Part shown: positions 1 to 64,000 of the stretch, one piece after another
Layout of the letters: each line of letters begins with the position of its first letter
How positions within the stretch are numbered: the first letter of the stretch is position 1
Assembly: GCF_965249915.1 (NCBI RefSeq)
Contig: NZ_OZ252257.1
Location: forward strand, 4,850,276-4,914,275
Length of the DNA stretch: 64,000 bases
Reading direction: 5' to 3'
Source: Reyranella sp.
GTDB lineage: Bacteria > Pseudomonadota > Alphaproteobacteria > Reyranellales > Reyranellaceae
Made by a program: the position numbers and the translations under genes
The notes under the pieces: generated by a model
What the model saw: only the letters and a program-made list of their open reading frames with translations
Told to the model about the DNA's origin: nothing
Database searches by the model: none

Positions 1-2
1 GC

Positions 3-164
3 GACCTGCATCGCAACGCCGGCCAGCCCGACCAGTCCTACAGCGAACGGCAGATCTACGAAGCCGCGCTGGACCGGCTGGCGCGCGAACTCGCCGCCGT
101 CGAGCGGATCGATAAGGATCTGGCAACCCAGAAGCTGAACAGCGTCCTGCAGAAGGTCGCCTAG
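3..164 (+). CDS. 3' end of a gene that starts upstream of the window (product not recognised)
   Basis: Open frame from the window edge to TAG at 162-164 (...ERIDKDLATQKLNSVLQKVA*). A strong hairpin plus T-run follows. No family recognised by eye. Confidence 0.4.
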   Translation, partial: DLHRNAGQPDQSYSERQIYEAALDRLARELAAVERIDKDLATQKLNSVLQKVA

Positions 165-188
165 ACGCTTCTGGTGCGATCATGAGCG

Positions 189-227
189 AAAAGGCGGCCC
201 GACACCTCCCTGTCGCGCCGCCTTTTT
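189..227 (+). terminator. Rho-independent terminator-like hairpin
   Basis: aaaaggcggc-c-cgaca / tgtcg-c-gccgcctttt pair around a 6-nt loop and are followed by a T-run. It lies directly after the upstream stop codon. Confidence 0.6.
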
Positions 228-228
228 C

Positions 229-1071
229 ATGTCAGGCCCTGCGACGCCCGTTTTCCCGATCATGACCAAGGTTGCTCCGATCGCCCGCCTGCGCGAGGGC
301 GGTACCACCTGGGCGCTCGGCGCCCTGGCTGGCGACGATGCCGCACTGGAGCGGCTGGGAAGCGCCCTGATGCAGCAGTGGCGGCCCGGCGACCGGCTCG
401 TGGTGCTGGGCAACATGCTGGGCGCCGCCGGCAACACGCCGCGCACGATCGACCTCATGCTGCTGCTGCGCCGGCGTCTGCTGGCGAGGCCCGGCGCCGA
501 GGTCGAGGATTTCGTCTTCCTGCGCGGGCCGCAGGAGGAGATCTGGCACAAGGCGCTGCAACTCCAGTTCGCGCTGGCGCCGCTCGACGTGCTCGACTGG
601 ATGCTGTCGCGCGGGCTGGACGCCATCATCTCGGCCTACGGCTATTCGATCGCCGAGGGCCGCATCGCCAGCCGCAACGGCTCCCGCGCCATCGCGCGCT
701 GGACCTCGGGCCTGCGCGAACGACAGGCTGCCTGGCCCGGCCACAGCGATCTCCTGAACGCCCTGTCCCGTGCCGTGCTCAGCGCCGATGGCCGGCTCCT
801 CTTTGCCGCCAGCGGAGTCGATCCCGGCCGGCCGCTCGACAGGCAGGCCGATGCCTTCTGGTGGAGCACCCAGACCGATTCGGCGCTCGAAGAATCGCTT
901 GGCAAGGCGAACGATGGCCACTGGCCAGCCATAGAACGTGTCGTGCGCGGCGCCGCCCCGTCCCGGAACGTCCCGCAGGACGCCGGCCGCGTCCTGACCG
1001 TCACGCGCGAAAGGCCGGCCCTGGTGGCGCTCGACGCCGACGGCGCCGTGCTGGAGCGAATCGAGGCTTAA
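229..1071 (+). CDS. calcineurin-like metallophosphoesterase-fold protein with degenerate metal-binding motifs
   Basis: 280-aa ORF. The layout resembles PPP/ApaH-type phosphatases, but GDxHG reads GALAG, GDxxDRG reads GNMLGAAG and GNHE reads GPQEE. Start uncertain (ATG 229 or ATG 262). Confidence 0.55.
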   Translation: MSGPATPVFPIMTKVAPIARLREGGTTWALGALAGDDAALERLGSALMQQWRPGDRLVVLGNMLGAAGNTPRTIDLMLLLRRRLLARPGAEVEDFVFLRGPQEEIWHKALQLQFALAPLDVLDWMLSRGLDAIISAYGYSIAEGRIASRNGSRAIARWTSGLRERQAAWPGHSDLLNALSRAVLSADGRLLFAASGVDPGRPLDRQADAFWWSTQTDSALEESLGKANDGHWPAIERVVRGAAPSRNVPQDAGRVLTVTRERPALVALDADGAVLERIEA

Positions 1072-2480
1072 GGCTCGATGATCTTGATCTGGGCGCGGCT
1101 CGCGAGTTCGGCGGGTGTCTGCGCCGCGTTCAGCACGAGAAGACGTTCCATCTTGAGATCGGGATAGGGCATGCGGGCGGCGAGCTGTGCCGGCGTCGAT
1201 CCCGCCGGCGAAACGATGCGCAGCCGGTAGGGCTGGAGCGCAGCGGCTTCGGCGGGCGTGAGGGTGCGGAACGTCCGTGCCGCCCGCACCATCTCCTCGA
1301 TCTGCCGGTCCTGGTGCGCGCCCTCGCTCACCAGGGCGAAGTTGCACACCCGATCGCCGTCCCGGATGACGACATAGCGTGCCTGGCCGAGCCCGGTGTC
1401 GGAGCCGCGGGGGCGGGCACCGATCGCGGCCTCGTTGCCGTTGATCTCCAGGGTCCGGATGTCGGTCGGGGTGGGCTTCAGCTTGTTGCGCATCCAGTCG
1501 TCGAGCGGACCCGGTATCTGCGTCGCGACGCAGGCGAGCAACATCAGGGAGCGGTCGCGGTTTACCGCCAGCACGCCGTCGCTATCGTTGAGCAGGCGGA
1601 AGCCCGGCGGCGCCGTGAAGGCGAGGCGCATCGTCGGATGGAGGAAAGTGCGGCCGCGAATGAAGCCCTCCCGCGGCGAGTCGTCGACCGACATGCCGTT
1701 GATGGCCGCGAAGTAGCCTTTCTCGTTGGTTTCGCCGGGCGCGTTCGCGAGCGGAAGACCCGCGATCGCGGAGGTGCGCTCGATCGGCACGGGATGTGTC
1801 GACGCGGCGCTCGGCCGGTCGCCGACATCGGGCGACTCGCCCATGATCTGTGCCTCGAGGGCACTCTGCTGGCGCAACCGCTCGATCAGGGAGGCCATCG
1901 CATCGCCGCGATAGCCGGCCTTGACGATATAGCCCAGTCCCAGGCGGTCGGCCTCGAGTTCCTGTTCGCGCGAATAGCGCCGCAGCGCGAGCAAACCGTC
2001 CTGCGCCACCGCCCGGCCGACGGTGACCGAGCCGCTGGCGGCGGCCGCGTCGATCGCCGCCTCGAGAACACTCTGACGAACGCGGGCGCGCTGCGCGGCG
2101 TGACGCTGCACCAGATGGCCGAGTTCGTGGCCGACCGCCGCAGCGAGTTCGGCCTCGTTCTCCAGCAGGGCCAGCAGGCCTCGCGTGACGAAGACGTAGG
2201 ATTGCACGGCGTGCGCATTGGCGACCGGCGAATCGAGCACGACGAAGCGGAAACCGCTGACGCCGGCGGCGGCCACCACGCGCTGGCCGACCCGGTCGAC
2301 ATAGGCCTGCAGACGGGCATCCTGGTCCGCAGGACCGACGAGCTTCTCGATGCCGCGCGGCAGGGTGACGACGCCGCGTCCGGTCGCCGCAGGGGAGTCC
2401 GGGGCGGACGGCTCCGCGGACGTGCAGGCAACGACGCTGGCCAGCAATGCGACCAGCGCCAGAATACGGCGAATATCCAC
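1068..2480 (-). CDS. M48 family metallopeptidase, probable lipoprotein
   Basis: 470-aa ORF with an HELGHLVQRH zinc motif and an N-terminal signal peptide with lipobox (LLASVVAC). Confidence 0.85.
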   Translation of the reverse strand: MDIRRILALVALLASVVACTSAEPSAPDSPAATGRGVVTLPRGIEKLVGPADQDARLQAYVDRVGQRVVAAAGVSGFRFVVLDSPVANAHAVQSYVFVTRGLLALLENEAELAAAVGHELGHLVQRHAAQRARVRQSVLEAAIDAAAASGSVTVGRAVAQDGLLALRRYSREQELEADRLGLGYIVKAGYRGDAMASLIERLRQQSALEAQIMGESPDVGDRPSAASTHPVPIERTSAIAGLPLANAPGETNEKGYFAAINGMSVDDSPREGFIRGRTFLHPTMRLAFTAPPGFRLLNDSDGVLAVNRDRSLMLLACVATQIPGPLDDWMRNKLKPTPTDIRTLEINGNEAAIGARPRGSDTGLGQARYVVIRDGDRVCNFALVSEGAHQDRQIEEMVRAARTFRTLTPAEAAALQPYRLRIVSPAGSTPAQLAARMPYPDLKMERLLVLNAAQTPAELASRAQIKIIEP

Positions 2481-2591
2481 GGATCCTCCTGGAACGACTC
2501 GACCTTAGACGCTCGGCGGACAAGGCTGCAATCGCCTGCAAGGCTGGCACGAATGCCGCCGCTATGGCAGTGATGCCCCGAGGACAATCGC

Positions 2592-3602
2592 ATGCCGCGT
2601 TCAGAGACCCCTCTTCGTTCCGATCTGTTTCCCGAAATCTCGCCCTATGCCAGCGGCATGCTGGCGGTCGATGGTCGGCACACGATCTATTGGGAGCAGA
2701 GCGGCAATCCGGAGGGCGTGCCCGTCGTGTTCCTGCACGGCGGACCGGGCGCCGGCTCGGCGCCGGTCCATCGCCGGTTTTTCGATCCGCAGTTCTATCG
2801 CATCGTCGTATTCGACCAGCGTGGCTGTGGCCGCTCGATGCCGCTCGGTGAATTGCAGGACAACACCACGGCCGATCTCGTGGCCGACATGGAGAAGCTC
2901 CGGACGCATCTCGGCATCCCGAGCTGGCTGCTGTTCGGCGGCTCCTGGGGCAGCACACTGGCACTGGCCTACGGTCTCAGCCATCCAGGGCGCGCCACCG
3001 GCTTGATCCTGCGCGGCATCTTCCTAGGCGCACGCCCGGAGATCGACTGGTTCCTCCACGGCATGCGCACCATCTTCCCGGAGGCGTGGCGCGAATTCGC
3101 CGAGCACCTGCCGGCCGAGGAGCGCGGCGACCTGCTGGGCAACTATTACCGTCGCCTGATCGACCGCAATCCCGACCTGCACCGTCCGGCGGCGCGCGCC
3201 TGGAGCCGCTACGAGGCGGCCTGCTCGACGCTCTACCCGATGGTGCGCGCGCCGTTCGAGACCGACCATGGCGGCTTCGCGCTCGCCCTGTCGCGCATCG
3301 AGGCCCACTATTTCGCCAATGGGACCTTCGTGCCGGAAGACTGGCCGTGGGCCGGTCTCGACCGCATCCGCCACCTGCCCGCCACCATCGTCCAGGGTCG
3401 CTACGACATCGTCTGCCCGCCGGTGACGGCCGATGCGCTGGCCCGCGCCTGGCCCGAGGCGCGATACGTGATCGTGCCCGATGCCGGCCACAGCGCGCTG
3501 GAACCCGGCATCCGCGCCGCCCTGGTCAACGCCACCGAAAGCTACCGGCTCTCGACCAGCGACACCGAACTCTTCGCCCCCCGCTTTCCGTGGGACGCAT
3601 AA
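2592..3602 (+). CDS. pip: prolyl aminopeptidase (proline iminopeptidase)
   Basis: 336-aa ORF with typical Pip N-terminus (...YWEQSGNPEGVPVVFLHGGPGAG...) and nucleophile elbow GGSWGSTLALAY. Confidence 0.9.
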   Translation: MPRSETPLRSDLFPEISPYASGMLAVDGRHTIYWEQSGNPEGVPVVFLHGGPGAGSAPVHRRFFDPQFYRIVVFDQRGCGRSMPLGELQDNTTADLVADMEKLRTHLGIPSWLLFGGSWGSTLALAYGLSHPGRATGLILRGIFLGARPEIDWFLHGMRTIFPEAWREFAEHLPAEERGDLLGNYYRRLIDRNPDLHRPAARAWSRYEAACSTLYPMVRAPFETDHGGFALALSRIEAHYFANGTFVPEDWPWAGLDRIRHLPATIVQGRYDIVCPPVTADALARAWPEARYVIVPDAGHSALEPGIRAALVNATESYRLSTSDTELFAPRFPWDA

Positions 3603-3631
3603 AAAAAGACCGAACCGAGGAACGCCTGATC

Positions 3632-4687
3632 ATGTCGTACGAACTCCCGCCGGAGCAGACCGGCGCTGCCGCCTGGTATGGACCCGAGATCGCCAAGCGC
3701 GACGACTGGATGATGCCGCTGTCGGCCGCCGAAGTGGCCGAGGTCGAGGCCGCGACCCAGGCGCTGGTCGCGCGCGACGCCGACATCGCCGTGCTGAAGC
3801 CGCAGGATTTCCCGCTGCCGACGCTCGGGGCGAAGCTCCGCTCACGCGTCGACGACGAGGTCCTGAACGGCCGCGGGTTCCTGCTGCTGCGCGGCCTGCC
3901 GGTCGACCGCTGGTCGATCCGCGAATCGGCGACGGCATTCTTCGGGCTGGGCGCCCATCTCGGCAGCGCCCGCTCGCAGAACGGCAAGGGCCATGTGCTG
4001 GGCCACGTGCAGGATCTCGGGCTCGACGTGAACGACCCCAACGTGCGCATCTACCAGACGCACGAACGGCAAACCTACCACACCGATTCCTGCGACATCG
4101 TCGGGCTGCTCTGCCTCAAGACCGCGCGGTCGGGCGGGCTGTCGGCGCTGGTGAGCTCGACCACGATCTTCAACGAGATGCGCCGCCGCCGGCCCGACCT
4201 GCTGAAGCTGCTGTTCCAGCCGATCGCCACCGACCGGCGCGGCGAGGTACCGGAGGGACAGAAGCCCTTCTTCGAGATCCCGGTCTTCAACTGGCACCAA
4301 GGCTACCTGACCGCAATCTACCAGCGCCAGTACATCGACAGCGCCCAGCGCTTCCCCGAGGCGCCGCGGCACACGCCGGAGCTGATCGAGGCCCTCGACA
4401 TGTTCGATTCGCTGGCCAACGACCCGGCGCTCAACACCTTCATGGAATTCAAGCCGGGCGACGTGCAGCTGGTTCACAACCACACGATGCTGCACGACCG
4501 CACCGGCTTCGACGACTGGCCCGAACCGGAGCGCCGCCGTCACCTGCTGCGCCTGTGGCTGGCCGCCGAGGGGGCCCGGCCGCTGCCCGAGATCTTCGCC
4601 CAGCGCTACGGCCAGGTCACCATCGGCGACCGCGGCGGCATCATCGTGCGCGGGACGAAGCTGCACGCGCCCCTGCAGGCCGCCTGA
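3632..4687 (+). CDS. TauD/TfdA family Fe(II)/2-oxoglutarate dioxygenase
   Basis: In-frame ATG at 3632 inside the 3086-4687 ORF. HTDS and HNHTMLHDR motifs; the length fits the family. Confidence 0.8.
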   Translation: MSYELPPEQTGAAAWYGPEIAKRDDWMMPLSAAEVAEVEAATQALVARDADIAVLKPQDFPLPTLGAKLRSRVDDEVLNGRGFLLLRGLPVDRWSIRESATAFFGLGAHLGSARSQNGKGHVLGHVQDLGLDVNDPNVRIYQTHERQTYHTDSCDIVGLLCLKTARSGGLSALVSSTTIFNEMRRRRPDLLKLLFQPIATDRRGEVPEGQKPFFEIPVFNWHQGYLTAIYQRQYIDSAQRFPEAPRHTPELIEALDMFDSLANDPALNTFMEFKPGDVQLVHNHTMLHDRTGFDDWPEPERRRHLLRLWLAAEGARPLPEIFAQRYGQVTIGDRGGIIVRGTKLHAPLQAA

Positions 4688-4691
4688 GCCA

Positions 4692-4722
4692 GTTGACCCG
4701 GGCCTGCCTCGTCCCTAAGTGA
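4692..4722 (+). promoter_or_regulatory. putative RpoH (sigma-32) type heat-shock promoter of grpE
   Basis: gTTGacc - 14 to 17 nt - CCCTAAGT resembles the alphaproteobacterial CTTG-N17-CYTATNT consensus. It lies 40 nt upstream of the ATG at 4764. Confidence 0.4.
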
Positions 4723-4763
4723 AGGCCGCATCAAGCAACCCACACCACACAAGGGGACACCCC

Positions 4764-5363
4764 ATGGCCAGCGATCCCACCGCGGGCGGCGCCCCGGCGG
4801 ATATGCCGGTCGACCCGGACAATCTCGACATCCCGCCCCGGCCGGAAACCGCCGCCGAGTGGCAGCGTCTCGTCGAGCAGCTCCAGGCCGAAAAGGCCGA
4901 TCTTCAGGACAGGCAGCTCCGGGCCCTCGCCGAGGCGCAGAACGTGCGCCGCCGGGCCCAGCAGGATGTCGAGAAGGAGCGTAAGTTCGGTGTCGAGCGC
5001 TTTGCCCGCGACGTGCTTTCGGTGGCCGACAATTTCGGCCGCGCCCTGTCGGCCCTGCCGGCGAACCTCGATTCCCTCGATCCGGCGCTGCGCAACGTGA
5101 TCGTCGGCATCCAGGCGACCGATCGCGAGCTGCAGTCCGTGCTGGAGCGGCACGGCGTCACTCGCATCGAGAGCCTCGGCAAGCCGTTCAACGCCGAATT
5201 CCATCAGGCCATGATGGAGGTCGAGAATGCCGACGTCCCGAACGGCACGGTGGTCCAGGAGATGATCCCCGGCTACCTGATCGCCGGCCGTCTGCTGCGG
5301 GCGGCGATGGTCGCCGTGTCCAAGGGCGGCCCCGCCGCCGGCGCTCCGGCCCACGCAAATTAG
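4764..5363 (+). CDS. grpE: nucleotide exchange factor GrpE
   Basis: GrpE-like sequence (...ERHGVTRIESLGKPFNAEFHQAMMEVE...). ATG 4764 is preceded by aagggga. The GTG at 4719 would sit inside the putative promoter. Confidence 0.9.
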   Translation: MASDPTAGGAPADMPVDPDNLDIPPRPETAAEWQRLVEQLQAEKADLQDRQLRALAEAQNVRRRAQQDVEKERKFGVERFARDVLSVADNFGRALSALPANLDSLDPALRNVIVGIQATDRELQSVLERHGVTRIESLGKPFNAEFHQAMMEVENADVPNGTVVQEMIPGYLIAGRLLRAAMVAVSKGGPAAGAPAHAN

Positions 5364-5453
5364 GAAGTGGCCGGCCGCGCCGGCCGCTCCCATGAGTCCG
5401 CCCGGTAGTGTGTCAAACGGCACATTCCAGCGGAGATTTTGGTCCCAACGTCC

Positions 5454-5484
5454 ATTGCAGGCAGGCGGACAGGACCTATATAGC
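5454..5484 (+). promoter_or_regulatory. putative RpoH (sigma-32) type heat-shock promoter of dnaK
   Basis: ATTG (5454-5457) - 17 nt - CCTATATAG (5475-5483) closely matches CTTG-N17-CYTATNTNNG. It lies about 100 nt upstream of dnaK. Confidence 0.45.
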
Positions 5485-5585
5485 CCCTGTCCTGACCCGG
5501 TTTTTCCGGCAGGTAACCACAGTACGGGGGCCGATCGGGCGCCTTTGGGTCCGGAACGGCTTGCCGAGGGAAGAGAGTAGAAATC

Positions 5586-7523
<1,938 letters not shown>

Positions 7524-7548
7524 TCAGGGACACCCGGCGGAACGAGAC

Positions 7549-7572
7549 GGCCTCCCGCGCAAGCGGGAGGCC
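7549..7572 (+). promoter_or_regulatory. GC-rich stem-loop between dnaK and dnaJ (possible attenuator or mRNA processing/stability element)
   Basis: Perfect 10-bp stem ggcctcccgc/gcgggaggcc with gcaa loop and no T-run. Confidence 0.35.
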
Positions 7573-7609
7573 GACCTGTAAGGGGCAAGTGGGGGCTGCG
7601 TAGAGCGTT

Positions 7610-8731
7610 ATGTCGCAAGACTTTTACGAGCTGCTCGGGGTGAGCCGGACGACCAGCGCCGACGACATCAAGAAGGCGTACCGCAAGCTCGCGATGCAGC
7701 ACCATCCGGACCGCAATCCCGGCGACAAGGAAGCGGAACGGAAGTTCAAGGAAATCAGCCACGCCTACGACATCCTGAAGGATCCGGAGAAGCGTGCCGC
7801 TTACGACCGCTATGGCGCGGCCGCGTTCGAAGGCGGTGCGGGCCCGGGGGGGCCGTTCCAGGGCGGCCAGGGCTTCGATTTCGGCTCGGTCTTCGGCGAC
7901 ATCTTCGAGGAGATGTTCGGCGCCAACGGTGCGCGCGGCGGACGCGGGCGCGCCGACATGCGCGGCCAGGACCTGCGCTTCAATCTCGAGATCACGCTGG
8001 AACAGGCCTATGCCGGCACCGAAGCGACGGTGCGCGTACCGAGTTCCGTCTCCTGCGAAGTCTGCCATGGCAGCGGTGCCGAGGCCGGCTCCAAGCCGCA
8101 GCAATGCCCGACCTGCCAGGGCCGCGGCCGCATCCGCGCGCAGCAGGGCTTCTTCACCGTCGAGCGCGCCTGCCACACCTGTCACGGCGCCGGACAGGTG
8201 ATCGACAAGCCCTGCAAGAACTGCGGCGGCCAGGGTCGCGTGCGTCGCGAGAAGACGCTGAAGGTCAACATTCCGGCCGGCGTCGAGGACGGCACGCGCA
8301 TTCGCCTGAGCGGCGAGGGCGAGGCGGGTGCGCGCGGCGGTCCCGCCGGCGATCTCTATGTCTTCCTGTCGGTGCGCCGGCATCAGCTGTTCGAGCGCGA
8401 AGGGCCCGACGTGCACTGCCGTGTGCCCATTTCGATGGTCCAGGCCACCCTGGGCGGCAACATCGAGGTCCCGACGCTCGACGGCAAGATGGCCCGCATC
8501 AACATTCCGGCCGGCGCGCAGGGCGGCCACCAGTTCCGCATGCGCGGCAAGGGCATGCCGATCGTGCGGTCCAGCCAGCACGGCGACATGTACATCGAGA
8601 TCAACGTCGAGACGCCGACCAACCTCACCTCCAAGCAGAAGGAACTGCTCAAGGAATTCGAGAAGGCCGGCAAGACCAGCCCCGAATCCGAAGGCTTCTT
8701 CAGCAAGGTGAAGGAAATGTTCGGCGGCTGA
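7610..8731 (+). CDS. dnaJ: molecular chaperone DnaJ
   Basis: 373-aa ORF with a J domain (HPD), a G/F-rich linker and four CxxCxGxG zinc-finger repeats. Confidence 0.97.
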
Positions 8732-8777
8732 GGCCGCCGACATTCAGGCTCACGGACCTATCCGCTAGAGCCTTTTC

Positions 8778-8835
8778 GACCCATTCGCCTCATCCTTCGA
8801 GACGCCGCGCCTCGCACGGCTTCTCAGGATGAGGT
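8778..8835. repeat. REP1 family, half copy (right arm only)
   Basis: cctcatccttcgagacgccgcgc...ttctcaggatgaggt matches the right arm of the full copies at 43211-43346 and 46934-47068. It lies between the convergent dnaJ and ABC ATPase genes. Confidence 0.7.
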
Positions 8836-8848
8836 CATTGTTGAGATG

Positions 8849-9811
8849 CTACGCCGCCAGCACGCAGCGCACCGCATGCGCGGTCTCGACCTCGCGCAGC
8901 GACGGGATCGAGGCCGTGCAGTCGGGACGGACGAACTTGCAGCGCGGCGCGAAGCTGCAGCCGTCCGGCACGGCCGCAAGATCGGGCGGCGCGCCCGGGA
9001 TCGATTCGAGGCGCTGGCCACGCATACCATCATGGACGGTCGAGGCCAGCAGGCCGCGGCTGTAGGGATGCTGCGGCGCGTCGACCATGCGCTCGACGGG
9101 CGCCATCTCGACCAGCTTGCCGGCATACATGACGCCGATCCGGTCGGAGACTTCGACGGCCACGCCGATATCGTGGGTGACGAAGATGACGCCGAGGTTG
9201 AACTCGCGCTGCAGCTCGCGGATCAGCAGCAGCACCTGGATCTGCACCGTGGCGTCGAGCGCCGTGGTCGGCTCGTCGGCCAGCAGCAGGGTCGGATTGC
9301 ACGAGAGCGCGAGCGCGATCATGGCGCGCTGGCGCATGCCGCCCGACATCTCGTGCGGATAGGCTTTCAGCCGCTGCGCCGGCGAGGGAATCCGCACCAT
9401 CTCCAGCAGATCCTTGGCGCGCTTCATGGCCTCAGCTTCGCTCTTGCCGGTGTGGCGGCGCACCGTCTCCGCGATCTGCTGGCCGATGGTGAAGACTGGA
9501 TCGAAGGCTGTCGCCGGCTCCTGGAAGATCATCGAGACGCGCTGGCCGCGCAGATCGGACAGCGCCCTGGGCTCCATCTCCAGGACCTCGTCGCCCTGAA
9601 GCTTGATGCTGCCCGACCAGCGCGTGCGATGCTCGGGATGCAGCCGCAGGATCGAGCGCAGGGTGACGCTCTTGCCCGAGCCGGATTCGCCCAGGATGCC
9701 CAGCGTCTCGCCGCGCGCGAGGTCGAAGCTGACGCCGTTGACGGCATGCACCGTCCGGTCGGGCGTGACGAAAGTGACGTGGAGGTCGCGGACCTGAAGC
9801 AGGTTGGTCAT
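8849..9811 (-). CDS. oligopeptide/dipeptide ABC transporter ATP-binding protein (DppD/OppD-like)
   Basis: 320-aa ORF with Walker A GESGSGKS, signature SGGMRQR, Walker B LLLADEPT and the C-terminal oligopeptide ATPase extension. Confidence 0.9.
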   Translation of the reverse strand: MTNLLQVRDLHVTFVTPDRTVHAVNGVSFDLARGETLGILGESGSGKSVTLRSILRLHPEHRTRWSGSIKLQGDEVLEMEPRALSDLRGQRVSMIFQEPATAFDPVFTIGQQIAETVRRHTGKSEAEAMKRAKDLLEMVRIPSPAQRLKAYPHEMSGGMRQRAMIALALSCNPTLLLADEPTTALDATVQIQVLLLIRELQREFNLGVIFVTHDIGVAVEVSDRIGVMYAGKLVEMAPVERMVDAPQHPYSRGLLASTVHDGMRGQRLESIPGAPPDLAAVPDGCSFAPRCKFVRPDCTASIPSLREVETAHAVRCVLAA

Positions 9812-10842
9812 GCAGCCATCGCCTTGGAATGGCCCGAGCCCGCCACGCGCATGTGGCAGGCCACGGCCTGGTGTCCGGTATCCGCCAGCAGCGGCTCGGT
9901 GCGCGCGCAGACGTCTTCGGCGAACGGGCAGCGCGTGCGGAAGCGGCAGCCCGAGGGCGGATCGATCGGATTGGGCGGATCGCCCTGGATCGGCGCCTCG
10001 CGTGTGCGCTTGCGCGGATCCATCGACGGCCGCGCCGACAGCAGCGCCCGTGTATAGGGATGCTGCGGATTGCCGTAGATCGCCTCGACGGGACCCAGCT
10101 CGACGATCTTGCCGAGGTACATGACCAGCACGCGATCGCTGAGATACTGCACGACGTTGAGATCGTGGCTGATGAAGACGTAGGTGAGGTCGAGCTCCGT
10201 CTTGAGGTCGACCAGCATGTTCAGCACCTGCGCCTCGACCGACTTGTCGAGCGCCGACACTGCCTCGTCGAGGATGATCAGCCGCGGCCGCAGCGCGAGC
10301 GCCCGCGCGATGTTCACCCTCTGGCGCTGGCCGCCCGACAGTTCGTGCGGATAGCGCGTGGCGTAGTTCACCGGATCGAGCCCGACCTTGCTCAGCAGGT
10401 CGCGCACCCTCTCGCGCGCTTCGGCGGCGGGCAGGCCATGCGCGCGCGGCGCGAAGGCCAGGGTCTCTGCAATGGTCAGGCGGGGGTTGAGCGAGGCGTA
10501 GGAATCCTGGAACACCATCTGCACCTGGCGGCGCAGCTCGTTCACCGTGATGCCGTGCGGCTCGTCGACCGGATCGCCGTCCAGCACCATCGTGCCCTTG
10601 TCCGGCTTGATCAGGCGGATCAGCAGCCGCGCGACCGTCGACTTGCCGCAGCCCGATTCGCCCACGACGCCCAAGGTCTCGCCCTTGGCGACCGAGAGGG
10701 TGAGATCGTCGACCGCGCGCACGACCTTGGTGGTGCGGCCGAGCAGGCCGCCGGGGATCGGGAAATGCTTGCGCAGGCCGGTCGCCAGCAAGAGCGGCTG
10801 GGCCGGGCCACCGCGATCCTGGATGGGAAGCAGCGTGTCCAT
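9808..10842 (-). CDS. oligopeptide/dipeptide ABC transporter ATP-binding protein (DppF/OppF-like)
   Basis: 344-aa ORF with GESGCGKST, LSGGQRQR and LIILDEAVSALD motifs. It overlaps the downstream ATPase gene by 4 nt. Confidence 0.9.
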   Translation of the reverse strand: MDTLLPIQDRGGPAQPLLLATGLRKHFPIPGGLLGRTTKVVRAVDDLTLSVAKGETLGVVGESGCGKSTVARLLIRLIKPDKGTMVLDGDPVDEPHGITVNELRRQVQMVFQDSYASLNPRLTIAETLAFAPRAHGLPAAEARERVRDLLSKVGLDPVNYATRYPHELSGGQRQRVNIARALALRPRLIILDEAVSALDKSVEAQVLNMLVDLKTELDLTYVFISHDLNVVQYLSDRVLVMYLGKIVELGPVEAIYGNPQHPYTRALLSARPSMDPRKRTREAPIQGDPPNPIDPPSGCRFRTRCPFAEDVCARTEPLLADTGHQAVACHMRVAGSGHSKAMAA

Positions 10843-10843
10843 G

Positions 10844-11752
10844 TCAGGCCTTCACGTCCATGGCCGCGCGCAGGCCATCGCTCATCAGGTTGAAGCAGAT
10901 CGAGGTGATGAAGATCATCACGCCCGGCAGGGCCGCCAGGACCGGATTGACGTAGATCGCCTGCCGCAGCGTGTTCAGCATCAGGCCCCATTCGGGTTCC
11001 GGCGGCTTCACGCCGAGCCCGAGGAAGCTGAGGCCCGCCGCCAGGATGATCGCGACGCTGATCAGCGACGTCGCATAGACCAGGATCGGTCCGAGCACGT
11101 TGCCCAGCACATGGACGCGCACGATGGTGAACGCCGAGGCGCCGCTGGCCTTGGCCGCATCGACGAAGTCGAAGCCGCGCACCTGCGTGGTGACGCTTTC
11201 CGAGACACGGCAGATCGGCGGGATGAACACCAGGGTGAGCGACAGCAGCGTGTTCTCCGTGCCGGCGCCCATCGCGCCCGAGAGCGAGATCGCGAGCAGC
11301 ACCGACGGAAAGGCATAGAAGACGTCCATGACGCGCATGATCGCCATGTTGGTCTTGCCGCCGACGAAGCCTGCGAGGATGCCCAGGCTTCCGCCGATCA
11401 ACAGGGCGAACACCACCGGCGTCACGCCCATGAACAGCGACAGCCGGCCGCCATAGATCAGGCGGGCGAACATGTCCCGCCCCAGCTCGTCGGTGCCCAG
11501 CCAGTGGTTCGGCGACCCCAGCGGATAGAGGCGGCGCAGCATCGACGTCTTGTAGGGATCCGCCAGATAGAGATATGGCGCGGCGATCGACGCCAGGACC
11601 AGCAGGATCAGGATGGCCGCGCAGATCAGCGTGACGGGGTCGCGGCGCAGGCGCCGGCCGACCGACTGCCAGTAGCCGCGGCCGGCGGAGGTCGGTGTCG
11701 GCTTCACCAGGACGGCGCCGCCGATGTCGAGAGAGGGACTTTGCAGGGCCAT
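10844..11752 (-). CDS. ABC transporter permease (DppC-like)
   Basis: 302-aa hydrophobic ORF of the BPD-type inner-membrane component family, positioned inside the operon. Confidence 0.85.
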   Translation of the reverse strand: MALQSPSLDIGGAVLVKPTPTSAGRGYWQSVGRRLRRDPVTLICAAILILLVLASIAAPYLYLADPYKTSMLRRLYPLGSPNHWLGTDELGRDMFARLIYGGRLSLFMGVTPVVFALLIGGSLGILAGFVGGKTNMAIMRVMDVFYAFPSVLLAISLSGAMGAGTENTLLSLTLVFIPPICRVSESVTTQVRGFDFVDAAKASGASAFTIVRVHVLGNVLGPILVYATSLISVAIILAAGLSFLGLGVKPPEPEWGLMLNTLRQAIYVNPVLAALPGVMIFITSICFNLMSDGLRAAMDVKA

Positions 11753-11756
11753 CGGT

Positions 11757-12710
11757 TCAGCCTCGCTTGATACGGGGATCGACCATGGTCTGGATGATGT
11801 CCACGGTCAGGTTGAGCAACATGAAGAAGCCGGCCAGCACCAGAGTCGTGCCCTGCAGGATCGGCAGGTCGCGGCGGAAGATGGCGCTGTTCAGCAGGAA
11901 GCCGGTGCCCGGCCAGGCGAACACCGTCTCGATCAGGATCGAGCCGCCGATCAGATTGCCGGCCTGCAGGCCCATGACGGCAAGGCAGGTCGGGGCGGCG
12001 TTCTTCAGCACATGGAACAGGATGCGGCTGTCGCGCATGCCCTTGGCCTGCAGCGCCGTCACGAACTCCATGTTGAGCGTTTCCTTGACCGTGGAGCGCA
12101 CCGTGCGGGTGACGACGCCGAGCGGGATCACGGACAGCGCAATGGTCGGCAGCACCATGTGGGCGAGGTGGGCGCGGTCGAACTGCCAACCGGTGGAGTT
12201 CTCCGGCCCTATGCCCATGGGCGGCAGCACGCCCAGTTCGACGGCGAAGATGATGACCAGAACGATCGCCAGCCAGAAGTGGGGCACGCTGACGCCGATC
12301 AGCGAGATCATCGTCACCAGCCGGTCGACGATGCGCGACTTCGCATAGGCCGCGGCCGTTCCCAGGATCACCGCCAGGGTGAAGGCGAACAGCGTCGCGG
12401 CGATGGCCAGGATGATGGTGTTGCCGAAGGCGCTGCCGACTTCCGACGCCACCGACCGGCCGGTGCCGATCGAGGTGCCGAGATCGCCTGTCAGGGTGAC
12501 GCCGAGCCAGCGCAGGTACTGGACCGGCAGCGGCTTATCGAAGCCGTAATATTCCTTGAGCTTGTCGACGACTTCCTTCGGCGCATCGGGTGGCACGATC
12601 GCCGAGATCGGATCGCCCGGTGCCAGATGCACCAGCGCGAACACGAGCAGCGACACGCCGAAGGCGACGGGCACCAGGTAAATCAGGCGGCGTAGGGCGT
12701 AGAGGAGCAT
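11757..12710 (-). CDS. ABC transporter permease (DppB-like)
   Basis: 317-aa hydrophobic ORF with a typical DppB-like N-terminus (MLLYALRRLIYLVPVAFGVSLLVFALVHLAPGDP). Confidence 0.85.
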   Translation of the reverse strand: MLLYALRRLIYLVPVAFGVSLLVFALVHLAPGDPISAIVPPDAPKEVVDKLKEYYGFDKPLPVQYLRWLGVTLTGDLGTSIGTGRSVASEVGSAFGNTIILAIAATLFAFTLAVILGTAAAYAKSRIVDRLVTMISLIGVSVPHFWLAIVLVIIFAVELGVLPPMGIGPENSTGWQFDRAHLAHMVLPTIALSVIPLGVVTRTVRSTVKETLNMEFVTALQAKGMRDSRILFHVLKNAAPTCLAVMGLQAGNLIGGSILIETVFAWPGTGFLLNSAIFRRDLPILQGTTLVLAGFFMLLNLTVDIIQTMVDPRIKRG

Positions 12711-12734
12711 TGCGGCCCGCCTCTCTCTTCTTCG

Positions 12735-14339
12735 TTACTTGAGTTCGACGGGGGTGAGGTCCTGGAACCAGCTCTGCGCCTGAACGAATCCCTTCACCTT
12801 GGGGCTCATGGCGCGCGGGTTCAGGTCATGCGCGATCCAGACCCAGTAGGCCTGGTCGACGATGTAGCTGTGCACGTCGGACAGGGCCTTGGTCTGCTCG
12901 GCCTTGTCGAAGCTCGTGTGCGCCTTGTTGATCATGGCGTCGAGCTTCTCGTCCTTCAGGACGCCCCAGTTGGCGCCGATCGGGGGCACGAAGTTGCTGT
13001 TCATCAGGCGTGTGAAGGCCGAATAGGGATCGACCGTGGCGCGGCTGATGTTGATGCCGTTGACGCCCGCCTTCTTGGCGTTGTCGCCCGTCACCGGCTG
13101 GAAGGCGAAAGTCACCAGCGCGTTCCATTCCATGACTTCGAACGAGGTGTCGAAGCCCACGGCATTCAGGTTCTCCTGCACGTATTCGTTCATCGGCAGC
13201 GGCAGCATCTGGCCCGAGCCCGAGGTCGAGATCGCGATCTTGATCTTCGGCTTCTTGGTCGCGCTGTAGCCCGCTTCGGCCAGCAGCTTCTTGGCCTCCG
13301 CCGGATCGTACTTGATGTCGAAGGCGGGCGAGCCGAACCACGGATGGCCGGGATAGACATGGCCCTTCGACTCGATCATCAGCCCGCCCAGCAGCTTGTT
13401 GAGGCCGGCGCGATCGATGGCGAGATTGGCCGCCTTGCGCACGCGGATGTCGGTCCACGGCGAGCCCTCGACCATGGAGGGCTGGTAGGCCCAGTTGTGC
13501 GGATACTTGTTGGTGACGATGGTCATGCCGCCCTGCTTGAGGCGCGGGATGGCGTCGGGGGCGGGCACTTCGATCCAGTCGACCTGGCCGGCGAGCAGCG
13601 CCGCCGTGCGGGTCGCCGCCTCCGGCATCGGGAACAGGATCACCTTGTCGAGCTTCGGCACCCGCGCCTTTTCCCAGTAGTCGGCGTTGCGCGAGAGCTC
13701 CATGCGCTCACGCGGCACGACGCGGTCGACCTTGAACGGGCCGGTGCCCGATGGATTCAACGCGACCTTGTTCCAGTCCTTGCCCTGCTTCTCCCAGTTG
13801 GCGGGGCTCGAATAGAAGACGTAGGACATGTCGTAGGGAAACAGCGAGTTGACGATGCGTGTCGTGAGTTCGACCGTGTTCTTGTCGATCTTCCTGTATC
13901 CGACCAAAGTCGGAATGCGCGCCCGCACCTGCGCCAGCTGCTTGCTGTCGAACTGGGGCGACTTGTCGTTCAGAACCTTGTCGAGGTTCCAGATCACGGC
14001 GTCGGCATCGAAGTCCGAACCGTCGTGGAACTTCACGCCCTCGCGCAGCTTGAAGATCCACTTGGTCGGCTCGCCCTCGACCGGCGCCCACGACAGAGCG
14101 AGACCGGGACGGATGTCGGCGATCGTGTCGGCCTTCGACAGGTCCCAGTTCACAAGCGCGTCATAAATCGTGTAGCCGGCGAAGCGAAATCCCTCGAACC
14201 CTTGATCGGGCTGGCCCGTCGTCAGCGGGATGTCGGCGGCTGTCATGCCGATGCGCAGAGTGCCCTGCGAGAGGGCAGGCGTAGCGGTCGCTGCAAGGAC
14301 ACCCAGGCCAGCGATGGCGACGCGAAGGCGCTTGAACAT
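12735..14339 (-). CDS. ABC transporter substrate-binding protein, family 5 (peptide/nickel type)
   Basis: 534-aa ORF with a signal peptide and family-5 SBP features. Clear paralogue of the 16104-17699 product. Confidence 0.9.
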   Translation of the reverse strand: MFKRLRVAIAGLGVLAATATPALSQGTLRIGMTAADIPLTTGQPDQGFEGFRFAGYTIYDALVNWDLSKADTIADIRPGLALSWAPVEGEPTKWIFKLREGVKFHDGSDFDADAVIWNLDKVLNDKSPQFDSKQLAQVRARIPTLVGYRKIDKNTVELTTRIVNSLFPYDMSYVFYSSPANWEKQGKDWNKVALNPSGTGPFKVDRVVPRERMELSRNADYWEKARVPKLDKVILFPMPEAATRTAALLAGQVDWIEVPAPDAIPRLKQGGMTIVTNKYPHNWAYQPSMVEGSPWTDIRVRKAANLAIDRAGLNKLLGGLMIESKGHVYPGHPWFGSPAFDIKYDPAEAKKLLAEAGYSATKKPKIKIAISTSGSGQMLPLPMNEYVQENLNAVGFDTSFEVMEWNALVTFAFQPVTGDNAKKAGVNGINISRATVDPYSAFTRLMNSNFVPPIGANWGVLKDEKLDAMINKAHTSFDKAEQTKALSDVHSYIVDQAYWVWIAHDLNPRAMSPKVKGFVQAQSWFQDLTPVELK

Positions 14340-14489
14340 TCACTACTCCCCGATTCGGCGATCCCGTCGGCAACCCCGACGCGAGACGCTGTGCGTTCCG
14401 TCATGCAAGCGCCAAGCCAACGCAACAAATGCCCGCCACAAGTGAAGCGGCATGTCGATTGCATGCACCAATCATTGCGGAGGAATGTC

Positions 14490-14684
14490 ATGACATCGTC
14501 GACCAAGGCGCCATCGCTCGAGGAATTCCGGGCACGCGCCGCGCTGACCGGTCTCACCTTGACCGAGGAAGATATCGGCCACCTGCACAAAGGCTATGTC
14601 GGCCTGCTGGGGCTGATGGAGCGCATCCCCGAGCGCTGGGCCTGGGCCGCCGAACCGCCGCAAGTCTTCCGCGCCGACGAGTAG
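14490..14684 (+). CDS. small GatC/AtzG-like amidase accessory protein
   Basis: 64-aa ORF with ATG at 14490 preceded by ggagga. It ends 8 nt before the amidase start. The L..L..E..........EP..VF pattern resembles the small partners of amidase-signature enzymes. Confidence 0.55.
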   Translation: MTSSTKAPSLEEFRARAALTGLTLTEEDIGHLHKGYVGLLGLMERIPERWAWAAEPPQVFRADE

Positions 14685-14692
14685 AGTTTCCC

Positions 14693-16090
14693 ATGACCGA
14701 TTTGACGACGCTCGGCATCGCCGAGGCCGGCCGCCTGATGGCGCGCGGCGAACTCACGTCGACCGCGCTGACGGAGGCGTTCCTGGCGCGCATCGCCACC
14801 GTCGACCGCAGCCTGTCCAGCTACGTCACCGTCACCGCAGACGTCGCGCTGAACGCTGCCCGTCAGGCCGACATGGAGATGAAAGGCGGCCTGCGGCGCG
14901 GACCGCTGCACGGCATCCCGATCGGGCTGAAGGACATCTACGAAACCGCCGGCATCAAGACGACCGGCCATTCGCATCTCAAGATCGACTATGTGCCGGC
15001 CATCGACGCCGAGACCGTGCGGCGCCTGAAGGCCGGCGGCGCCGTGATCCTGGGCAAGCTCGGCACGCACGAATTCGCCAACGGGGCGATGACGTCGGAC
15101 CAGCCGTTCCCGCCGGTCCGCAATCCGTGGAACACCGCGCTCCAGCCCGGCGGCTCCTCCAGCGGCTCGGGTGCGGCGATTGCAGCCGCACTCTGCATGG
15201 GCGCCATGGGCTCCGACACCGGCGGCTCGATCCGCAATCCGGCGGGCTACTGCGCCACGGCGGGCATCAAGCCGACTTATGGCCTGGTGAGCCGCTGCGG
15301 CATCTTCCCGCTCTCCTTCAGCCTCGATACGGCCGGGCCGATGGCCTGGACGACCGAGGACTGCGCCTTGATGCTCGACGTGCTGGCCGGGCACGATCCC
15401 AATGACCAGGCCTCGGCGCGCGCGCCCAAGGTCGACTACGGCGCGGCGGCGCAACGCCCGATCAAGGGCATGCGCATCGCGCTGGCGCGGAGCTGGTACG
15501 AGGGGCCCAAGGGCAAGCTGTCGGACGACATGGCAGCGGGCATGGAAGAGGCCGTGCGCGTGATGCGCGATCTCGGCGCCACGGTCGACGAAGTGATCTT
15601 CCCCGACATCCGCGACTATCACATCTGCGGCCGTGTCATCATCACCACCGAGGCGCACGCCATCCATCGCCGCGACGTGATCGAGCGGCCCGAGAAGTTC
15701 GGCTACACGACGCGCCGCCGCTTCCAGCTCGGCGCGTTCCTGTCGGCCGAGCAATACATCTCGGCGCTGCGCTTCCGGCGCAAGCTGCAGCAGGACACGC
15801 GCGAGGCGATGCGCGGCTACGATCTCGTGATGACGGCCAATCAGTGGGGTCCGCCGGAAGGTTTCGAGGATCCGGCGCAGATCTTCCATTTCCTGGGCAA
15901 GCCGTCGCTCAGCATGCCCTTCAACGTCACCGGCCAGCCCGCCGCTGCGGTGTGCTGCGGCTTCGATGGCGACGGACTGCCGCTCGCCTTCCAGCTCGCC
16001 GGCCGCGCGTTCGACGATGCCAGCGTCCTGGCCGCCGGCTCTGCCTATGAACGCGCCACGCCCTGGCGTTCGCGTCGACCGAACCTCTGA
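14693..16090 (+). CDS. amidase-signature family amidase (GatA/AtzE-like)
   Basis: In-frame ATG 14693. GGSSSGSGAA signature with the flanking Gly/Ser-rich region. About 465 aa. Confidence 0.9.
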   Translation: MTDLTTLGIAEAGRLMARGELTSTALTEAFLARIATVDRSLSSYVTVTADVALNAARQADMEMKGGLRRGPLHGIPIGLKDIYETAGIKTTGHSHLKIDYVPAIDAETVRRLKAGGAVILGKLGTHEFANGAMTSDQPFPPVRNPWNTALQPGGSSSGSGAAIAAALCMGAMGSDTGGSIRNPAGYCATAGIKPTYGLVSRCGIFPLSFSLDTAGPMAWTTEDCALMLDVLAGHDPNDQASARAPKVDYGAAAQRPIKGMRIALARSWYEGPKGKLSDDMAAGMEEAVRVMRDLGATVDEVIFPDIRDYHICGRVIITTEAHAIHRRDVIERPEKFGYTTRRRFQLGAFLSAEQYISALRFRRKLQQDTREAMRGYDLVMTANQWGPPEGFEDPAQIFHFLGKPSLSMPFNVTGQPAAAVCCGFDGDGLPLAFQLAGRAFDDASVLAAGSAYERATPWRSRRPNL

Positions 16091-16103
16091 CAGGAGTCCC
16101 GCC

Positions 16104-17699
16104 ATGAGCGTGTCCCGCCGTTCCTTCATCGCCGCCGGCGCGCTGGCCGCGCTGCCGATCCCCGCATTCGCGCAGGAAAAGGTCGTGCGCTTCGGCATCT
16201 CGATGGCCGACGTGCCGCTGACTACCGGTCAGCCCGACCGGGGCGCCGGCGCCTACAAGTTCACCGGCTACACGCTCTATGATCCGCTGGTCGCCTGGGA
16301 GATGGACATCTCCGACCGGCCGGGCAAGCTGATCCCCGGCCTCGCCACCGAGTGGAAGGTCGACGACGCCGACAAGACGCTGTGGGTCTTCAAGCTGCGC
16401 GACGGCGTGAAGTTCCATGACGGATCGGCCTTCAACGCCGATGCCGTGGTCTGGAACTTCGACAAGGTGTTCGACACCAAGGCGCCGCAGTTCGACCAGC
16501 GCCAGGCCTCGCAGGTCCGGCCGCGCCTGCCGTCGGTCGCGAGCTACCGCAAGATCGACGACATGACCGTCGAGGTGAAGACCAAGGTCGTCGATGCGCT
16601 CTTTCCCTACCAGATGCTGTGGTTCCTGGTGTCGAGCCCGGCCCAGTTCGAGAAGCTCGGCAAGGACTGGAACAAGTTCGCCTCCGAGCCGTCGGGCACC
16701 GGCCCGTTCAAGCTGGCGCGCCTGGTGCCGCGCGAGCGCGCCGAGCTGGTCAAGAACGAGGCGTACTGGAATCCCAAGCGCATTCCCAAGGCCGACCGCA
16801 TGATCCTGGTGGTCGCCCCCGAGGGCGCGACGCGCACGGCTGCCTTGCTTTCGGGCTCGGTCGACCTGATCGAGACGCCGACGCCCGACACGGTCGACCG
16901 CCTCACCAAGGCCGGCATGAAGATCGTGCAGAACGTCACGCCGCACGTCTGGAACTATCACCCCTCGATGCTGCCGGGCTCACCCTGGACCGACATCCGC
17001 CTGCGCAAGGCCGCCAACCTCGCCATCGACCGCAACGCCATCGTCCAGTTGCTGGGCGGCCTCGCCACGCCGGCCTTCGGCCAGGTCGACAAATCGAGCC
17101 CGTGGTTCGGCAAGCCCAGCTTCGAGATCAAGTTCGCGCCCGACGAGGCGCGCAAGCTCATGAGCGAGGCGGGCTTCAGCAAGGCCCAGCCGCTCAAGAC
17201 CAAGTTCGTCGTGGCCTCGGGCGGCAGCGGCCAGATGCTGTCGCTGCCGATGAACGAGGCCATCCAGCAGATGTTCAAGGACGTCTACATCGACCTCGAC
17301 TTCAAGGTCGTCGAGCTCGAGGCGCTCTATACGGCGTGGCGCGCCGGTGCCAAGGCCGAGATGAACAAGGACGTGACGGCCAACAACATCGCCTACGTGA
17401 CGTCGGACCCGCTCTACGCCTTCACCCGCTTCTTCGCCTCGAACCAGGGCGCGCCGGTCGGCGTCAACTGGAGCAACTATGCCAGCCCCGAGGTCGACAA
17501 GCTGATCGACCAGGCGCTGGCCGAGTTCGACCCGGCCAAGCAGGACGCGATCATGGCCAAGGTCCATGAGAAGGTGGTCGACGACGCCGTGCTGATCTGG
17601 GTCGTCCACGACACCAACCCGCACGCTTTGTCGCCCAAGATCAAGTCCTACATCCAGGCCCAGCACTGGTTCCAGGACCTCACGACGATCGGGGTCTAG
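16104..17699 (+). CDS. ABC transporter substrate-binding protein, family 5 (paralogue)
   Basis: ATG 16104. Signal peptide MSVSRRSFIAAGALAALPIPAFAQ (Tat-like RR). Aligns along its whole length with the 12735-14339 product. Confidence 0.9.
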   Translation: MSVSRRSFIAAGALAALPIPAFAQEKVVRFGISMADVPLTTGQPDRGAGAYKFTGYTLYDPLVAWEMDISDRPGKLIPGLATEWKVDDADKTLWVFKLRDGVKFHDGSAFNADAVVWNFDKVFDTKAPQFDQRQASQVRPRLPSVASYRKIDDMTVEVKTKVVDALFPYQMLWFLVSSPAQFEKLGKDWNKFASEPSGTGPFKLARLVPRERAELVKNEAYWNPKRIPKADRMILVVAPEGATRTAALLSGSVDLIETPTPDTVDRLTKAGMKIVQNVTPHVWNYHPSMLPGSPWTDIRLRKAANLAIDRNAIVQLLGGLATPAFGQVDKSSPWFGKPSFEIKFAPDEARKLMSEAGFSKAQPLKTKFVVASGGSGQMLSLPMNEAIQQMFKDVYIDLDFKVVELEALYTAWRAGAKAEMNKDVTANNIAYVTSDPLYAFTRFFASNQGAPVGVNWSNYASPEVDKLIDQALAEFDPAKQDAIMAKVHEKVVDDAVLIWVVHDTNPHALSPKIKSYIQAQHWFQDLTTIGV

Positions 17700-17708
17700 A
17701 GGACCGTT

Positions 17709-17808
17709 AAGGATCCCTCACTGCGTTCGGGATGACACTACTATTGAGACTGGCGCAGTGCCCCGATCCAAAAAATCGGTGTCATCCTGAGCGTAGCGAA
17801 GGATCCTT
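17709..17808. repeat. REP2 family palindromic element
   Basis: 30-nt arms aaggatccctcactgcgttcgggatgacac / gtgtcatcctgagcgtagcgaaggatcctt separated by about 40 nt. It lies between convergent genes. Confidence 0.75.
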
Positions 17809-17820
17809 ATTTCGGTAGAA

Positions 17821-18540
17821 TCAGCACCCAAGCTTCTTCGCGAGATCGATCATCGAGGTGCCGACGGCGTTCCACTCGCCTTCGGCCTTGAGGTCGCGCT
17901 TCTGGTTGGGACCGTGTTCGGTGGGGCGCAGCACGAAGCCCGTCGACAGGCCGCACTTCTGCGCCGCCGCAAGGTCGCCGTTGTGCGCGGCGACCAGCAT
18001 CACCTGCTCGGGCTTGACGTACATGCTGTCGACCACGCCGAGATAGGCTTCGGGGTCGGGCTTGTAGTGATGGAAGGTCTCGCCGGAGAAGCAGTGGTCC
18101 CACGGAATGCCGCCGTTCTTGGCCATGTTGATCAGCAGCGCGACATTGCCGTTGCTGAGCGTCGCCACGACGAACTTCTTCTTCATCATGCCGATGCCCT
18201 CGACCGAATCGGGCCACGGCCGCAGCTTGTGCCAGAGGTGCGTGAACTCCCACGCGCCTTCCTCGCCCGGATGCTTCAGGCCCCGGTTCTTCAGGAGCAT
18301 CTCGAAGGCTTCCTTGTGCAGGTCGTCGATGCGCGTCCACGGCAGCTCGCCCTTGCGCACGCGGCCCATCTGCGGCTGATAGAGGCCGCGCCAGTCGTCG
18401 GCAAAGCTCGTCCAGTCGGTCTCGATTCCGTATTTCTTGCCGAGCGCCGGCAGGTCGGCGATCAGGCTGCCGCGCCAGTCGACGACGGTGCCGAATACAT
18501 CGAAAATGCAGACCTTCAGATTGGCGGGGACCTTGGACAT
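17821..18540 (-). CDS. haloacid dehalogenase type II (HAD superfamily)
   Basis: 239-aa ORF with the N-terminal DxFGT nucleophile motif (IFDVFGTVVDW), typical of L-2-haloacid dehalogenases. Confidence 0.8.
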   Translation of the reverse strand: MSKVPANLKVCIFDVFGTVVDWRGSLIADLPALGKKYGIETDWTSFADDWRGLYQPQMGRVRKGELPWTRIDDLHKEAFEMLLKNRGLKHPGEEGAWEFTHLWHKLRPWPDSVEGIGMMKKKFVVATLSNGNVALLINMAKNGGIPWDHCFSGETFHHYKPDPEAYLGVVDSMYVKPEQVMLVAAHNGDLAAAQKCGLSTGFVLRPTEHGPNQKRDLKAEGEWNAVGTSMIDLAKKLGC

Positions 18541-18556
18541 TGGGTAGCTTCCTCAC

Positions 18557-19150
18557 ATGGTTTGGAAGCACGATAGAGTGAGCGGCGCGGACGGCAAGCC
18601 TAGATGCGGCTGGGTCTCCGACGATCCGCTGTACCAGGAATACCACGACACGGAATGGGGACGTCCGCTGCGCGACGATCGCGCGCTGTTCGAGCTCCTG
18701 ACGCTCGAAGGCTGCCAGGCGGGCCTTTCGTGGATCACCGTGCTGCGCAAGCGCGAGCATTACCGCAAAGTCTATGACGGGTTCGATCCCGAGAAGATCG
18801 CACGGTATCGCCCTGCGAAGCTGGAGAAGCTGCTGCTCGATCCCGGCATCATCCGCCACAAGGGCAAGATCGCCGCGAGCGTGACCAACGCCCAGGCCTA
18901 TCTCGCGCTGAAGGAGCGCGAAGGCTCCTTCTCAAAGTTCCTGTGGAGCTTCGTCGGCGGCACGCCGAAGAAGAACCGTCCCAAGACCCTCAAGGACGTG
19001 CCGGCGCGCTCGCTCGAAAGCGACGCCCTGTCGAAAGCCCTTCAGAAGGCCGGCTTCAAGTTCGTCGGTTCCACCATCTGCTATGCCTTCATGCAAGCCT
19101 CGGGCATGGTCGACGACCATGTCGCGGGCTGCCACTGCGCCAAGGAGTAA
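18557..19150 (+). CDS. tag: DNA-3-methyladenine glycosylase I
   Basis: 197-aa ORF with conserved Tag motifs (CGW...DPLYQEYHDTEWGRP...FELLTLEGCQAGLSW). Confidence 0.9.
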   Translation: MVWKHDRVSGADGKPRCGWVSDDPLYQEYHDTEWGRPLRDDRALFELLTLEGCQAGLSWITVLRKREHYRKVYDGFDPEKIARYRPAKLEKLLLDPGIIRHKGKIAASVTNAQAYLALKEREGSFSKFLWSFVGGTPKKNRPKTLKDVPARSLESDALSKALQKAGFKFVGSTICYAFMQASGMVDDHVAGCHCAKE

Positions 19151-19152
19151 TC

Positions 19153-20616
19153 GTGACAAAGCGTGTCTACATCGCGGCCCTCGGGACCGAGACCAACCAG
19201 TTCGTGCCCTTTCCCACCGGCCTGCGCGGCTACCAGGAGCACGGTATCTGGCACGGCGACGCCACCCAGCACGAGCCCACAAACTTTACCGCGCCCGTCC
19301 ATGTCTGGCGCAAGGAGACCGAGAAGCGCGGCTGGACGGTGATCGAGGGTCTCTCGACCTTCGCGGCGCCGTCGGGCACCACCGTGCGCAAGGTCTACGA
19401 GGATTTCCGCGACGAGATCCTCGACGGCGTGAAGGCCGCGCTGCCGCTCGACGCCGTGCTGATCAACGTCCACGGCGCCATGGTGGCCGACGGCTATGAC
19501 GACTGCGAGGGCGATCTCCTGTCGCGCATCCGCGCCATCGTCGGGCCCAAGGTGGCGATCGGCGCCGAGTTCGACCTGCACTGTCACCTGAGCGCCCTGA
19601 TGCTCGAGAGCGCCGACGTGCTGGTCGGCTACAAGGAATACCCGCACACTGACACGATGGAGCGTGCGGCCGAACTGTTCGCCATCATCGCCGACACGGT
19701 CGAGGGCAAGGTGAAGCCGGTGATGGCACGCTACGACTGCCGCATGATCGCCCAGTACCGCACCTCCGTCCCGCCGATCAGCGAGTTCGTGGTGCGCATG
19801 AAGAGCCTCGAAGGCAAGGACGGCATCCTCTCGGTGTCGCTGAGCCACGGCTTCTCCTTCGCCGACGTGGAGGACGTCGGCACCCGCACGCTGGTCGTGG
19901 CCGATGGCGACCTGAAGAAGGCCGAGGCGCTGGCCGAGCAGCTGGGCCGCGAGCTGTGGGACAATCGCGAGCGCTATGCCACCAAGTATCTCACCGTCGA
20001 GGAGGCGATGGACCGCGCGGCCTCGCACAACCAGGGCCCGCTGGTCCTGGCCGACCGTGCCGACAATCCCGGCTCGGGCGCGCCGGGCGATTCGACCTTC
20101 GTGCTGAAGGCGCTGGTCGAGCGCGAGATCGGGCCAGCCCTGTTCGGCGTGATGTGGGATCCGATGGCCTTCCAGATCGCCGAGGAGGCGGGCGAGGGCG
20201 CGCGCATCCGCATGCGGCTGGGCGGCAAGTCGGGCACGGTGAGCGGCGATCCGATCGACCTCGACGTCACGGTGAAGAAGATCGCCCGCAACGTCTTCCA
20301 GCCCTACGGGCCGGTGATGTCGCCGCTGGGCGACATGGCGCTCTTGTCGTCCGAGCATGTCGACATCGCGATCTGCACCCGGCGCAACCAGACCTTCCAC
20401 GCCGACGCCTTCCGCGCGGTGGGCGCCGAACCGGCCGACTACCGCGTCGTGATCGTGAAGAGCGCGCAGCATTTCTATAACGGCTTCGTCGGCGTCGCGA
20501 AGGAGATCCTCTACGTCGCCACCCCCGGCGCCGCCGACCCCGACGTCACCCGCTGGCCCTACACCAAGCGCAAGACGCCGTTCTGGCCGAAGGTGGCGGA
20601 TCCCTGGAAAGGATGA
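19153..20616 (+). CDS. M81 family metallopeptidase (MlrC-like)
   Basis: GTG 19153 inside the 18943-20616 ORF. VTKRVYIAALGTETNQF... is a typical MlrC/DUF1485 N-terminus, and the MlrC C-terminal domain is present. Confidence 0.8.
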   Translation: MTKRVYIAALGTETNQFVPFPTGLRGYQEHGIWHGDATQHEPTNFTAPVHVWRKETEKRGWTVIEGLSTFAAPSGTTVRKVYEDFRDEILDGVKAALPLDAVLINVHGAMVADGYDDCEGDLLSRIRAIVGPKVAIGAEFDLHCHLSALMLESADVLVGYKEYPHTDTMERAAELFAIIADTVEGKVKPVMARYDCRMIAQYRTSVPPISEFVVRMKSLEGKDGILSVSLSHGFSFADVEDVGTRTLVVADGDLKKAEALAEQLGRELWDNRERYATKYLTVEEAMDRAASHNQGPLVLADRADNPGSGAPGDSTFVLKALVEREIGPALFGVMWDPMAFQIAEEAGEGARIRMRLGGKSGTVSGDPIDLDVTVKKIARNVFQPYGPVMSPLGDMALLSSEHVDIAICTRRNQTFHADAFRAVGAEPADYRVVIVKSAQHFYNGFVGVAKEILYVATPGAADPDVTRWPYTKRKTPFWPKVADPWKG

Positions 20617-20634
20617 CGCCTGCGCATCGGGACG

Positions 20635-21942
20635 TCAGCTCGACGTCGTGTCCCAGGCGCCGAGCGTGATCGTGACGGTCGAGCCGTCCGGCACGGTGGC
20701 GCTCTTGGACGGCACGTTCGGGCCGGAATACGGCCCATCCGGGTTCTCGTCCTCGCTGAAGCCGTAGGCGGCATTGGCGATGAAGATCGGCGGATTGCCG
20801 CTGGTGCGACTGTCGTTCCCGTCCGCGTCGGAATAGTGCAGGAACTTGGCGTAGACGTGGCTGACATTGCCGGGCTGGTACCAGTTGTCCGGATTGTTCC
20901 ACGCCGTGGTGCTCTCGCCACCGGTGATCGGTGTCGTCGATACGCCCAGCTGTGCCACCCCACGACACAGCGCTTGCCAGATATTGTCCTGCAGCAGGCC
21001 CTTGTCGGGCGCCGGCGCCACGGTGAAGGCCTGCTGAAAGACATACTGCGCGCCTGCGAAGCCCAACGGGTTGGAATTCAGCGGATTGTCGAATCCGTAG
21101 GTGTTGCTGCCGTTGCTGAACGTGAAGACCTCCGCGCCGACGCTGCCGCTGCAATAGCCGGAATAGATGTTCGGCGCCGCCGGATTGGCGCTGAGGTTGA
21201 TGCTGAGATAGTTGCCGACGGTGAACAAGGCGGCCAGCGTCGTATCCCAGTAGGTCGCCAGCGGATCGTCCGTCGCGGCGGTGTAATTGTCGGTGAGGGC
21301 GTTCAGCATGTCGTTGGGGTCGGAGATGGCGAAGAACTGGCTGTCCACCGACGGCGGCGCGGGCGCGCCGGCGACGTCGAGGGCGCCGTCGTACAGCAGT
21401 TCGGCGAAGGCCTTCGCGGCTGACAGGCTCGCCACCTCGTTCGCAACGAAGGCCGTGTAGGCCGTGCCGATCTCCTTCCGGGTCACCGCGCTCGACACAC
21501 CGAACTGCTGGCCGGCACTGCCGCCCACTGAAAAGCTCAGGTTGAGGCCAAACCCGCTCACCGCGCTGACATCGTCCTGGGCGTTCAGGCCGAACTCGAA
21601 GATGTCGAACGGCCCCGGAGCAGCGATTCCGGGAGCGACCGGGTAGGGATATTGCGTGAATTTCTCGGGTGCCGAGTTCAGTACCTTGAGAGCCGTTGGC
21701 GCGCCCGGCGACACCACGAACAGGAGCTGGTCGTTGCCATTGGTCGCCACGTCGAGCGTCACCGTCGGTATCTTCGACACGGGGTAGAAGGGGACGCTGG
21801 TCGGGATGCCGCCGCCGAACGTGCCGTCGCTCTGCAGCACCTGGAAGGTGGAAGAGCCGCCGTTGATCCAGCCGGCGACATAGGCCTGGGCGACCGACGG
21901 TTCGAGGTTCGTGTTGTCCTGGAGCTTGAACGTCGTCGTCAT
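20635..21942 (-). CDS. hypothetical protein, possibly GH64/thaumatin-like superfamily (beta-1,3-glucanase-like), no signal peptide
   Basis: ATG 21942 preceded by gggag. S/T/N/G/A-rich 435-aa product. By-eye resemblance to the GH64 layout (FKLQDNTN start, FEFGLN...VS.VSGF, YGFSEDE near the C-terminus). Not verified. Confidence 0.6.
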   Translation of the reverse strand: MTTTFKLQDNTNLEPSVAQAYVAGWINGGSSTFQVLQSDGTFGGGIPTSVPFYPVSKIPTVTLDVATNGNDQLLFVVSPGAPTALKVLNSAPEKFTQYPYPVAPGIAAPGPFDIFEFGLNAQDDVSAVSGFGLNLSFSVGGSAGQQFGVSSAVTRKEIGTAYTAFVANEVASLSAAKAFAELLYDGALDVAGAPAPPSVDSQFFAISDPNDMLNALTDNYTAATDDPLATYWDTTLAALFTVGNYLSINLSANPAAPNIYSGYCSGSVGAEVFTFSNGSNTYGFDNPLNSNPLGFAGAQYVFQQAFTVAPAPDKGLLQDNIWQALCRGVAQLGVSTTPITGGESTTAWNNPDNWYQPGNVSHVYAKFLHYSDADGNDSRTSGNPPIFIANAAYGFSEDENPDGPYSGPNVPSKSATVPDGSTVTITLGAWDTTSS

Positions 21943-22095
21943 CACAATGACTCCCAACGCCGGTTTCGCATGACCTGCATCCGCATGCAGAACAGTCACA
22001 GCCTATCAGGCCGGCACTGTGGGGTAGCCCTTCAATTCTGCATTTCTACCGCATGGCACCTGCCGCGCGCTCCACGCCACCCGCCGCCACCCCGA

Positions 22096-22365
22096 TCAGA
22101 GCAGCGGCTCCAGCGCCTCGCGCGTGGTCTTGCCTTCGACCACCGGCACGACCTCGAACTCGACGACCTCCTGCCAGTCGGCGATCCATTTCTGGAACGT
22201 CGTGATGTCGTCGGTGCGCATGAGCTGGAAGCAGCGGCCGAGATCGGCCGTCACGTAGCTCGCCACGAATTCCAGCCCGTCGGGCAGGCCGCGGCCCTTC
22301 TGGAGCTTGCGGTAGACGGCCTTGCCGTCCTGGTTCTTCAACTTCTCGACCACCATGAAGAGCAT
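22096..22365 (-). CDS. DUF3303 family protein
   Basis: 89-aa ORF MLFMVVEKLKNQDGKAVYRKLQ...CFQLMRTDD...VVEFEVVPVV with ATG 22365 preceded by gagggga. The longer ORF extension upstream is antisense to dapB and was rejected. Confidence 0.75.
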   Translation of the reverse strand: MLFMVVEKLKNQDGKAVYRKLQKGRGLPDGLEFVASYVTADLGRCFQLMRTDDITTFQKWIADWQEVVEFEVVPVVEGKTTREALEPLL

Positions 22366-22422
22366 GTGTTCCCCTCGCTTCCGGTCCGTTAGTCTAGGCC
22401 AACCAACGAGAAGAGGAACGAG

Positions 22423-23220
22423 ATGAAGATCGCCGTCGTCGGCGCCTCGGGGCGCATGGGCCAGATGCTGGTCCGCCAGATCGCGCGGACCGAGGGCGTG
22501 ACCCTGGCCGCCGCCAGCGAGAGGCCAGGCTCCAAGGCACTGGGCAAGGATGCGGGTGAGATGGCCGGCATCGAGCCGAACGGCGTGCTGATCGGCGACG
22601 ACAGCGCCGCCGCCATCAGGGCCGCCCAGTGCGTGATCGATTTCACCGTGCCGGAGGCGACCGTAGCGCATGCCAAGGTGGCCAGCGCGAACGGCGTCGC
22701 CATGGTGATCGGCACGACCGGCCTCGATCCCATCCAGACCAAGTTGATCGAGGATGCGGCGACGAAGGTGCCGATCATGTGGGCGGCGAACATGGCGCTG
22801 GGCGTCAACATCCTGCTGGCGCTGGTCGAGAAGACCGCGTCGATGCTGGATCCCAGCTACGACATCGAGGTGCTGGAGATGCACCATCGCCACAAGATCG
22901 ATGCGCCCTCGGGCACCGCGCTGGCACTTGGCCGCGCCGCGGCGGCGGGCCGCAAGGTCCAGCTCGAGGATGTCTGGCGCAAGAGCCGCGACGGCCATAC
23001 CGGCGCACGGCCGAGCGGCGAGATCGGCTTCGCCACCCTGCGCGGCGGCGAGGAGGTGGGCGTCCACACCGTCTACTTCGCGGCCGCCGGCGAACGGCTC
23101 GAACTCAACCACCGCTCCTTCAGCCGCGAGACCTATGCCGCCGGCGCCGTGAAGTCGGCCAAGTGGCTGGAGGACCGGAAGCCCGGCCTGTACGGCATGA
23201 AGGACGTGCTGGGGCTTTAG
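22423..23220 (+). CDS. dapB: 4-hydroxy-tetrahydrodipicolinate reductase
   Basis: 265-aa ORF with MKIAVVGASGRMG Rossmann start and the E(M)HH..K.DAPSGTA motif. Confidence 0.95.
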   Translation: MKIAVVGASGRMGQMLVRQIARTEGVTLAAASERPGSKALGKDAGEMAGIEPNGVLIGDDSAAAIRAAQCVIDFTVPEATVAHAKVASANGVAMVIGTTGLDPIQTKLIEDAATKVPIMWAANMALGVNILLALVEKTASMLDPSYDIEVLEMHHRHKIDAPSGTALALGRAAAAGRKVQLEDVWRKSRDGHTGARPSGEIGFATLRGGEEVGVHTVYFAAAGERLELNHRSFSRETYAAGAVKSAKWLEDRKPGLYGMKDVLGL

Positions 23221-23240
23221 GCGACACCGGACTCAAGTGT

Positions 23241-23272
23241 CCTCTCCGCCACGCAGTGCGCGGGCGGAGAGG
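23241..23272. terminator. stem-loop between convergent dapB and DUF2244 genes (possible bidirectional terminator)
   Basis: cctctccgcc ... ggcggagagg, a 10-bp stem with a 12-nt loop. No clear T-run. Confidence 0.4.
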
Positions 23273-23295
23273 GCATCATTGGCGAAAGTGAAAAC

Positions 23296-23784
23296 CTACT
23301 CGTCCCAGGCGTGGTCGTAACGCGGCGCGCGCATCTCGGCGATGGCGGCCTTGAGCTGGTCGGCGACCCTCAGGCGTTCGTCGGGGCCGAGGAAGCGGCC
23401 GATCACGGCGCGGTTACCTCGGGAGGTAACCACCAGGCGCTCCTCGGTCGCCTCGACCTTCAGCCAGTAGGCATCGAGCCGCAGCTCTTCGCGCTCGCCG
23501 TCGGGCGCGACCCGGACCACCACCAGCTCGCGGTCGGTCAGCAGCAAGGTCTCGCTGCGACGGGCGTCGAAATAGCTGCGCTTGAACAGCCACCACAGGA
23601 GGAAGACGTCGAGGCCCATGAAGCCGAAGACCGGCCAGGCGCCCATGATGAAGAGGGGCAGGCCGATCACCAGGTTGGCGGCGATCGCGCCCAGCATCAC
23701 GAAGCGGAAGCCCTCCGCAGACAGGCTGCGATGGGGCGTCAGCGAGGTGGCGAAATGAACCGCCGGAAGGGGCGCTTCGGTCAT
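23296..23784 (-). CDS. DUF2244 integral membrane protein
   Basis: 162-aa ORF with two TM helices followed by a soluble domain. The sequence pattern is typical of DUF2244. Confidence 0.75.
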   Translation of the reverse strand: MTEAPLPAVHFATSLTPHRSLSAEGFRFVMLGAIAANLVIGLPLFIMGAWPVFGFMGLDVFLLWWLFKRSYFDARRSETLLLTDRELVVVRVAPDGEREELRLDAYWLKVEATEERLVVTSRGNRAVIGRFLGPDERLRVADQLKAAIAEMRAPRYDHAWDE

Positions 23785-24445
23785 GGTAGGAAGCTATATG
23801 GCCCTGATGAAGACCGCCGTCATCCCCGAGTTCTTTGCACGCCTCAAGAAGGCAATGCCGGAGCCCGAGACGGAGCTTGAATACGACAATGTCTACCAGC
23901 TCCTGGTGGCCGTCGTGCTTTCCGCGCAGGCCACCGACGTCGGCGTGAACCGGGCCACCGGGCCGCTTTTCAAGTTCGTGAAGACCCCGGCCCAGATGGT
24001 GGCGCTGGGCGAGGCGAAGTTGATCGACCACATCAAGACGATCGGCCTGTTCCGCACCAAGGCCAAGAACGTGATCGCGTTGAGCCACCTCCTGCTGGAG
24101 CGGCATGGCGGCGAGGTGCCGCGCACGCACGAGGAGCTGGAGGCGCTGCCGGGCGTCGGCCGCAAGACCGCCAACGTGGTGATGAACGTCGCCTATGGCG
24201 AGGCGACCATTGCCGTCGACACCCACATCTTCCGCGTCGGCAACCGCACCGGCCTGGCGCCCGGCAAGAACCCGCTGCAGGTTGAACTGAAACTGCTGAA
24301 GCGCGTGCCCGAGGAATACAAGCTGCACGCCCATCACTGGCTGATCCTGCACGGCCGCTACACCTGCAAGGCGCGCACGCCGCTGTGTCAGGCCTGCGTC
24401 GTGAACGATCTCTGTACCTTCAAGGGGAAGACCGTCGCGGCCTAG
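23783..24445 (+). CDS. nth: endonuclease III
   Basis: HhH-GPD motif (LPGVGRKTANVV) and a C-terminal 4Fe-4S Cys cluster (CKARTPLCQACVVNDLC). Start uncertain (ATG 23783, 23798 or 23807). Confidence 0.93.
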   Translation: MVGSYMALMKTAVIPEFFARLKKAMPEPETELEYDNVYQLLVAVVLSAQATDVGVNRATGPLFKFVKTPAQMVALGEAKLIDHIKTIGLFRTKAKNVIALSHLLLERHGGEVPRTHEELEALPGVGRKTANVVMNVAYGEATIAVDTHIFRVGNRTGLAPGKNPLQVELKLLKRVPEEYKLHAHHWLILHGRYTCKARTPLCQACVVNDLCTFKGKTVAA

Positions 24446-25358
24446 CCTTTCGGGCCGCCTTCGCCCGCTTCCGGGCCGGCGCTGATGCCGCTTCCTTTGC
24501 CTCCTTCACGGCCTCGGCCAACGCCACGGCAAGACGGCCGCCGCGGCGGTCCTGGCGTTCCAGCATCACGATGTTGCGGATGAGCTGCGGTTCGCCGAAG
24601 GGCAGGCAGGTGAGCTTCAGACCGGCGAAGACCTCGTCCGCCACGGCCAGGACGGCGACGCCCAGCCCCTTCTCGACCATGCGCAGGATGATGTCCTGGC
24701 TGTCGAGCACCATCTCCTCGTGGACCTCGACCCGCATCCGCCGCAGCTCGCGATCGATCACGCGGCCGGCCCAGGCCTTGCTGTCGAAGCGGATGAAAGG
24801 CAGCTCGGCCAGCAGGTCGCGGGCACTCCGCCGCCCCTGGCCGGGCGGGGCAAACAGCCAGAAGCGGTCCTGGTAGAGCGGCGTCCAGACGAGGCCGGCC
24901 GGATAGGGCCGTACCGGCTCGGTGGTCAGCGCCGCATCGAGTTCGCCGGCCGCGACCTTCTCCGCCATCTCCGCCGACAGGCCGACCGAGACCGAGACGC
25001 GGGCGCGCGGATGGGCGCGGTTGAGGGCGACCAGCGCATCGGGCAACACGCCGGCCAGCGCGGTCTGCACGGCGCCGACCCGGAGGCGGCCGGCCAGCGA
25101 TCGTTCGTCGCCCAGCGCGGCCGCGATGTCGTCGTACAGCGTGAGCACCTCGGCGGATCGGGCGAGCACGATGCGGCCGGCTTCCGTGAGCACCGGCAGG
25201 CGACGCGCGCGATCGAAGAGGGCGGCGCCGAACTCCTCCTCCAGCGCCTTCACCTGCAGGCTCACGGCGGACTGCGTCAGCCCCACCGCCTTGCCCGCGG
25301 CGGCGAAGGAGCCGTGACGCGCGATGGCCTGGAGCGTGCGGAGGGCGCGAAGCGACAT
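24420..25358 (-). CDS. LysR family transcriptional regulator
   Basis: 312-aa ORF with an N-terminal wHTH (MSLRALRTLQAIARHGSFAAAGKAVGLTQSAVSLQVKALEEE). Divergent from the AEC transporter gene. Confidence 0.9.
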   Translation of the reverse strand: MSLRALRTLQAIARHGSFAAAGKAVGLTQSAVSLQVKALEEEFGAALFDRARRLPVLTEAGRIVLARSAEVLTLYDDIAAALGDERSLAGRLRVGAVQTALAGVLPDALVALNRAHPRARVSVSVGLSAEMAEKVAAGELDAALTTEPVRPYPAGLVWTPLYQDRFWLFAPPGQGRRSARDLLAELPFIRFDSKAWAGRVIDRELRRMRVEVHEEMVLDSQDIILRMVEKGLGVAVLAVADEVFAGLKLTCLPFGEPQLIRNIVMLERQDRRGGRLAVALAEAVKEAKEAASAPARKRAKAARKARPRRSSP

Positions 25359-25363
25359 GCGTT

Positions 25364-25382
25364 CGATGATAAATTGTCATCG
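25364..25382. promoter_or_regulatory. LysR-type T-N11-A box candidate
   Basis: cgatga-taaattg-tcatcg, perfect 6-bp inverted arms with a 7-nt AT-rich spacer. It lies in the divergent LysR/AEC intergenic region. Confidence 0.5.
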
Positions 25383-25439
25383 ATCGGTTGAGTATTAAGA
25401 ATTTTCGCTCGGGGTGCTCGGGGGCGTACAGATCGGGCC

Positions 25440-26366
25440 ATGAGCGCCGACGTGATCCTCGCCCTGCTTCCCATCGTGCTGCTGATCGCACTCGGCATCG
25501 TGCTGCGACGCGTCCGCTTCCTCGCCGACGGCTTCTGGCCGCAGGCGGAACGGCTGAGCTACTACGTGCTGGTCCCGTGCCTCTTCTTCCATAGTCTCGC
25601 GACGGCCAGGCTCGAGGCGCTGCCGGCGCGCGAGCTGGTCTCAACCCTAATCCTCTCCATCCTCGCCGTGTCGGCGCTGCTCGTCGCGCTGCGGCCGGTG
25701 CTTCACGTCGACGGGCCCACCTTCACCTCGATCTTCCAGGGTGGCATCCGCTTCAACAACTATGTCGGCGTGACCCTGGCCGCCGGCCTGTTCGGCACGC
25801 AAGGCCTCGCACTGGCGGCCCTCTGCAGTGCCGCCATCGTGCCCACCGTCAACATCCTCTGCGTGCTGGTCTTCGCCCGTCACGGATCGGCGCGGCTGAG
25901 CGGCCGCGGCATCGCCCGGCAACTCGTGACGAACCCGCTGGTGCTCGGCTCGTTCGCGGGCATCGGCTTTCAACTGCTCGGGCTCACGCTTCCGACCGGG
26001 ATCGAGCCGGCGCTGCGGGCGCTCGGCGCGGCGTCGCTGCCGATCGGCCTGCTCTGCGTCGGCGCCGCTCTCGAATTCCGATCGGTGCGCGGCTGGATCG
26101 CGCCGGTCGCGGCCTCGTCGGCGATCAAGTTCCTGGCCATGCCGGTCGTGACCGTCGCGGTCGCCTGGCTCATGGGCCTGACGGGACCGGCACTCGTCAC
26201 GGCGCTTCTCTTCCAGGCCCTGCCGACCGCGTCTTCGGCCTACATCATGGCGCGCCAGCTCGGCGGCGACGCGCCGCTGATGGCCGGCATTACGGCACTG
26301 CAGACACTCTTTGCGCTCGTCGCGCTGCCGCTGGCCGCAGCCGGGATCGGCGCGCTCGCGGCCTGA
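25440..26366 (+). CDS. AEC (auxin efflux carrier) family transporter
   Basis: 308-aa polytopic membrane ORF with a typical AEC family sequence. Confidence 0.85.
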   Translation: MSADVILALLPIVLLIALGIVLRRVRFLADGFWPQAERLSYYVLVPCLFFHSLATARLEALPARELVSTLILSILAVSALLVALRPVLHVDGPTFTSIFQGGIRFNNYVGVTLAAGLFGTQGLALAALCSAAIVPTVNILCVLVFARHGSARLSGRGIARQLVTNPLVLGSFAGIGFQLLGLTLPTGIEPALRALGAASLPIGLLCVGAALEFRSVRGWIAPVAASSAIKFLAMPVVTVAVAWLMGLTGPALVTALLFQALPTASSAYIMARQLGGDAPLMAGITALQTLFALVALPLAAAGIGALAA

Positions 26367-26369
26367 GCG

Positions 26370-26816
26370 TCAGGCGAGCGCCCGCAGGCCGCGGCGCAGG
26401 GTGCGGCCGTCGGAGGCGGGCAGCAGCCGGTCGATCTCGCCATGCACCTCCACCCAGACCGGCATCGCCGACTGCAGCACCTTGCGGCCGGCCGGCGTGA
26501 GGATGAGCCGGCGCACCCGGCGGTCGGCCGCATCGACCGCGATCTCCACGAAGCCGCGCTGCTCCAGCGGCTTCAGGTTGGCGGTGAGCGTGGTGCGATC
26601 CATCACCAGCAGCGCGGCGATCGAGCCCATCGACGGCGGCTCGGGCTGATTGAGCGAGGTCAGCAGCGAGAACTGGCCGCTGGTGAGACCCAGCGGTGAC
26701 AGAGCTTCGTCGAAGCGACGCGCCAGCGCGCGTGCGGCGCGCTGGGCGGCGAAACACAGGCAGTGGTCGTAGACGTGCAGCGTCGTCTCGAACGAGGCGT
26801 CCAGTTTCTTTGACAT
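26370..26816 (-). CDS. MarR family transcriptional regulator
   Basis: 148-aa ORF with the MarR wHTH core (...LGLTSGQFSLLTSL...DRTTLTANLKPLEQRGFV...DRR). Confidence 0.9.
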   Translation of the reverse strand: MSKKLDASFETTLHVYDHCLCFAAQRAARALARRFDEALSPLGLTSGQFSLLTSLNQPEPPSMGSIAALLVMDRTTLTANLKPLEQRGFVEIAVDAADRRVRRLILTPAGRKVLQSAMPVWVEVHGEIDRLLPASDGRTLRRGLRALA

Positions 26817-26827
26817 GTCGTATTTGC

Positions 26828-26839
26828 GTTGATATCAAC
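26828..26839. promoter_or_regulatory. MarR operator candidate
   Basis: Perfect 12-bp palindrome gttgatatcaac in the MarR/DUF1428 divergent region. A third atcaac half-site lies at 26853-26858. Confidence 0.5.
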
Positions 26840-26872
26840 CTTTCCACTCGAGATCAACCAGCAGGAGGACTC

Positions 26873-27586
26873 ATGGCCTACGTGCAGGGATTTGTTTTGC
26901 CGGTACCGGCCGACAAGAAGGAGGCCTATCGCAAGGCGGCCGCCGACTTCTCGCCGATCGCCAAGGAATTCGGCGCCACCCGCCAGGTCGAGGCCTGGGG
27001 CGACGACGTGCCCGACGGCAAGCTCACCGACTTCAAGGGCGCGGTGAAGGCCAGGCCCGACGAGGTCGTGGTCTTCTCGTGGATCGAATATCCCAGCAAG
27101 GAGGTCGCGGAGGAAGCGCACCGGAAGGTCATGAACGATCCGCGCATGCATGACATGGACATGCCCTTCGACGGACAGCGCATGATCGTCGCCGGCTTCA
27201 CGCCGATCCTCGATGAGGCCGGCGCGAAGGGCGGCAAGACCGGCTACGTCGACGGCTTCCTCGCCGCGGTGCCGACCGCCAACAAACAGGCCTATCTCGA
27301 CATGGCCCGCAAGGCCGCGTCGGTGTTCAGGGACTACGGCGCCGTGCGGATCGTCGAGACCTGGGGCGATGCGGTGCCCGACGGCAAGGTCACCGACTAC
27401 AAGGGCGCGGTGAAGGCCACGCAAGACGAGAAGATCGTCTATTCCTGGGTCGAATGGCCGTCCAAGCAGGTCCGCGACGAGGGCTGGAAGAAGATGATGG
27501 AAGACCAGCGCATGAAGGACCAGCAGATGCCGTTCGACGGCAAGCGCATGATCTATGGCGGCTTCGCGCCCATCCTGGACGTCTGA
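26873..27586 (+). CDS. tandem-duplicated DUF1428 protein
   Basis: ATG 26873 preceded by aggagga. Two complete DUF1428-like halves in one 237-aa ORF (YVQGFVLPVP...MPFDGQRMIVAGF and YVDGFLAAVP...MPFDGKRMIYGGF). Confidence 0.85.
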   Translation: MAYVQGFVLPVPADKKEAYRKAAADFSPIAKEFGATRQVEAWGDDVPDGKLTDFKGAVKARPDEVVVFSWIEYPSKEVAEEAHRKVMNDPRMHDMDMPFDGQRMIVAGFTPILDEAGAKGGKTGYVDGFLAAVPTANKQAYLDMARKAASVFRDYGAVRIVETWGDAVPDGKVTDYKGAVKATQDEKIVYSWVEWPSKQVRDEGWKKMMEDQRMKDQQMPFDGKRMIYGGFAPILDV

Positions 27587-27589
27587 GGA

Positions 27590-28078
27590 ATGGCAATGAC
27601 CGTCGCGAAGAACACGATCTGCATCTGGTTCGACAAGGACGCGGAGGCCGCGGCCCGCTTCTATGCCGCGACCTTTCCCGACAGCGAGGTGACGGCCGTC
27701 CATCGCGCGCCCAGCGACTATCCGTCGGGCAAGAAGGGCGACGTGCTGACCGTGCAGTTCACGGTCTGCGGCATCCCCTGCCTCGGCCTCAATGGCGGGC
27801 CGGTGTTCAAGCAGACCGAAGCCTTCTCGTTCCAGATCGCCACCGACGACCAGGAAGAGACCGACCGCTACTGGAACGCCATCGTCGGCAATGGCGGCCA
27901 GGAAAGCGCCTGCGGCTGGTGCAAGGACCGATGGGGCCTGTCATGGCAGATCACGCCGCGCGTGCTCACCGAGGCGATGGCGGCCGGCGGCGAGGAGGCG
28001 AAGCGCGCCTTCGAGGCGATGATGGGCATGAAGAAGATCGACGTCGCCAGGATCGAGGCGGCGCGTCGAGGCAAGTAA
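27590..28078 (+). CDS. VOC/PhnB-like protein (3-demethylubiquinone-9 3-methyltransferase domain family)
   Basis: 162-aa ORF with family hallmarks (...TVCGIPCLGLNGGP.F...FSFQI...DRYWNAI...CGWCKDRWGLSWQI). Confidence 0.8.
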   Translation: MAMTVAKNTICIWFDKDAEAAARFYAATFPDSEVTAVHRAPSDYPSGKKGDVLTVQFTVCGIPCLGLNGGPVFKQTEAFSFQIATDDQEETDRYWNAIVGNGGQESACGWCKDRWGLSWQITPRVLTEAMAAGGEEAKRAFEAMMGMKKIDVARIEAARRGK

Positions 28079-28098
28079 GCCATCACTTCAAACAATAT

Positions 28099-28110
28099 CC
28101 TCACCCTGAG
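28099..28110. repeat. REP1 copy, left fragment split off by the IS110 insertion
   Basis: cctcaccctgag is identical to the first 12 nt of the intact copies. The rest of the copy resumes at 29235. Confidence 0.7.
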
Positions 28111-28125
28111 CGACCGTCGTGTTGG

Positions 28126-29049
28126 TCAAGCGTTTGCCCATTGTTTTCTGTCCCTGAGGATGGCGTTGAGGATGGTCACGAGCTTGCGCATGCAAGCGAC
28201 GATGGCGACCTTTGCCGGCTTTCCTGCGGCGCGCAGGCGATGATAGGTCAGCGCCAAGGGCAGCTTGCGGCGGATGGAGACGAGGATGCTCATGTAGAGG
28301 GCAGCCCGTACGACGGGTCGTCCTCCCGCGATGGTACGGCGGCCACGCAAGGTGCCGCTGTCGCGATTGAACGGGGCGACGCCGGTCAGGGAAGCAATCT
28401 CGCGTCGGCCGAGACGGCCCAGTTCAGGCAGTTCGGCGATCAGGGTGCGGGCGATCCTGGGCCCGATGCCGGGAACGCTGATCAGAAGGTCCTCCGCTTC
28501 CCGCCAGGTCGGTGTTCCCCGGACGGCGGTGTCGATGTCGTCGTCGATCTGTTCGAGCTGGGCCTTCAAGGTGGCAAGCACGCGATCGACGCTCTTGAGG
28601 GTGCGTCGAACTGTGAGCATGCGCCGGCGATTGCTCTCGGCCCCGATCATCTCGACGAGCTGACGGCGGCGGGCCATCAGTTCGCCCAACAGTCTGGACT
28701 GCTCGTCAGCGAGCGGTCGCGCCGGTGGGTTCACCGCCTCGGCGAAGTGGGCGATGACAGCGGCATCCAGCGCATCGGTCTTGGCCAGCCGTGCGGTGGC
28801 CCGGGCGAAGTCTCGGATCTGCCGTGGATTGACGACCGCCACGGGCAGGCCCGCCGCGCCCAGGCCTGCCGCCACGATCGTCTCGAAGCCACCGGTTGCT
28901 TCGAGCACGATCAGAGCAGGTGCCATTTTACTCAGCCGCCCAATCAGGTCCTCGATGCCTTCTCCGTTGCGGGCAACGGTGAAGGCCTCGCCGGCGGGGC
29001 GCACATGAACATCCAGGCGCTCTTTCGCCACATCGATACCTACGAACAT
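28126..29049 (-). CDS. IS110 family transposase (DEDD RuvC-like domain plus Tnp Ser domain recombinase)
   Basis: ATG 29049. MFVGIDVAKERLDVHV..., LEATGG, AKTDALDA and the C-terminal ISVPGIGP and FNRDSG motifs. The upstream ORF extension runs into REP DNA and was rejected. Confidence 0.9.
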   Translation of the reverse strand: MFVGIDVAKERLDVHVRPAGEAFTVARNGEGIEDLIGRLSKMAPALIVLEATGGFETIVAAGLGAAGLPVAVVNPRQIRDFARATARLAKTDALDAAVIAHFAEAVNPPARPLADEQSRLLGELMARRRQLVEMIGAESNRRRMLTVRRTLKSVDRVLATLKAQLEQIDDDIDTAVRGTPTWREAEDLLISVPGIGPRIARTLIAELPELGRLGRREIASLTGVAPFNRDSGTLRGRRTIAGGRPVVRAALYMSILVSIRRKLPLALTYHRLRAAGKPAKVAIVACMRKLVTILNAILRDRKQWANA

Positions 29050-29234
29050 GGATCTTGGCTCCCATCCTTGCGCATGCGGGCTCGCGGTTCGGCCCAGGCG
29101 ACCGTTCGGGATCACAAAATCAACGGTGGAGGCGCCGAGCTCAGGGACGGGCTTGGAGGCCCCAGGAGCCTGCGGGCTCTCCACCGAGACCGCACCTGCA
29201 ACTCTACGCCGGCGCGGCCGTGTCTTGATACAAG
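29050..29234 (-). ncRNA. candidate IS110 bridge RNA locus (5' non-coding end of the element)
   Basis: 185-nt non-coding left end, in the position and size range where IS110-group elements encode bridge RNA. It contains a 7-nt match to the target flank. Structure not verified. Confidence 0.35.
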
Positions 29235-29337
29235 GAGCGGCCCGAAGGGTCGCGTCTCGAAGGGTGGGCACGCGCACCCCGTCTGTTGCCCATCCTTCGA
29301 GACGCCGTGCTTTGCGCGGCTCCTCAGCATGAGGTGG
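29235..29337. repeat. REP1 copy, remainder (right of the IS110 insertion)
   Basis: gagcgg...gcgtctcgaagggtgggcacgcgcacc...gcccatccttcgagacg...ctcctcagcatgaggtgg. Confidence 0.75.
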
Positions 29338-29352
29338 ATTTACAGAGAGACG

Positions 29353-29670
29353 CTACGCCGCGTCGGCGGTGATCGTGTCGGCGTCGTTGTCGACCACGAC
29401 GGCGGTCTCGAAATAGCGGATGTCGGGCGGGGCGCCGTAGCGCTCGGCGATATAGGCCTGCCATTGCGGCGTATAGACCGCCTCGGCGTCGGCGCGGCTC
29501 TTCCAGAGATAGACACCGCCGCCGATCCGCTTCTCCGCGTCGAACAGATAGTATTTCCGGACCAGCCCCTTCATGCCGCGATATTTCGGCGCCGAACCCT
29601 TGAACAGTTCGGCGGCCTTCTTCGCATCGATGTCGGCCGGCAGCTTGAAATTCACGATGGCGGTGATCAT
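29353..29670 (-). CDS. YdhR-like putative monooxygenase (dimeric alpha/beta-barrel family)
   Basis: 105-aa ORF from ATG 29670, preceded by ggagga. MITAIVNFKLP...GGGVYLWKSRADAE resembles YdhR. Confidence 0.6.
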   Translation of the reverse strand: MITAIVNFKLPADIDAKKAAELFKGSAPKYRGMKGLVRKYYLFDAEKRIGGGVYLWKSRADAEAVYTPQWQAYIAERYGAPPDIRYFETAVVVDNDADTITADAA

Positions 29671-29681
29671 GCGATCCTCCT

Positions 29682-31079
29682 TCAAACGGGGGCGGCGCGC
29701 TCCTCGCGCACCTTCCAGAGCAGGATGAAGCCTACCACCAGGAAGAACAGAACGCAGGCCATGCCGATGCGGGTGGACTGCGTCGCCGCCGTGACGGTCG
29801 CGATGGCGAACGGCGCCATCCACGCCGTGGCCCGGCCCGAGAGGGCGAACAGGCCGTAGAATTCCCCCGTCATGCCCGGCGGCGCGATGCGGCCCACCAT
29901 CGTGCGGCTGGCCGCCTGCATCGGCCCCATGCAGAAGCCGAGAATGAGCGCGAAGCCCATCAGCACCTTTTCCTGCAGCGAGCCGAACAGGCCACGGGTC
30001 GGGCTGATCGGGTCGGCCGGCACGACGTAGAAGACGTGCGTGGCCGTGACGCCGACGATGCCCAGGGTCGCCACGATCACCCCGGCGATGGCGATCTGCA
30101 CCGTCCGCTTGCTGCCGATCCAGTCGTCCAGCCGGCCGCCGAGGAACGCACCGGGAATCGCGAAGACCGTCAGGACGATGCCGAAGATGCCGAGCGTCAC
30201 CGTGCTCCAGCCGAAGGTCGCGGCGGCATAGACACCGCCGAAGGCGATGATGGCCGCGAGCCCGTCATTGTAGAGCATGAAGGCGATGAGATAGCGCAGC
30301 GCGTTGCCGTAGCGCGGCAGACGCTTCAGCGTCGAGAGCAGCGAGCGGCCGCCTTCCCGCGCGGCGACGAGCAGGGGCTGGCGCCGCGCACCGGCGGAAT
30401 CCGGCGTGAACAGGAACATCGGCAGCACGAAGATCATGATCCAAAGCGCCGACGCGGGCCCGACCAGGCGCTCCAGCTCGTGGCTGGCGGGATCGAGGCC
30501 GAACAGCGGCCGGTCGTTCGAGGCCGCCAGGCCGAACAGGGCCGGCATCGACACGGCAAGCACGACGATCAGCGAGACCAGGCCGCCGCAATAGCCCAGC
30601 CCCCAGCCGTAGCCGCTCAGCCGGCCCATGCGCTCGGGCCGTACGATGTTCGGGAGCTGGGCATTGTTGAACACGATCGACATCTCAGCACCGACCGTGG
30701 CCAGGATGACCGCCCAGCTGATCGGCAGGATGAGGTCGGGCCGGTTGGGATAGGCGAACCACAGGCCGGCGCATCCAACGACCAGCAGGAGCTGGAACGC
30801 GAGGATGAAGGGCTTGCGACGGCCGCCGGCATCGGCCATGGCGCCGAGGAACGGGCTCATCAGCGCGATCAGCACGCCCGAAGCCGATTGCGTGAACCCC
30901 CACGCCGCTTGCCCCTGCACCGGATCGCCGACCAGCACGTTGGCGAAGTAGGGCGCGAAGATGAAGGTGGTGATGATGGTGAAGAAGGGCTGGTTGGCCC
31001 AGTCGAACAGCGCCCAGCTGAACTGGCCGAGAGTCGAGGCTTCACGGACGGGCGGCGGGGCCGCGTGAGAATCTGTCAT
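29682..31079 (-). CDS. MFS transporter (UMF1/Atg22-like)
   Basis: 465-aa polytopic ORF with about 12 TM helices. N-terminal ...WALFDWANQPFFTIITTFIFAPYF is typical of the UMF1 family. Confidence 0.85.
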   Translation of the reverse strand: MTDSHAAPPPVREASTLGQFSWALFDWANQPFFTIITTFIFAPYFANVLVGDPVQGQAAWGFTQSASGVLIALMSPFLGAMADAGGRRKPFILAFQLLLVVGCAGLWFAYPNRPDLILPISWAVILATVGAEMSIVFNNAQLPNIVRPERMGRLSGYGWGLGYCGGLVSLIVVLAVSMPALFGLAASNDRPLFGLDPASHELERLVGPASALWIMIFVLPMFLFTPDSAGARRQPLLVAAREGGRSLLSTLKRLPRYGNALRYLIAFMLYNDGLAAIIAFGGVYAAATFGWSTVTLGIFGIVLTVFAIPGAFLGGRLDDWIGSKRTVQIAIAGVIVATLGIVGVTATHVFYVVPADPISPTRGLFGSLQEKVLMGFALILGFCMGPMQAASRTMVGRIAPPGMTGEFYGLFALSGRATAWMAPFAIATVTAATQSTRIGMACVLFFLVVGFILLWKVREERAAPV

Positions 31080-31128
31080 GCCGGGTCACTATGCCCGAGA
31101 GCAGCCACTCTTCATAAGCCCCCTGAGC

Positions 31129-31228
31129 AAGGGGCCCTCGCGGCGCTCGGGATGACACCGTTTGCTGCATCGGCGCACTGCGTCCATCTCGACAAGATTG
31201 TCATCCCGAGCGCCGCGAGGGACCCTTA
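31129..31228. repeat. REP2 family palindromic element
   Basis: 29-nt arms aaggggccctcgcggcgctcgggatgaca / tgtcatcccgagcgccgcgagggaccctt. It fills the nudB-MFS gap and touches the nudB stop codon. Confidence 0.75.
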
Positions 31229-31663
31229 CGCTTTCACCCGCCGCTGCAGCTGCCAGATCGCATCCCGGTTGGTCGGCGAGAACACCTTCTTCATGGCCTC
31301 CTGCCAAGGCAGCCAAAGCTGGGCGACGTGCTCGGTGGGATCGAGCGTGGCCACGGTCCGTTCGGGCACCTGGAAGCCGAACACATGCTCGACATTGTGG
31401 GTGACGTCCGGCGCGTAGCGGGCACGCCACTGGGCCCAGATCTCGTAGCGGTTGGTCTGGCGCCAGTCGGTGAGCGTCCCGACGGCCAATCCGGTCTCTT
31501 CGAGCAGTTCGCGACGGGCCGTCGCCTCGAGGTCCGGATCGTCCAGTTCGCGTGACCCGGTCACGGACTGCCAGAGCCCGGTCCCCGTGCGCTCCAGCAC
31601 CAGCACGTCCAGCCGGGGCGTATGAACCACCACCAGCACCGATTCGGGGATCTTGAAGCCCAT
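31226..31663 (-). CDS. nudB: dihydroneopterin triphosphate diphosphatase (NUDIX)
   Basis: 145-aa ORF with a Nudix box ([11 protein letters not shown]) and NudB-specific stretches ([20 protein letters not shown]). Confidence 0.85.
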
Positions 31664-31740
31664 GCCGCAGCATAGCCCGGAACATTGACTCCGGGCCTCC
31701 CGCCGCTATGGTCCGGCGGCATTTTTCGAGGGATTTTTCG

Positions 31741-32580
<840 letters not shown>

Positions 32581-32591
32581 TCACTCAGGTT

Positions 32592-32622
32592 CTTCCCCTT
32601 TGCGGAGTCCGCAAAGGGGAAG
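32592..32622 (+). terminator. long hairpin immediately after dapD (terminator-like)
   Basis: cttcccctttgcgga / tccgcaaaggggaag, a near-perfect 15-bp stem. It is the first of four consecutive hairpins in 32581-32709. Confidence 0.5.
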
Positions 32623-32709
32623 TGCCCTCGTCTTACGAGGGCGATGGAGTCATGGCCCTCCGTCGTCGTAGGACGACGACACCTCCCCATTCGAATGGGA
32701 AGGCTCAAT

Positions 32710-33174
32710 TCATATGTGCCGCTTCCACTCCGGCTGGGTCCTGAGGTGCGCGCCTTCCTTGGCGAGGATCTTCGACGTGCGCTCGGGCGCGAAGCCCAGT
32801 TCGACGAAGGCGGGCCCGACATTGGCCACCTCGCGATAGTCGAGGATCAGCCCGTCGCGCAGCTGCATCATCGAGCATCCTTCGAAGCCGACGCGCTTGC
32901 CCTCGGCGCCGGGCAGCTTCGAGACGTAGCTGAACGTGTAGTAGGCGTAGAGCATCCTGCCGTCGCTGACCGGCCGGTGCATGTCCCAGCGGAACTCGTG
33001 CGCGGTGCGATGGAACCAGTCGTCGATCATCTCGGCGATGCGCTCGCGGCCCTTGAAATCGCCGTAGAACACGTCGTGATAGACGGCGTCCTCGGTGAAC
33101 AGACTGGCGAACGCCTTGCCGTCGCGGCGCTCCACCGCCGAGCAGAAGGCCTTCAGCAGCTCCTGTGTGCTCAT
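32710..33174 (-). CDS. SnoaL-like / NTF2 family protein
   Basis: ATG 33174 preceded by ggagga. MSTQELLKAFCSAVERRDGKAFASLFTEDAVYHD... is a typical SnoaL-like N-terminus. Confidence 0.75.
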   Translation of the reverse strand: MSTQELLKAFCSAVERRDGKAFASLFTEDAVYHDVFYGDFKGRERIAEMIDDWFHRTAHEFRWDMHRPVSDGRMLYAYYTFSYVSKLPGAEGKRVGFEGCSMMQLRDGLILDYREVANVGPAFVELGFAPERTSKILAKEGAHLRTQPEWKRHI

Positions 33175-33206
33175 GCATTCCTCCAATTGGATTGGTTGGG
33201 CAGACA

Positions 33207-33761
33207 CTAGCCCATCTTGTCGAGGAATGCCGGAGGGACGGCATCTGCCAGCCACACGCGGCCATCGACCTTATAGAAACGATGACCTTGCGCTTGGGCA
33301 TCCCGCGCCCGGACGCCCAGCAGGACAGGCGTCGAACTCTTGCGCAAGCCGACCTCGCGAGCGCCTGTCAGGTCGACGGAAAGATGAACATGCGTCCGCT
33401 CCATCGGGCGCAGCCCTTCCTTCACGATGGCTTCCGCCGCCTCGGGTGAGGTTCCGTGGTAGAGCATGGCCGGCGGTTCGATCGCCGGCCGGTCGATGGC
33501 CGCCTCGACCGAATGCCCGTAGGCCGCACGAATGCGCCCCTCGAAGATCTCGTGACGCTTCTTCTCGAAAGCGCTTCCGATCGCCTCCAGGTCGGCCGTC
33601 GTCACGTCGCGCCATCGCGCGTCCGAAGCGCGAACCGCCGCAATGAACGCGTCGAGGGCCACCCAGCCGTCGGCGTCCAGTTTCAGCCCGTAGGCAGCCG
33701 GTTCATGTCGCAGCGCGTGCGACACCAGCTTGCTCAGGTCGCGAAGGTCCTTCTTTTCCAT
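33207..33761 (-). CDS. kptA: RNA 2'-phosphotransferase (Tpt1/KptA family)
   Basis: 184-aa ORF with LSKLVSHALRHEP...GL.LD..GW and HGTS...I...GL motifs of Tpt1/KptA. Confidence 0.85.
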   Translation of the reverse strand: MEKKDLRDLSKLVSHALRHEPAAYGLKLDADGWVALDAFIAAVRASDARWRDVTTADLEAIGSAFEKKRHEIFEGRIRAAYGHSVEAAIDRPAIEPPAMLYHGTSPEAAEAIVKEGLRPMERTHVHLSVDLTGAREVGLRKSSTPVLLGVRARDAQAQGHRFYKVDGRVWLADAVPPAFLDKMG

Positions 33762-33836
33762 GGAAATCCATAATGCGAGGCCTGGCCCGCACCGTCATGG
33801 TGTACTGTAACGCCGCGCTCTAACGGAGACTGTCGA

Positions 33837-34391
33837 ATGAGCACATGGATCTTCCTCGGCATCGTCGTCGCCATCGGCCTGTGGCTGATCGCCGTCTATA
33901 ACGGCCTCGTCGGCGGCCGCAACCAGGCGCAGACCGCGTGGAGCCAGATCGACGTGCAGCTGAAGCGCCGGCACGATCTCATTCCCAACCTGGTGCAGGT
34001 GGTGAAGGACGCGATGGGCTACGAGCAGGAGACGCTCACCAAGGTGATCCAGGCGCGCAACAACGCGGTGGCGGCGAGCGGCAATGCCGCACAATCGGGG
34101 CCGGCCGAGGCGGCGCTCAGCCAGGCGACGCACGGTCTGTTCGCCCTGATGGAGAACTATCCGACCCTCAAGGCCAACGACAATGTCATGCAGCTCCAGG
34201 AGGAGCTGACGGCCACCGAGAACAAGATCGCCTTCGCACGCCAGTTCTACAACGACTCGGTGAACACCTATAACACCCGCCGCCAGAGCTTCCCGGCGGT
34301 TCTGGCCGCGGCGTCGCTGGGCTTCGGCCCGATGGACCTGTTCAACATGCCGGAGTCCGAGCACGACGTGCCGAAGGTCGCGCTGCGCTGA
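33837..34391 (+). CDS. LemA family protein
   Basis: 184-aa ORF with an N-terminal TM helix and the LemA signature (YNGLV...W.QIDVQLKRRHDLIPNLV...YPTLKAN). Confidence 0.9.
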   Translation: MSTWIFLGIVVAIGLWLIAVYNGLVGGRNQAQTAWSQIDVQLKRRHDLIPNLVQVVKDAMGYEQETLTKVIQARNNAVAASGNAAQSGPAEAALSQATHGLFALMENYPTLKANDNVMQLQEELTATENKIAFARQFYNDSVNTYNTRRQSFPAVLAAASLGFGPMDLFNMPESEHDVPKVALR

Positions 34392-34404
34392 GAGGGCACG
34401 GCGC

Positions 34405-35352
34405 ATGAGCGCCACCACCGACTTCGTCGCCGCCCAGCACCAGAACCGCCGCAACACGATTGTGCTGCTGGCGGTTCTCACCCTGTTGGCCGGCGGGATC
34501 GGCTATCTGGTTGGCGCGCTGCTGGAGACCGAGTCCTCGGGTTCGCTGCCGCCGGTGAGCCAGATGGGCATCGCGGCCGCCGGCCTGATGGCGGCCGTCA
34601 GCATCGGCTGGAGCGCGATCTCGCTGGCGGTGGGCGACAAGATGGTGCTGTCGATGGCCGGCGCCAAGGTGATCGAAAAGCAGGACGCGCCGCAGCTCTA
34701 CAACGTGGTCGAGGAGATCTCGATCGCCGCGGGCGTGCCGATGCCCCGCGTCATGGTGCTGGAGACCGACGCGCTGAACGCCTTCGCTACCGGCAACAAG
34801 GTCGGCAGCGGCACGATCGCGGTCACGCGCGGGCTGCTGAATTCGCTGAACCGCGACGAGCTGCAGGGCGTGGTGGCGCACGAGATGGCGCACCTCCGCA
34901 ACCTCGACACGCGTTACATGGTCGTGGTCGGCGTGACCGTAGGCCTGATCGCGCTGGTCTGCGACATGGCGCTGCGCACGATGAATTTGGGCCGGATGCG
35001 CAGCGACGACCGCAAGGGCAGCTCGGGTGGCGGTATCCTGATCGTCGTGCTGCTGGTCGTCGCGATCCTGGCACCGCTCGCGGCCAAGGCGGTGCAGATG
35101 GCGGTATCCCGGCAGCGCGAGTATCTCGCCGACGCGACCTCCGTACAGTTCACGCGCAATCCCAATGGCCTCATCTCCGCGCTGGGCAAGCTCGCGGAGA
35201 AGGCCGCCCCCTTTCCCGGAGTGAGCCGTGCCACGCAGCATCTCTTCATCGTCAATCCGATCAACCAGTTCACCTCGAAGACGCCGGCGCTTCTCGCCAC
35301 CCATCCCGATATCGCGGATCGCATCGCTCGCCTGCGCAATCTGGGCGCTTAG
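34405..35352 (+). CDS. M48 family metallopeptidase (HtpX-like)
   Basis: 315-aa ORF with TM helices and the HEMAHLRNLD zinc motif. It directly follows the lemA-like gene. Confidence 0.88.
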   Translation: MSATTDFVAAQHQNRRNTIVLLAVLTLLAGGIGYLVGALLETESSGSLPPVSQMGIAAAGLMAAVSIGWSAISLAVGDKMVLSMAGAKVIEKQDAPQLYNVVEEISIAAGVPMPRVMVLETDALNAFATGNKVGSGTIAVTRGLLNSLNRDELQGVVAHEMAHLRNLDTRYMVVVGVTVGLIALVCDMALRTMNLGRMRSDDRKGSSGGGILIVVLLVVAILAPLAAKAVQMAVSRQREYLADATSVQFTRNPNGLISALGKLAEKAAPFPGVSRATQHLFIVNPINQFTSKTPALLATHPDIADRIARLRNLGA

Positions 35353-36262
35353 CACCGGGCTCGCGGCGGCCTTCGACCTGCAGGGCCATCGCGGCGCGCG
35401 CGGGCTGGCGCCGGAGAACACGCTGGCCGCTTTCAAGCTGGCGCAGGACCTGGGCGTCACGACCCTCGAGACCGACCTCGCGGTGACGCGCGACGGGATC
35501 GTCGTCATCAGCCACGACCCTTATCTCAATCCCGACCTGACGCGCGGGCCGGACGGGCAGTGGCTCACGGCTGCGGGACCGGCCATCCGCACGCTGACCC
35601 TGGATGAACTGAAGCGCTACGACATCGGCCGCGTGAACCCGGCCAGCAAGTACGCCCAGCAGTTCCCGGAACAGAAGCCGGTCGATGGCCAGCGCTTCCC
35701 GACTTTGCCCGAATTCTTCGCGCAGGCGGCCCCCGGGGTGCGCTTCAACATCGAGATCAAGACCGATCCGGGCAAACCCGACCTCACCCTCGACCCCGCC
35801 GCCTTTGCCGCGGTTGCCGTCGACGGCATTCGCAAGGCCAAGGCGGAGGCGCGCAGCACGCTGCAGTCGTTCGACTGGCGCGGCCTGATCGCGGCCCGCA
35901 AGCTGGCGCCCGAGATCTCCACCGGCTGCCTCAGCATCGAGAGCAACAACTTCGACACGGTGCAGCGCGGCAGCGGACGGCCTTCCCCCTGGCTGGGCGG
36001 ACTCGACCTCACGGCCCAGGGCGGCTCCGTGCCCCGGCTCGCCCAGGCGGCCGGCTGCGCGACCTGGTCGCCGTTCTGGCGGAACGTCACGGCGGAGAAC
36101 GTCAAAGAGGCCCACGGGCTCGGCCTCAAGGTCGTCCCCTGGACGGTGAATGCCCCGGCCGAGATGGGGCGGCTGATCGACCTTGGCGTGGACGGGCTGA
36201 TCACCGACTACCCCGACCGCGGGGTGCAGATTCTCAGTGCCAAAGGCCTGAAAGCTCGCTAG
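35228..36262 (+). CDS. glycerophosphodiester phosphodiesterase (GDPD family), secreted
   Basis: The GDPD core starts at ...FDLQGHRGARGLAPENTLAAF. The only canonical in-frame start upstream of the signal peptide is GTG 35228, giving a 125-nt overlap with the M48 gene. Start uncertain. Confidence 0.8.
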   Translation: MPRSISSSSIRSTSSPRRRRRFSPPIPISRIASLACAIWALSTGLAAAFDLQGHRGARGLAPENTLAAFKLAQDLGVTTLETDLAVTRDGIVVISHDPYLNPDLTRGPDGQWLTAAGPAIRTLTLDELKRYDIGRVNPASKYAQQFPEQKPVDGQRFPTLPEFFAQAAPGVRFNIEIKTDPGKPDLTLDPAAFAAVAVDGIRKAKAEARSTLQSFDWRGLIAARKLAPEISTGCLSIESNNFDTVQRGSGRPSPWLGGLDLTAQGGSVPRLAQAAGCATWSPFWRNVTAENVKEAHGLGLKVVPWTVNAPAEMGRLIDLGVDGLITDYPDRGVQILSAKGLKAR

Positions 36263-36288
36263 GCGGTTGACTCGGGCAGCCTCTGTGT

Positions 36289-36300
36289 TCTGTATACAGA
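36289..36300. promoter_or_regulatory. GntR-type operator candidate
   Basis: Perfect 12-bp palindrome tctgtatacaga (GT-N-AC core) ending 1 nt before the GntR start codon. TTGACT lies at 36267-36272. Confidence 0.5.
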
Positions 36301-36301
36301 C

Positions 36302-36973
36302 ATGCGCCCCATCCTTCCCGAGCCCGATCTTTCCGAGCGGATCCACGATTCGGTCCTCGAAGCGATCTGCTCCGGCGAGCTGAAATCCGGCGCCCGCATC
36401 ACCCAGGAGGAGATCGCCCAGCAGTTCGGCGTGTCGCGCCAGCCGGTCCTGCAGGCCATGATGCTGCTGCGCCGCGAGGGTTTCCTGGTCGATGCCGGCC
36501 GCAAGGGTGTGTGCGTGGCGCCACTCGACGTCCAGCAGGCGCGCAATCTCTACGTCGTCCGCGCCGCCCTCGACGGTGCCGCGGCCCGGCTCGCCGCCTC
36601 GAACTACACGCCCCATCTCGTGCAGCGCGGCCGTGCCCTGCTCGACGTCGGCCGGCGTGCCGTGGCGAGCGGTTACGTGCCGTCGGTCATCGAGGCCGAC
36701 ATCGATTTCCATCTCTTCGTCTACGAGGCCTCCGGCAATCCCGTGATCGGCGAGACCGCCCAGCCGCACTGGCAGCATCTGCGCCGGGTGATGGCCGCGG
36801 CCTTGAGCGAGGAGGATCTGCGGATCAGCGTGTGGGACGAACACGAGGCCATCCTGCGCGCGCTCGAAGCGGGCCAGGCGGTCGAGGCCGAAGCGCTCTG
36901 CCGCGGCCATGCCGAACAGATGGCCGGCATTCTGACGGGACGATTGAAAGCTGTGATTTCCCGCGCCGCCTGA
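36302..36973 (+). CDS. GntR family transcriptional regulator (FadR/FCD subfamily)
   Basis: 223-aa ORF with an N-terminal wHTH (...GARITQEEIAQQFGVSRQPVLQAMMLLRREGF) and an FCD-like C-terminal domain. Confidence 0.9.
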   Translation: MRPILPEPDLSERIHDSVLEAICSGELKSGARITQEEIAQQFGVSRQPVLQAMMLLRREGFLVDAGRKGVCVAPLDVQQARNLYVVRAALDGAAARLAASNYTPHLVQRGRALLDVGRRAVASGYVPSVIEADIDFHLFVYEASGNPVIGETAQPHWQHLRRVMAAALSEEDLRISVWDEHEAILRALEAGQAVEAEALCRGHAEQMAGILTGRLKAVISRAA

Positions 36974-37021
36974 AGACGGCGTTCACGACAAGCAAGACGA
37001 CACGGCAAAGGAGGAACCGCC

Positions 37022-37822
37022 ATGAAGCTCACTTCTGAGCAGCTGAAGCAATTCGACGAAGAGGGCTATCTCTTCTTCCCCGATTATTTCTCGCCGGAAG
37101 AGACCCAGATCCTGAAGAACTCGGTGCCCGAGGTCTTCGCCCAGCGCCGGCCTGAGAACGTGCGCGAGAAGAGCGGCGACGTCGTGCGCACCGCCTTCGC
37201 GGTCCACACCTATCATCCGGTGTTCGAGGCGCTGGTCCACCATCCGCGCTTCGTCGAGCCGGCCGAGCAGCTCCTGAAGGACAAGACCTACATCCATCAG
37301 TTCAAGATCAACGGAAAGGCCGCCTTCGACGGCGACGTCTGGCAGTGGCACCAGGATTACGGCACCTGGAAAGCCGACGACGCCATGCCCGAGCCGCGCG
37401 CCATGAACCTCGCGGTGTTCATCGACGAGGTGAATGAATTCAACGGCCCGCTCTGGTTCATTCCCAGGAGCCACAAGAAGGGCGCGATCGAGGCCAGCCA
37501 CGACCTCACCACGACTTCCTATCCGCTGTGGGTGATCGACAACGACACCATCGCCAAGCTGGTCGGCCAGGGCGGCATCGTCGCGCCCAAGGGCGGCCCG
37601 GGCTCGGCGATCTTCTTCCACGGCACGCTGGTCCACGGCAGCGGCCCCAACATGTCGCCGTGGGATCGCCAGATCATCTATGTGACCTACAACGCGGTCA
37701 GCAACGCGATCCGCCAGTTCAAGCGGCCGGACTATATCGCGCACCGCGACTTCACGCCGGTCGATCCCTGGGAAGACGATGCGGTGATCCGCGCCGTCAA
37801 CCGCAAGGCCGCGGCGGAATAA
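37022..37822 (+). CDS. phytanoyl-CoA dioxygenase (PhyH) family Fe(II)/2OG oxygenase, ectoine-hydroxylase-like
   Basis: 266-aa ORF. WHQDYGTWKADDAMP resembles the EctD signature, and a distal His (FFHGTLVHGSGPN) is present. Confidence 0.8.
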   Translation: MKLTSEQLKQFDEEGYLFFPDYFSPEETQILKNSVPEVFAQRRPENVREKSGDVVRTAFAVHTYHPVFEALVHHPRFVEPAEQLLKDKTYIHQFKINGKAAFDGDVWQWHQDYGTWKADDAMPEPRAMNLAVFIDEVNEFNGPLWFIPRSHKKGAIEASHDLTTTSYPLWVIDNDTIAKLVGQGGIVAPKGGPGSAIFFHGTLVHGSGPNMSPWDRQIIYVTYNAVSNAIRQFKRPDYIAHRDFTPVDPWEDDAVIRAVNRKAAAE

Positions 37823-37844
37823 TCAAGACACTCCGGAGGAAACC

Positions 37845-39209
37845 ATGAGTCTCCATCGCATGCTTCTGGCGCGCGCCGCCGAAGCCAATCCGTTGCGCAT
37901 CGGCGTCATCGGCGCCGGCAAGTTCGGCTCGATGTACCTGTCGCAGATCCCGACCACGCCGGGCATCCATCTGCTGGGCATCGCCGACCTCTCGCCCGAC
38001 CGCGCGCGCGAGAACCTGGCGCGGCTGGGCTGGAAGCCCGACGTGACCTCGGCAAGCTCGTTCGAGGACGCCCGCAAGCACGGCAGCACCCATCTCACCG
38101 ACGACTGGCGCGCGCTGGTCAGCCATCCCGAGATCGACATCATCGTCGAATCGACCGGCGACCCGATCGCCGCCGTCGAACATGCGCTCGAAGCCTTCAG
38201 GCATGGCAAGAGCGTCGTGATGGTGACGGTCGAGGCCGACGCCTTCTGCGGCCCGTTGCTGGCCAAGCGCGCCGCCGCCGCCGGCGTGATCTACAGCCTG
38301 GCCTATGGCGACCAGCCGGCGCTGATCTGCGAGCTGGTCGACTGGGCGCGCACCTCGGGCTTCGAGGTGACCGCCGCCGGCCGCGGTCACAAGTGGCTGC
38401 CGCACTTCGCGCAGTCGACGCCCGAGACGGTGTGGAAGTACTGGGGCCTCAACGAGGAACAGGCCAAGCGCGGCGGCCTGAACCCCAAGATGTTCAACTC
38501 CTTCCTCGACGGCTCCAAGCCCGCCATCGAGAGCACCGCCGTGGCCAACGCCACCGGCCTCACGCCGGCGCCGGACGGGCTGGCCTTCCCGCCGTGCTCG
38601 GTGGAGGACCTGCCCTTCGTGATGCGGCCGATCTCCGAGGGCGGCCAGCTCCATCACAAGGGCCAGGTCGAAGTCGCCTCCTCGCTGGAGAAGGACGGGC
38701 GCGCCATCCCCTACGAGATCCGCAAGGGCGTGTGGGTCGTGTTCGAGGCGGCCACCGAGTACCAGAAGAACTGCTTCGAGGAGTACATGCTGCAGACCGA
38801 CCCGAGCGGCCGGTACTCCGTCATGTACAAGCGCTGGCACCTGATCGGCCTCGAGGTCGGCATGTCGGTCGCCTCGATCGGCCTGCGCAAGGAGCCGACC
38901 GGCACGCCGATCGGCTTCCACGCCGACGTCATCGCCACCGCCAAGCGCGACCTCAAGCCCGGCGAGATGCTGGACGGCGAGGGCGGCTACACGGTCTACG
39001 GCAAGCTGTTCCCGTCGGAGAAGTCGACCGGCCTCGGCAGCCTGCCGCTCGGCCTCGCCCACAACGTCAAGCTGCTCAAGCCGATCAAGGCCGGCCAGTC
39101 GCTGACCTACGCCGACGTGGTGATGGACGAGTCTCTGACCGCCGTGAAGCTCCGCCGCGAAATGGAACGCGACTTCGCCCCGGCGGCGACCAAGATCGCG
39201 GCTCAGTAA
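37845..39209 (+). CDS. NAD(P)-binding oxidoreductase with C-terminal SAF domain (homoserine-dehydrogenase-like, COG4091 type)
   Basis: 454-aa ORF with Rossmann start RIGVIGAGKFGSMY. The overall sequence is typical of the SAF-domain dehydrogenase family. Confidence 0.75.
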   Translation: MSLHRMLLARAAEANPLRIGVIGAGKFGSMYLSQIPTTPGIHLLGIADLSPDRARENLARLGWKPDVTSASSFEDARKHGSTHLTDDWRALVSHPEIDIIVESTGDPIAAVEHALEAFRHGKSVVMVTVEADAFCGPLLAKRAAAAGVIYSLAYGDQPALICELVDWARTSGFEVTAAGRGHKWLPHFAQSTPETVWKYWGLNEEQAKRGGLNPKMFNSFLDGSKPAIESTAVANATGLTPAPDGLAFPPCSVEDLPFVMRPISEGGQLHHKGQVEVASSLEKDGRAIPYEIRKGVWVVFEAATEYQKNCFEEYMLQTDPSGRYSVMYKRWHLIGLEVGMSVASIGLRKEPTGTPIGFHADVIATAKRDLKPGEMLDGEGGYTVYGKLFPSEKSTGLGSLPLGLAHNVKLLKPIKAGQSLTYADVVMDESLTAVKLRREMERDFAPAATKIAAQ

Positions 39210-39334
39210 GGCTTCGTCCCTGGCGGCGTGGGGCAATCGTCGCTACGCCCGGAGGGCAGTGGAATGGAGGGACCCGTTTTCCTCCATTTGACGGCTTTGG
39301 AGTCTTTCCGAGTCCGATGGAATCACCACACCGC

Positions 39335-39437
39335 CCTCATACTGAGGAGCGCGCCGCAGGCGCGCGTCTCGAAGCATGGGACGAGCACCGCGCGTGTTGC
39401 CGATCCTTCGAGACGCGGCCTGCGGCCGCTCCTCAGA
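39335..39437. repeat. REP1 copy (left arm plus most of the right arm), truncated by IS insertion
   Basis: cctcatactgaggagcgcgccgcaggcgcgcgtctcgaagcatggg...ccgatccttcgagacgcgg...gctcctcag. The remainder resumes at 41039. Confidence 0.75.
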
Positions 39438-39504
39438 TTCTATGTGGCGACGAGAGGTCGAGAGGTAGGTTTGGAGTTGCGAGAACCGAACCTACGGAGA
39501 AGTT

Positions 39505-40677
39505 ATGACGTCTTCACATCCCATAGACACCCCCGCCGCCGGCGAGAAGGATGCCACGTTGTACGTGGCGTTTGAACTGAGCAAGTCGAAGTGGCTGATC
39601 GGTATGGTGATGTCCGGCGAGAGCAAGATGAGCCGCCACCAAGTGGCTGGCGGCGATACGGCGGCGGTGTGGCAGCTGATCTCGAAGAAGCGCGCCCATG
39701 CGGAGAAGCATGGCCGGCCGGTGCGTGTGGTGAGCTGCTACGAGGCCGGCTATGACGGCTTCTGGTTCGATCGTTGGCTGGCCGGGCAGGGCGTCGCCAA
39801 TCGGGTGCTCGATCCGTCGAGCATCGAGATGCCGCGGCGCGCGCGGCAGGCCAAGACGGACCGTCTGGACCTCGAGCGTCTGATGCGGGTGCTGATCCGC
39901 CACGAGGGTGGCGAGCCGAAGGTCTGCAGCGTGGTTCATCCGCCGACCCCCGAGCAGGAAGACGCCCGTCGGGTGTCGCGCGAGCGGGACCGGCTGATCG
40001 GCGAGCGCACCGCCCATGTCAACCGCATCAAGGGTCTGTTGCATGGCCAGGGGATCCGCGACGTGCATCCGCGCCGCAAAGGCTTCCTCGAGCAGCTTGC
40101 CCAGCTTCGGACCGGCGACGGCCGCGCCGTGCCGGCCAACCTGGCGGCCGAGATCCAGCGCGAGCACGCCCGTCTGGTGCAGGTCGGCGAGCAGATTGCC
40201 GAAGTCGAGAGCCAGATGACGGCGGAGCGTGCCGCCGCGGCGCCGGACAGTCGGGCCAGCCAGGTCAACCAGCTGATCAGCCTGAAGAGCGTCGGGCCGG
40301 TCGGCGGCGAGACGCTGGTCAACGAGGTATTCTGGCGCGACTTCCAGAACCGGCGCCAGGTCGGAGGCTATTTTGGCCTGGCCGGGACGCCGTTCGACAG
40401 CGGCCAGAGCTCGCGCGAGCAGGGCATCAGCAAGGCCGGCAACGCCCGCGCCCGGACCTTGGCCATCGAGCTTTCATGGCTATGGCTGCGCTACCAGCCC
40501 GCCAGCACCTTGAGCCTGTGGTTCACGAGCCGCGTCGGCGATCAAAAAGGCCGTGTCAGACGCATCGCCATTGTGGCCCTGGCGCGCAAGCTGATGGTGG
40601 CGCTGTGGCGCTTCCTCACCCAGGGCCTGGTGCCCGAGGGCGCCAGGCTGCGAGCTGCCGCACCGGCCGGCCGCTGA
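39505..40677 (+). CDS. IS110 family transposase (IS1111-like)
   Basis: 390-aa ORF with N-terminal acidic motifs (VAFELSK, CYEAGYDGF, AKTDRLDLERL) and a C-terminal Tnp domain (LKSVGPVGG, PFDSGQSSREQGISKAGN). Confidence 0.9.
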   Translation: MTSSHPIDTPAAGEKDATLYVAFELSKSKWLIGMVMSGESKMSRHQVAGGDTAAVWQLISKKRAHAEKHGRPVRVVSCYEAGYDGFWFDRWLAGQGVANRVLDPSSIEMPRRARQAKTDRLDLERLMRVLIRHEGGEPKVCSVVHPPTPEQEDARRVSRERDRLIGERTAHVNRIKGLLHGQGIRDVHPRRKGFLEQLAQLRTGDGRAVPANLAAEIQREHARLVQVGEQIAEVESQMTAERAAAAPDSRASQVNQLISLKSVGPVGGETLVNEVFWRDFQNRRQVGGYFGLAGTPFDSGQSSREQGISKAGNARARTLAIELSWLWLRYQPASTLSLWFTSRVGDQKGRVRRIAIVALARKLMVALWRFLTQGLVPEGARLRAAAPAGR

Positions 40678-41038
40678 ACGGCGGCGGCCCGGTGTGTTGC
40701 GCAGGAAGCTGATGATGACCGTCCTCATCCATGGACCATGCGGTACCGCTGTCTCAGAAGGGTCTCATCGTTTCCTGGGCAAGACCTCGACCGTGCATGA
40801 GGGATTTGGGTGCGGGGCGCAGCGACGCCCGACCGGATATAAGGTGATGCCGTCGACACAACGTGCATTGGCCAGACGCCCAGACTTCCAACGCAACGCG
40901 CCGAAGGCCGCCCCTCCACGCACCCCTTCCAGCGCCGCGCTCGCGCGCGGCACTCTCAAGCTTCCATCCCCGAGACGGTCCGATGATTGAGGGACAAAAA
41001 ATCCAACCCGCCCCTTGACCGTTCAGCGCTCATATAAG
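40678..41038 (+). ncRNA. candidate bridge/seek RNA locus (3' non-coding end of the element)
   Basis: 361 nt of non-coding DNA downstream of the recombinase, as in IS1111-group elements. It contains cctcatcc (antisense of the target flank) and atataaggtgatg (a mimic of the right-end junction). Structure not verified. Confidence 0.35.
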
Positions 41039-41072
41039 GATGAGGTGGTGCGTGTCGACCTGAAGCGGAAAG
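41039..41072. repeat. REP1 copy, terminal fragment after the IS
   Basis: gatgaggtggtgcgtgtcgacctgaagcggaaag parallels gatgaggtggtgtgggtgaacctgaagcgaaaag at 47035-47068. Confidence 0.7.
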
Positions 41073-41236
41073 CTCTGGCAGCCTGTCCCAAATGGGTTTT
41101 TCAGAAGGACCGACGAGCAACACCGCTCCGTCGAGGTCGACCCTGACAAGACTCGGGGGGTGCGACATCCGTTTCGATTGTTTCGTTTATTAGGCCGGGC
41201 TGCGCTCGCCCACTCGCTCACTTGACGTCTCCGAAT

Positions 41237-41259
41237 GTTCATATGAAAGTCATATGAAC
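41237..41259. promoter_or_regulatory. DeoR-type operator candidate
   Basis: Perfect 10-bp inverted repeat gttcatatga-aag-tcatatgaac upstream of the DeoR gene, with a related gttcattcgaac at 41279-41290. Confidence 0.5.
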
Positions 41260-41333
41260 GAAAACAACGATCTGCAGAGTTCATTCGAACCATGCAGATC
41301 GAACGGGACAGGAAGCGGGCTCAGGAACCGGGA

Positions 41334-42140
41334 ATGCAGGCGGAAGAACGCGCCCGCGCCATTGTCGAACGCGTCCGGGGGGACGGGTTCCAGGCGATCG
41401 AGGCGCTTGCCCTTCAGTTCGGCGTCACGCCGCAGACGATCCGCCGCGACGTGAACCTGCTCTGCGACCGCGGCCTGCTGCGCCGGCGCCATGGCGGCGT
41501 CGAGCTGCCGCCCGAGGGCGAGAACCTCGCCTATCCCGCCCGCCAGGTCCTGAACATCGACGCCAAGCGGCGCATCGCCCAGCTCGTGGCGCGCGAGGTG
41601 CCGGACGGCGCCTCGCTGTTCTTCGGCATCGGCACCACGCCCGAACAGTGCGCGCTGGCGCTGCTCGACCATGCCGGCCTGCGGGTCATGACCAACAATC
41701 TCAACGTCGCGATGGCGCTCTGCCGCAGCGCCTCCTGCGAGATCACCGTCGCCGGCGGCCGACTGCGCAGCCTCGACCGCGACGTGGTGGCGGGCGAGGC
41801 GCACGGCTTCTTCGGCCGCTTCGCAGCCGACATCGGCATCTACGGCGTCGGCGGCGTCGCCGAGGACGGCACGCTGCTCGACTTCAGCACCGACGAGGTG
41901 ACGATGCGCAGCGCGCTCGCCGCCCATTGCCGCCAGCGCTTCCTGGTCCTCGACCATTCCAAGTTCGGCCGCGGCGGCACGGTGCGCGGCGGCCATATCA
42001 CCGAAGCAAGCGCCGTGTTCACCGATCGTCCGGTGCCGGCGCCCATCGCGCGTCAATTGAGCGAGGCCGGCGTCCGGCTGGTGTCCTGGCCGGACGAGAG
42101 CGCGACCGTCGATACGACACGTCAAACGAGGAGGGGTTGA
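41334..42140 (+). CDS. DeoR/GlpR family transcriptional regulator
   Basis: HTH ...IEALALQFGVTPQTIRRDVNLL plus a DeoR C-terminal sensor domain. ATG 41334 is preferred; ATG 41292 is possible. Confidence 0.88.
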   Translation: MQAEERARAIVERVRGDGFQAIEALALQFGVTPQTIRRDVNLLCDRGLLRRRHGGVELPPEGENLAYPARQVLNIDAKRRIAQLVAREVPDGASLFFGIGTTPEQCALALLDHAGLRVMTNNLNVAMALCRSASCEITVAGGRLRSLDRDVVAGEAHGFFGRFAADIGIYGVGGVAEDGTLLDFSTDEVTMRSALAAHCRQRFLVLDHSKFGRGGTVRGGHITEASAVFTDRPVPAPIARQLSEAGVRLVSWPDESATVDTTRQTRRG

Positions 42141-42144
42141 TCTC

Positions 42145-43155
42145 ATGCTGAAACATCTCGCGGTCGCGGCCGCGCTCGGCATCGCTGCCGTGGCAAACAT
42201 CTCCGGCGCCGCCGCCCAGCAGCGGGCCGTCTGCTACAACTGCCCGCCGGAATGGGCCGACTGGGGCTCGCAGCTCAAGGCCATCCAGGCCAAGCTCGGC
42301 ATTACCGTGCCGCCGGACAACAAGAACTCCGGCCAGGCCATTGCCGCGCTGATCGCGGAGAAGGGCAATCCGGTGGCCGACGTCACCTATCTCGGCGGCA
42401 TCGCCGCCGACCCGGCCAGGGATGCCGGCGTACTGACGCCCTACAAGCCCGCGAACTGGGAGAAGATCCCGGCCGACCTCAAGGATCCCGACGGTAACTG
42501 GTTCACGATCCACTCCGGCACGCTCGGCCTGTTCGTCAACAAGGCGGCGCTGGGCAACAAGCCGGTGCCGCAGAGCTGGGCCGACCTGCTGAAGCCCGAA
42601 TACAAGGGCATGGTCGGCTATCTCGACCCGACCTCGGCCGCCGTCGGCCAGCTCGGCGTCATGGCGATCAACCTGGCGCTGGGCGGCAGCTACGACAATC
42701 TCGATCCGGCCATCAAGTTCTTCAAGGAACTGGCCAAGAACCAGCCGATCGTGCCGAAGCAGACGTCGTACGCGCGCGTGATCTCCGGCGAGATTCCGAT
42801 CCTGATCGACTACGACTTCAACGCCTATCGCGGCCAGTACACCGACAAGGCGCCGGTGCAGTTCGTGATCCCGAAGGAGGGCACGCTGGTGTTCCCCTAC
42901 GTGATGGCGCTGGTGAACAAGGGCCCGAACGCCGAGAACGGCAAGAAGGTGCTCGACTTCGTCCTCTCCGACGAGAGCCAGGCGATGTGGGGCAATGCCT
43001 ATCTGCGCCCGGTCTTCGCCGACCGGCTGTCGGCCGAGGCCAAGGCGAAGTTCCTGCCCGACGCGGACTATGCCCGCGCCAAGGCGGTCGACCTCAAGAA
43101 CCTCGCCAAGGCGCAGCCGCAGATCGTCGAGCGCTACCGCAAGGAAGTGAACTGA
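42145..43155 (+). CDS. ABC transporter substrate-binding protein (family 1, iron(III)/polyamine/phosphonate-like)
   Basis: 336-aa ORF with a signal peptide (MLKHLAVAAALGIAAVANISGAAA) and a typical PotD/AfuA-like fold sequence. Confidence 0.85.
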   Translation: MLKHLAVAAALGIAAVANISGAAAQQRAVCYNCPPEWADWGSQLKAIQAKLGITVPPDNKNSGQAIAALIAEKGNPVADVTYLGGIAADPARDAGVLTPYKPANWEKIPADLKDPDGNWFTIHSGTLGLFVNKAALGNKPVPQSWADLLKPEYKGMVGYLDPTSAAVGQLGVMAINLALGGSYDNLDPAIKFFKELAKNQPIVPKQTSYARVISGEIPILIDYDFNAYRGQYTDKAPVQFVIPKEGTLVFPYVMALVNKGPNAENGKKVLDFVLSDESQAMWGNAYLRPVFADRLSAEAKAKFLPDADYARAKAVDLKNLAKAQPQIVERYRKEVN

Positions 43156-43210
43156 TCAGACGAGCATAGCGGCGGCGACAAGATCATCGCCCCGCTGCAC
43201 TCGATTACGA

Positions 43211-43346
43211 CCTCACCCTGAGGAGCGCTCCAGAGGAGCGCGTCTCGAAGGGTGGGCACGAGCACCTCGCCTGTTGCCCATCCTTCGAGACGGCGCGGAG
43301 TTTACCCCGAGGTATTCGAGGGGCGCCTTCTCAGGATGAGGGTGAG
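43211..43346. repeat. REP1 family element, complete copy, intercistronic
   Basis: cctcaccctgaggagcgc...gcgtctcgaagggtgggcacgagcacc...gcccatccttcgagacgg...ttctcaggatgagggtgag. It lies between the SBP and permease genes of one operon. Confidence 0.8.
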
Positions 43347-43365
43347 CCAAGAGGAACCACAAAGA

Positions 43366-44184
43366 ATGCGGCACGAAACCCGCCGACTGATCCTTCTGCT
43401 GCTGCCGGCCGGCATCGTCTTCGCGGCCTTCTTCCTGCTGCCGATGGCGCGGCTGTTCTTCATCGGCGGCAGCGGCAAGACCGGCTGGGCGGCCTATGCC
43501 GCCATCCTCACCGACCAGCTCTATCTCGACAGCCTGCTCTCGACCCTGGCCGTGGCGGCCGCGACGACGGCGGCGACGCTGGTGATCAGCGGCATCTCGG
43601 GCGTGTTCCTGCAGCGCCACAAGTTTCCCGGCAACGCGCTGCTCGTGGCGATGCTGACCTTTCCGCTCGCCTTCCCCGGCGTCGTCATCGGCTTCATGGT
43701 GATCATGCTGGCCGGCCGCCAGGGGCTGATCGGACAGGTCACGCAGGCGCTGACCGGCGAGAAGCTGGTCTTCGCCTATACGATCGCCGGCCTGTTCATG
43801 GGCTACGTCTACTTCTCCATCCCGCGCACCATCCTCACCGTGATGGCCGCGGCCGAGAAGCTCGACCCGAAGCTCGAGGAGGCGGCGCGGTCGCTGGGCG
43901 CCTCGCCGTGGCGCGTGCTGCTGGACGTCATCATTCCCGGCCTGAAGCCCGCCTTCATCTCGGCCGGCGCGATCTGCTTCGCGACCGCGGTCGGCGCGTT
44001 CGGCACCGCCTTCACCCTGGCCGCCAAGATCAACGTACTGCCGATGGTGATCTACACCGAGTTCACATTGTCGGCGAACATCGCCATGGCGGCGGCACTG
44101 AGCTTCGTGCTGGGCATCGTCACCTGGCTGGTGCTCGCTCTGGCGCGCACGGCCGCCGGCTCCAGCGTCGCGGCGGCGGGCTGA
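43366..44184 (+). CDS. ABC transporter permease
   Basis: ATG 43366. The upstream part of the ORF is REP1-derived and was rejected. About 6 TM helices of the BPD-type family. Confidence 0.85.
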   Translation: MRHETRRLILLLLPAGIVFAAFFLLPMARLFFIGGSGKTGWAAYAAILTDQLYLDSLLSTLAVAAATTAATLVISGISGVFLQRHKFPGNALLVAMLTFPLAFPGVVIGFMVIMLAGRQGLIGQVTQALTGEKLVFAYTIAGLFMGYVYFSIPRTILTVMAAAEKLDPKLEEAARSLGASPWRVLLDVIIPGLKPAFISAGAICFATAVGAFGTAFTLAAKINVLPMVIYTEFTLSANIAMAAALSFVLGIVTWLVLALARTAAGSSVAAAG

Positions 44185-44185
44185 C

Positions 44186-44992
44186 ATGAAGCGCCGCGGC
44201 CTGTTCTATCTCCAGCTCGGCTTCACCCTGCTGGTCTGCGCCTTCCTGGTCGTGCCGGTGATCCTCTCGATCATGGCCGGTCTCACGGTCAATTACTTCG
44301 TGGGCCTCGAAAGCGGCCTCACCCTGCGCTGGGTCTTCGAAGTCTGGAACGGCTATCGCGACACGATCTTCCTCTCGATCGGCCTGGCTCTCGCCTGTCT
44401 CGCCGTCACCCTGGTGATCGGCGTGCCGGCGGCCTACGTGCTGGCCAAGCGGCAGACGTCGCTGACGCGGGCGCTGGAGGAGATGCTGGTGCTGCCGGTG
44501 GCGGTGCCGGGGCTCGCGACGGCGCTGGCGCTGATCGTCACCTATGGCAGCCTGTCGGGCTTCCGCACCTCGTGGGCCTTCATCCTGGTGGGCCACGTGC
44601 TGTTCACCCTGCCCTTCATGGTGCGCAGCGTGCTCGCGGTGCTGAGCGCCATCGACCTCAAGACGCTGGAAGAGGGCGCAGCCTCGCTCGGCGCCGGCTT
44701 CTGGCCGCGCTTCCGCGACATCGTGCTGCCCAACTGCCGGCAGGGCATCCTCGCCGGCTCGCTGATGGTCGTGACGCTCTCCATGGGCGAGTTCAACATG
44801 ACCTGGCTGCTGCACACGCCCTTCACCAAGACGCTGCCCGTGGGCCTCGCCGATGCCTATGCCTCGCTGCGGCTGGAAGTCGGCAGCGCCTACACCCTCG
44901 TGTTCTTCCTGATGATCATGCCGCTCTTGCTGGCGCTGCAGGCCTTCGCCAAGCCGCGCCCCGCGAAGTTCGTGGCAGAGGACGCCGAATGA
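44186..44992 (+). CDS. ABC transporter permease
   Basis: 268-aa hydrophobic ORF that starts 2 nt after the preceding permease gene. Confidence 0.85.
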   Translation: MKRRGLFYLQLGFTLLVCAFLVVPVILSIMAGLTVNYFVGLESGLTLRWVFEVWNGYRDTIFLSIGLALACLAVTLVIGVPAAYVLAKRQTSLTRALEEMLVLPVAVPGLATALALIVTYGSLSGFRTSWAFILVGHVLFTLPFMVRSVLAVLSAIDLKTLEEGAASLGAGFWPRFRDIVLPNCRQGILAGSLMVVTLSMGEFNMTWLLHTPFTKTLPVGLADAYASLRLEVGSAYTLVFFLMIMPLLLALQAFAKPRPAKFVAEDAE

Positions 44993-46038
44993 CCGATACC
45001 GACAACAAACCCGTCTCCATTGCCCTGACCAACTGCGCGAAGACCTTCACCGACGGCACCCGCGCGCTCGAGCCGCTCGACCTCGCCATCCATGCCGGCG
45101 AGACCGTCGTGTTCCTCGGCCCCTCGGGCTGCGGCAAGACCACGACCTTGCGCATCATCGCCGGCCTCGAAGAGCCCGATGCCGGCGGCAAAGTGCTGTT
45201 CGACGGAACGGACGTCACGCATCTGCCGATCGAGCAGCGCAATGTGGGCATGGTGTTCCAGTCCTATGCGCTGTTTCCCAACATGACCGTGGCCGGCAAC
45301 GTGGGCTATGGCCTGAAGATCCGGAAGGTGCCCGACGCCCAGATCAAGGCGCGCGTCTCGGAGATGCTGGCGATGATGCAGATCACGCGCCTCGCCGACC
45401 GCCGCATCGACCAGCTCTCGGGCGGTCAACGCCAGCGCGTGGCGCTCGCGCGCGCCATTGCCGTGCGGCCGCGCGCCCTGCTGCTCGACGAGCCGCTGAC
45501 GGCGCTGGATGCCAAGCTGCGCGATACGCTGCGCCTGGAGATCGATTCGCTGCTGCGCTCGCTCGGCATCACCGCGATCTACGTCACCCACGACCAGGCC
45601 GAGGCGATGGCCTTGGGCGACCGCATCGTCGTCATGGAGCATGGCCGGGTCGCCCAGATCGGCAAGCCACGCGACATCTACCAGCGCCCCGCGACGCGCT
45701 TCGTCGCCGAATTCATCGGCACGATGAATCGCCTGACCGGCAGCGTCAGCAACGGTACGTTCACCTGCAAGGCCGGTGGCCTCGCCTGGGCGCAAGCGCC
45801 GGCCACGGCCACCGAGATCCTGTTCCGGCCCGAGGATATCCGCGTGGTCGAGGGCGGCGAGGCCACCGGGCTCAAGGGGACGGTCGCGGCCGCCTTCTTC
45901 CTGGGCGATCGCACGCGCCTGTTCGTGGATGTGGGCGAGGCGCAGCCGCTGGTGATCGAGAGCACCGCGCGGCGCGACTTCAGCCATGGCGACGCCGTCG
46001 GGCTCGCCATCGACCCCCGTGGCCTATTGGTGTTGTGA
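44989..46038 (+). CDS. ABC transporter ATP-binding protein (PotA/FbpC-like)
   Basis: ATG 44989 overlaps the upstream stop (ATGA). GPSGCGKTT, LSGGQRQR and LLLDEPLTALD motifs with a C-terminal TOBE-like domain. Confidence 0.9.
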   Translation: MTDTDNKPVSIALTNCAKTFTDGTRALEPLDLAIHAGETVVFLGPSGCGKTTTLRIIAGLEEPDAGGKVLFDGTDVTHLPIEQRNVGMVFQSYALFPNMTVAGNVGYGLKIRKVPDAQIKARVSEMLAMMQITRLADRRIDQLSGGQRQRVALARAIAVRPRALLLDEPLTALDAKLRDTLRLEIDSLLRSLGITAIYVTHDQAEAMALGDRIVVMEHGRVAQIGKPRDIYQRPATRFVAEFIGTMNRLTGSVSNGTFTCKAGGLAWAQAPATATEILFRPEDIRVVEGGEATGLKGTVAAAFFLGDRTRLFVDVGEAQPLVIESTARRDFSHGDAVGLAIDPRGLLVL

Positions 46039-46048
46039 GGAGCCTGCC

Positions 46049-46867
46049 ATGCTGATCGCCCAGATCACCGACACCCATATCAAGCTGCCGGGCAAGCTCG
46101 CCTATCGCAAGGTCGACACGGCTTCCATGCTGCAACGCTGCGTGCAGGAGCTGCTGGCGCTGAAGCCGCAGCCCGACATCGTCCTGCTGACCGGCGATCT
46201 GGTCGATCTCGGCCGACCGGAAGAATACGCGCACCTGAAATCGATCCTGGCGCCGATCCAGCAGCGCATCATCGCCATCCCCGGCAATCACGACGAGCGC
46301 GAGGCGATGCGCGAGGCCTTCCGCGACGGCGGCTACCTGCCGGCGGCGGGGAAGTTCCTCCAGTTCGCGATCGACGACTATCCGTTGCGCCTGGTCGGCC
46401 TCGACACGCTGATCCCGGGGCAGGGCGGCGGCGAACTCTGCCGCGAGCGGCTCGACTGGCTCGACCGCACGCTGGCGGAGCGGCCCGATGTGCCGACCCT
46501 GGTGATGATGCACCACCCGCCCTTCGTCACCGGCATCGGCCACATGGACAAGATCGGCCTTTTAGGCCGCGAGGCCTTTGCCGAGGTCGTCGCCAAGCAT
46601 GCGCAGGTCGAGCTGATCCTGTGCGGCCATCTCCATCGCACGATCCACGCCCAGGTCGGCGGTCGTCCGGCCCTGACCTGCCCCAGCCCGGCGCACCAGG
46701 TCGCGCTCGACATCCATCCCGACGCCCCCAGCCGCTTCCGCATGGAGCCGCCGGGTTTCATGCTGCACTGGTGGAACGACGGCCAGCTCGTCACCCACGC
46801 CGCCGTCATCGGCGACTATGACGGGCCGTATCCGTTCTTCGACGCGGATGGGAAACTGATCGATTGA
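46049..46867 (+). CDS. metallophosphoesterase, GpdQ/CpdA-like phosphodiesterase
   Basis: ATG 46049. Intact motifs DTH, GDLVDLG, GNHD, MHHPP and GHLH. Confidence 0.85.
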   Translation: MLIAQITDTHIKLPGKLAYRKVDTASMLQRCVQELLALKPQPDIVLLTGDLVDLGRPEEYAHLKSILAPIQQRIIAIPGNHDEREAMREAFRDGGYLPAAGKFLQFAIDDYPLRLVGLDTLIPGQGGGELCRERLDWLDRTLAERPDVPTLVMMHHPPFVTGIGHMDKIGLLGREAFAEVVAKHAQVELILCGHLHRTIHAQVGGRPALTCPSPAHQVALDIHPDAPSRFRMEPPGFMLHWWNDGQLVTHAAVIGDYDGPYPFFDADGKLID

Positions 46868-46933
46868 ACGGTCACGGTTGCCGCCTAGGGTCTTTCCGAC
46901 TGAGACGGAAGCACATTGGACGTCCCAAGAAGA

Positions 46934-47068
46934 CCTCACCCTGAGGAGCGCGCCGCAGGAGCGCGTCTCGAAGGGTGGGCACGAGCACCACGTCTGTTGC
47001 CCATCCTTCGAGACGGCCCTTCGGGCCTCCTCAGGATGAGGTGGTGTGGGTGAACCTGAAGCGAAAAG
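46934..47068. repeat. REP1 family element, complete copy
   Basis: Best-preserved nested palindrome. Left arm cctcaccctgaggagcgcgccgcaggagcgcgtctcgaagggtgggc; right arm gcccatccttcgagacggcccttcgggcctcctcaggatgaggtgg. It abuts the def stop codon. Confidence 0.8.
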
Positions 47069-47071
47069 ACC

Positions 47072-47647
47072 CTAGATCACGTGCTCGGGATCTTCCTTGG
47101 CGTGGGCCTTGGGCGGCCGGCCTTCGGCCGCGTCGCGTTCCTGTTCCTTGCGCGCCTTGAGCAGCTTGCGCAGGATCATGTTCCGCTTGAGCGCCGAGAT
47201 GTGGTCGATGAACAGCACGCCGTCGAGATGGTCGATCTCGTGCTGGACGCAGGTCGCCAACAGGCCCTCGCAGGCGAGGTCCTGCTGCTTGCCGTCACGG
47301 TCGAGGTAGCGGACCGTGACCGTGGCCGGGCGGACCACGTCGGAATAATGGTCCGGCACCGACAGGCAGCCTTCCTCGTAGGAGACGTCCTCGTCCGAGG
47401 CCGCGACGATCTCGGGATTGGCCATGAAGAGCGGGCCGGTCTTGGTGTCCTCGCGGTCGATGTCGAGCACGATGACACGCTTCAGCACGCCGACCTGCGG
47501 CGCGGCCAGCCCGATGCCGGGGGCGTCGTACATCGTCTCCAGCATGTCATCCATGAGCTGGCGCACGCCGGCGTCGACCGTGTCGACGGGCAGGGACTTC
47601 TTTTTCAGGCGCGGATCGGGCGCGGTCAGGATGGGCAGGAGAGCCAT
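47072..47647 (-). CDS. def: peptide deformylase
   Basis: 191-aa ORF with GIGLAAPQ, EGCLS and HEIDH motifs. Confidence 0.95.
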   Translation of the reverse strand: MALLPILTAPDPRLKKKSLPVDTVDAGVRQLMDDMLETMYDAPGIGLAAPQVGVLKRVIVLDIDREDTKTGPLFMANPEIVAASDEDVSYEEGCLSVPDHYSDVVRPATVTVRYLDRDGKQQDLACEGLLATCVQHEIDHLDGVLFIDHISALKRNMILRKLLKARKEQERDAAEGRPPKAHAKEDPEHVI

Positions 47648-47707
47648 CGGGCCTAAATATGCGTGAGAACGGGGCTTTTCAAGGCCGGGACTGGGTCAGG
47701 CCCGGGG

Positions 47708-48622
47708 TCATGTACGCCGGACCATGGTGCCGACGCCCGCCTCGGTGAAGACCTCGAGCAGAAGGCAGTGGGGGACCCGCCCGTCCATGATGACGGCGGC
47801 TTCGACGCCCGAATTCACGGCATCGATGCAATTCTCGACCTTGGGGATCATGCCGCCGGAGATCGTGCCGTCGGCGATCAGGGCGCGCGCCTGCTCGATC
47901 GTCATCTCGGGGATCACCTTGCCGTCCTTGTCGAGCACGCCCGGCACGTCGGTCAGGAACAGCAGGCGCTTGGCCTTCAGCGCGCCGGCGATGGCGCCGG
48001 CCGAGGTATCGGCGTTGATGTTGTAGGTCAGCTCGTCGTCGACGCCGAACCCGATCGGGGCGACCACCGGGATCACGTCGGCGCGGCGCAGCTGCTCGAG
48101 CACCATGACGTTGATCTTGGCCGGCTCGCCGACCTGCTTCAGGTCGACCTTCAGGAGCTCGCCGGTCTTGGGATCGCGCGTCTCGGTCATCTTCTTGGCC
48201 AGGATCAGGTTGCCGTCCTTGCCGCAGATGCCGACGGCGATGCCGCCGCACTCGTTGATGTCGGCCACGATCGCCTTGTTGATCGAGCCGGCCAGGACCA
48301 TCTCGACGATCTCCATGGTCGCGGCGTCGGTGACGCGCAGCCCGTTCACGAACGTGCTCTTGATGCCGACCCGCTCCAGCATCTTGTTGATCTGGGGGCC
48401 GCCGCCATGGACCACGATCGGGTTCATGCCGACCTGCTTCATCAGCACCACGTCGCGGGCGACCAGGTCGCCGAGCTTCGGATCGGTCATGGCATGGCCG
48501 CCATATTTCACGACGAAGGTGGCATCGTTGTGCCGGCGCATGTAGGGCAGCGCCTTGGAGATGGTCTCCGCCATGCGGATGAGCCGCTTCTGCTCCTTGT
48601 CGGGTTGAACAGGCTCGGCCAT
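47708..48622 (-). CDS. argB: acetylglutamate kinase
   Basis: ATG 48622. ...[22 protein letters not shown]... and the full AAK-fold sequence. Confidence 0.93.
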
Positions 48623-48751
48623 TTCACAGCATCCCCAGTTGAACGAAAGCCCTCTCCGGGTCGGGAGAGGGCCGAGCAATTCGCCGAGGCGCATAATATA
48701 TCAGGCGGCTCGCGGATAGAAGAACCGGCCCTGCCGCGTCAGGATGTCCGC

Positions 48752-49438
48752 ATGGCAGCTTCCCACCCCCTCGACAGCGAAACCCTGGCCGATCGCGGCT
48801 TCACCGTGGTGCGCAACCTGATCGGCCCCGAGGAGTGCCGCGCGCTGGCCGCGCTGTGGTCCGAGCCGTCACGGTTCCGCAAACATATCGTCATGCAGCG
48901 CCACGGCTACGGGCAGGGCGAGTACCGGTATTTCGCCTACGACCTGCCCCCGCCCGTCGAGCGGCTGCGCCAGGCGCTGTACCCCGAGCTGGCCGAAGTG
49001 GCCAACCAGTGGAACGAGCGGCTGGGACGGCCCCGGCGTTTCCCGCGCGACCTGAAGGACTGGCTGCGCGAATGCCACGAGGCCGGCCAGACCCGGCCGA
49101 CGCCGCTGCTGCTGCGCTACGGGCCCGGCGACTACAACTGCCTGCACCGCGATCTCTACGGCGAGATGGTCTTCCCGCTGCAGGTCGTGGTGCTGCTGAG
49201 CGCCCCGGGCCGCGACTTCACGGGCGGCGAGTTCATGCTGGTCGAGCAGCGCGCCCGCATGCAGTCCCGCGGCGAAGTCGTGCCGCTGGAACAGGGCGAT
49301 GCCGCGATCTTTGCGGTGAACGAGCGGCCCGCCAAGGGCGTCCGCGGCTGGCACCGCACCGCGATGCGCCATGGCGTCTCGAGCCTGCGCACCGGCGAGC
49401 GCTTCACCCTGGGCCTGATCTTCCACGACGCGGCATAG
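48752..49438 (+). CDS. 2OG-Fe(II) oxygenase family protein
   Basis: 228-aa ORF from ATG 48752 with an HxD...H layout (CLHRDLYGE ... RHGVS). Divergent from argB. Confidence 0.75.
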   Translation: MAASHPLDSETLADRGFTVVRNLIGPEECRALAALWSEPSRFRKHIVMQRHGYGQGEYRYFAYDLPPPVERLRQALYPELAEVANQWNERLGRPRRFPRDLKDWLRECHEAGQTRPTPLLLRYGPGDYNCLHRDLYGEMVFPLQVVVLLSAPGRDFTGGEFMLVEQRARMQSRGEVVPLEQGDAAIFAVNERPAKGVRGWHRTAMRHGVSSLRTGERFTLGLIFHDAA

Positions 49439-49552
49439 CTGGGGTTGAGGAGCGCCACTCATCTTCCACTTCCAGGGCGCCTCCACTAAGCTGGCCGCCC
49501 GACGACGGATCCACCCCGCCGGCGAGATCTGTCACTTGAGGTCGGCATCTTC

Positions 49553-50245
49553 ATGTCTTTCAGAACCACGTTCCCGCTCGTCTGCCTGGCGGCCCTTTAC
49601 TGCGCGGGATGCGTCACCACGGACCAGACGCAAGCCGCCGCCCCGAGTTCGCAGTTCGTACCCGTCGACCGGATCCAGATTCAGAAGCGCTTTACCGTGG
49701 TGGACGTGAATGCCGCCAATTTCGGAAACGAGGTGCATCGCTGCGTGCCGCAACTCGGCGCCACCTCCAAGACCGTCGTCGATCAGGCTGCCAAGCTGCC
49801 GCTACCGCGCGGCACCGTCGTGAGTCTGTCGAATGTCCGTGCCTCGAATTCGTTCGTGATCGTGGGCTCGCGCGCCATTTGTCTCCAGGAAAGCACGGCA
49901 CGGCAGCCGATCTTCGCCGCCGAGATCTTCGTGGACACCGTCAGCCCCTCGGGTGTGCCGCCCGATGTCACCGACAGATGGTATGCCGATCTGGCCAGGC
50001 GCATCGCAGAAACGGGCCGCGCCACGGCCGCCTATGTCTTCCCGAACGGCAATGCCTTCATTGCAAGTTACTGGATCGAACCCCCGCTCAAGACGAGGTT
50101 GGCCTACGCCAGCGAGTTCAAGAAGGCCGGCAGATGGGAATCGGGCACGTATGATTTCCGATTCGTCGATCCAAACCTTTCCTCAGTTGCAACCGTAGCG
50201 AGGAACGGCGCGAAGGCGAAGACGGCTCCCATCGACTATCGCTGA
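49553..50245 (+). CDS. hypothetical lipoprotein
   Basis: 230-aa ORF with a signal peptide and lipobox (LAALYCAGC). No recognisable family. Somewhat lower GC by eye. Confidence 0.6.
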   Translation: MSFRTTFPLVCLAALYCAGCVTTDQTQAAAPSSQFVPVDRIQIQKRFTVVDVNAANFGNEVHRCVPQLGATSKTVVDQAAKLPLPRGTVVSLSNVRASNSFVIVGSRAICLQESTARQPIFAAEIFVDTVSPSGVPPDVTDRWYADLARRIAETGRATAAYVFPNGNAFIASYWIEPPLKTRLAYASEFKKAGRWESGTYDFRFVDPNLSSVATVARNGAKAKTAPIDYR

Positions 50246-50311
50246 GCCGCATCCTCGGCCAGATCTTCCACGACGCGGCGTGACAGATTCACGGACCGAT
50301 ACCGGCGCCCC

Positions 50312-50401
50312 CTGTCATCCTGAACGATGCGAAGGATCTGACGTCCGACAAGGAGTGCTCTGGTCGTTCCGCTAGGTCCTTCGCTGCGCTCAGGGCGACA
50401 G
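50312..50401. repeat. REP2 family palindromic element (arms in opposite order to the other two copies)
   Basis: ctgtcatcctgaacgatgcgaaggatctga ... ctaggtccttcgctgcgctcagggcgacag. Confidence 0.7.
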
Positions 50402-50409
50402 ACCGAAAC

Positions 50410-51072
50410 CTAAACCTGCGCGACCGCGAAAATGTCGGCGCGGAGTTCGGGAATGCCGAAGCCGGTCTCGCTGCTGGTCGGCAGGACCTCGGGATGGGCA
50501 GCGCCATGCTTGCGGGCCACGGCCTCGGCGGCCTTCACGGCGGCGGCAATGTCGGAGGCCCGCAGATAGTCGGTCTTGGTCAGCAGGAGCTGGTAGGAGA
50601 CGGCGGCGCTGTCGAGGTTGCGCATCGTCTCGCGGTCGCTCTCCTTCACCCCGTGCCGGCCGTCGATCAGCACGAAGATTCGCATCAGGGTCGGACGGCC
50701 GCGCAGATAGGCCGAGGCCAGGTCCTGCCACGTCTCCTTCATCGAGCGCGAGACCTTGGCGAAGCCATAGCCCGGCAGGTCGACCAGCATCAGCCGGTCG
50801 GCCAGATTGAAGAAGTTGACCTGGCGCGTGTGGCCGGGATTGCCCGAGACGCGCGCCAGGGTGCGCCGGCCGGTGAGCGCATTCACCAGGCTCGACTTGC
50901 CGACGTTGGAGCGTCCGGCGAAGGCCACTTCCGGCAGCGAGATGCCGGGCAGCGATTCGATCGACGCGGCGCCCGAGACGAAGTCGCACGGGCCCGCGAA
51001 CAGCTTGCGCGCCGCCTCGATCTCGGCCGGCGTATAGCCCTCGTCGATCTCGTCGGGTGACTTGTCGGGCAT
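50410..51072 (-). CDS. engB: ribosome biogenesis GTP-binding protein YihA/EngB
   Basis: 220-aa ORF with GRSNVGKSS (G1), DLPGYG (G3) and TKTD (G4). Its start overlaps the yidC stop by 1 nt. Confidence 0.92.
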   Translation of the reverse strand: MPDKSPDEIDEGYTPAEIEAARKLFAGPCDFVSGAASIESLPGISLPEVAFAGRSNVGKSSLVNALTGRRTLARVSGNPGHTRQVNFFNLADRLMLVDLPGYGFAKVSRSMKETWQDLASAYLRGRPTLMRIFVLIDGRHGVKESDRETMRNLDSAAVSYQLLLTKTDYLRASDIAAAVKAAEAVARKHGAAHPEVLPTSSETGFGIPELRADIFAVAQV

Positions 51073-52889
51073 CAGTTCTTCTTACCGGAGCCCTTGCCGC
51101 CCTTCTTTTCGTTGGAGGGAGCCGCCGGCGCGGGAATCGCGGGCGCCGCCTTGCCGCCGATCGGCGCGCCGTGGCGGCGCATGATCATGTACTGCTGCGC
51201 GATAGAGAGCGTGTTGCTCCACGCCCAGTAGATCACCAGGCCGGCGGCGAAGGGCGCCAGCATGAAGGTGAACAGGATGGGCAGGAACTGGAACACGCGC
51301 GCCTGCACCGGATCGGTCGGCTGCGGGTTCAGCTTCTGCTGCAGGTACATCGTGACGCCCATGATCATGGGCCAGATGCCGATGTTGAAGAAGTGCAGGA
51401 ACGACGGGACGTCCCACGGGAACATCCCGAAGCCGGTCAGGATGGTGAGCGGATCGGGCGCCGAGAGGTCCTTGATCCAGCCGTAGAACGGCTGATGGCG
51501 CATCTCGATGGTGGTGTAGAGCACCTTGTAGAGCGCGAAGAACACCGGGATCTGCACGATGATCGGCAGGCAGCCCGCCGCCGGGTTCACCTTCTCGCGC
51601 CGATAGAGCTGCATCAGCTCCTGGTTCATGCGCTGGCGGTCCTCGCCGTAGCGCACCTTGAGCTTCTCCATCTCGGGCTGGAGCCGCTTCATCTTGCTCA
51701 TCGCCGCATAGGACTTGTTGGCCAGCGGGAAGAACACGGCCTTCACGATCACGGTCAGCACCAGGATCGACAGGCCGAAATTGCCGAGATGCACGTAGAG
51801 CCACTCGAGCAGCCAGAACAGCGGCTTGGTGAAGAACCAGAACCAGCCCCAGTCGATCGTGAGGTCGAACTTCTGGATGCCGTACTTGCTTTCATAGTCG
51901 GAGATCACCCGCACGATCTTCGCGCCGGCGAACAGCTTGGCATCCGTCGTGGCATTGGCACCGGGAGCGACCGTCAGGCCGCCGGCGACATAGTCGACCT
52001 GGTACTTCACGTCGGCGCCGGCGCCGGTCTGCTTGATCGAGACGTCGACCTTGGACTTCTGGTCGGGCACCAGCACCGACATCCAGTACTTGTCGGTGAT
52101 GCCGACCCAGCCGCCGGTGGTGGCGATCTTCTGCTGCTTGTTGCCCTTGAAGTCGGAGTAGCTGAACTCTTTCAGCGTGTCGTTGAAGACGCCGTACGGA
52201 CCCTCGTGGAGGATGTACATGCCCTCGAACTTGGGCTCGCCGTAGCGCACGATGAGGCTCCACGGGAACAGCGTCACCGGCTTGTCGGTCTTGTTCTCGA
52301 CGCTCTGCTTCACGTCGAACATGAAGAACTCGTCGATCGAGACCGTGAGGCCGAATACCAGCCCGGCGCCATTGTCCCAGGTGAGCTTGACCGGCTTGCC
52401 GGGCGCCACCGTCGGCGCGTCGGACGTCCAGAGCGTCTCCGGGCCCGGCACCTTGAGGGCAGGGTCCGAGGACGACCAGCCGAACTCGGCATAGTAGGGA
52501 TGCTCGCTCCCGACCGGCGACAGGACCGGTACCGGCGGGCTCTTGGGATCGATGGTCTCGCGGTATTTCACGAGCTGCACGTCGTCGATCCGCGCGCCCT
52601 TGAGCGAGACCGAGCCGGTGAGCTCGGCCGTATCGAAGGTGACGCGCGGCGTCAGCGCGACGGCCTCGCCGCGGCTGACCACCGGCTGCTGCGTCGGCGC
52701 GGCGCCCGGACCGGGCTGCGTTCCGGGCGTGCCCGGCTGACCGGCCGGCGCGGCCGGCGTGCTCGACGGGCTGGCGGTCTGCTGCGGGGCGCCGTTGACC
52801 GGCGCCTTGGCCGGCGGGAACGCCGCCTGCCATCCCACGATGATCAGCACCGAGACGACGATGGCGACGATGAAGTTCTTCTGATCCAT
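51072..52889 (-). CDS. yidC: membrane protein insertase YidC
   Basis: 605-aa ORF with an N-terminal TM helix, a large periplasmic domain and the conserved C-terminal 5-TM core (...GCLPIIVQIPVFFALYKVL...). Confidence 0.95.
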   Translation of the reverse strand: MDQKNFIVAIVVSVLIIVGWQAAFPPAKAPVNGAPQQTASPSSTPAAPAGQPGTPGTQPGPGAAPTQQPVVSRGEAVALTPRVTFDTAELTGSVSLKGARIDDVQLVKYRETIDPKSPPVPVLSPVGSEHPYYAEFGWSSSDPALKVPGPETLWTSDAPTVAPGKPVKLTWDNGAGLVFGLTVSIDEFFMFDVKQSVENKTDKPVTLFPWSLIVRYGEPKFEGMYILHEGPYGVFNDTLKEFSYSDFKGNKQQKIATTGGWVGITDKYWMSVLVPDQKSKVDVSIKQTGAGADVKYQVDYVAGGLTVAPGANATTDAKLFAGAKIVRVISDYESKYGIQKFDLTIDWGWFWFFTKPLFWLLEWLYVHLGNFGLSILVLTVIVKAVFFPLANKSYAAMSKMKRLQPEMEKLKVRYGEDRQRMNQELMQLYRREKVNPAAGCLPIIVQIPVFFALYKVLYTTIEMRHQPFYGWIKDLSAPDPLTILTGFGMFPWDVPSFLHFFNIGIWPMIMGVTMYLQQKLNPQPTDPVQARVFQFLPILFTFMLAPFAAGLVIYWAWSNTLSIAQQYMIMRRHGAPIGGKAAPAIPAPAAPSNEKKGGKGSGKKN

Positions 52890-52913
52890 TTGTCGGCGAT
52901 CTTTCGTGGCGCG

Positions 52914-53180
52914 TCAGAAGCGCCGGGCAGGGTGGCAGGAAAGCGGCGCGCGCGCGCGGGCGGCGGCCGACGGAACGGGATCATAGCCGCCGGCGCCCCA
53001 GGGGCCGCAGCGGCACAGGCGATGAGCGGCAAGCCAGCTTCCCCGCAACGCGCCATGCTTCGACAGGGCCTCGACCGCATAGGCCGAGCACGAGGGCTCG
53101 TAGCGGCAGGCACCGACGAAGAAGTAGGCGAGCGTGAGTTGGTAGAAGCGAATCGCGCCGCGCAGGACCAGGGACATCAT
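52914..53180 (-). CDS. yidD: membrane protein insertion efficiency factor YidD
   Basis: 88-aa ORF ...IRFYQLTL....GACRYEPSCSAYAVEAL.KHG...G.WLA..RL.RC.PW..GGYDPVP. Confidence 0.88.
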   Translation of the reverse strand: MMSLVLRGAIRFYQLTLAYFFVGACRYEPSCSAYAVEALSKHGALRGSWLAAHRLCRCGPWGAGGYDPVPSAAARARAPLSCHPARRF

Positions 53181-53232
53181 GCGGCCCGGAAACTGGCGAT
53201 TTAAGTGCTCCGGCGCAAGCTGCCAATGCAAG

Positions 53233-53604
53233 TCATGGCGTCGCGAGGGGCGCGGCGAGCGCCTTGAGGCGCCGAAGGGCCTCCTGCAGCTCGGTCCGCA
53301 TCGCGGCGAAGTCGCGGCCGAGGGCGCCCTGGCGGCCCACCAGCACATAGTCATGATCGGCCCGGGCCGATTGCGGGATGACCTGGCGAGCGATCTCGCG
53401 CAAGCGGCGTCGAACGCGGTTGCGCGCCACGGCATTGCCGACCTTGCGGCTGACGGTGAAGCCAACCCGAATGGCGGGGCCCGCGAGTTCAGCCGGAACG
53501 GGCGCCATTTGCAGCACGAAACCGGGCATGGCACATCGCCGCCCGGCCTGGACGCGCAGAAAGTCGCTACGATTCGGCAGCCGACCGAGGTCCGCCGCCG
53601 CCAA
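53233..53604 (-). CDS. rnpA: ribonuclease P protein component
   Basis: RnpA sequence (RLPNRSDFLRV...VGFTVSRKVGNAVARNRVRRRLRE). The first ATG would delete the conserved N-terminus. TTG at 53604, just after the rpmH stop, is proposed. Start uncertain. Confidence 0.85.
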   Translation of the reverse strand: MAAADLGRLPNRSDFLRVQAGRRCAMPGFVLQMAPVPAELAGPAIRVGFTVSRKVGNAVARNRVRRRLREIARQVIPQSARADHDYVLVGRQGALGRDFAAMRTELQEALRRLKALAAPLATP

Positions 53605-53609
53605 TCGAA

Positions 53610-53744
53610 CTAGGCCGACAGGCGCTTGCGGCCGGACCGGCGGCGGTTCGCGATGACCTTGCGGCCACCGACGGTCGCCATACGGGACCGGAAACCGTGC
53701 CGACGGGCGCGGACCAGCTTGCTCGGCTGATAGGTGCGTTTCAT
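53610..53744 (-). CDS. rpmH: 50S ribosomal protein L34
   Basis: Hand translation gives [45 protein letters not shown]. It is below the ORF-track length cutoff. Confidence 0.95.
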
Positions 53745-53858
53745 GACGCAACTCCTTTAAACACAACAAGGCCCCCGCGCGGTGCACCGGGGGCGAATTC
53801 CGTGGGCGAGGGTAATAAGCGTGTGACCCTTCAGAGTCAACGAGGGCTAGGATGCCCC

Positions 53859-54506
53859 ATGGCCCTCATTCTTCACGGCTACCGCTACAGCGTCTACGTC
53901 CGCATCGTCCGCCTGGTCCTGGCCGAAAAGGCCGTGGCCTACGACCAGGTCGAGGTGAACCCGTTCGCGACCGAGGTTCCGGAGGCCTATCTCGCGCTTC
54001 ACCCGTTCGGCCGGGTCCCGGCGCTCGTCCATGACGGCTTCCCGCTCTACGAGACCGGCGCCATCACCCGCTATCTCGACCGGACCTTCCCGCAGCCGTC
54101 GCTGCAGCCGCAGGCGCCGAGACGGCTGGCGCGCTTGGACCAGATCATCGCGGTGGTCGACGCCTACGCCTACTGGCCGCTGGTGCGGCAGGTCTTCGTC
54201 CACGACGTCGTGCGACCTCACAGGGGCACGGCGGGCGATGCGGCGGAGTTGGAGAAGGGTCTGCAGGGCGCCGCCCGGGCGCTCGATGCGCTGGAAGCCC
54301 TGGCCGCGCCGGAGGCCTGGCTGACGGGCCCGGACCTCTCGCTCGCCGACCTTCATCTCGGAGCGATGGTCGCCTGCTTCGCGCAGTCCGCGCGCGGGAC
54401 CGAGGTGCTGGCCGCACGCCCGAGACTCTCGGCATGGTGGCGGCGATTCGGGGCACGCCCGAGTGTCGCCGTCACGGAGCCCGGCTTGCCAATCACTCAG
54501 GCGTGA
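53859..54506 (+). CDS. glutathione S-transferase
   Basis: ATG 53859. MALILHGYRYSVYVRIVRLVLAEKAV...HPFGRVPALVH.GF.LYETGAITRYL. Confidence 0.85.
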   Translation: MALILHGYRYSVYVRIVRLVLAEKAVAYDQVEVNPFATEVPEAYLALHPFGRVPALVHDGFPLYETGAITRYLDRTFPQPSLQPQAPRRLARLDQIIAVVDAYAYWPLVRQVFVHDVVRPHRGTAGDAAELEKGLQGAARALDALEALAAPEAWLTGPDLSLADLHLGAMVACFAQSARGTEVLAARPRLSAWWRRFGARPSVAVTEPGLPITQA

Positions 54507-54571
54507 CAGCATGTGCTTTGAGGATCGGTCCCGCAGCGTCAATATCGAGGCGGGGGGAGACGAAAGGCCAG

Positions 54572-55279
54572 ATGGATACGTCGACACTGCGCCGGCTGCT
54601 GCCAGTGGCGATCCTGCTGGTCGGGCTGGCCGCCTTCCTGCTGCTCGGGCTCGAGCGTTATGTCTCCTACGACATGCTGGTCCGCCACAAGGTCACGCTG
54701 ACGACCTGGGTTGCCGACCATCGTCCGCTGGCGGCGCTCGCCTTCCTGCTGGCCTATGCGGTCATGGTGGCCTTCTCGCTGCCCGTCGCCATGCTGGCGA
54801 CGCCGGTCGGCGGATTCCTGTTCGGGACCTGGGCGGGGGCCGGCCTGTCGGTGATCGGCGCGACCCTGGGGTCGATCGCCGTCTTCCTGGCCGCACGCTA
54901 CGCCTTTCGCGACCTCTTCCGGGCCCGCGCGGGCGCCACGCTGGCGCGCTTCGAGAAGGGGTTCCGGGAAAGCGATTTCAACTATCTCCTGTTCCTGAGA
55001 CTGGTTCCGGTCTTTCCCTTCTGGCTGATCAACATCGTGCCGGCGCTGCTCGGCATGCGACTGCGAAACTACGCGCTGGCAACGATGATCGGCATCGTGC
55101 CGGCCTCGATCATCTATGCGGGCGTCGGAGCGGGCCTCGGCGCCGTGCTGAAGCGCGGCGAACATCCCGATCTCGGCATCATCTTCGAATGGCGCATTCT
55201 GCTGCCGCTGCTGGGCCTTGCCGTGCTGGCGCTGCTCCCCGTCGTCTTTGCCCGCCTGCGCCGGAAGCGCTCCGCGTGA
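54572..55279 (+). CDS. TVP38/TMEM64 (DedA-related) family membrane protein
   Basis: ATG 54572. Polytopic, with ...FLLRLVPVFPFWLINIVPALLGM... typical of the SNARE-associated/TVP38 family. Confidence 0.8.
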   Translation: MDTSTLRRLLPVAILLVGLAAFLLLGLERYVSYDMLVRHKVTLTTWVADHRPLAALAFLLAYAVMVAFSLPVAMLATPVGGFLFGTWAGAGLSVIGATLGSIAVFLAARYAFRDLFRARAGATLARFEKGFRESDFNYLLFLRLVPVFPFWLINIVPALLGMRLRNYALATMIGIVPASIIYAGVGAGLGAVLKRGEHPDLGIIFEWRILLPLLGLAVLALLPVVFARLRRKRSA

Positions 55280-55280
55280 G

Positions 55281-56705
55281 ATGAGCGCCACGCTCACCCC
55301 CGACGTCTGCATCGTCGGCGGCGGCTCGGCCGGCCTCGTTGTGGCGGCCGGCGCCGCTCAGCTGGGCCTCGACGTCGTGCTGGTGGAGCGCGCGCTGATG
55401 GGCGGCGACTGCCTCAACTTCGGCTGCGTGCCCTCGAAGGCGCTGATCGCGGCGGCCAGGGTGGCGCAGGCGCAGCGCAGCGGCGCGGCCTTCGGCATCG
55501 CGCCGGTCGAACCCGCCATCGACTTCGGCAAGGTGATGGACCATGTCGCCGGCGTGATCGCTTCCCTTGCGCCCAACGATTCGGTCGAGCGCTTCGAGAA
55601 GCTCGGCGTCCGCGTCCTGGCGGAGGAGGCGCGCTTCACCGGCCGCACCGAGCTGCAGGCGGGCAGCCATCGCATCCGCAGCAAGCGCATCGTGCTGGCG
55701 ACCGGCTCCCGACCCACCGTGCCGCCCGTGCCGGGCCTCACCGAGGTGCCGCACTTCACCAACGAGACGATCTTCGCCAACCGTATCCTGCCGTCGCATC
55801 TCGTGGTGCTGGGCGGCGGCCCGATCGGGCTCGAGATGGCGCAGGCCTTCCGCCGGCTGGGTGCGCGGGTCACCGTGCTGGAAGCGGCGACCTGTCTTGC
55901 CAAGGACGATCCCGAACTCGCTGCGATCGTCGTCGCGCGCCTGCGCCGCGAAGGCGTGGAGCTGCACGAGCGGACGCGGGTGGCGAGGATCGAGCGCACC
56001 GCGGGCGGCATCGCGGCCGTGCTCGAGCAGGGCGGCCGCATCGAGGGCTCGCACCTTCTGGTCGCCACGGGGCGCACGCCGACGACCGACGGGCTGGACC
56101 TCGACAGAGCCGGCGTGGCTCACGACAGGCACGGGATCACGGTCGACGACTCCCTGCGCACCTCCAATCGCAACGTCTGGGCGATCGGCGACTGCAACGG
56201 CCGCTATGCCTTCACCCACATGGCGGGCCACGAGGCCTCGCTGTTCATCCGCGGCGCCCTGTTCCGCGCGCCGGCGAAGCTCGATCCTTCGATCGTGCCG
56301 TGGGCGACCTACACGGATCCCGAACTGGCGCAGGTCGGCCTCAACGAGCGCGATGCGCGCGCGCGCCATGGCGGCGACGTGAAGATCCTGCGCTGGAAAT
56401 TCGCCGAGAACGATCGGGCGCAAACCGAACGCGACACCGACGGGCTGGTGAAGGTCGTCACCGACCGGCGCGGCCGCGTCCTGGGCGCCGGCATTGCCGG
56501 GCCGCAGGCCGGGGAGCTGATCCAGAGCTGGTGCCTGGCCCTCGCCGGCCGCCTCAAGGTCTCGACCCTGGCGAGCTTCGTGCCGCCCTATCCGACGCTG
56601 GGCGAGACCGCCAAGCGGGCGGCCGGAAGCTACTACACCGAAACCCTGTTCGCCCCGCGCACGCAGCGCCTCGTGCGGTTTCTCGCGCGACTGCCGGTCT
56701 GGTAG
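55281..56705 (+). CDS. FAD-dependent pyridine nucleotide-disulfide oxidoreductase (dihydrolipoyl dehydrogenase / mercuric reductase-like)
   Basis: ATG 55281. GGGSAG FAD motif, redox-active GGDCLNFGCVPSK and a C-terminal dimerisation domain. Confidence 0.88.
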   Translation: MSATLTPDVCIVGGGSAGLVVAAGAAQLGLDVVLVERALMGGDCLNFGCVPSKALIAAARVAQAQRSGAAFGIAPVEPAIDFGKVMDHVAGVIASLAPNDSVERFEKLGVRVLAEEARFTGRTELQAGSHRIRSKRIVLATGSRPTVPPVPGLTEVPHFTNETIFANRILPSHLVVLGGGPIGLEMAQAFRRLGARVTVLEAATCLAKDDPELAAIVVARLRREGVELHERTRVARIERTAGGIAAVLEQGGRIEGSHLLVATGRTPTTDGLDLDRAGVAHDRHGITVDDSLRTSNRNVWAIGDCNGRYAFTHMAGHEASLFIRGALFRAPAKLDPSIVPWATYTDPELAQVGLNERDARARHGGDVKILRWKFAENDRAQTERDTDGLVKVVTDRRGRVLGAGIAGPQAGELIQSWCLALAGRLKVSTLASFVPPYPTLGETAKRAAGSYYTETLFAPRTQRLVRFLARLPVW

Positions 56706-56714
56706 AAGCGTCCG

Positions 56715-58145
56715 ATGAGCGCCGAGGTCACCGTTCCGGCCGAGACCGCCCGCCCCGCGCGAAGGCGGACCACGACCTTCGGCCTGTCGTGGCGCATTCT
56801 CGGGCTCGTGATCGTCGCCGTGATGACGGCTGAGGTCGCGATCTTCCTGCCCTCGATCGCCCGCTTCAGGCTGGTCTATCTCGAACAGCTGATCGAGAGC
56901 GGCACGCTGGCCGCCCTCGCCCTCGACGCCACCCCCGACAACATGGTGACGGAGCAGGTCAAGGCTTCGCTGCTCGCCCACGCGCGCGTGGAGGCGGTCG
57001 TGCTGCTCGAGCCCAACAAGCCCAAGCGCGCCTTGATGAACATCGAGCCGCGCCCCGAGATGCAGGGCTTCAACCTGAAGGACAGTGGGGCGCTCGGGCT
57101 GATCCTCGATGCGCTGGAAGCGATGGCTCGGGACGGCTCGCATCTCATCCGCGTCGGCGGCGAGTCGGTTCGGCTGCCCGGCGCCATGGTCTGGATCGTC
57201 CTCGACGAGCAGCCGATGCGGGCGGCCATGTACGGCTACACGAGCCGTATCCTGATCCTGTCGATCATCGTCGCGCTGTTCACCGCCTCGCTGCTCTATC
57301 TGGCCCTGCGCTGGCTGGTCGTGCGGCCGCTGCAGGATCTGTCGACGGCGATGGTTGCCTTTCGTCGCGCACCGGAAGAAGGCGGGACCGAACGCGCCCC
57401 GGTGCGGCGCAACGACGAGATCGGCGTGGTCGATCGCGAGTTCCAGATCCTGCAACGCGAGCTGCGCGCTTCGCTGCGCCAGAAATCGCGCCTTGCAGAG
57501 GTCGGCGCGGCGACCAACAAGATCAACCACGACCTGCGCAACATGCTCTCGACCGCGCGCCTGCTGTCGGATCGCCTGGCGCGCAGCGACGACGAGCGCA
57601 CGCGCGCGCTCGCGCCGACCATCCTCAATACCATCGACCGCGCCGCGCGCCTGGCCAGCGATGCCATCGAATACGTCCGCGAGAAACCGTCGCCGCGGCT
57701 GGCCGAGGTCGATCTCGCCGACCTCGTCGACGAGGTCGGGATCGCGCTGCAGGAGCAGGGTGAGGACAAGGATCCCAACCTGCTGCGCAGCTGGGCCAAC
57801 GAGATCGGCGACGGCGGCATCGTGCGCTGCGACCGCGACCTGCTCTACCGGGTGTTCATCAATCTCGGACGCAACGCCTTCGAGGCCGGTGCGACGACGG
57901 TCACCATCCGCACCCGGCGCAGCGGGGGCTTCCTGCTGATCGAGGTCGCGGACAACGGGCCCGGCGTCCCCGCCGCGGTCGCCCGACAGCTGTTCCGGCC
58001 CTTCACCACCGGTGGCCGCCAGGGCGGTACCGGCCTCGGCCTGGCCATCGCCCGCGACCTGGTGCGCCTGCACGGCGGCGACATCACCCTGCTCGAATCC
58101 AACGCGCAGGGTACGCTGTTCGGCTTCACCCTGCCGATTGCCTGA
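56715..58145 (+). CDS. sensor histidine kinase
   Basis: 476-aa ORF with two TM helices, HAMP-like linker, H-box (INHDLRNML), N box (INLGRNAFEA) and G boxes (DNGPG, GGTGLGL). No response regulator is adjacent. Confidence 0.88.
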   Translation: MSAEVTVPAETARPARRRTTTFGLSWRILGLVIVAVMTAEVAIFLPSIARFRLVYLEQLIESGTLAALALDATPDNMVTEQVKASLLAHARVEAVVLLEPNKPKRALMNIEPRPEMQGFNLKDSGALGLILDALEAMARDGSHLIRVGGESVRLPGAMVWIVLDEQPMRAAMYGYTSRILILSIIVALFTASLLYLALRWLVVRPLQDLSTAMVAFRRAPEEGGTERAPVRRNDEIGVVDREFQILQRELRASLRQKSRLAEVGAATNKINHDLRNMLSTARLLSDRLARSDDERTRALAPTILNTIDRAARLASDAIEYVREKPSPRLAEVDLADLVDEVGIALQEQGEDKDPNLLRSWANEIGDGGIVRCDRDLLYRVFINLGRNAFEAGATTVTIRTRRSGGFLLIEVADNGPGVPAAVARQLFRPFTTGGRQGGTGLGLAIARDLVRLHGGDITLLESNAQGTLFGFTLPIA

Positions 58146-58151
58146 CGCCTT

Positions 58152-58904
58152 TCAGTACCCCTCGCTCTTCAGCAGGGCGAGGAAGGCGCGCACGCGGTCG
58201 ACGTTGCCGCCGAGATCGGCGTCCCCGATGCGGCTCTTCGAACGGATGTCGATCCGGCTGCCGGTCCCCTGGGGGCGGATGCGGACGACGATGTCGTCGC
58301 GAAAGCCGAACCACGGGCTGGTCACGATGGCTTCGAGGCGACCTTCCGCCGGCACCCGCGCCACGATCTCCCAGTTGAGGGCGGTGGCCACGCGCTCGAC
58401 ACGCTTGAAGGCCTCGGCCGGCGGCACGGCCAGCATGACGGGTTCGATGTCCGGGAAGGCGGCACGCTGGAGGGCGGCGTTCTCCTTCGGATAGGCCAGC
58501 GGATTGGGCGCCCCGCGCCGCAGTTGCACCGTCGCCACGAGCGGCGGCGGATTGGCCGTGTCGGTCGTGATGTCGTTGATCGCGGGCCGCTGCTGCGCCT
58601 GCAGGAACCAGTGCAGCGGCACCCACGCGCCCGCGCCGCCGATCACGATGGCGAGGAAGGCCGCGACGCTGCCACGGCGCCGGTCACCGGGTCGGGCGGG
58701 AAGGATGGTCGCGAGGCCCAGCGCGACGCCGGCCACCGTGAGATAGAAGCCGTAGCGGAAGACGGCGATGGCCGCCTCGATGTCCAGTCCGAGATAGCGA
58801 TGCAGCGGCCCGGAAACGGCTACGATCAGCGACCCGACGGTCGCTAAGATGAAGGCGATACGCGCCAGTCGATGACTGATCGGATTGGTCGGCCTAACGA
58901 ACAT
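58152..58904 (-). CDS. DUF1499 domain-containing membrane protein
   Basis: ATG 58904. N-terminal TM helices and a C-terminal DUF1499-like segment (WFGFRDDIVVRI...IDIRSKSRIGDADLGGN..R). Confidence 0.75.
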   Translation of the reverse strand: MFVRPTNPISHRLARIAFILATVGSLIVAVSGPLHRYLGLDIEAAIAVFRYGFYLTVAGVALGLATILPARPGDRRRGSVAAFLAIVIGGAGAWVPLHWFLQAQQRPAINDITTDTANPPPLVATVQLRRGAPNPLAYPKENAALQRAAFPDIEPVMLAVPPAEAFKRVERVATALNWEIVARVPAEGRLEAIVTSPWFGFRDDIVVRIRPQGTGSRIDIRSKSRIGDADLGGNVDRVRAFLALLKSEGY

Positions 58905-58992
58905 CCAGGCTCCACTGCAATCGCATCGTAACCGTGAATCGAAACTCGCGCATCCGCTCGACAATCCCCGCTTCATTCTCTATGCGGCCACA

Positions 58993-59874
58993 ATGACCAC
59001 AGCCGACACCGTCCAACGCCGCGCCATGGCGGCGGGCCTGATCTCGATCTGCCTGTGGAGCTCGCTCGCTCTTCTATCGGTTTCGGCCGGACCGATCCCG
59101 CCCTTCCAGATGGTCGCGATGACCTTTGCCATCGGCGCCGCCATCGGCATCGTCCGCGCCCGGACCAACGGGGTCGGCTGGGCCGGCCTGGTGGGCTGGC
59201 CGGCACGCGTCTGGCTGCTCGGTATCGGCGGCCTGTTCGGCTACCACGCCCTCTACTTCGCGGCCCTTCAGCTCGCCCCGCCGGCCGAGGCCAACCTGAT
59301 CAACTACCTGTGGCCGCTGCTGATCGTGCTGCTCTCGGCACCGCTGGCCGGCGAGCGGCTGGGCTGGCCGCACCTCGCGGGCGCGGCGCTGGGCTTTGCG
59401 GGAGTCGTGCTGCTGGCCTTCGGCCGCGGACTGAACTTCGCCGACAATCATGCGCTGGGCTATCTGCTGGCACTGGGCTGCGCCTTTGCCTGGTCGATCT
59501 ATTCCGTGCTATCGCGCCGCTTCGGGGAGACGCCGACCGACGCCATCGCCGCCTTCTGCGCCGCCTCGGCCCTGCTCTCGCTCGTCTGTCATCTCGCGTT
59601 CGAGCACACCGTGTGGCCCGCCAGCGGCACGGCCTGGCTCGCGGTCCTGGCGCTGGGCCTCGGCCCGGCCGGATCGGCCTTCTATTTCTGGGATCACGCC
59701 GTGAAGCGCGGCGACATCCGCGCGCTGGGAGCGATCTCCTATGCGACGCCCATCCTCTCGACCGCCATCCTGGTGCTGTTCGGGCTGGCCGAGCCGACCG
59801 GCACGCTGATCGCCGCGGCCCTGCTGGTCACCTTCGGCGCCGTGCTCGCCTCGCGCGAACTGTGGAAGCGTTGA
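58993..59874 (+). CDS. EamA/DMT family transporter
   Basis: ATG 58993. About 10 TM helices in two EamA-like halves. Confidence 0.85.
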   Translation: MTTADTVQRRAMAAGLISICLWSSLALLSVSAGPIPPFQMVAMTFAIGAAIGIVRARTNGVGWAGLVGWPARVWLLGIGGLFGYHALYFAALQLAPPAEANLINYLWPLLIVLLSAPLAGERLGWPHLAGAALGFAGVVLLAFGRGLNFADNHALGYLLALGCAFAWSIYSVLSRRFGETPTDAIAAFCAASALLSLVCHLAFEHTVWPASGTAWLAVLALGLGPAGSAFYFWDHAVKRGDIRALGAISYATPILSTAILVLFGLAEPTGTLIAAALLVTFGAVLASRELWKR

Positions 59875-59935
59875 TGCCTGACATTATTTAGGAAGCACAC
59901 CTTAGGCGGGCCTCAGGATTCGCCTCCGGAGGCTG

Positions 59936-59944
59936 TGATATAAT
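59936..59944 (+). promoter_or_regulatory. perfect extended -10 promoter element (TGaTATAAT)
   Basis: tgatataat ends 6 nt before the ATG at 59951 and no Shine-Dalgarno is possible in the gap. This implies a leaderless or near-leaderless mRNA. Confidence 0.45.
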
Positions 59945-59950
59945 CGCCGG

Positions 59951-60748
59951 ATGCGGGGGCGCCTTCCATTCGGAACAATCATTTCCATTTTTATCGGGTT
60001 GGCCGGCGTGGGGGCGCCTTTGACGTTCCCCGGCCCGGAAAACCAGTGGCTTTGGCATACCCTAACCATCGGAGGGCTTGCGGGAACGGTCTTCTTCATC
60101 GTCTGGGGTGCTGTTGATCGGTATAATGATCACAGAGAAGCTCAGAAAAGGCCGAGGCTAAAATTGGAGCCATCGCACTTGATTTGGGTCGGCATGATTG
60201 GAGCACTGTGTTCCGTGTTGACCTTGGCTGTTGGCGTAATTTGGCAGACGCGGCAGCCTTTCTCGGCCACGCCAACTCAACCTTTGACTGGCGCTTTCAC
60301 GGCTGAGGTTCCGAAGGGGCCTGGCGCCAGAGAGTGCTTTTCAGATGGCCTCAAAGAACTTCGAGGCATGCTAGCAGTGATGCGACAAGTCACGGCGCCT
60401 AATCAGAGCCACTCGCCTGAACAGCTTAATGCGTTTCTTGAAGCCTCAAGAGAAGTCCATGACAAGCTGACCGGCCCGGGCGAGGGGCCATTCTTTTCGA
60501 GGCGTCCAGAGTGCAAATCTTACTTGCAACGGTTGTTCCCCAACAACACGCAAGCGACATGGAATGACTTTAACTCGGGTCTCTATCACTACCTGAATGC
60601 ATTGAAGCTAGAGGGAAGTGAAGGGGCTGCAGACAAGACCCGCGATCTAATCCAGACTAAGATTCTCAACCCATCCAACAACGCTCTGCGAGCGACTATT
60701 GAGGAAATCACGGCACGCTTAAAGGCTACCGATGACGCGATGCAATGA
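59951..60748 (+). CDS. hypothetical membrane protein (orphan, in lower-GC islet)
   Basis: 265-aa ORF with three predicted TM helices and a helical soluble C-terminal part. No family recognised. A/T-richer codon usage than its neighbours. Confidence 0.6.
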   Translation: MRGRLPFGTIISIFIGLAGVGAPLTFPGPENQWLWHTLTIGGLAGTVFFIVWGAVDRYNDHREAQKRPRLKLEPSHLIWVGMIGALCSVLTLAVGVIWQTRQPFSATPTQPLTGAFTAEVPKGPGARECFSDGLKELRGMLAVMRQVTAPNQSHSPEQLNAFLEASREVHDKLTGPGEGPFFSRRPECKSYLQRLFPNNTQATWNDFNSGLYHYLNALKLEGSEGAADKTRDLIQTKILNPSNNALRATIEEITARLKATDDAMQ

Positions 60749-61083
60749 GGGTCGCTAGGTAGAGGGAATGTAAATGTGCAACCTCCCACACCAACTGGTC
60801 GCCCAACACGGACGCGACAATGATATCGACGCCACAAAAGTTCAGCACAACGGGCGTTTCATCGGAAAGGCTGAGGAATTGGCTCGGCGCCGCAGCGGGC
60901 ACGCGCTGCTCTAGCGCAACCACAGACTCGCATTAACAGGCTGTTGAAAGTCGAGACCCGGCCGATGCAAGGAAACAATCGAATCGGAGAATTGACGGTC
61001 CTGATTAGATCTTATGCTGAAGCTGCTGCCGGCCAATCAAAGTTGCTCGCCAGCGCTCTTCAAAAACCTATTTCAACAGCCTG

Positions 61084-61506
61084 CTAGACTCCCGGCTCCC
61101 AGCCGGGCGGGGCGAGCTCGAAGCCGGCGAAGTCGAAGGCCGGAGCCACGGTGCAGCCGACCAGCGTCCAGTGCCCGAGCGAGCGGGCCGCCTGCCAGAC
61201 CCCGCGGGGCACGACGATCTGCGGCGTCTCGCCCAGGCCGAAGTCGGAGCCGAGGCGCAGGTGGCGCGATGCGCGACCGTCGTCGCTCATCGAGAGTTCG
61301 AGCGGTGCGCCGTCATAGTGATGCCAGACCTCGTCGGCATCGACCCGGTGCCAATGCGAGCGCTCGCCGGCCTTCAGCAGGAAGAAGATCGCGGTGCTGG
61401 CGCCGCGACCGTCCTTGCCGCCGGGTGCGCGGAACGTCTCGCGATAGTGGCCGCCCTCGGGATGCGGCTGCAGGCCGAGGCGGGCGATGATCTCGTCAGC
61501 GGTCAT
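61084..61506 (-). CDS. cupin domain protein (DUF985 family)
   Basis: ATG 61506. ...LGLQPHPEGGHYRETF...S.IFFLL..GE.S.WHRV.ADEVWH...G. Confidence 0.85.
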   Translation of the reverse strand: MTADEIIARLGLQPHPEGGHYRETFRAPGGKDGRGASTAIFFLLKAGERSHWHRVDADEVWHHYDGAPLELSMSDDGRASRHLRLGSDFGLGETPQIVVPRGVWQAARSLGHWTLVGCTVAPAFDFAGFELAPPGWEPGV

Positions 61507-61511
61507 TACGA

Positions 61512-62132
61512 TCAGGCCGGCGGCGGGACCGTGGCCTTCATCGACGGCGTCTTGGCGAAGGCGGTGAACCACTTGGCGAGCTTCGGCCGCTTCGCGCGCC
61601 AGTCGTGATGACCGAAGCGGAAGTCGAGATAACCCAGCGCGCAGCCGATCGAGACGGTGCCGATCGTGGGCTTGCCCTTGAGCGCCTTGGATTCGGCTTC
61701 GAGCTGGTCGAGCACGCCGTCGATCTTCTTCATCTGGCCCTTCGACCAGTCGGGCCAGCGCTTCTCCTCGGGCCGCAGGAAGCCCTCGTAGCGGGCGAGC
61801 AGCGCGGCATCGAGCAGGCCGTCGGCCATGGCCTGCTGACGCAGCGCCATCCAGCGTTCGCGGCCCTTGCGCGGGAACAGCTTGCGACCCTTGTGCTGGC
61901 TGTCGAGGTACTCGCAGATCACCGGCGAGTCGAAGAGGTCCAGGTTCTTGGTCGAGAGCGCCGGGATCTTGCCGATCGGATTGTGCTTGTCGACGTCGGC
62001 ATTGGGCGCGACCGGCGTCAGGGCCACGTTCACCATGTCCATCTTCTTGTCGAGACCGGTCTCGATCGCCAGCACCCTGACCTTGCGGGCATAGGGCGAC
62101 GCCGGCGAGTAATAGAGCTTCATCTTGGCCAT
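61512..62132 (-). CDS. glutathione S-transferase
   Basis: 206-aa ORF MKLYYSPASPYARKVRV...NPIGKIPAL...L.DS.VICEYLD. It lies 5 nt upstream of the cupin gene. Confidence 0.88.
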   Translation of the reverse strand: MAKMKLYYSPASPYARKVRVLAIETGLDKKMDMVNVALTPVAPNADVDKHNPIGKIPALSTKNLDLFDSPVICEYLDSQHKGRKLFPRKGRERWMALRQQAMADGLLDAALLARYEGFLRPEEKRWPDWSKGQMKKIDGVLDQLEAESKALKGKPTIGTVSIGCALGYLDFRFGHHDWRAKRPKLAKWFTAFAKTPSMKATVPPPA

Positions 62133-62163
62133 GGTCGGTCTCTCCTGTCGGCTTCCGGTCGCG

Positions 62164-63267
62164 TCAGGCGCCGGCCATCTGCGGGATATCCGTATCGTTC
62201 AAACGCACCTTCCGGGCGGTATCGACGAGCTGCTGCCAGGTGGTCGTGTCGATCGGCACGCCATTCTTCTCGCGATCGAGCTTGCGCGCCCGCTCGGGCT
62301 CGCCCGGCACCAGCACCTCGGCGACGCCGGGCTGCGGCTTGGCGGACTTCACCCAGTCGATGAAGGTGTCGACCTCGTCCTCGAAGAAGGCGGTGCCGCC
62401 CATCGCGTCGGGATCGATGATGATCGACAGCATGTTGTTGATGATGTCGGTGCCGTTCTTCTTGATCGTGCGCGGGCTGTGCGTACGGCCGCCGGTCAGC
62501 GCGCCGGCCAGCAGGTCGCAGATCACGGCGAGGCCGCCGCCCTTGTGCAGGCCGAACGGCAGGATGGCGCCATAAGGAGCGTTGTACATCACGCCCGGCT
62601 CGGTGGTGGCGTTGCCGCCGGCATCGATCAGGAGGCCTTCCTCCATCTGGATCTTCTTGTTGTTGGCGACCCGCACCTTGCCCATCGCCACTTGGCTGGT
62701 CGCGAAGTCGAGCACGATCGGCTCCTGGCCCTTGCGCGGAATGGCCGTGCAGTAGGGGTTGGTCGTGAAGCGCGCCTCGGCGCCGCCGAACGGCGCGACC
62801 AGCGACTTGTGGCCGTGCACGTTCACCCAGTGCGTGCTCACCATGCCGGCGCGCGCGCACTGCTCACCCCAGTGGCCGATCCGGCCGATGTGATGGGAGT
62901 TCTTGAGGCCGACGACGCAGACACCGTGCTTCTTCGCCCGCTCGATGCCGATGTCCATCGCCTCCTTGGCGATGACCTGGCCGTAGCCCGCGCCGCCCTC
63001 GACCACGATCACCGCACCATTGTCGCGATCGATCGTGGCGTGATGGTTGCGCTTGCAGGCACCGTTGAGGGTGTTCTGGATATAGGACGGCATCATGCCG
63101 ACGCCGTGGCTGTCATGGCCGTACAGATTGGCCAGCACGAGATGGTCGGCGACGAGCTTCGCCTCTGCGTCGGAGCTGCCGTCGGCCCGGCAGATCGCCA
63201 TGGTAAAGGCGTGCAGCCGGGCGGGCTCGATGCGGATTTCGCCCACGGAACCTTGCCCCTCGGCCAT
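62164..63267 (-). CDS. Ldh_2 family (malate/L-lactate/ureidoglycolate-type) dehydrogenase
   Basis: ATG 63267 preceded by ggggaga. ...GHDSHGVGMMPSYI..., HHIGRIGHW and other Ldh_2 hallmarks. Confidence 0.85.
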   Translation of the reverse strand: MAEGQGSVGEIRIEPARLHAFTMAICRADGSSDAEAKLVADHLVLANLYGHDSHGVGMMPSYIQNTLNGACKRNHHATIDRDNGAVIVVEGGAGYGQVIAKEAMDIGIERAKKHGVCVVGLKNSHHIGRIGHWGEQCARAGMVSTHWVNVHGHKSLVAPFGGAEARFTTNPYCTAIPRKGQEPIVLDFATSQVAMGKVRVANNKKIQMEEGLLIDAGGNATTEPGVMYNAPYGAILPFGLHKGGGLAVICDLLAGALTGGRTHSPRTIKKNGTDIINNMLSIIIDPDAMGGTAFFEDEVDTFIDWVKSAKPQPGVAEVLVPGEPERARKLDREKNGVPIDTTTWQQLVDTARKVRLNDTDIPQMAGA

Positions 63268-63451
63268 CTCTCGTCTCCCCTTCACATTTCGGGCGGCAAG
63301 GTTCCGCGTCGCCACGACGCTGTCAACGCCGAAGCGGCGCCCTGATTTCGCCGCTCTGGGCAGCCAGACAGTCTGCGACGTGGCTTGATCCGGGCCGCCT
63401 ATGGTAGTGACCTTGCAAAGCCCTTCGTCGTTTCCGGGATTAGCGCACCGA

Positions 63452-64000
63452 ATGCGGTCTCTCGCTCGCCTCGCATTGTTCGTGCTGCTGTTCGCAAGCG
63501 TCGCGGCTTCCGCCCAGACCGTGCCACAGCCGCAACGCCCCTTCAGCCAGCTCGTCGAGCTCTGGGGCCGTCAGCTCGACCGCATCTCGTCCCGCACCGA
63601 GCAGGCCGACCTGCTGCCGGTCGAGATCGACGGGTTGCGCGAACAGGCGACCGACGTGCGCACGGCCGCGATGGCCGCCGCCGCCTTCGCCCGCAACGAC
63701 CTTGCCGACACCAAGAAGCTCCTGGCGCCGCTCGACGTGAAGCCCGGCACCGATGCGCCGCCCGAGACCGATGCGGTGAAGGCGGAGCGCGAACGGTTGA
63801 CCGAACAGGCGACGATCGCCGAGAGCCGCGTCAAGCAATGCGAGGTGGTGATCGCCCGCGCCGACCAGCTTCTGGAGCGGCTGACCAAGGTGCGCGGCGA
63901 GCTGGTGCTGCAGACCCTGCTGCGTCGCGACCCCTCTCCGCTCTCGCCCACCGTGTGGCACAAGATCGGCCCGCAATTCGTGGCGTCGGTGAAGACGCTG
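63452..64000 (+). CDS. 5' part of a DUF3772/MscK-like mechanosensitive channel family protein (runs off window end)
   Basis: Hand translation from ATG 63452 gives signal peptide MRSLARLALFVLLFASVAASAQ followed by a long coiled-coil-like region. The frame is open to the window end and is not in the ORF track. Confidence 0.55.
   Translation, partial: MRSLARLALFVLLFASVAASAQTVPQPQRPFSQLVELWGRQLDRISSRTEQADLLPVEIDGLREQATDVRTAAMAAAAFARNDLADTKKLLAPLDVKPGTDAPPETDAVKAERERLTEQATIAESRVKQCEVVIARADQLLERLTKVRGELVLQTLLRRDPSPLSPTVWHKIGPQFVASVKTL

What the first reader, a model, noticed from the sequence alone, without database searches (positions are those of the whole stretch)
28099..29337. IS110-group element precisely inserted in a REP1 left arm, with CT core at both junctions and a 185-nt 5' non-coding end as candidate bridge RNA
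Seen in the sequence:
- An intact recombinase ORF (28126-29049, minus strand) carries the IS110 hallmarks GIDVAK, LEATGG, KTDALDA and FNRDSG.
- Joining the flanks 28099-28110 (cctcaccctgag) and 29235-29337 (gagcgg...) rebuilds a full REP1 copy like the empty sites at 43211-43346 and 46934-47068. The insertion is therefore simple and precise.
- In element orientation the dinucleotide CT sits at both junctions (AG on the + strand, 28109-28110 and 29233-29234). IS621-type elements are known to be flanked by their CT core in this way.
- Only 15 nt follow the ORF, whereas 185 nt (29050-29234) precede it.

Established knowledge: IS110-group elements encode a bridge RNA of roughly this size in that left end. 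It base-pairs with both target and donor DNA.

A further match: the RNA-sense sequence ccctgag (complement of 29140-29146) equals the + strand target flank at 28104-28110. This is a short match, but it is in the right place for a target guide.
Basis: partly seen in the sequence, partly recalled or inferred. Interest (0 to 1): 0.7.

Follow-up and report, generated by a model that had tools for sequence, protein, structure and literature searches.

The report
Bridge-RNA insertion sequence in a REP
This is a compact, intact mobile element of the IS110 family whose own small "bridge" RNA reads both its insertion site in a repeated palindrome and its own ends; it is a convincing but ordinary new example of a mechanism described in 2024.

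Summary
A 1,124-bp element (window 28111-29234, minus strand, plus one CT core copy) sits precisely inside a REP-like palindrome. It encodes an intact 307-aa IS110-family recombinase. Pfam finds the DEDD and Transposase_20 domains, and NCBIfam names it "IS110 family RNA-guided transposase". All five IS621 catalytic residues are present.

The 185-nt left end folds into two stem/internal-loop/hairpin modules, and this fold is supported by compensatory changes across relatives. The loop strands lie in the IS621 geometry:
- left target guide (LTG) CAGGCUCCU
- right target guide (RTG) CCCUGAG, 7/7 match
- left donor guide (LDG) ACGGUCGCC, 8/9 match
- right donor guide (RDG) AU-GC-GCAAG

Across 43 relatives with distinct guide pairs, each guide tracks its own element's flank or end far better than the flank or end of other elements (0/10,000 permutations). 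All four other Reyranella copies sit at the same REP position, and their RTGs change together with the REP variant they occupy. A TTGAC-N17-TATCNN promoter-like motif forms only across the joined ends.

Transcription, circle formation and current activity are untested. It is a new member of a known kind; the nearest named IS is ISMno7, at about 57% amino-acid identity. Interest is low to moderate.

The parts
28111..29234 (-). Inserted element: 1,124 bp counted with one of the two CT core copies. The element could equally be 28109-29232.
   Evidence: Rejoined flanks are colinear with the empty REP copies. Five Reyranella copies share these ends. Element lengths in relatives are 1,123-1,231 bp.
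28126..29049 (-). Recombinase gene, 307 aa plus the TGA stop. Catalytic residues are D6, E50, D92, D95 (RuvC-like DEDD) and S231-G232.
   Evidence: Pfam PF01548 (E 3e-24) and PF02371 (E 2e-14). NCBIfam NF033542, 223.5 bits against a cut-off of 140. PDB matches to IS621 (E 2.5e-32) and ISCro4 (E 1.2e-35), with the motifs aligned.
29050..29234 (-). Left end (185 nt) encoding the bridge RNA
   Evidence: Covariance model R1 gives a single hit in the window, at 29040-29234 minus strand, 179 bits, E 7e-51. The consensus fold is supported by covariation.
29233..29234 (-). Left copy of the CT core
28109..28110 (-). Right copy of the CT core
29228..29234 (-). Right donor (RD) CTTGTAT at the left-end terminus. 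It overlaps the -10-like TATCAA at 29225-29230.
   Evidence: The terminus CTTGTA(T/A)C is conserved in about 60 relatives. It pairs with the RDG.
29188..29219 (-). 5' stem-loop (element nt 16-47)
   Evidence: Seen in the MFE fold only. The loop motif GUA..GU is conserved in the alignment, but covariation was not tested.
29174..29186 (-). Basal stem of the target-binding loop, 5' strand (nt 49-61). It pairs with 29124-29136.
   Evidence: 12 pairs, 9 of them with compensatory changes, 98.3% of cells paired.
29164..29172 (-). Left target guide (LTG) CAGGCUCCU (nt 63-71). Same sense as the left target ..GCTC+CT.
   Evidence: 6 contiguous matches in the window. Across the family, 184/301 non-core matches against 109.6+-7.5 when permuted, 0/10,000.
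29149..29162 (-). Hairpin inside the target-binding loop (nt 73-86)
   Evidence: helix 2
29140..29146 (-). Right target guide (RTG) CCCUGAG (nt 89-95). Complementary to the top strand CT+CAGGG.
   Evidence: 7/7 match in all five Reyranella copies, with co-variation. Across the family, 184/215 non-core matches against 69.4+-7.7 when permuted, 0/10,000.
29124..29136 (-). Basal stem of the target-binding loop, 3' strand (nt 99-111)
29097..29105 (-). Left donor guide (LDG) ACGGUCGCC (nt 130-138). Same sense as the right-end terminus ACGGTCG+C(T).
   Evidence: 8/9 match in the window. Across the family, 125/126 non-core matches against 106.2+-2.9 when permuted, 0/10,000.
29078..29095 (-). Hairpin inside the donor-binding loop (nt 140-157)
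   Evidence: helix 4
29067..29075 (-). Right donor guide (RDG) AU-GC-GCAAG (nt 160-168). It pairs discontiguously with CTTGT-AT.
   Evidence: Co-variation across relatives: GCAAG/ACAAG with CTTGT, AGGAG with CTCCT, ACGAG with CTCGT, and AU with ..AT versus UU with ..AA. Durrant 2024 describes the same 9-nt RNA to 7-nt DNA pattern for IS621.
29060..29064 (-). Closing stem of the donor-binding loop, 3' strand UGGGA (nt 171-175). It pairs with 29107-29111 and contains the likely Shine-Dalgarno sequence GGGAG.
   Evidence: helix 3. The Shine-Dalgarno reading is inference.
28111..28117 (-). Left donor (LD) ACGGTCG at the right-end terminus
28124..28129 (-). TTGACC, a -35-like hexamer that contains the TGA stop codon. 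With TATCAA it forms TTGACC-N17-TATCAA only on the circle junction.
   Evidence: TTGAC is invariant in 47/48 distinct relatives, including those whose stop codon lies elsewhere, and the 17-nt spacing is constant.
28099..28108 (.). Right target flank (CAGGGTGAGG in element sense), which is the outer end of the REP left arm
29235..29337 (.). Rest of the REP-like palindrome. It holds the left target GCTC (29235-29238) and, directly next to it, a 7-bp GC-rich hairpin (29237-29253).
   Evidence: The hairpin is present in 7/7 occupied or empty sites with different sequences.

Best explanation
This is an IS110-group insertion sequence of the IS621 type that moves by bridge-RNA-guided recombination.

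**What is shown**
- The left end encodes an RNA with two internal loops.
- In the first loop, the 5' strand (LTG, ..GCUCCU) has the sense of the target's left half including the CT core. The 3' strand (RTG, CCCUGAG) is complementary to the core plus the right half.
- In the second loop, LDG (ACGGUCGC) has the sense of the element's right terminus. RDG (AU..GCAAG) is complementary to its left terminus.
- The recombinase has the complete DEDD + Ser catalytic set.

**What is inferred, by homology with IS621**
- Rare excision joins the right end to the left end into a circle.
- The joint creates a TTGACC-N17-TATCAA promoter, which drives the bridge RNA and the recombinase.
- A recombinase tetramer holding one RNA pairs the circle junction with the REP site GCTC|CT|CAGGG and exchanges strands at CT.
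- This inserts the element and leaves CT on both sides without a conventional duplication.
- The nucleotides after RTG (C) and after RDG (GA) can pair with LD position 7 (G) and LT positions 6-7 (TC). These are the positions IS621 uses as handshake guides.
- The GC-rich hairpin of the REP next to the left target may add structural specificity, as reported for ISPpu10.
For: - **Protein.** Searches give family and domain matches and homology to the solved IS621 and ISCro4 recombinases. Searches show the catalytic residues aligned.
- **Precise insertion with a CT core.**
- **Fold.** RNAalifold recovers both stem/loop/hairpin modules without guidance. 96.1% of cells are paired, 12 of 25 pairs carry compensatory changes, 0/500 shuffles reach this, and slid controls reach at most 51%. 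R1 gives one hit in the window and hits in the left ends of the relatives.
- **Guides.** Permutation tests for RTG, LTG and LDG each give 0/10,000. RDG co-varies, including the discontiguous AU/UU part. The geometry is taken from Durrant 2024.
- **Natural retargeting within Reyranella.** RTG CCCUGAG, UCCUGAG and UGCUGAG sit at CTCAGGG, CTCAGGA and CTCAGCA respectively.
- **Junction promoter motif.** It is conserved in 47/48 relatives. [quoted passage not shown]
- **Handshake-position complementarity.** 59/63 and 58/63.
- **Target hairpin.** Present in 7/7 sites, parallel to ISPpu10.
Against: - No transcript, circle or transposition data exist for this element.
- The window holds a single copy, and two perfect 11-nt targets 14-18 kb away are empty. 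Activity may therefore be low or absent.
- The -10-like hexamer of this copy (TATCAA) lacks the usual T at position 6. The promoter scan finds nothing in the integrated context.
- LTG positions 1-3 do not match the target in any Reyranella copy.
- The last LDG base (C) mismatches the core T.
- Conservation of TTGAC and TATC could also reflect protein binding rather than promoter function.
Confidence: 0.9

Rival explanations
1. The element is of this kind but is an inactive fossil copy. It is a once-mobile IS now fixed in this REP, and its RNA and promoter no longer work.
For: - There is one copy in 64 kb, although two exact targets are nearby.
- The -10-like box lacks T6, and no promoter is found in the integrated state.
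- Reyranella copies differ by 7-14% in DNA, so they are not recent bursts.
- One copy (L004) is 1 bp shorter and looks frameshifted.
Against: - The ORF is intact with all catalytic residues.
- All four guides still match their DNA.
- The donor-binding loop region is identical in four of the five Reyranella copies, and the fifth (L003) differs by one base just 3' of the RDG, while third-codon positions have drifted. This indicates purifying selection.
- IS621 is likewise weakly expressed and rarely excised when integrated.
Confidence: 0.2
2. Target choice is made mainly by the protein recognising REP structure or sequence. The left-end RNA is only a leader that regulates translation of the recombinase.
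For: - The target carries a structure-conserved hairpin beside the core.
- The basal stem of the donor-binding loop overlaps the Shine-Dalgarno and start region. Cognate duplexes are more stable than permuted ones: -9.36 against -7.86+-0.31 kcal/mol.
Against: A leader with no guide role would not co-vary base for base with flanking host DNA in 43 independent lineages that target unrelated sequences. It also would not track REP variants within one genus.
Confidence: 0.04
3. It is an IS1111-group (seekRNA-type) element whose guide RNA lies downstream of the gene.
For: It has the same protein family domains.
Against: - Only 15 nt lie between the stop codon and the element end.
- The structured, co-varying RNA is in the 185-nt left end.
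- The Durrant 2024 criterion is that the left end is longer than the right end in the IS110 group.
Confidence: 0.01

Closest known systems
IS621 (E. coli), the IS110-group bridge recombinase system (Durrant et al. 2024, PMC11208160; Hiraizumi et al. 2024, PMC11208158)
   Same: - The recombinase has a DEDD RuvC-like domain, a coiled coil and a Tnp domain with the catalytic Ser-Gly.
- The core is CT.
- The bridge RNA is in the left end and has a target-binding loop and a donor-binding loop.
- Strand rules for LTG, RTG, LDG and RDG are the same.
- The RDG is discontiguous, 9 nt of RNA against 7 nt of DNA.
- A promoter forms across the RE-LE junction.
- The natural target is a REP.
- From my memory of the IS621 donor sequence, which I did not find in the paper's text, the left terminus CTTGTAT appears to be shared.
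   Different: - The proteins are distantly related: phmmer E 2.5e-32, roughly one-third identity by eye, not computed.
- The recombinase is 307 aa against 326 aa.
- The element is shorter, at 1,124 bp.
- The RTG is 7 nt rather than 4 nt.
- The right end is only 15 nt, and the stop codon lies inside the -35 box.
- The target is different (GCTC|CT|CAGGG), in an alphaproteobacterial REP.
ISPpu10 (Pseudomonas putida), REP-targeting IS110 with "dual-match" recognition (bioRxiv 10.64898/2026.03.19.712850)
   Same: It inserts into one position of a REP. The left target forms the 3' arm of a GC-rich stem-loop whose structure is better conserved than its sequence.
   Different: Whether the hairpin contributes to recognition here is untested. 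Sequences and host differ.
ISMno7 (Methylobacterium nodulans), the nearest IS named in annotated records
   Same: It is an IS110-family transposase of the same length class, about 57% identical over 304 aa.
   Different: It is too divergent to be the same IS. I did not examine its ends or its RNA.
ISCro4 transposase (PDB 9t56)
   Same: It is the best-scoring solved homologue (E 1.2e-35, residues 2-299), with the same catalytic motifs.
   Different: It is a distant homologue from an enterobacterial host.

Membership tests
IS110 family, IS110 group (bridge-RNA-guided insertion sequences) | Recombinase with an N-terminal DEDD RuvC-like domain and a C-terminal Tnp (Transposase_20) domain carrying the catalytic serine | tested here: met
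   - PF01548 and PF02371.
- NF033542 scores above its cut-off.
- D6/E50/D92/D95/S231 align with IS621 D11/E60/D102/D105/S241.
IS110 family, IS110 group (bridge-RNA-guided insertion sequences) | Precise insertion without a conventional target duplication, flanked on both sides by the 2-nt core (CT) | tested here: met
   The empty sites carry one CT and the occupied site carries two. The other four Reyranella copies show the same.
IS110 family, IS110 group (bridge-RNA-guided insertion sequences) | Long non-coding left end and short right end, with the ncRNA in the left end | tested here: met
   185 nt against 15 nt. The criterion is from Durrant 2024.
IS110 family, IS110 group (bridge-RNA-guided insertion sequences) | ncRNA fold with two internal loops, each enclosing a hairpin (target-binding and donor-binding loops) | tested here: met
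   RNAalifold consensus. Pair counts give 96.1% paired, 12 compensatory pairs and 0/500 shuffles.
IS110 family, IS110 group (bridge-RNA-guided insertion sequences) | Loop strands complementary to target and donor in the LTG/RTG/LDG/RDG strand geometry, each including the core | tested here: met
   - Window matches: LTG 6, RTG 7, LDG 8, RDG 5+2 nt.
- Family-wide permutation tests give 0/10,000.
- The core T is often unpaired in LTG and LDG.
IS110 family, IS110 group (bridge-RNA-guided insertion sequences) | [quoted passage not shown] | tested here: inconclusive
   TTGAC-N17-TA(T/A)C(T/A)(T/C) is conserved in 47/48 relatives. This copy's -10 is TATCAA, which lacks T6. This is motif evidence only.
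IS110 family, IS110 group (bridge-RNA-guided insertion sequences) | Expressed ncRNA bound by the recombinase, circular intermediate, and RNA-dependent recombination | not testable with these tools
   Needs RNA-seq or RACE, outward PCR and recombination assays.
IS110 family, IS110 group (bridge-RNA-guided insertion sequences) | Short (2-3 bp) sub-terminal inverted repeat flanking the donor (Durrant 2024, Extended Data Fig. 10) | tested here: inconclusive
   By eye, many relatives have AAG...CTT flanking the donor. This copy has ACG...CAA, which is not complementary. No statistics were run.
IS1111 group (guide RNA in the right end, long sub-terminal inverted repeats) | Right end longer than the left end, with the ncRNA downstream of the gene | tested here: not met
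   The right end is 15 nt.
ISPpu10-type "sequence-structure dual match" targets | Target-encoded stem-loop whose 3' arm is the distal left target, with structure more conserved than sequence | tested here: met
   A 6-7-bp stem with a 3-nt loop, ending 2 nt before the core, is present in 7/7 sites with 5 different stem sequences. Its functional role cannot be tested here.
Rfam RNA families | A hit to a curated family | tested here: not met
   There is no hit at gathering thresholds in the window. Only chance-level hits appear at E<=10. No bridge-RNA family matched.

The most novel reading that the evidence does not exclude
Two readings go beyond the textbook picture and are not excluded.

1. 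[quoted passage not shown] Folding of a functional bridge RNA and translation of the recombinase from the same transcript would then be mutually exclusive, giving a built-in switch that sets the RNA-to-protein ratio.

2. Sub-lineages of one IS diversify by single-base reprogramming of the 7-nt RTG, so as to partition variants and arms of one REP family. Two RTG types coexist in one Reyranella genome, each in its cognate REP variant. This would be natural guide-target co-evolution on a repeat family.
Probability: 0.3. Interest if true: 0.45.

Novelty: new member of a known kind. Interest (0 to 1): 0.27.

Why it matters
The finding adds no new mechanism. It does give a clean, fully dissected natural example of bridge-RNA targeting in an under-studied alphaproteobacterial lineage (Reyranella and relatives).

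- It is a very compact orthologue: 1,124 bp, a 307-aa recombinase, and a 15-nt right end with the stop codon inside the -35 box.
- It has a long 7-nt RTG, which in IS621 engineering improves specificity.
- The clade of more than 40 orthologues, with their guides and cognate sites read off the genomes, could feed searches for small bridge recombinases.
- For genome annotation, it shows that this "non-coding" 185 nt is a functional RNA gene.
- It also shows that the REP copies at 43216-43226 and 46939-46949 are ready-made landing sites.

Tried and rejected
- **Rfam.** Searches at gathering thresholds and at E<=10 gave only chance-level hits such as MIR5534 on the REP hairpin and toga_FSE. No curated bridge-RNA family matched.
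- **Unconstrained MFE fold.** The fold of the 185 nt pairs LTG with RTG because both contain the core. I rejected it in favour of the covariation-supported consensus.
- **First regex parsing of the target loop.** It picked wrong sites in several loci. I replaced it with the covariance-model alignment.
- **First LDG test.** It was off by one base and gave a null result. I corrected it.
- **Exact-protein look-up for further copies.** It found nothing on record.
- **Promoter scan of the integrated locus.** No promoter was found. One terminator-like site after the target-loop stem appeared, at chance frequency.
- **A fixed LTG register.** This does not hold for all relatives. In L008/L010 and L012-L017 the best match is shifted by one position within C-runs (by eye). 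I left this unresolved.
- **IS1111/seekRNA placement.** Considered and rejected, because the right end is only 15 nt.
Full report
**1. What is in the sequence**

The minus-strand ORF at 28126-29049 is open and encodes 307 aa (MFVGIDVAKERL...RDRKQWANA). Pfam finds DEDD_Tnp_IS110 (E 3e-24) and Transposase_20 (E 2e-14). NCBIfam's equivalog model NF033542, "IS110 family RNA-guided transposase", scores 223.5 bits against a cut-off of 140.

The protein matches the solved IS621 (8wt6, E 2.5e-32) and ISCro4 (9t56, E 1.2e-35) recombinases over residues 2-299. D6, E50, D92, D95 and S231-G232 align with IS621 D11, E60, D102, D105 and S241-G242. Mutating any of the five IS621 catalytic residues (D11, E60, D102, D105, S241) abolishes recombination.

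**2. The insertion is precise**

I joined 28099-28110 to 29235-29337 and aligned the result with the empty repeats at 43211 and 46934. The alignment is colinear through CCTCACCCTGAG|GAGCG. The empty sites hold one AG (CT in element sense) at the joint, and the occupied site holds one on each side.

The insert is therefore 28111-29234, which is 1,124 bp with one core copy. 185 nt lie before the ATG and 15 nt after the stop codon. The host repeat is a nested palindrome whose core motif occurs 7 times in the window against 0.05 expected.

The element lies between two convergent genes. One is a 3-demethylubiquinone-9 3-methyltransferase-family (PF06983) gene ending at 28078 on the + strand. The other is a weak, below-cut-off ydhR-like gene ending at 29353 on the minus strand. 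Only read-through from the ydhR-like gene, across the REP, could transcribe the integrated element.

**3. Relatives**

A scan of one genome per species returned 80 loci. The closest are four copies in Reyranella: 91-97% amino-acid identity and 86-93% DNA identity. The host is therefore Reyranella or a close relative.

All four sit at the same place in the same kind of palindrome...CTC|CT|TGTATCAAG...ACGACGGTCG|CT|CAG(G/C)(G/A)TGAGG. More distant relatives (51-71% identity) come from Alphaproteobacteria, Dehalococcoidia and other groups. They share the termini CT|TGTA(T/A)C and AC(A/G)G(T/C)(C/T)G|CT but lie in unrelated flanks.

**4. The RNA fold**

I aligned 24 left ends with MAFFT. RNAalifold, without guidance, predicted two modules. 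Each is a basal stem, an internal loop and a hairpin within the loop.

I counted a cleaned 25-pair version of this structure:
- 96.1% of cells form pairs, against 85.5% in shuffles.
- 12 pairs show changes on both sides, against 6.7 expected.
- 0/500 shuffles reach these values.
- When the partners are slid by 1-3 columns, pairing falls to 29-51%.
- The basal stem of the first module carries most of the signal, with 9 of 12 pairs compensatory.

A covariance model built from this alignment (R1) gives exactly one hit in the window, at 29040-29234 on the minus strand (179 bits). It also hits the left ends of the relatives. Rfam has nothing that matches.

**5. The loops read the DNA**

Durrant et al. 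2024 define the geometry:
- LTG has the sense of the top-strand left target including the core.
- RTG is complementary to the top-strand core plus the right target.
- LDG and RDG do the same for the donor, which is the right end joined to the left end.

In this element:
- The first loop's 5' strand is CAGGCUCCU. The target is GCCGCTC|CT, giving 6 contiguous matches.
- Its 3' strand is CCCUGAG, against CT|CAGGG, giving 7/7.
- The second loop's 5' strand is ACGGUCGCC. The right end is ACGGTCG|CT, giving 8/9.
- Its 3' strand is AU-GC-GCAAG. This pairs with CTTGT-AT across a 2-nt bulge, the same discontiguous pattern of 9 RNA nt against 7 DNA bases reported for IS621.

In shuffles of the 185 nt, the three longer matches never occur together (0/20,000).

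The family supplies the stronger test. I took guide columns from the model alignment and flanks from each locus, giving 43 distinct guide pairs, and permuted flanks among elements:

| Guide | Non-core matches observed | Permuted (mean +- sd) | Permutations reaching observed |
|---|---|---|---|
| RTG | 184/215 | 69.4+-7.7 | 0/10,000 |
| LTG | 184/301 | 109.6+-7.5 | 0/10,000 |
| LDG | 125/126 | 106.2+-2.9 | 0/10,000 |

RDG co-varies as well. GCAAG/ACAAG goes with CTTGT, AGGAG with CTCCT and ACGAG with CTCGT. The upstream dinucleotide is AU when the terminus reads ..AT and UU when it reads ..AA.

Within Reyranella the RTG changes together with the REP variant occupied. CCCUGAG sits at CTCAGGG (window copy and L003), UCCUGAG at CTCAGGA (L001, L004) and UGCUGAG at CTCAGCA (L002). 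L002 and L004 come from the same chromosome, so two guide variants coexist there, each in its cognate site.

**6. Further features**

(a) *Junction promoter motif.* On the joined ends, 47 of 48 distinct relatives have TTGAC, then a 17-nt spacer, then TA(T/A)C(T/A)(T/C). This holds even where the stop codon is elsewhere. Here the motif is TTGACC-N17-TATCAA, and the TGA stop lies inside the -35 box. This matches the junction promoter shown for IS621. However, the -10 here lacks T6, and the integrated locus has no promoter-like site.

(b) *Handshake positions.* The base after RTG is C in 59/63 sites, opposite the invariant G at LD position 7. The base after RDG is G, opposite C at LT position 7 in 58/63 independent targets. 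These are the positions of the IS621 handshake guides. In this copy the GA after RDG complements the TC of the left target.

(c) *Target hairpin.* The LTG's first three bases never match in Reyranella. They overlie the 3' arm of a 6-7-bp GC-rich hairpin that ends 2 nt before the core. This hairpin is present in all seven occupied or empty sites, with five different stem sequences. A preprint reports the same geometry as a structural specificity determinant for ISPpu10.

(d) *Translation start occlusion.* A further stem pairs the segment upstream of the donor loop with the start-codon or Shine-Dalgarno region. Cognate duplexes average -9.36 kcal/mol against -7.86+-0.31 for permuted partners. 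In this copy GAUUUUG pairs with CCAAGAUC, and the GGGAG of the closing stem is the likely ribosome-binding site. Any regulatory meaning is inference.

(e) *Empty targets.* Two empty REP copies carry the exact 11-nt target GCTCCTCAGGG, at 43216-43226 and 46939-46949 on the minus strand.

**7. Verdict**

Both the observation and the interpretation hold. The element meets every sequence-level criterion of the IS110 group. It fails the IS1111 criterion because its right end is only 15 nt.

It works like IS621 and is a member of that group, but it is a distant one. The nearest named IS, ISMno7, is about 57% identical. REP targeting by IS110 elements has been known since 2006 and bridge RNAs since 2024, so this is a new member of a known kind.

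Still untested are the transcript, the circle, current activity, the promoter, and the roles of the target hairpin and of the start-region stem.

Noticed in passing
window 43216-43226 and 46939-46949 (minus strand); also 39340-39350 and 39428-39438: Two empty copies of the same REP family carry the exact 11-nt target GCTCCTCAGGG in the same orientation as the resident element. A fourth, more divergent REP copy near 39340-39440 has variant arms (GCTCCTCAGTA and GCTCCTCAGAT).
   Followed up: partly
window 29319-29329 (+ strand), the other arm of the occupied REP: The opposite arm reads GCTCCTCAGCA. It mismatches this element's RTG at two positions but is a perfect match for the RTG variant UGCUGAG carried by the Reyranella copy L002. 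Different guide variants would therefore land in different arms and orientations of one REP.
   Followed up: partly
L023 and L025 (about 1300-1316 and 2440-2470); L005 right flank: More distant relatives also sit in REP-like palindromes containing CCTGAGGAGCGC. L023 and L025 use the CT on the opposite strand, 2 nt away (CGTC|CT|GAGGAGC), with a matching RTG UCCUCAG. The same repeat motif is thus hit in a different register.
   Followed up: no
window 29120-29138 (minus strand): The 3' strand of the target-loop basal stem is followed by GAUUUUGUG, and the scan flags it as terminator-like. The hit is at chance frequency (1 found, 1.0 expected), and the U-run is specific to the Reyranella copies. 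If real, it could yield a separate target-loop RNA.
   Followed up: no
L004 (Reyranella MAG chromosome, 1501-2420): This copy is 1 bp shorter (element 1,123 bp), and the protein match is split or weaker (E 1e-163 against 0 for its sister copies). This suggests a frameshifted, probably dead copy that still sits in a cognate REP site.
   Followed up: no
L016 (1321-1510); L020, L028, L051 (second model hits elsewhere or on the other strand): L016 has a left end that diverges from its sister copies upstream of nt ~47, so it is truncated or rearranged. Several Dehalococcoidia loci contain a second bridge-RNA-like hit 1-2 kb away, which suggests neighbouring or nested elements.
   Followed up: no
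window 26873-27586 (+ strand): The ORF has two tandem DUF1428 domains (E 1e-84, two stretches), just upstream of the 3-demethylubiquinone-9 3-methyltransferase-family (PF06983) gene that flanks the REP.
   Followed up: no
window 27454-29859 (+ strand): An 801-aa ORF runs antisense through the whole element and both flanks. It is a typical high-GC antisense artefact, not a gene.
   Followed up: no

What the first reader, a model, noticed from the sequence alone, without database searches (positions are those of the whole stretch)
28099..41072. Two unrelated IS110-family elements use the same REP arm motif, in the same orientation, with cores offset by 3 bp
Reading both insertions in the direction of their recombinase genes, the target is the same arm motif, g-c-t-c-c-t-c-a-g-g.
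- The element at 28111-29234 is flanked by CT at motif positions 5-6 (ccgctc[ct]...[ct]cagggtgagg).
- The element at 39438-41038 is flanked by AG at positions 8-9 (gctcctc[ag]...[ag]gatgagg).
- One element sits in the left arm of its REP1 and the other in the right arm. These arms are mutual reverse complements.

The two elements differ in three respects:
- The recombinases show little similarity by eye.
- The architectures differ (guide region 5' versus 3').
- The presumptive core dinucleotides differ.

The window therefore offers a natural side-by-side case of independent RNA-guided (inferred) targeting of one repeat family. REP1 copies may act as safe-harbour landing pads. Two of the five REP1 copies in this 64 kb are occupied.
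Basis: partly seen in the sequence, partly recalled or inferred. Interest (0 to 1): 0.65.

Follow-up and report, generated by a model that had tools for sequence, protein, structure and literature searches.

The report
Two RNA-guided IS110 elements share one REP
Two distantly related IS110-family insertion sequences sit in opposite arms of the same palindromic repeat family, each carrying its own guide RNA that matches its arm; this is a clean natural example of a phenomenon already known from Pseudomonas and E. coli, not a new kind of system.

Summary
Each junction is ambiguous by exactly 2 bp: GCTC[CT]CAGGGTGAGG for E1 and GCTCCTC[AG]GATGAGG for E2.

Both non-coding regions hold guide segments that match these targets. 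The guides covary with the target in relatives. In the E1 family, 41 of 59 cognate right-target guides match perfectly, against 44 of 3388 non-cognate pairs. The E2 family shows four guide/target states.

Three refinements:
- The elements are distant homologues (27% identity), not unrelated.
- They do not recognise an identical site. E1's guide needs CTCAGGG and E2's needs GGATGAGG, so each is tuned to a different arm variant.
- E2's AG is CT on the other strand of the CCTNAGG palindrome, which explains the 3-bp offset.

Assembly-graph depth in the apparent source strain suggests about 10 E1 and 4-5 E2 copies, all with the same flanks.

Two IS110 elements sharing one REP site is already documented (ISPpu9/ISPpu10 in P. 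putida). I rate this a new member of a known kind, of moderate interest.

The parts
28111..29234 (-). E1: IS110-group (IS621/ISCro4-like) insertion sequence, 1124 bp counting one copy of the CT core (29234-29233). The second CT copy (28110-28109) lies in the flank.
   Evidence: Boundaries fixed against empty REPs and four near-identical copies in Reyranella MAGs (L008-L011).
28126..29049 (-). E1 recombinase gene, 307 aa, with a DEDD RuvC-like domain, a Transposase_20 domain and the motif GVAPFNRDSG.
   Evidence: Pfam hits of 85.2 and 53.8 bits. Full-length match to ISCro4 (9t56, 1.2e-35) and IS621 (8wt6, 2.5e-32) transposases. The 383-aa GTG ORF runs past the IS end and is not the gene.
29050..29234 (-). 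E1 5' non-coding region, predicted to encode the bridge RNA. It has a 5' stem-loop (29219..29188), a target-binding loop (29186..29124) and a donor-binding loop (29121..29051).
   Evidence: Fold z = -2.49. Covariance model R1 finds the same RNA just upstream of the recombinase gene in about 73 of 80 relative loci, plus a few off-position hits. 90.2% of cells paired against 68.3% in shuffles, and 40 of 49 pairs show double-sided changes.
29164..29169 (-). E1 left-target guide GCUCCU. It has the same sequence as the target top strand GCTC+CT.
29140..29146 (-). E1 right-target guide CCCUGAG, complementary to CT+CAGGG.
   Evidence: It covaries with the target in L008-L011 and in 41 of 59 family combinations.
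29097..29105 (-). E1 left-donor guide ACGGUCGCC, matching the IS right end ACGGTCG+CT. The second core base is mismatched.
   Evidence: The LDG matches the LD in nearly all relatives.
29066..29075 (-). E1 candidate right-donor guide CAUGCGCAAG. CAAG is complementary to CT+TG at the IS left end.
   Evidence: the ...GCAAGG motif is conserved across the family. The assignment rests on position in the loop and is an inference.
28124..28129 (-). -35 box TTGACC in the E1 right end. Together with TATCAA at 29230..29225 it would form a TTGACC-17 nt-TATCAA promoter at the circle junction.
   Evidence: 9 of 12 consensus positions. Circle formation was not observed.
39437..41038 (+). E2: IS110-family element with a 3' non-coding region, 1602 bp counting one copy of the AG core (41037-41038). 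The other AG (39435-39436) lies in the flank.
   Evidence: A joint skipping exactly 1602 bp is seen in run X12.
39505..40677 (+). E2 recombinase gene, 390 aa.
   Evidence: Pfam Transposase_20 at 40.8 bits and DEDD_Tnp_IS110 at 30.6 bits (cut-off 29). No PDB relative at E <= 1e-3. 7992 homologues, the named ones labelled IS110 family transposase.
40711..40770 (+). E2 predicted target-binding module. The base stem GAUGAUGACC/GGUCUCAUC encloses an internal loop that holds both target guides.
   Evidence: Consensus fold of six relatives. Alignments.
40723..40730 (+). E2 guide CCUCAUCC, complementary to the top strand G+GATGAGG (second core base plus right flank).
   Evidence: It covaries as TGTCATCC/GGATGACA, TTGTCGTCC/GGACGACAA and GTCGTCC/GGACGAC.
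40752..40757 (+). E2 guide UCUCAG, with the same sequence as the top strand (T/C)CTC+AG. It is invariant in the family, as is CTCAG in all left flanks.
40837..40843 (+). E2 donor guide-like AUAUAAG, matching the IS right end ATATA+AG. It follows a hairpin at about 40814-40831 that shows compensatory changes in relatives.
   Evidence: The guide and the donor end are both invariant, so the match is consistent but untested by covariation.
29235..29337 (.). REP copy B. Its body and right arm lie here; its left arm is split by E1, with the outer 12 bp at 28099-28110.
39334..39436 (.). REP copy C. Its left arm and body lie here; its right arm is split by E2, with the outer part at 41039-41049.
43210..43343 (.). 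Empty REP copy D. Its left arm is a perfect E1 target (GCTCCTCAGGG read on the minus strand). Its right arm CTTCTCAGGATGAGG is a perfect E2 target.
46933..47045 (.). Empty REP copy E. Its left arm is a perfect E1 target and its right arm a perfect E2 target.
8784..8836 (.). Half REP copy (right half only) whose arm CTTCTCAGGATGAGG is an unoccupied E2-type target.

Best explanation
The window, probably from a Reyranella genome, contains a family of ~110-bp palindromic extragenic repeats (REP). Two different IS110-family insertion sequences have each integrated site-specifically into one REP arm, each guided by its own element-encoded RNA.

**E1**
- E1 is an IS621/ISCro4-like element.
- Its 5' non-coding region encodes a bridge RNA with a target-binding loop (GCUCCU ... 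CCCUGAG) that specifies GCTC-CT-CAGGG.
- It also has a donor-binding loop (ACGGUCGCC ... CAUGCGCAAG) that specifies its own joined ends.
- Recombination occurs at the CT core.

**E2**
- E2 is a more distant family member with its guide RNA in the 3' non-coding region.
- One internal loop carries CCUCAUCC and UCUCAG, which specify CTC-AG-GATGAGG.

**How the two sites relate**
- The REP arm contains the palindrome CCTNAGG. E2's AG core is the CT of the complementary strand.
- Read in that frame, E2's loop has the IS621 order (left guide, then right guide).
- The two cores are therefore mirror positions, which gives the 3-bp offset.
- The guides also read the one position where the two REP arms differ (CAGGG versus CAGGA). 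As a result E1 uses one arm type and E2 the other.

**Shown versus inferred**
- Shown: element boundaries, protein families, RNA structure conservation, and guide/target complementarity with covariation.
- Inferred: expression of the RNAs, circular intermediates and actual recombination chemistry.
For: **Boundaries and cores**
-.

**Protein families**
- Pfam.
- E1 matches the IS621 and ISCro4 transposases along its full length.

**E1 RNA**
- The fold has two internal-loop modules.
- Model R1 finds the RNA just upstream of the recombinase gene in about 73 of 80 relative loci.
- Pair covariation: 90.2% of cells paired against 68.3% in shuffles and 33-47% in slid controls.

**E1 guide/target covariation**
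- Near-identical copies show three RTG states, two of them within one complete genome (L009 and L011).
- Family-wide, 41 of 59 cognate RTGs match perfectly against 44 of 3388 non-cognate pairs. Permutation gave 0 of 10000.

**E2 guide/target covariation**
- Four states.
- The consensus fold places both guides in one loop.
- The donor-module hairpin shows compensatory changes.

**Chance**
- Both guides in the right order occur in 14 of 20000 shuffles (E1) and 5 of 20000 shuffles (E2).

**Multi-copy consistency**
-.

**Other**
- A junction promoter TTGACC-17-TATCAA is possible for E1.
- Mechanism framework: PMC11208160 and PMC11187229.
Against: - There is no direct evidence that either RNA is made. 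Four RNA-seq runs gave no reads, and metatranscriptome contigs cover the whole element without direction.
- Rfam 15 has no matching family at gathering threshold.
- E1's left-target guide matches only 6 contiguous bases, and E2's only 5-6. Specificity rests mainly on the right-side guides.
- E2's guide for its left end (donor) was not found convincingly. The best candidate, GGGAUUU, needs three G-U pairs.
- E2's donor guide and donor end never vary, so that match is not tested by covariation.
- The copy numbers and uniform flanks in the source strain are inferred from assembly-graph depth, not from a finished genome.
- The alignment used for pair counts was fitted to the model.
Confidence: 0.85

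Rival explanations
1. The recombinases recognise the REP hairpin or sequence directly through protein-DNA contacts, as REP-associated tyrosine transposases or IS200/IS605 TnpA recognise hairpins. On this view the matches in the non-coding regions are incidental.
For: - The target is a palindrome that could extrude as a hairpin.
- The left-side guides are short, at 5-6 nt.
Against: - Guide segments change in step with the target in both families, while the proteins stay 91-97% identical (E1) or 65-98% identical (E2).
- Family members with the same RNA scaffold target many unrelated, non-REP sequences.
- Permutation test gave 0 of 10000.
- RNA guidance has been shown experimentally for IS621, ISEc11 and ISEc21 (PMC11208160, PMC11187229).
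Confidence: 0.04
2. The REP-like flanks belong to the elements. The IS would carry REP fragments as terminal sequences, so nothing is being targeted and the apparent shared motif is part of the mobile unit.
For: Contigs of collapsed IS copies always end in the same 8-12 flanking bases.
Against: - Joining the two flanks rebuilds a complete REP equal to the empty copies at 43210-43343 and 46933-47045.
- The REP body lies on one side only.
- Relatives of both elements with the same ends sit in non-REP sequences.
- An empty-site joint skips exactly 1602 bp.
Confidence: 0.03
3. One or both copies are inactive relics. They would have been spread among REPs by homologous recombination or duplication of REP-containing segments rather than by targeted transposition.
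For: - No direct evidence of activity in this strain.
- REP copies offer homology for recombination.
Against: - Both ORFs are intact and full length relative to homologues.
- Copies are near-identical and multi-copy, with different outer flanks.
- Guides match their own sites exactly, including within-genome variants (L009 versus L011).
Confidence: 0.08

Closest known systems
IS621 (E. coli) and ISCro4: IS110-group bridge recombinase elements with solved structures (8wt6, 9t56)
   Same: For E1:
- Full-length protein homology (E = 2.5e-32 and 1.2e-35).
- CT core.
- 5' non-coding RNA with a target loop (left guide then right guide) and a donor loop.
- Donor left end CT-TGTAT.
- A possible junction promoter.
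- A REP as the natural target.
   Different: - E1's recombinase is shorter (307 aa).
- The right-target guide is 7 nt and the left-target match only 6 nt, where the paper describes 9 and 4 for IS621.
- The target is a ~110-bp alphaproteobacterial REP, not the E. coli REP.
- Nothing has been tested experimentally here.
ISPpu9 and ISPpu10 in Pseudomonas putida KT2440
   Same: - Two IS110-family elements with modest protein similarity live in one genome.
- Both insert specifically into the same REP family.
- One is described with AG termini and the other with CT termini (PMC1525189, PMC12288879).
   Different: - Those two insert at the same position of the REP (between bases 9 and 10).
- The ISPpu9 paper places ISPpu9 in the IS110 group and puts its bridge RNA in the transcript upstream of tnp. 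I did not check the RNA position for ISPpu10.
- Here the cores are 3 bp apart.
- Here the two elements have 5' versus 3' guide regions.
- Here each is tuned to a different arm variant.
IS1111-group elements with 3' seekRNA (ISEc11, ISPa11, ISKpn4/ISPst6/ISPa25)
   Same: For E2:
- Long non-coding region downstream of the recombinase gene.
- The top-strand-complementary segment lies 5' of the bottom-strand-complementary one.
- ISPa11 also targets a REP.
- ISKpn4 and ISPa25 show that diverged transposases can share a target.
   Different: - E2's recombinase is 390 aa, whereas the paper gives 330-350 aa for IS1111-family transposases.
- No clear 7-17 bp subterminal inverted repeat was found, only an imperfect 26 of 39 match.
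- The spacing of the G..P....SG motif differs.
- E2 may belong to the minority of IS110-type elements with a downstream non-coding region mentioned in PMC11187229.

Membership tests
IS110 family, IS110 group (IS621-like bridge recombinase elements): E1 | Recombinase with an N-terminal DEDD RuvC-like domain and a C-terminal Transposase_20 domain carrying the conserved G..P....SG motif | tested here: met
   PF01548 at 85.2 bits and PF02371 at 53.8 bits. Aligned over residues 2-299 to ISCro4 and IS621. GVAPFNRDSG is present in that alignment.
IS110 family, IS110 group (IS621-like bridge recombinase elements): E1 | No terminal inverted repeats; a 2-bp core shared by donor and target appears at both junctions | tested here: met
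   CT at both junctions with exactly 2 bp of ambiguity. The best end-to-end inverted match is only 8 of 9 and internal.
IS110 family, IS110 group (IS621-like bridge recombinase elements): E1 | Structured RNA in the 5' non-coding end with two internal loops | tested here: met
   Fold. Covariance model hits just upstream of the recombinase gene in about 73 of 80 relative loci. Pair covariation. Expression of the RNA was not shown.
IS110 family, IS110 group (IS621-like bridge recombinase elements): E1 | Loop sequences complementary to the target and to the donor ends, covarying with them | tested here: met
   (41 of 59 against 44 of 3388; permutation 0 of 10000).
IS110 family, IS110 group (IS621-like bridge recombinase elements): E1 | Circular intermediate with a junction promoter | not testable with these tools
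   Only the sequence potential was seen: TTGACC-17 nt-TATCAA across the joined ends.
IS1111 group of the IS110 family: E2 | DEDD and Transposase_20 recombinase | tested here: met
   PF02371 at 40.8 bits. PF01548 at 30.6 bits, just above the cut-off of 29.
IS1111 group of the IS110 family: E2 | Long non-coding region downstream of the recombinase gene, holding the guide RNA, with the top-strand match 5' of the bottom-strand match | tested here: met
   A 361-nt 3' region. CCUCAUCC at 40723-40730 lies 5' of UCUCAG at 40752-40757. Covariation. The order rule comes from PMC11187229.
IS1111 group of the IS110 family: E2 | Subterminal inverted repeats of 7-17 bp | tested here: inconclusive
   No terminal pair appears among the 25 longest inverted repeats. 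Local alignment of the ends gives an imperfect 26 of 39 match starting 4 nt from the left end, and its significance was not assessed.
IS1111 group of the IS110 family: E2 | Transposase length 330-350 aa and the motif GL-P----S/TG (as described in PMC11187229) | tested here: not met
   The protein is 390 aa. The sequence is GLAGTPFDSG, with different spacing (translation). For this reason E2 is filed as an IS110-family element with IS1111-like architecture, not as a confirmed IS1111-group member.
REP / BIME-type extragenic palindromic repeats: REP1 | Imperfect palindrome, extragenic, present in many copies per genome | tested here: met
   Four full copies and one half copy in 64 kb, lying between ORFs. 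The conserved core reaches about 8000 word depth against about 245 for single-copy sequence in run X5.
REP / BIME-type extragenic palindromic repeats: REP1 | Associated RAYT (REP-associated tyrosine transposase) in the genome | not tested
   The whole genome was not available and none was looked for in the window.

The most novel reading that the evidence does not exclude
The two IS lineages partition a single REP family. Each guide reads the one asymmetric base pair that distinguishes the two arms (CAGGG versus CAGGA). The two elements recombine at mirror-image CT cores on opposite strands of the CCTNAGG palindrome. Near-identical E1 copies carry right-target guides retuned to each arm variant (GG, GA, CA), even within one genome. 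This would be an ongoing co-evolution between REP arm variants and IS guide loops, that is, niche partitioning or an arms race at single-nucleotide resolution. Such a system would be a tractable natural model for how bridge RNAs are reprogrammed in the wild.
Probability: 0.3. Interest if true: 0.55.

Novelty: new member of a known kind. Interest (0 to 1): 0.38.

Why it matters
This locus gives a compact natural comparison of the two guide-RNA layouts of the IS110 family (5' bridge RNA and 3' seekRNA-like) acting on one target family. It has three useful properties:

- The guide-to-target assignments are clear.
- Natural guide variants exist among near-identical elements.
- Unoccupied perfect target sites lie nearby.

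These properties could help in three ways:

- Annotating such elements in Alphaproteobacteria.
- Defining the less understood 3'-type RNA.
- Choosing orthologues for recombinase engineering.

It does not reveal a new mechanism. REP targeting by IS110 elements, RNA guidance, and two IS110 elements sharing one REP are all published.

Tried and rejected
**Searches that found nothing useful**
- Megablast of both elements against PLSDB plasmids gave only an 80-bp hit for E1 and nothing for E2.
- An exact-protein look-up for E1 found nothing on record. The source genome seems not to be served by that tool.
- Rfam 15 at gathering thresholds gave no family anywhere in the window.
- A PDB sequence search for E2 gave no hit.

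**Transcription**
- RNA-seq raw reads of four runs with a related organism label gave zero reads.
- Metatranscriptome contigs cover related E1 variants end to end but carry no direction and may include DNA. Transcription therefore remains unshown.

**E2 features not resolved**
- The search for E2's guide to its own left end found no exact match of 5 nt or more. Only weak G-U-rich candidates appeared.
- The search for IS1111-style subterminal inverted repeats in E2 was inconclusive.

**Readings rejected**
- The 383-aa GTG ORF for E1 crosses the IS boundary.
- The minimum-free-energy pairing of E1's two target guides with each other is an expected by-product of the shared core. I replaced it with an internal loop, which the family alignment supports.
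- I considered and rejected that the 3-bp offset is a boundary artefact. The ambiguity is exactly 2 bp at each element.

Full report
**1. What is in the sequence**

The stretch 28099-41072 contains two insertion sequences.
- E1 occupies 28111-29234 on the minus strand. Its ORF runs 29049..28126 (307 aa).
- E2 occupies 39437-41038 on the plus strand. Its ORF runs 39505-40677 (390 aa).

Both proteins hit Pfam DEDD_Tnp_IS110 and Transposase_20. They align at 27% identity over 283 residues, E = 7e-6. They are distant members of one family rather than unrelated.

E1 matches the structurally characterised ISCro4 and IS621 transposases along its whole length (1.2e-35 and 2.5e-32). E2 has no PDB relative at E <= 1e-3.

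**2. The repeat and the junctions**

The window holds four full copies and one half copy of a ~110-bp imperfect palindrome.
- Its outer arms are CCTCA(C/T)CCTGAGGAGCG ... CGCTCCTCAGGATGAGG.
- Its inner arms are CGTCTCGAAGG ... CCTTCGAGACG.

Joining the flanks of each IS rebuilds a complete copy like the empty ones at 43210-43343 and 46933-47045.

Each junction is ambiguous by exactly two bases.
- E1, read on its own strand: CCGCTC[CT]TGTATC...ACGGTCG[CT]CAGGGTGAGG.
- E2: GCTCCTC[AG]ATTCTA...CATATA[AG]GATGAGG.

The 3-bp offset is real. Contigs of other strains that carry empty arms switch alignment exactly at these dinucleotides. One skips exactly 1602 bp with two shared bases.

**3. Consistency beyond the window**

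Exact-protein look-up found E2 on seven short contigs. At least two have different outer flanks, and all have the same ctcctcag / gatgagg junctions.

Run X5 is identical to the window.
- Single-copy depth is about 245, E1 about 2409 and E2 about 1099.
- That corresponds to roughly ten and four to five copies.
- The assembly graph branches only after 12 shared flank bases (CCTCACCCTGAG) for E1 and 10 (GATGAGGTGG) for E2.

This is an indirect genome-wide survey and it agrees with strict site specificity.

A scan of representative genomes with the E1 protein returned 80 loci. The closest (91-97% identity) are Reyranella MAGs, so the window is probably from Reyranella.

**4. E1 carries an IS621-type bridge RNA that matches its target**

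The 185-nt region between the left end and the start codon folds into three parts.
- A 5' hairpin.
- A stem enclosing a loop with GCUCCU on the 5' side and CCCUGAG on the 3' side.
- A second stem enclosing ACGGUCGCC and CAUGCGCAAG.

I applied the IS621 rules (PMC11208160). The left guides equal the top strand of the left half-site plus core. The right guides are complementary to core plus the right half-site.
- The first loop specifies GCTC-CT-CAGGG, which is the actual target.
- The second loop specifies the element's own ends (ACGGTCG-CT and CT-TG...).

In five near-identical copies (window and L008-L011) the scaffold and donor loop are invariant. The right-target guide changes with the target:
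- CCCTGAG with CTCAGGG.
- TGCTGAG with CTCAGCA.
- TCCTGAG with CTCAGGA.

Two of these variants occur in one complete genome.

A covariance model built from these five sequences finds the RNA just upstream of the recombinase gene in about 73 of the 80 relative loci, plus a few off-position hits. On that alignment 90.2% of cells pair, against 68.3% in shuffles and 33-47% in slid controls. Forty of 49 pairs show double-sided changes. The caveat is that the alignment was fitted to the model.

I located right ends independently through the donor guide. The five non-core positions of the right-target guide then match the flank perfectly in 41 of 59 distinct guide/site combinations, against 44 of 3388 non-cognate pairs. 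Permutation gave 0 of 10000.

The joined ends would create TTGACC-17 nt-TATCAA, the junction promoter typical of the family. This is sequence potential only.

**5. E2 carries a guide module in its 3' region that also matches its target**

About 35 nt after the stop codon, a conserved stem (GAUGAUGACC / GGUCUCAUC) encloses a loop. The loop has CCUCAUCC on the 5' side and UCUCAG on the 3' side.
- CCUCAUCC is complementary to G+GATGAGG, the second core base plus the right flank.
- (U)CUCAG equals CTC+AG, the left flank plus core.

The order, top-strand match first, is the one reported for IS1111-type seekRNAs (PMC11187229).

Relatives at 65-98% protein identity show four guide/target states:
- CCTCATCC with GGATGAGG.
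- TGTCATCC with GGATGACA.
- TTGTCGTCC with GGACGACAA.
- GTCGTCC with GGACGAC.

CUCAG and the flank CTCAG never vary.

Further downstream, AUAUAAG matches the right end ATATA+AG. It follows a hairpin with compensatory changes. That guide and end are invariant, so the match is untested by covariation. A guide for the left end was not found convincingly.

Both target guides in the right order arise in 14 of 20000 (E1) and 5 of 20000 (E2) dinucleotide shuffles.

**6.

First, the shared motif is real (GCTCCTCAG), but the recognised sites are not identical.
- E1's guide needs CAGGG and E2's needs GGATGAGG.
- The two arms of this REP differ at exactly that base.
- In the window the E1 11-mer GCTCCTCAGGG occurs only in one arm type: one occupied and two free.
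- The E2 12-mer CTCAGGATGAGG occurs only in the other arm type: one occupied and three free.
- The two elements therefore use different arms of the same repeat, and perfect free sites remain for both.

Second, the arm contains the palindrome CCTNAGG.
- E2's AG is CT on the complementary strand, at the mirror position of E1's CT.
- In that frame E2's loop reads left guide CCUCAUCC then right guide CUCAG, the IS621 order.
- This is my inference. It explains both the different core and the 3-bp offset.

Third, the motif lies at the 3' end of either strand of the palindrome. "Same orientation" is therefore a consequence of the motif, not an extra coincidence.

An E1-family relative in another alphaproteobacterium (L030 and L032, 57% identity) targets CCTCGTC-CT-GAGGAGCG, the mirror position itself.

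**7. Comparison with what is known**

- REPs as specific targets of IS110-family elements were described in 2006 (PMC1525189).
- RNA guidance was shown in 2024 (PMC11208160, PMC11187229).
- Natural retargeting by loop changes has been reported (ISMch6).
- Diverged transposases sharing one target have been reported (ISKpn4 and ISPa25).
- Two IS110-family elements in one genome that use the same REP site, one with AG ends and one with CT ends, are known from P. putida KT2440 (ISPpu9 and ISPpu10).

The present case differs in three details. It pairs a 5'-RNA element with a 3'-RNA element. The cores are mirrored and offset. Each element is specific to one arm variant.

E1 meets every sequence-testable criterion of the IS621-like group.

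E2 meets the IS110-family criteria and has IS1111-like architecture. Its 390-aa protein, its motif spacing and its lack of a clear subterminal inverted repeat keep me from filing it as a confirmed IS1111-group member.

**8. Verdict**

- This is a well-resolved new instance of a known kind of system.
- Expression of the RNAs and activity of the elements remain untested.

Noticed in passing
L030:1313-1499 and L032:1313-1499 with their flanks: An E1-family relative (57% protein identity) in an uncultured alphaproteobacterium has guides and flanks CCTCGTC|CT|GAGGAGCG. That is the same REP-arm type read on the complementary strand, and it is the mirror position that E2 uses in the window.
   Followed up: partly
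L009 and L011 (both from NZ_OZ257251.1, a complete Reyranella chromosome): Two E1 copies in one genome carry different right-target guides (TGCTGAG and TCCTGAG). Each matches its own REP-arm variant (CAGCA and CAGGA). This looks like natural reprogramming among near-identical elements.
   Followed up: yes
L088-L094 and L097, flanks of the E2-like copies: These 98%-identical E2 copies sit in a different short repeat (...ttccggccagcctctcag|gatgaggtaagtgcttgaat...). The repeat recurs in tandem about 50-60 bp downstream. It fits the guide UCUCAG better than the REP arm does.
   Followed up: partly
L089:1-763 and L091:1-618: A second, different IS110-family gene (446-aa product) lies about 240-380 bp upstream of the E2-like recombinase gene, about 170-315 bp from the E2-like element's left end. 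This suggests clustered or nested IS110 insertions.
   Followed up: no
window 43295-43326: REP copy D carries an extra ~30-bp module (gagtttaccccgaggtattcgagggg) in its right half that is absent from copy E. The same module appears in the REP next to an E2 copy in L001. The REP family therefore has at least two structural subtypes.
   Followed up: no
window 28072-29359: Freshwater metatranscriptome contigs (runs X40 and X42) join about 28071/28074 to 29353/29360. They skip both E1 and the whole REP, so related strains appear to lack the repeat at this intergenic site.
   Followed up: no
window 29327 (run X7): In another organism's assembly, a contig matching this REP's right arm up to GCTCCTCAG continues directly into the E2 left end (ATTCTATGTGG...). 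E2 therefore occupies a similar right arm elsewhere. Whether any single REP carries E1 and E2 together was not determined.
   Followed up: no
L098-L114 left flanks: E2 relatives with guides TGTCATCC or TGTCGTCC all sit after a conserved (A/G)TCCTTCGCT(G/C)CGCTCAG. This suggests yet another repeat family serves as their target in other taxa.
   Followed up: no

What the first reader, a model, noticed from the sequence alone, without database searches (positions are those of the whole stretch)
39335..41072. IS1111-like element inserted in a REP1 right arm, with a 361-nt 3' non-coding tail carrying target-like and end-like motifs (candidate seek/bridge RNA)
Seen in the sequence:
- A 390-aa IS110-family recombinase is encoded at 39505-40677.
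- The flanks ...gctcctcag (to 39437) and gatgaggtgg... (from 41039) rejoin to give the intact REP1 right arm ctcctcaggatgaggtgg.
- AG is present at both junctions.
- The termini are imperfect inverted repeats (attctatgtggcg / reverse complement of cgctcatataag).
- The non-coding DNA is distributed the opposite way to the other IS: 67 nt lie 5' of the ORF and 361 nt lie 3' of it.

Established knowledge: the IS1111 subgroup carries its guide RNA downstream of the recombinase.

Matches inside this tail:
- cctcatcc (40723-40730) is the reverse complement of the right target flank ggatgagg (41038-41045).
- atataaggtgatg (40837-40849) mimics the right-end/target junction atataag|gatgag (41032-41044).

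Neither 8-mer match would be expected often by chance in 361 nt. I did not compute a probability rigorously.
Basis: partly seen in the sequence, partly recalled or inferred. Interest (0 to 1): 0.75.

Follow-up and report, generated by a model that had tools for sequence, protein, structure and literature searches.

The report
RNA-guided insertion sequence in REP

Summary
The element is real: window 39437-41038 (1602 bp including one AG), cleanly splitting a REP right arm at CTC-AG|GATGAGG. It encodes a 390-aa IS110-family recombinase with 68 nt of non-coding DNA 5' and 361 nt 3'.

Eighty related loci (51-99% protein identity, about 20 different insertion sites) show that 40696-40897 is a conserved structured RNA module with two internal loops:

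All four segments change in step with target or ends across the family (165/176 guide positions match; 0/20,000 permutations). The stems around them carry compensatory changes (88.7% paired against 39-47% in slid controls).

The layout is the IS621 bridge RNA read on the other strand. It includes a handshake-like position and has the guide order reported for IS1111 seekRNAs.

In the single sequence the motif matches are not beyond chance, and "GTGATG" is family-constant. No expression data exist.

Verdict: interpretation supported; a new member of a known kind.

The parts
39335..39436 (+). Left part of the interrupted REP. It ends with the left target flank CTC (39432-39434) and the left copy of the core AG (39435-39436).
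   Evidence: Aligns with the intact REP at 46934-47068; REP family D2/D3.
39437..41038 (+). The insertion sequence: 1602 bp counting the right-hand AG (41037-41038).
   Evidence: Flanks rejoin to an intact REP arm. Identical or near-identical copies with the same ends occur at other sites.
39437..39449 (+). Left end ATTCTATGTGGCG. ATTCT is the right-donor segment read by loop 2. TATGTGGCG (39441-39449) is the left sub-terminal inverted repeat.
   Evidence: Left end conserved as AG|ATYCTATGGGGCG in 80 loci. ATYCY covaries with the RNA segment GGRAU.
39465..39499 (+). 5' non-coding hairpin GTAGGTT/AACCTAC followed by the Shine-Dalgarno sequence GGAG, just before the ATG.
   Evidence: Read from the sequence. 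The same hairpin occurs with changed sequence in relatives. Function inferred only.
39505..40677 (+). Recombinase gene, 390 aa: RuvC-like domain plus a Tnp domain with the SG motif (S299-G300). Glu replaces the first catalytic Asp.
40696..40897 (+). Bridge/seek RNA module, about 202 nt, closed by helix P1 (GUUGCG 40696-40701 with CGCAAC 40892-40897).
   Evidence: Covariance model R1 hits 40686-40906 at 154 bits and nothing else in the window. There is one hit just 3' of the gene in 79 of 80 related loci. Pair counts.
40702..40777 (+). Target-binding stem-loop. The outer stem pairs 40702-40720 with 40761-40777 and encloses an internal loop and a small inner hairpin.
   Evidence: RNAalifold. Helix 2 is 89.5-92.5% paired and 9-12 of 16 pairs carry compensatory changes. 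It is also found in the single-sequence fold.
40723..40730 (+). Right-target guide CCUCAUCC, the reverse complement of G(core)+GATGAGG.
   Evidence: 165 of 176 positions match over 22 distinct guides; 0 of 20,000 permutations reach this.
40753..40758 (+). Left-target guide CUCAG, a copy of the left flank CTC + AG, which pairs with the bottom strand. It is followed by A (40758), which equals the first base of the left end (a handshake-like position).
   Evidence: Identity to the flank is 31/31, 30/31 and 26/31 at positions -1, -2 and -3, and random beyond that. The A is invariant.
40796..40806 (+). Right-donor guide CAU..GGGAUU. GGGAUU pairs with G(core)+ATTCT of the left end, using G-T/U-G wobbles in this copy. 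CAU may pair with the ATG of CTATG discontiguously.
   Evidence: GGAAU/AGAAU goes with ATTCT, AGGAU/GGGAU with ATCCT, GGGAU with ATCCC, and GGAAU with ATTCC. The CAU part is inferred by analogy with the IS621 RDG.
40809..40834 (+). Inner stem-loop of the donor-binding loop: GGU/ACC plus CGGG..CCCG.
   Evidence: Helix 5 is 87.5-93.2% paired.
40837..40844 (+). It is followed by G (40844), which tracks the first base of the right target flank (handshake-like).
   Evidence: Identical to the cognate right end in every one of six end classes: ATATAAG, ATGTAAG, ATACAAG, ATACGAG, AGATAAG, ATATGAG. The next nt is G with RT1=G in 48/48 loci, and U with RT1=C (14 loci) or T (9 loci).
40847..40868 (+). 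3' hairpin P5: AUGC-CGU ... ACG-U-GCAU.
   Evidence: Helix 6/7 is 88-90% paired and 4-5 of 6 pairs carry compensatory changes.
40884..40891 (+). Linker ACUUCCAA. It is complementary to GGAAG (40704-40708), the 5' strand of the base of the target stem, giving a possible alternative pairing.
   Evidence: The complementarity covaries across clades: observed 80.5 against a permutation mean of 64.3, 0/5000. Meaning unexplained.
41015..41020 (+). TTGACC, a -35-like box that is invariant (TTGAC) in the family. It lies 18 nt from the right end and is a candidate half of a promoter formed at the circle junction.
   Evidence: Conserved in 61 unique right ends. Its role is inferred from published junction promoters of this family. 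No matching -10 box could be fixed.
41027..41038 (+). Right end CGCTCATATAAG: the sub-terminal repeat CGCTCATA (41027-41034), then TA, then the core AG.
41039..41072 (+). Remainder of the REP right arm, starting with the right target flank GATGAGG (41039-41045).

Best explanation
Window 39437-41038 is an intact IS110-family insertion sequence with IS1111-type organisation. Its 3' non-coding region encodes a roughly 200-nt bridge (seek) RNA at 40696-40897.

**What is shown by sequence comparison**
- The RNA has two internal loops.
- Loop 1 (target-binding) presents CCUCAUCC, complementary to the top strand of G+GATGAGG. It also presents CUCAG, identical to CTC+AG and therefore able to pair with the bottom strand.
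- Loop 2 (donor-binding) presents GGGAUU, complementary to G+ATTCT of the left end. It also presents AUAUAAG, identical to the right end + AG.

**What is inferred by analogy with IS621, ISEc11 and relatives**
- The recombinase excises the element as a circle joining ...CATATA-AG-ATTCTAT...
- Recombinase tetramers loaded with the RNA pair the circle junction with the 12-nt site CTC-AG-GATGAGG and exchange strands at the AG core.
- The result is insertion without target duplication.

**Why it lands in REPs.** That 12-mer is part of the right arm of a REP, so REPs are the natural landing pads. Three unoccupied exact sites lie in this window.

**Relation to IS621.** Read on the opposite strand the core is CT, and the loop layout (long guide 5', short guide 3', then a handshake nucleotide) is that of IS621.
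For: **Element boundaries and clean insertion**
-. Further insertion sites of the identical or near-identical (97-99% protein identity) element all have CTCAG|GATGAGG.
- Metagenome contigs carrying the identical recombinase break exactly at (C)CTCCTCAG and GATGAGGT.

**Protein family**
-. The family profile scores 76.6 against IS4321. It scores 26.7 against the resident IS110-type element and gives E about 0.005 against IS621/ISCro4.

**Guide-DNA covariation over about 20 target classes**
- Right-target guide: 165/176 positions match; 0/20,000 permutations reach this; non-cognate mean 4.4 of 8.
- Left-target guide: matches the flank at -1 to -3 only.
- Left-donor guide: identical to the cognate right end in all six end classes.
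- Right-donor guide: follows the T/C differences of the left end.
- Handshake-like nucleotide: follows the first base of the right target flank in 71/71 loci, with switches inside three clades.

**Structure**
- RNAalifold recovers the stems around the loops.
- MAFFT alignment: 83.5% of cells paired against 33-51% in slid controls; 119 double-change cells against 36-64.
- Model-based alignment of 61 distinct sequences: 88.7% paired against 39-47%; 30 of 42 pairs with compensatory changes.

**Position and strand**
- One model hit just 3' of the gene on the sense strand in 79/80 loci, and none elsewhere in the window.
- G-U exceeds A-C in the helices, 68 to 31. The U-G wobbles in guide-DNA pairing fit an RNA of the + strand.

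**Published mechanism for the family:**

**Target enrichment:** 9 sites with at most 1 mismatch in the window against 0.43 expected.
Against: - There are no transcript data of any kind.
- No sigma-70-like promoter was found in the linear element.
- Single-sequence folding is no better than shuffles (z = -1.0, +0.4 and -1.0).
- In the single sequence the motif matches are not significant.
- In this copy the right-donor guide needs three wobble pairs, and the right-target guide does not pair with the A of the core.
- The first catalytic residue is Glu instead of Asp in the whole clade. This is untested biochemically.
- Whether this particular copy is active is unknown.
Confidence: 0.88

Rival explanations
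1. The 3' tail is an ordinary untranslated region or terminator region, and the two motif matches are chance.
For: In the single sequence, matches of this quality arise in 17-20% of shuffled tails. Folding energies are unremarkable. There is no Rfam match.
Against: The same positions change in step with target and ends in about 20 target classes. The stems carry compensatory changes. The block is more conserved than neighbouring non-coding DNA across 51-99% protein identity.
Confidence: 0.02
2. The guide-like segments act as DNA rather than RNA. Either they are single-stranded DNA of the element end pairing with the target, as in IS200/IS605-type elements, or they are protein-binding sites that co-evolve with the target.
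For: Covariation alone cannot tell RNA from DNA, and no transcript has been shown. The segments lie within 200-340 nt of the right end.
Against: - The module is 140 nt or more from the end and separated from it by variable DNA, with a large insertion or deletion between relatives.
- Helices tolerate G-U twice as often as A-C on the sense strand.
- Guide-DNA wobbles are of the U-G/G-T type on the sense strand.
- The recombinase is a DEDD/Ser enzyme whose relatives were shown to bind and need such RNAs.
- NCBIfam names the family RNA-guided.
Confidence: 0.04
3. The architecture is that of a bridge-RNA element, but this copy is an immobile relic, for example through poor donor-guide pairing or lack of expression.
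For: - There is one copy in 64 kb while three perfect empty targets nearby remain unused.
- The right-donor guide GGGAUU pairs with ATTCT through wobbles.
- The long hairpin present in relatives is mostly deleted here.
- No promoter was found.
Against: - The ORF is intact, with all family-invariant residues.
- Guides match the actual flanks 8/8, 5/5 and 7/7.
- Identical proteins and 97-99% identical elements sit at several different sites in other assemblies, and contigs collapse at the element ends as for a multi-copy repeat.
- The closest relatives share the GGGAUU guide.
Confidence: 0.15

Closest known systems
IS621 bridge RNA system (IS110 group; Durrant et al. 2024 PMC11208160; Hiraizumi et al. 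2024 PMC11208158; PMC13626964)
   Same: - DEDD + Ser recombinase.
- A roughly 180-200-nt RNA with a target-binding loop followed by a donor-binding loop.
- Each loop has one guide for the top strand and one for the bottom strand, overlapping a 2-nt core.
- The donor guide pairs discontiguously.
- A handshake position sits next to the short guides, with the same dinucleotides (AU after the target guide in most relatives, GU after the donor guide).
- It targets a REP.
- The core is CT when this element is read on the opposite strand.
   Different: - The RNA gene lies 3' of the recombinase gene, not 5'.
- Relative to the gene's sense strand, guide order within each loop is reversed and the core reads AG.
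- The long guide is 7+1 nt and the short one 3+2 nt.
- The protein is only remotely similar (profile E about 0.005, C-terminal part only), is 390 aa against 326, and has Glu at the first catalytic position.
- Extra helices (P1, P3, P5) enclose the donor loop.
IS1111-family seekRNA elements ISEc11, ISPa11, ISKpn4, ISPst6 (Siddiquee et al. 2024, PMC11187229)
   Same: - The long non-coding region is downstream of tnp.
- Sub-terminal inverted repeats are present.
- The top-strand match lies 5' of the bottom-strand match.
- Insertion is site-specific without duplication.
- A junction -35 box lies in the right end.
- Natural reprogramming occurs between close relatives: window against L004/L005, as with ISEc11 against ISXne4.
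   Different: - The protein is 390 aa against the published 330-350 aa.
- The repeats are 8-9 bp against the usual 11-13 bp.
- Terminal extensions are 4-6 and 2-4 bp against 7 and 3 bp.
- The motif is GLxxxPxxSG rather than GLxPxxxxS/TG.
- The conserved RNA module is about 200 nt and includes a donor loop. That paper's predominant seekRNAs were 82-96 nt, and longer forms were also seen.
REP-targeting IS110-family elements: ISPpu9/ISPpu10 of P. putida and ISPa11 (PMC12288879; Tobes & Pareja 2006, as cited)
   Same: They insert at one fixed position of a repetitive extragenic palindrome, and the host genome offers many copies of the site.
   Different: The host lineage (alphaproteobacterial-type REP), the target sequence and the RNA are all different. 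ISPpu9 carries a separable sRNA module (ssr9) that is not needed for transposition. Nothing comparable is seen here.
IS4321/IS5075 (IS1111 group, plasmid R751)
   Same: This is the best available protein relative tested: hhalign probability 96.8% over 271 columns.
   Different: Identity is only 22-23% and the N-terminal roughly 50-80 residues do not align. IS4321 targets the inverted repeats of Tn21-type transposons.

Membership tests
IS110 family (sensu lato) | Recombinase with an N-terminal RuvC-like DEDD domain (PF01548) and a C-terminal PF02371 domain carrying the conserved S/T-G. | tested here: met
   Pfam PF01548 at 30.6 bits (cut-off 29) and PF02371 at 40.8 bits. NF033542 at 185 bits (cut-off 140). 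S299-G300 is invariant. The first acidic residue is Glu, not Asp.
IS110 family (sensu lato) | Site-specific insertion with no target duplication other than a shared core dinucleotide. | tested here: met
   Flanks rejoin to an intact REP arm and AG lies at both junctions. The same holds in about 70 related loci.
IS1111 group | The long non-coding region lies downstream of tnp. | tested here: met
   68 nt 5' against 361 nt 3'. The same holds throughout the family.
IS1111 group | Sub-terminal inverted repeats, usually 11-13 bp, with terminal extensions of 7 (or 6) and 3 bp. | tested here: inconclusive
   Repeats are present but shorter: the family has TATGGGGCG/..CCCCATA (8-9 bp) and the window has TATGTGGCG/CGCTCATA (imperfect). 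Extensions are 4-6 and 2-4 bp, depending on where AG is assigned.
IS1111 group | Transposase of 330-350 aa related over its full length to that of IS1111. | tested here: inconclusive
   The protein is 390 aa. The profile aligns with IS4321 over 271 columns (80-371 against 52-325) at 23% identity and probability 96.8%. This is much better than against an IS110-type element (probability 5.4%) or IS621. The N-terminus is not aligned, and IS1111 itself was not available.
IS1111 group | In the RNA, the top-strand match lies 5' of the bottom-strand match. | tested here: met
   The right-target guide (complement of the top strand) at 40723-40730 precedes the left-target guide (copy of the top strand) at 40753-40757. 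This holds in all relatives.
Bridge/seek RNA-guided recombination | A structured non-coding RNA with two internal loops, one matching the target and one matching the element ends. | tested here: met
Bridge/seek RNA-guided recombination | The RNA is transcribed, binds the recombinase and is required for transposition, and changing the loops redirects insertion. | not testable with these tools
   There are no expression or biochemical data. Natural 'reprogramming' between relatives (window against L004, L005, L008, L011) is the only proxy.
Rfam families | A match to a curated covariance model. | tested here: not met
   No hit at gathering score in the whole window. Only chance-level hits (E of 1.8 or more) in 40600-41100.

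The most novel reading that the evidence does not exclude
The clade to which this element belongs (80 loci, mostly Alphaproteobacteria) may be a distinct, undescribed lineage of bridge recombinases.

Its distinguishing features would be:
- a Glu-Glu-Asp-Asp catalytic set;
- a conserved N-terminal extension;
- a 3'-encoded RNA that keeps the IS621 loop logic down to the handshake nucleotide.

The RNA would also contain a built-in conformational switch. The 5' strand of the base of the target-loop stem covaries with two mutually exclusive partners: its partner in the stem, and the linker before the closing helix. Such a switch could gate exposure of the target loop, for example between excision and insertion, or before and after protein binding.
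Probability: 0.15. Interest if true: 0.55.

Novelty: new member of a known kind. Interest (0 to 1): 0.3.

Why it matters
The finding adds a well-resolved natural example to the bridge/seek RNA systems. One family supplies about 20 naturally reprogrammed target specificities, six donor-end variants and a clear 3+2+7-nt target rule.

It shows that an IS1111-organised element follows the IS621 loop logic on the opposite strand, including a handshake-like position.

That is useful for annotating such elements in alphaproteobacterial genomes, where the RNA has no Rfam model and goes unannotated. It explains why these REPs attract insertions, and it offers a possible source of orthogonal programmable recombinases.

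It does not change the understanding of the mechanism.

Tried and rejected
- **Single-sequence folding.** Folding the tail, a 171-nt core and the 202-nt module gave z-scores of -1.0, +0.4 and -1.0. This is uninformative in GC-rich DNA.
- **Rfam.** No family was found at gathering or at permissive thresholds.
- **PDB sequence search with the single protein.** Nothing was found. Only the family profile reached ISCro4/IS621, and weakly.
- **Plasmid collection search with the element.** Only distant coding-region matches of 65-70% identity were found, with no named IS.
- **Promoter scan of the linear element.** None was found. A -10 box for a junction promoter could not be fixed, because the distance from TTGAC to the end varies between 13 and 18 nt.
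- **Basal stem for the donor loop (UGCAU with AUGCG).** It is almost invariant, has A-G mismatches where it varies, and competes with hairpin P5, which does covary. I did not adopt it.
- **Extension of helix P3 (CUGG/CCAG).** There are no compensatory changes, and mismatches appear when the 5' side changes. Rejected.
Rejected except for the first G.
- **Early regex extraction of guides.** It mis-registered several loci. The statistics quoted come from the corrected extraction.
Full report
**1. What is in the sequence**

The window holds a 1602-bp insert at 39437-41038.
- Its left neighbour ends ...GCCGCTCCTCAG at 39436.
- Its right neighbour starts GATGAGGTGG at 41039.
- Joining the neighbours restores the right arm of a roughly 135-bp palindromic repeat. 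Intact copies of that repeat lie at 46934-47068 and 43209-43341.
- AG closes both junctions, so one AG belongs to the element and one to the target.
- The ORF 39505-40677 (390 aa) matches Pfam DEDD_Tnp_IS110 and Transposase_20. It also matches NCBIfam NF033542, 'IS110 family RNA-guided transposase', at 185 bits against a cut-off of 140.
- 68 nt precede the ORF and 361 nt follow it.

**2. Chance**

I tested any 7- or 8-mer of the empty target or of the circle junction, either strand, against 20,000 shuffles of the tail. Equal or better matches occur in 17-20% of shuffles. Single-sequence folding is also unremarkable. The case therefore rests on comparison.

**3. Relatives**

- A protein search found thousands of relatives.
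- A scan of one genome per species returned 80 loci with 51-99% protein identity, mostly Alphaproteobacteria such as Bradyrhizobium, Reyranella, Mesorhizobium and Xanthobacteraceae.
- All have the left end AG|ATYCTATGGGGCG....
- Nearly all have a right end ...CTTGAC-N13-18-CCCCATAYA-AG|.
- They sit in about 20 different sites. Examples are CTC-AG-GATGAGG, CTC-AG-GACGACG, CAC-AG-GTTCAGC, CGT-AG-CCCGGAT, TCC-AG-TGGGTGC, AAA-AG-GGGGC.., TAG-AG-TCGGAAT and ACA-AG-CCCGGCG.

**4. The RNA module**

Aligning the 3' non-coding regions shows a conserved block of about 200 nt right after the stop codon.

*Block 1 (target loop).* Block 1 has the consensus GUGACCG-N-[7 nt]-CC..hairpin..CCGCU-N3-[NNNAG]-A-UGGGUCCCGUC.
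- The 7 nt plus the next C are the reverse complement of G + the first seven bases of the right flank. Over 22 distinct guides, 165 of 176 positions match. Non-cognate pairs average 4.4 of 8. None of 20,000 permutations exceeds 132.
- NNNAG copies the three bases left of the core plus AG. Identity is 31/31, 30/31 and 26/31, and random further out.

*Block 2 (donor loop).* Block 2 has the consensus UGCAUGA-[GGRAUY]-GGGU-hairpin-ACCGG-[5 nt+AG]-GUGAUG.
- The 5 nt+AG equal the cognate right end in all six end variants.
- GGRAUY follows the T/C differences of the left end ATYCY through Watson-Crick or G-T pairs.

*Window coordinates of the four segments.*
- Right-target guide: 40723-40730.
- Left-target guide: 40753-40757.
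- Right-donor guide: 40801-40806.
- Left-donor guide: 40837-40843.

**5. Structure**

- RNAalifold places all four segments in internal loops between stems.
- A hand-drawn model of 42 pairs was scored on a MAFFT alignment of 36 sequences. It is 83.5% paired against 33-51% for slid partners, with 119 double-change cells against 36-64, and 0/500 shuffles reach it.
- A covariance model built from that alignment finds one site in the window, 40686-40906 at 154 bits, and nothing else above 11 bits.
- The model finds one site just 3' of the gene on the sense strand in 79 of 80 loci. The 80th locus is truncated.
- On the model-based alignment of 61 distinct sequences, 88.7% of cells pair against 39-47%, and 30 of 42 pairs carry compensatory changes. 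That alignment leans towards the model, so the MAFFT figures are the conservative ones.
- G-U outnumbers A-C 68 to 31 in the helices, which fits an RNA of the sense strand.

**6. Relation to known systems**

- In IS621 the left-target guide (copy of the top strand, long) comes first and the right-target guide (complement, short) second. The core is CT, and two 'handshake' nucleotides follow the short guides.
- Here the order is reversed relative to the gene. That is what Siddiquee et al. report for IS1111-type seekRNAs.
- Read on the other strand, the core AG becomes CT and the layout becomes that of IS621.
- The nucleotide after the left-donor guide is G whenever the right flank starts with G (48/48 loci). 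It is U when the flank starts with C (14 loci) or T (9 loci), and it switches inside three clades. The base after the left-target guide is always A, the first base of the left end.
The remaining TGATG is constant.

**7. Subgroup**

- *In favour of IS1111:* the family profile aligns with the IS1111-group transposase of IS4321 (R751) over 271 columns at probability 96.8% and score 76.6.
- *Comparators:* it scores 26.7 (probability 5.4%) against the IS110-type element elsewhere in this window. It gives E about 0.005 against IS621/ISCro4.
- *Also in favour:* the organisation, the sub-terminal repeats and the guide order.
- *Against the published definition:* the protein length (390 aa) and the repeat length (8-9 bp) do not fit.
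- I therefore call it IS1111-like without claiming strict membership.

**8. Targets and copies**

- The exact 12-mer CTCAGGATGAGG occurs unoccupied three times in the window, at 8823, 43330 and 47030, all in REP right arms.
- Nine sites have at most 1 mismatch, against 0.43 expected.
- The identical protein is encoded on seven other public contigs. Several of these are 1618-1621 nt long and end exactly at (C)CTCCTCAG and GATGAGGT, as expected when a multi-copy element with that shared flank collapses in assembly.

**9. What is not shown**

- Transcription, processing, protein binding and activity are all untested.
- No promoter was found in the linear element.
- The invariant TTGAC near the right end may be the -35 half of a junction promoter, as published for relatives. 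I could not fix a -10 box.

**10. Verdict**

The element is a new member of a known kind. Interest is modest.

Noticed in passing
window 28111-29231 (minus strand); flanks 28099-28110 and 29232-29335: A second, unrelated IS110-family element. Its ORF is 28126-29049 (307 aa from MFVGIDVAK), with the long non-coding region 5' of the ORF and core CT on its own sense strand. It is inserted in the left arm of another REP copy, only 3 nt from the position equivalent to the one used by the 39437-41038 element. So two RNA-guided elements with different cores exploit adjacent dinucleotides of the same repeat.
   Followed up: partly
window 39574-39576 (Glu24 of the recombinase); all loci L001-L080: The whole clade has Glu (xxELSK) where IS4321 and the second element have the first catalytic Asp (GIDxxK). 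The catalytic set would therefore be E-E-D-D rather than D-E-D-D.
   Followed up: partly
window 39505-39565; N-termini of L001-L080: A conserved N-terminal extension of about 20 residues (..D.TDTPAA..) precedes the RuvC-like domain. It is absent from IS4321 and from the second element.
   Followed up: no
window 40884-40891 against 40704-40708; the same regions in A5: The linker before the closing helix is complementary to the 5' strand of the base of the target-loop stem, and this complementarity covaries across clades (0/5000 permutations). That strand also covaries with its partner inside the stem, and the two pairings exclude each other. This may be a conformational switch. It remains unexplained.
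   Followed up: partly
window ~40931-40951; L004-L054, between the RNA module and the right end: Most relatives carry a long inverted repeat after the RNA module: GCGCCG.GCUCGCCGCCGUCAAGGC ... GCCUUGACGGCGGC.GCGCGCGGCGC, 100-150 nt. Only its base remains in the window copy. Function unknown.
   Followed up: no
window 39465-39499: A hairpin GTAGGTT/AACCTAC sits immediately upstream of the Shine-Dalgarno sequence GGAG and the ATG. It is kept, with changed sequence, in relatives. It may be a translational control element.
   Followed up: no
window 41015-41020 and all related right ends: TTGAC is invariant 13-18 nt from the right end in 61 unique sequences. It is a candidate -35 box of a promoter completed by circularisation. 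No convincing -10 box was found.
   Followed up: partly
window 8823-8834, 43330-43341, 47030-47041: There are three unoccupied exact copies of the 12-nt target, each in a REP right arm. Six more sites have one mismatch, including REP left arms on the minus strand.
   Followed up: yes
L056:2187-2380 (minus strand): A second, weaker match to the RNA model (47 bits) lies outside the element and in the opposite orientation. It may be a remnant or an RNA-only module.
   Followed up: no
L003:1390-1432 and 3035-3090: This 98%-identical copy is flanked on both sides by a roughly 40-bp direct repeat (AGTGCTTGAATCGAYTCAGTTCATTTCCGGYCAG) rather than by a REP. Even so, the 12-nt site is present.
   Followed up: no
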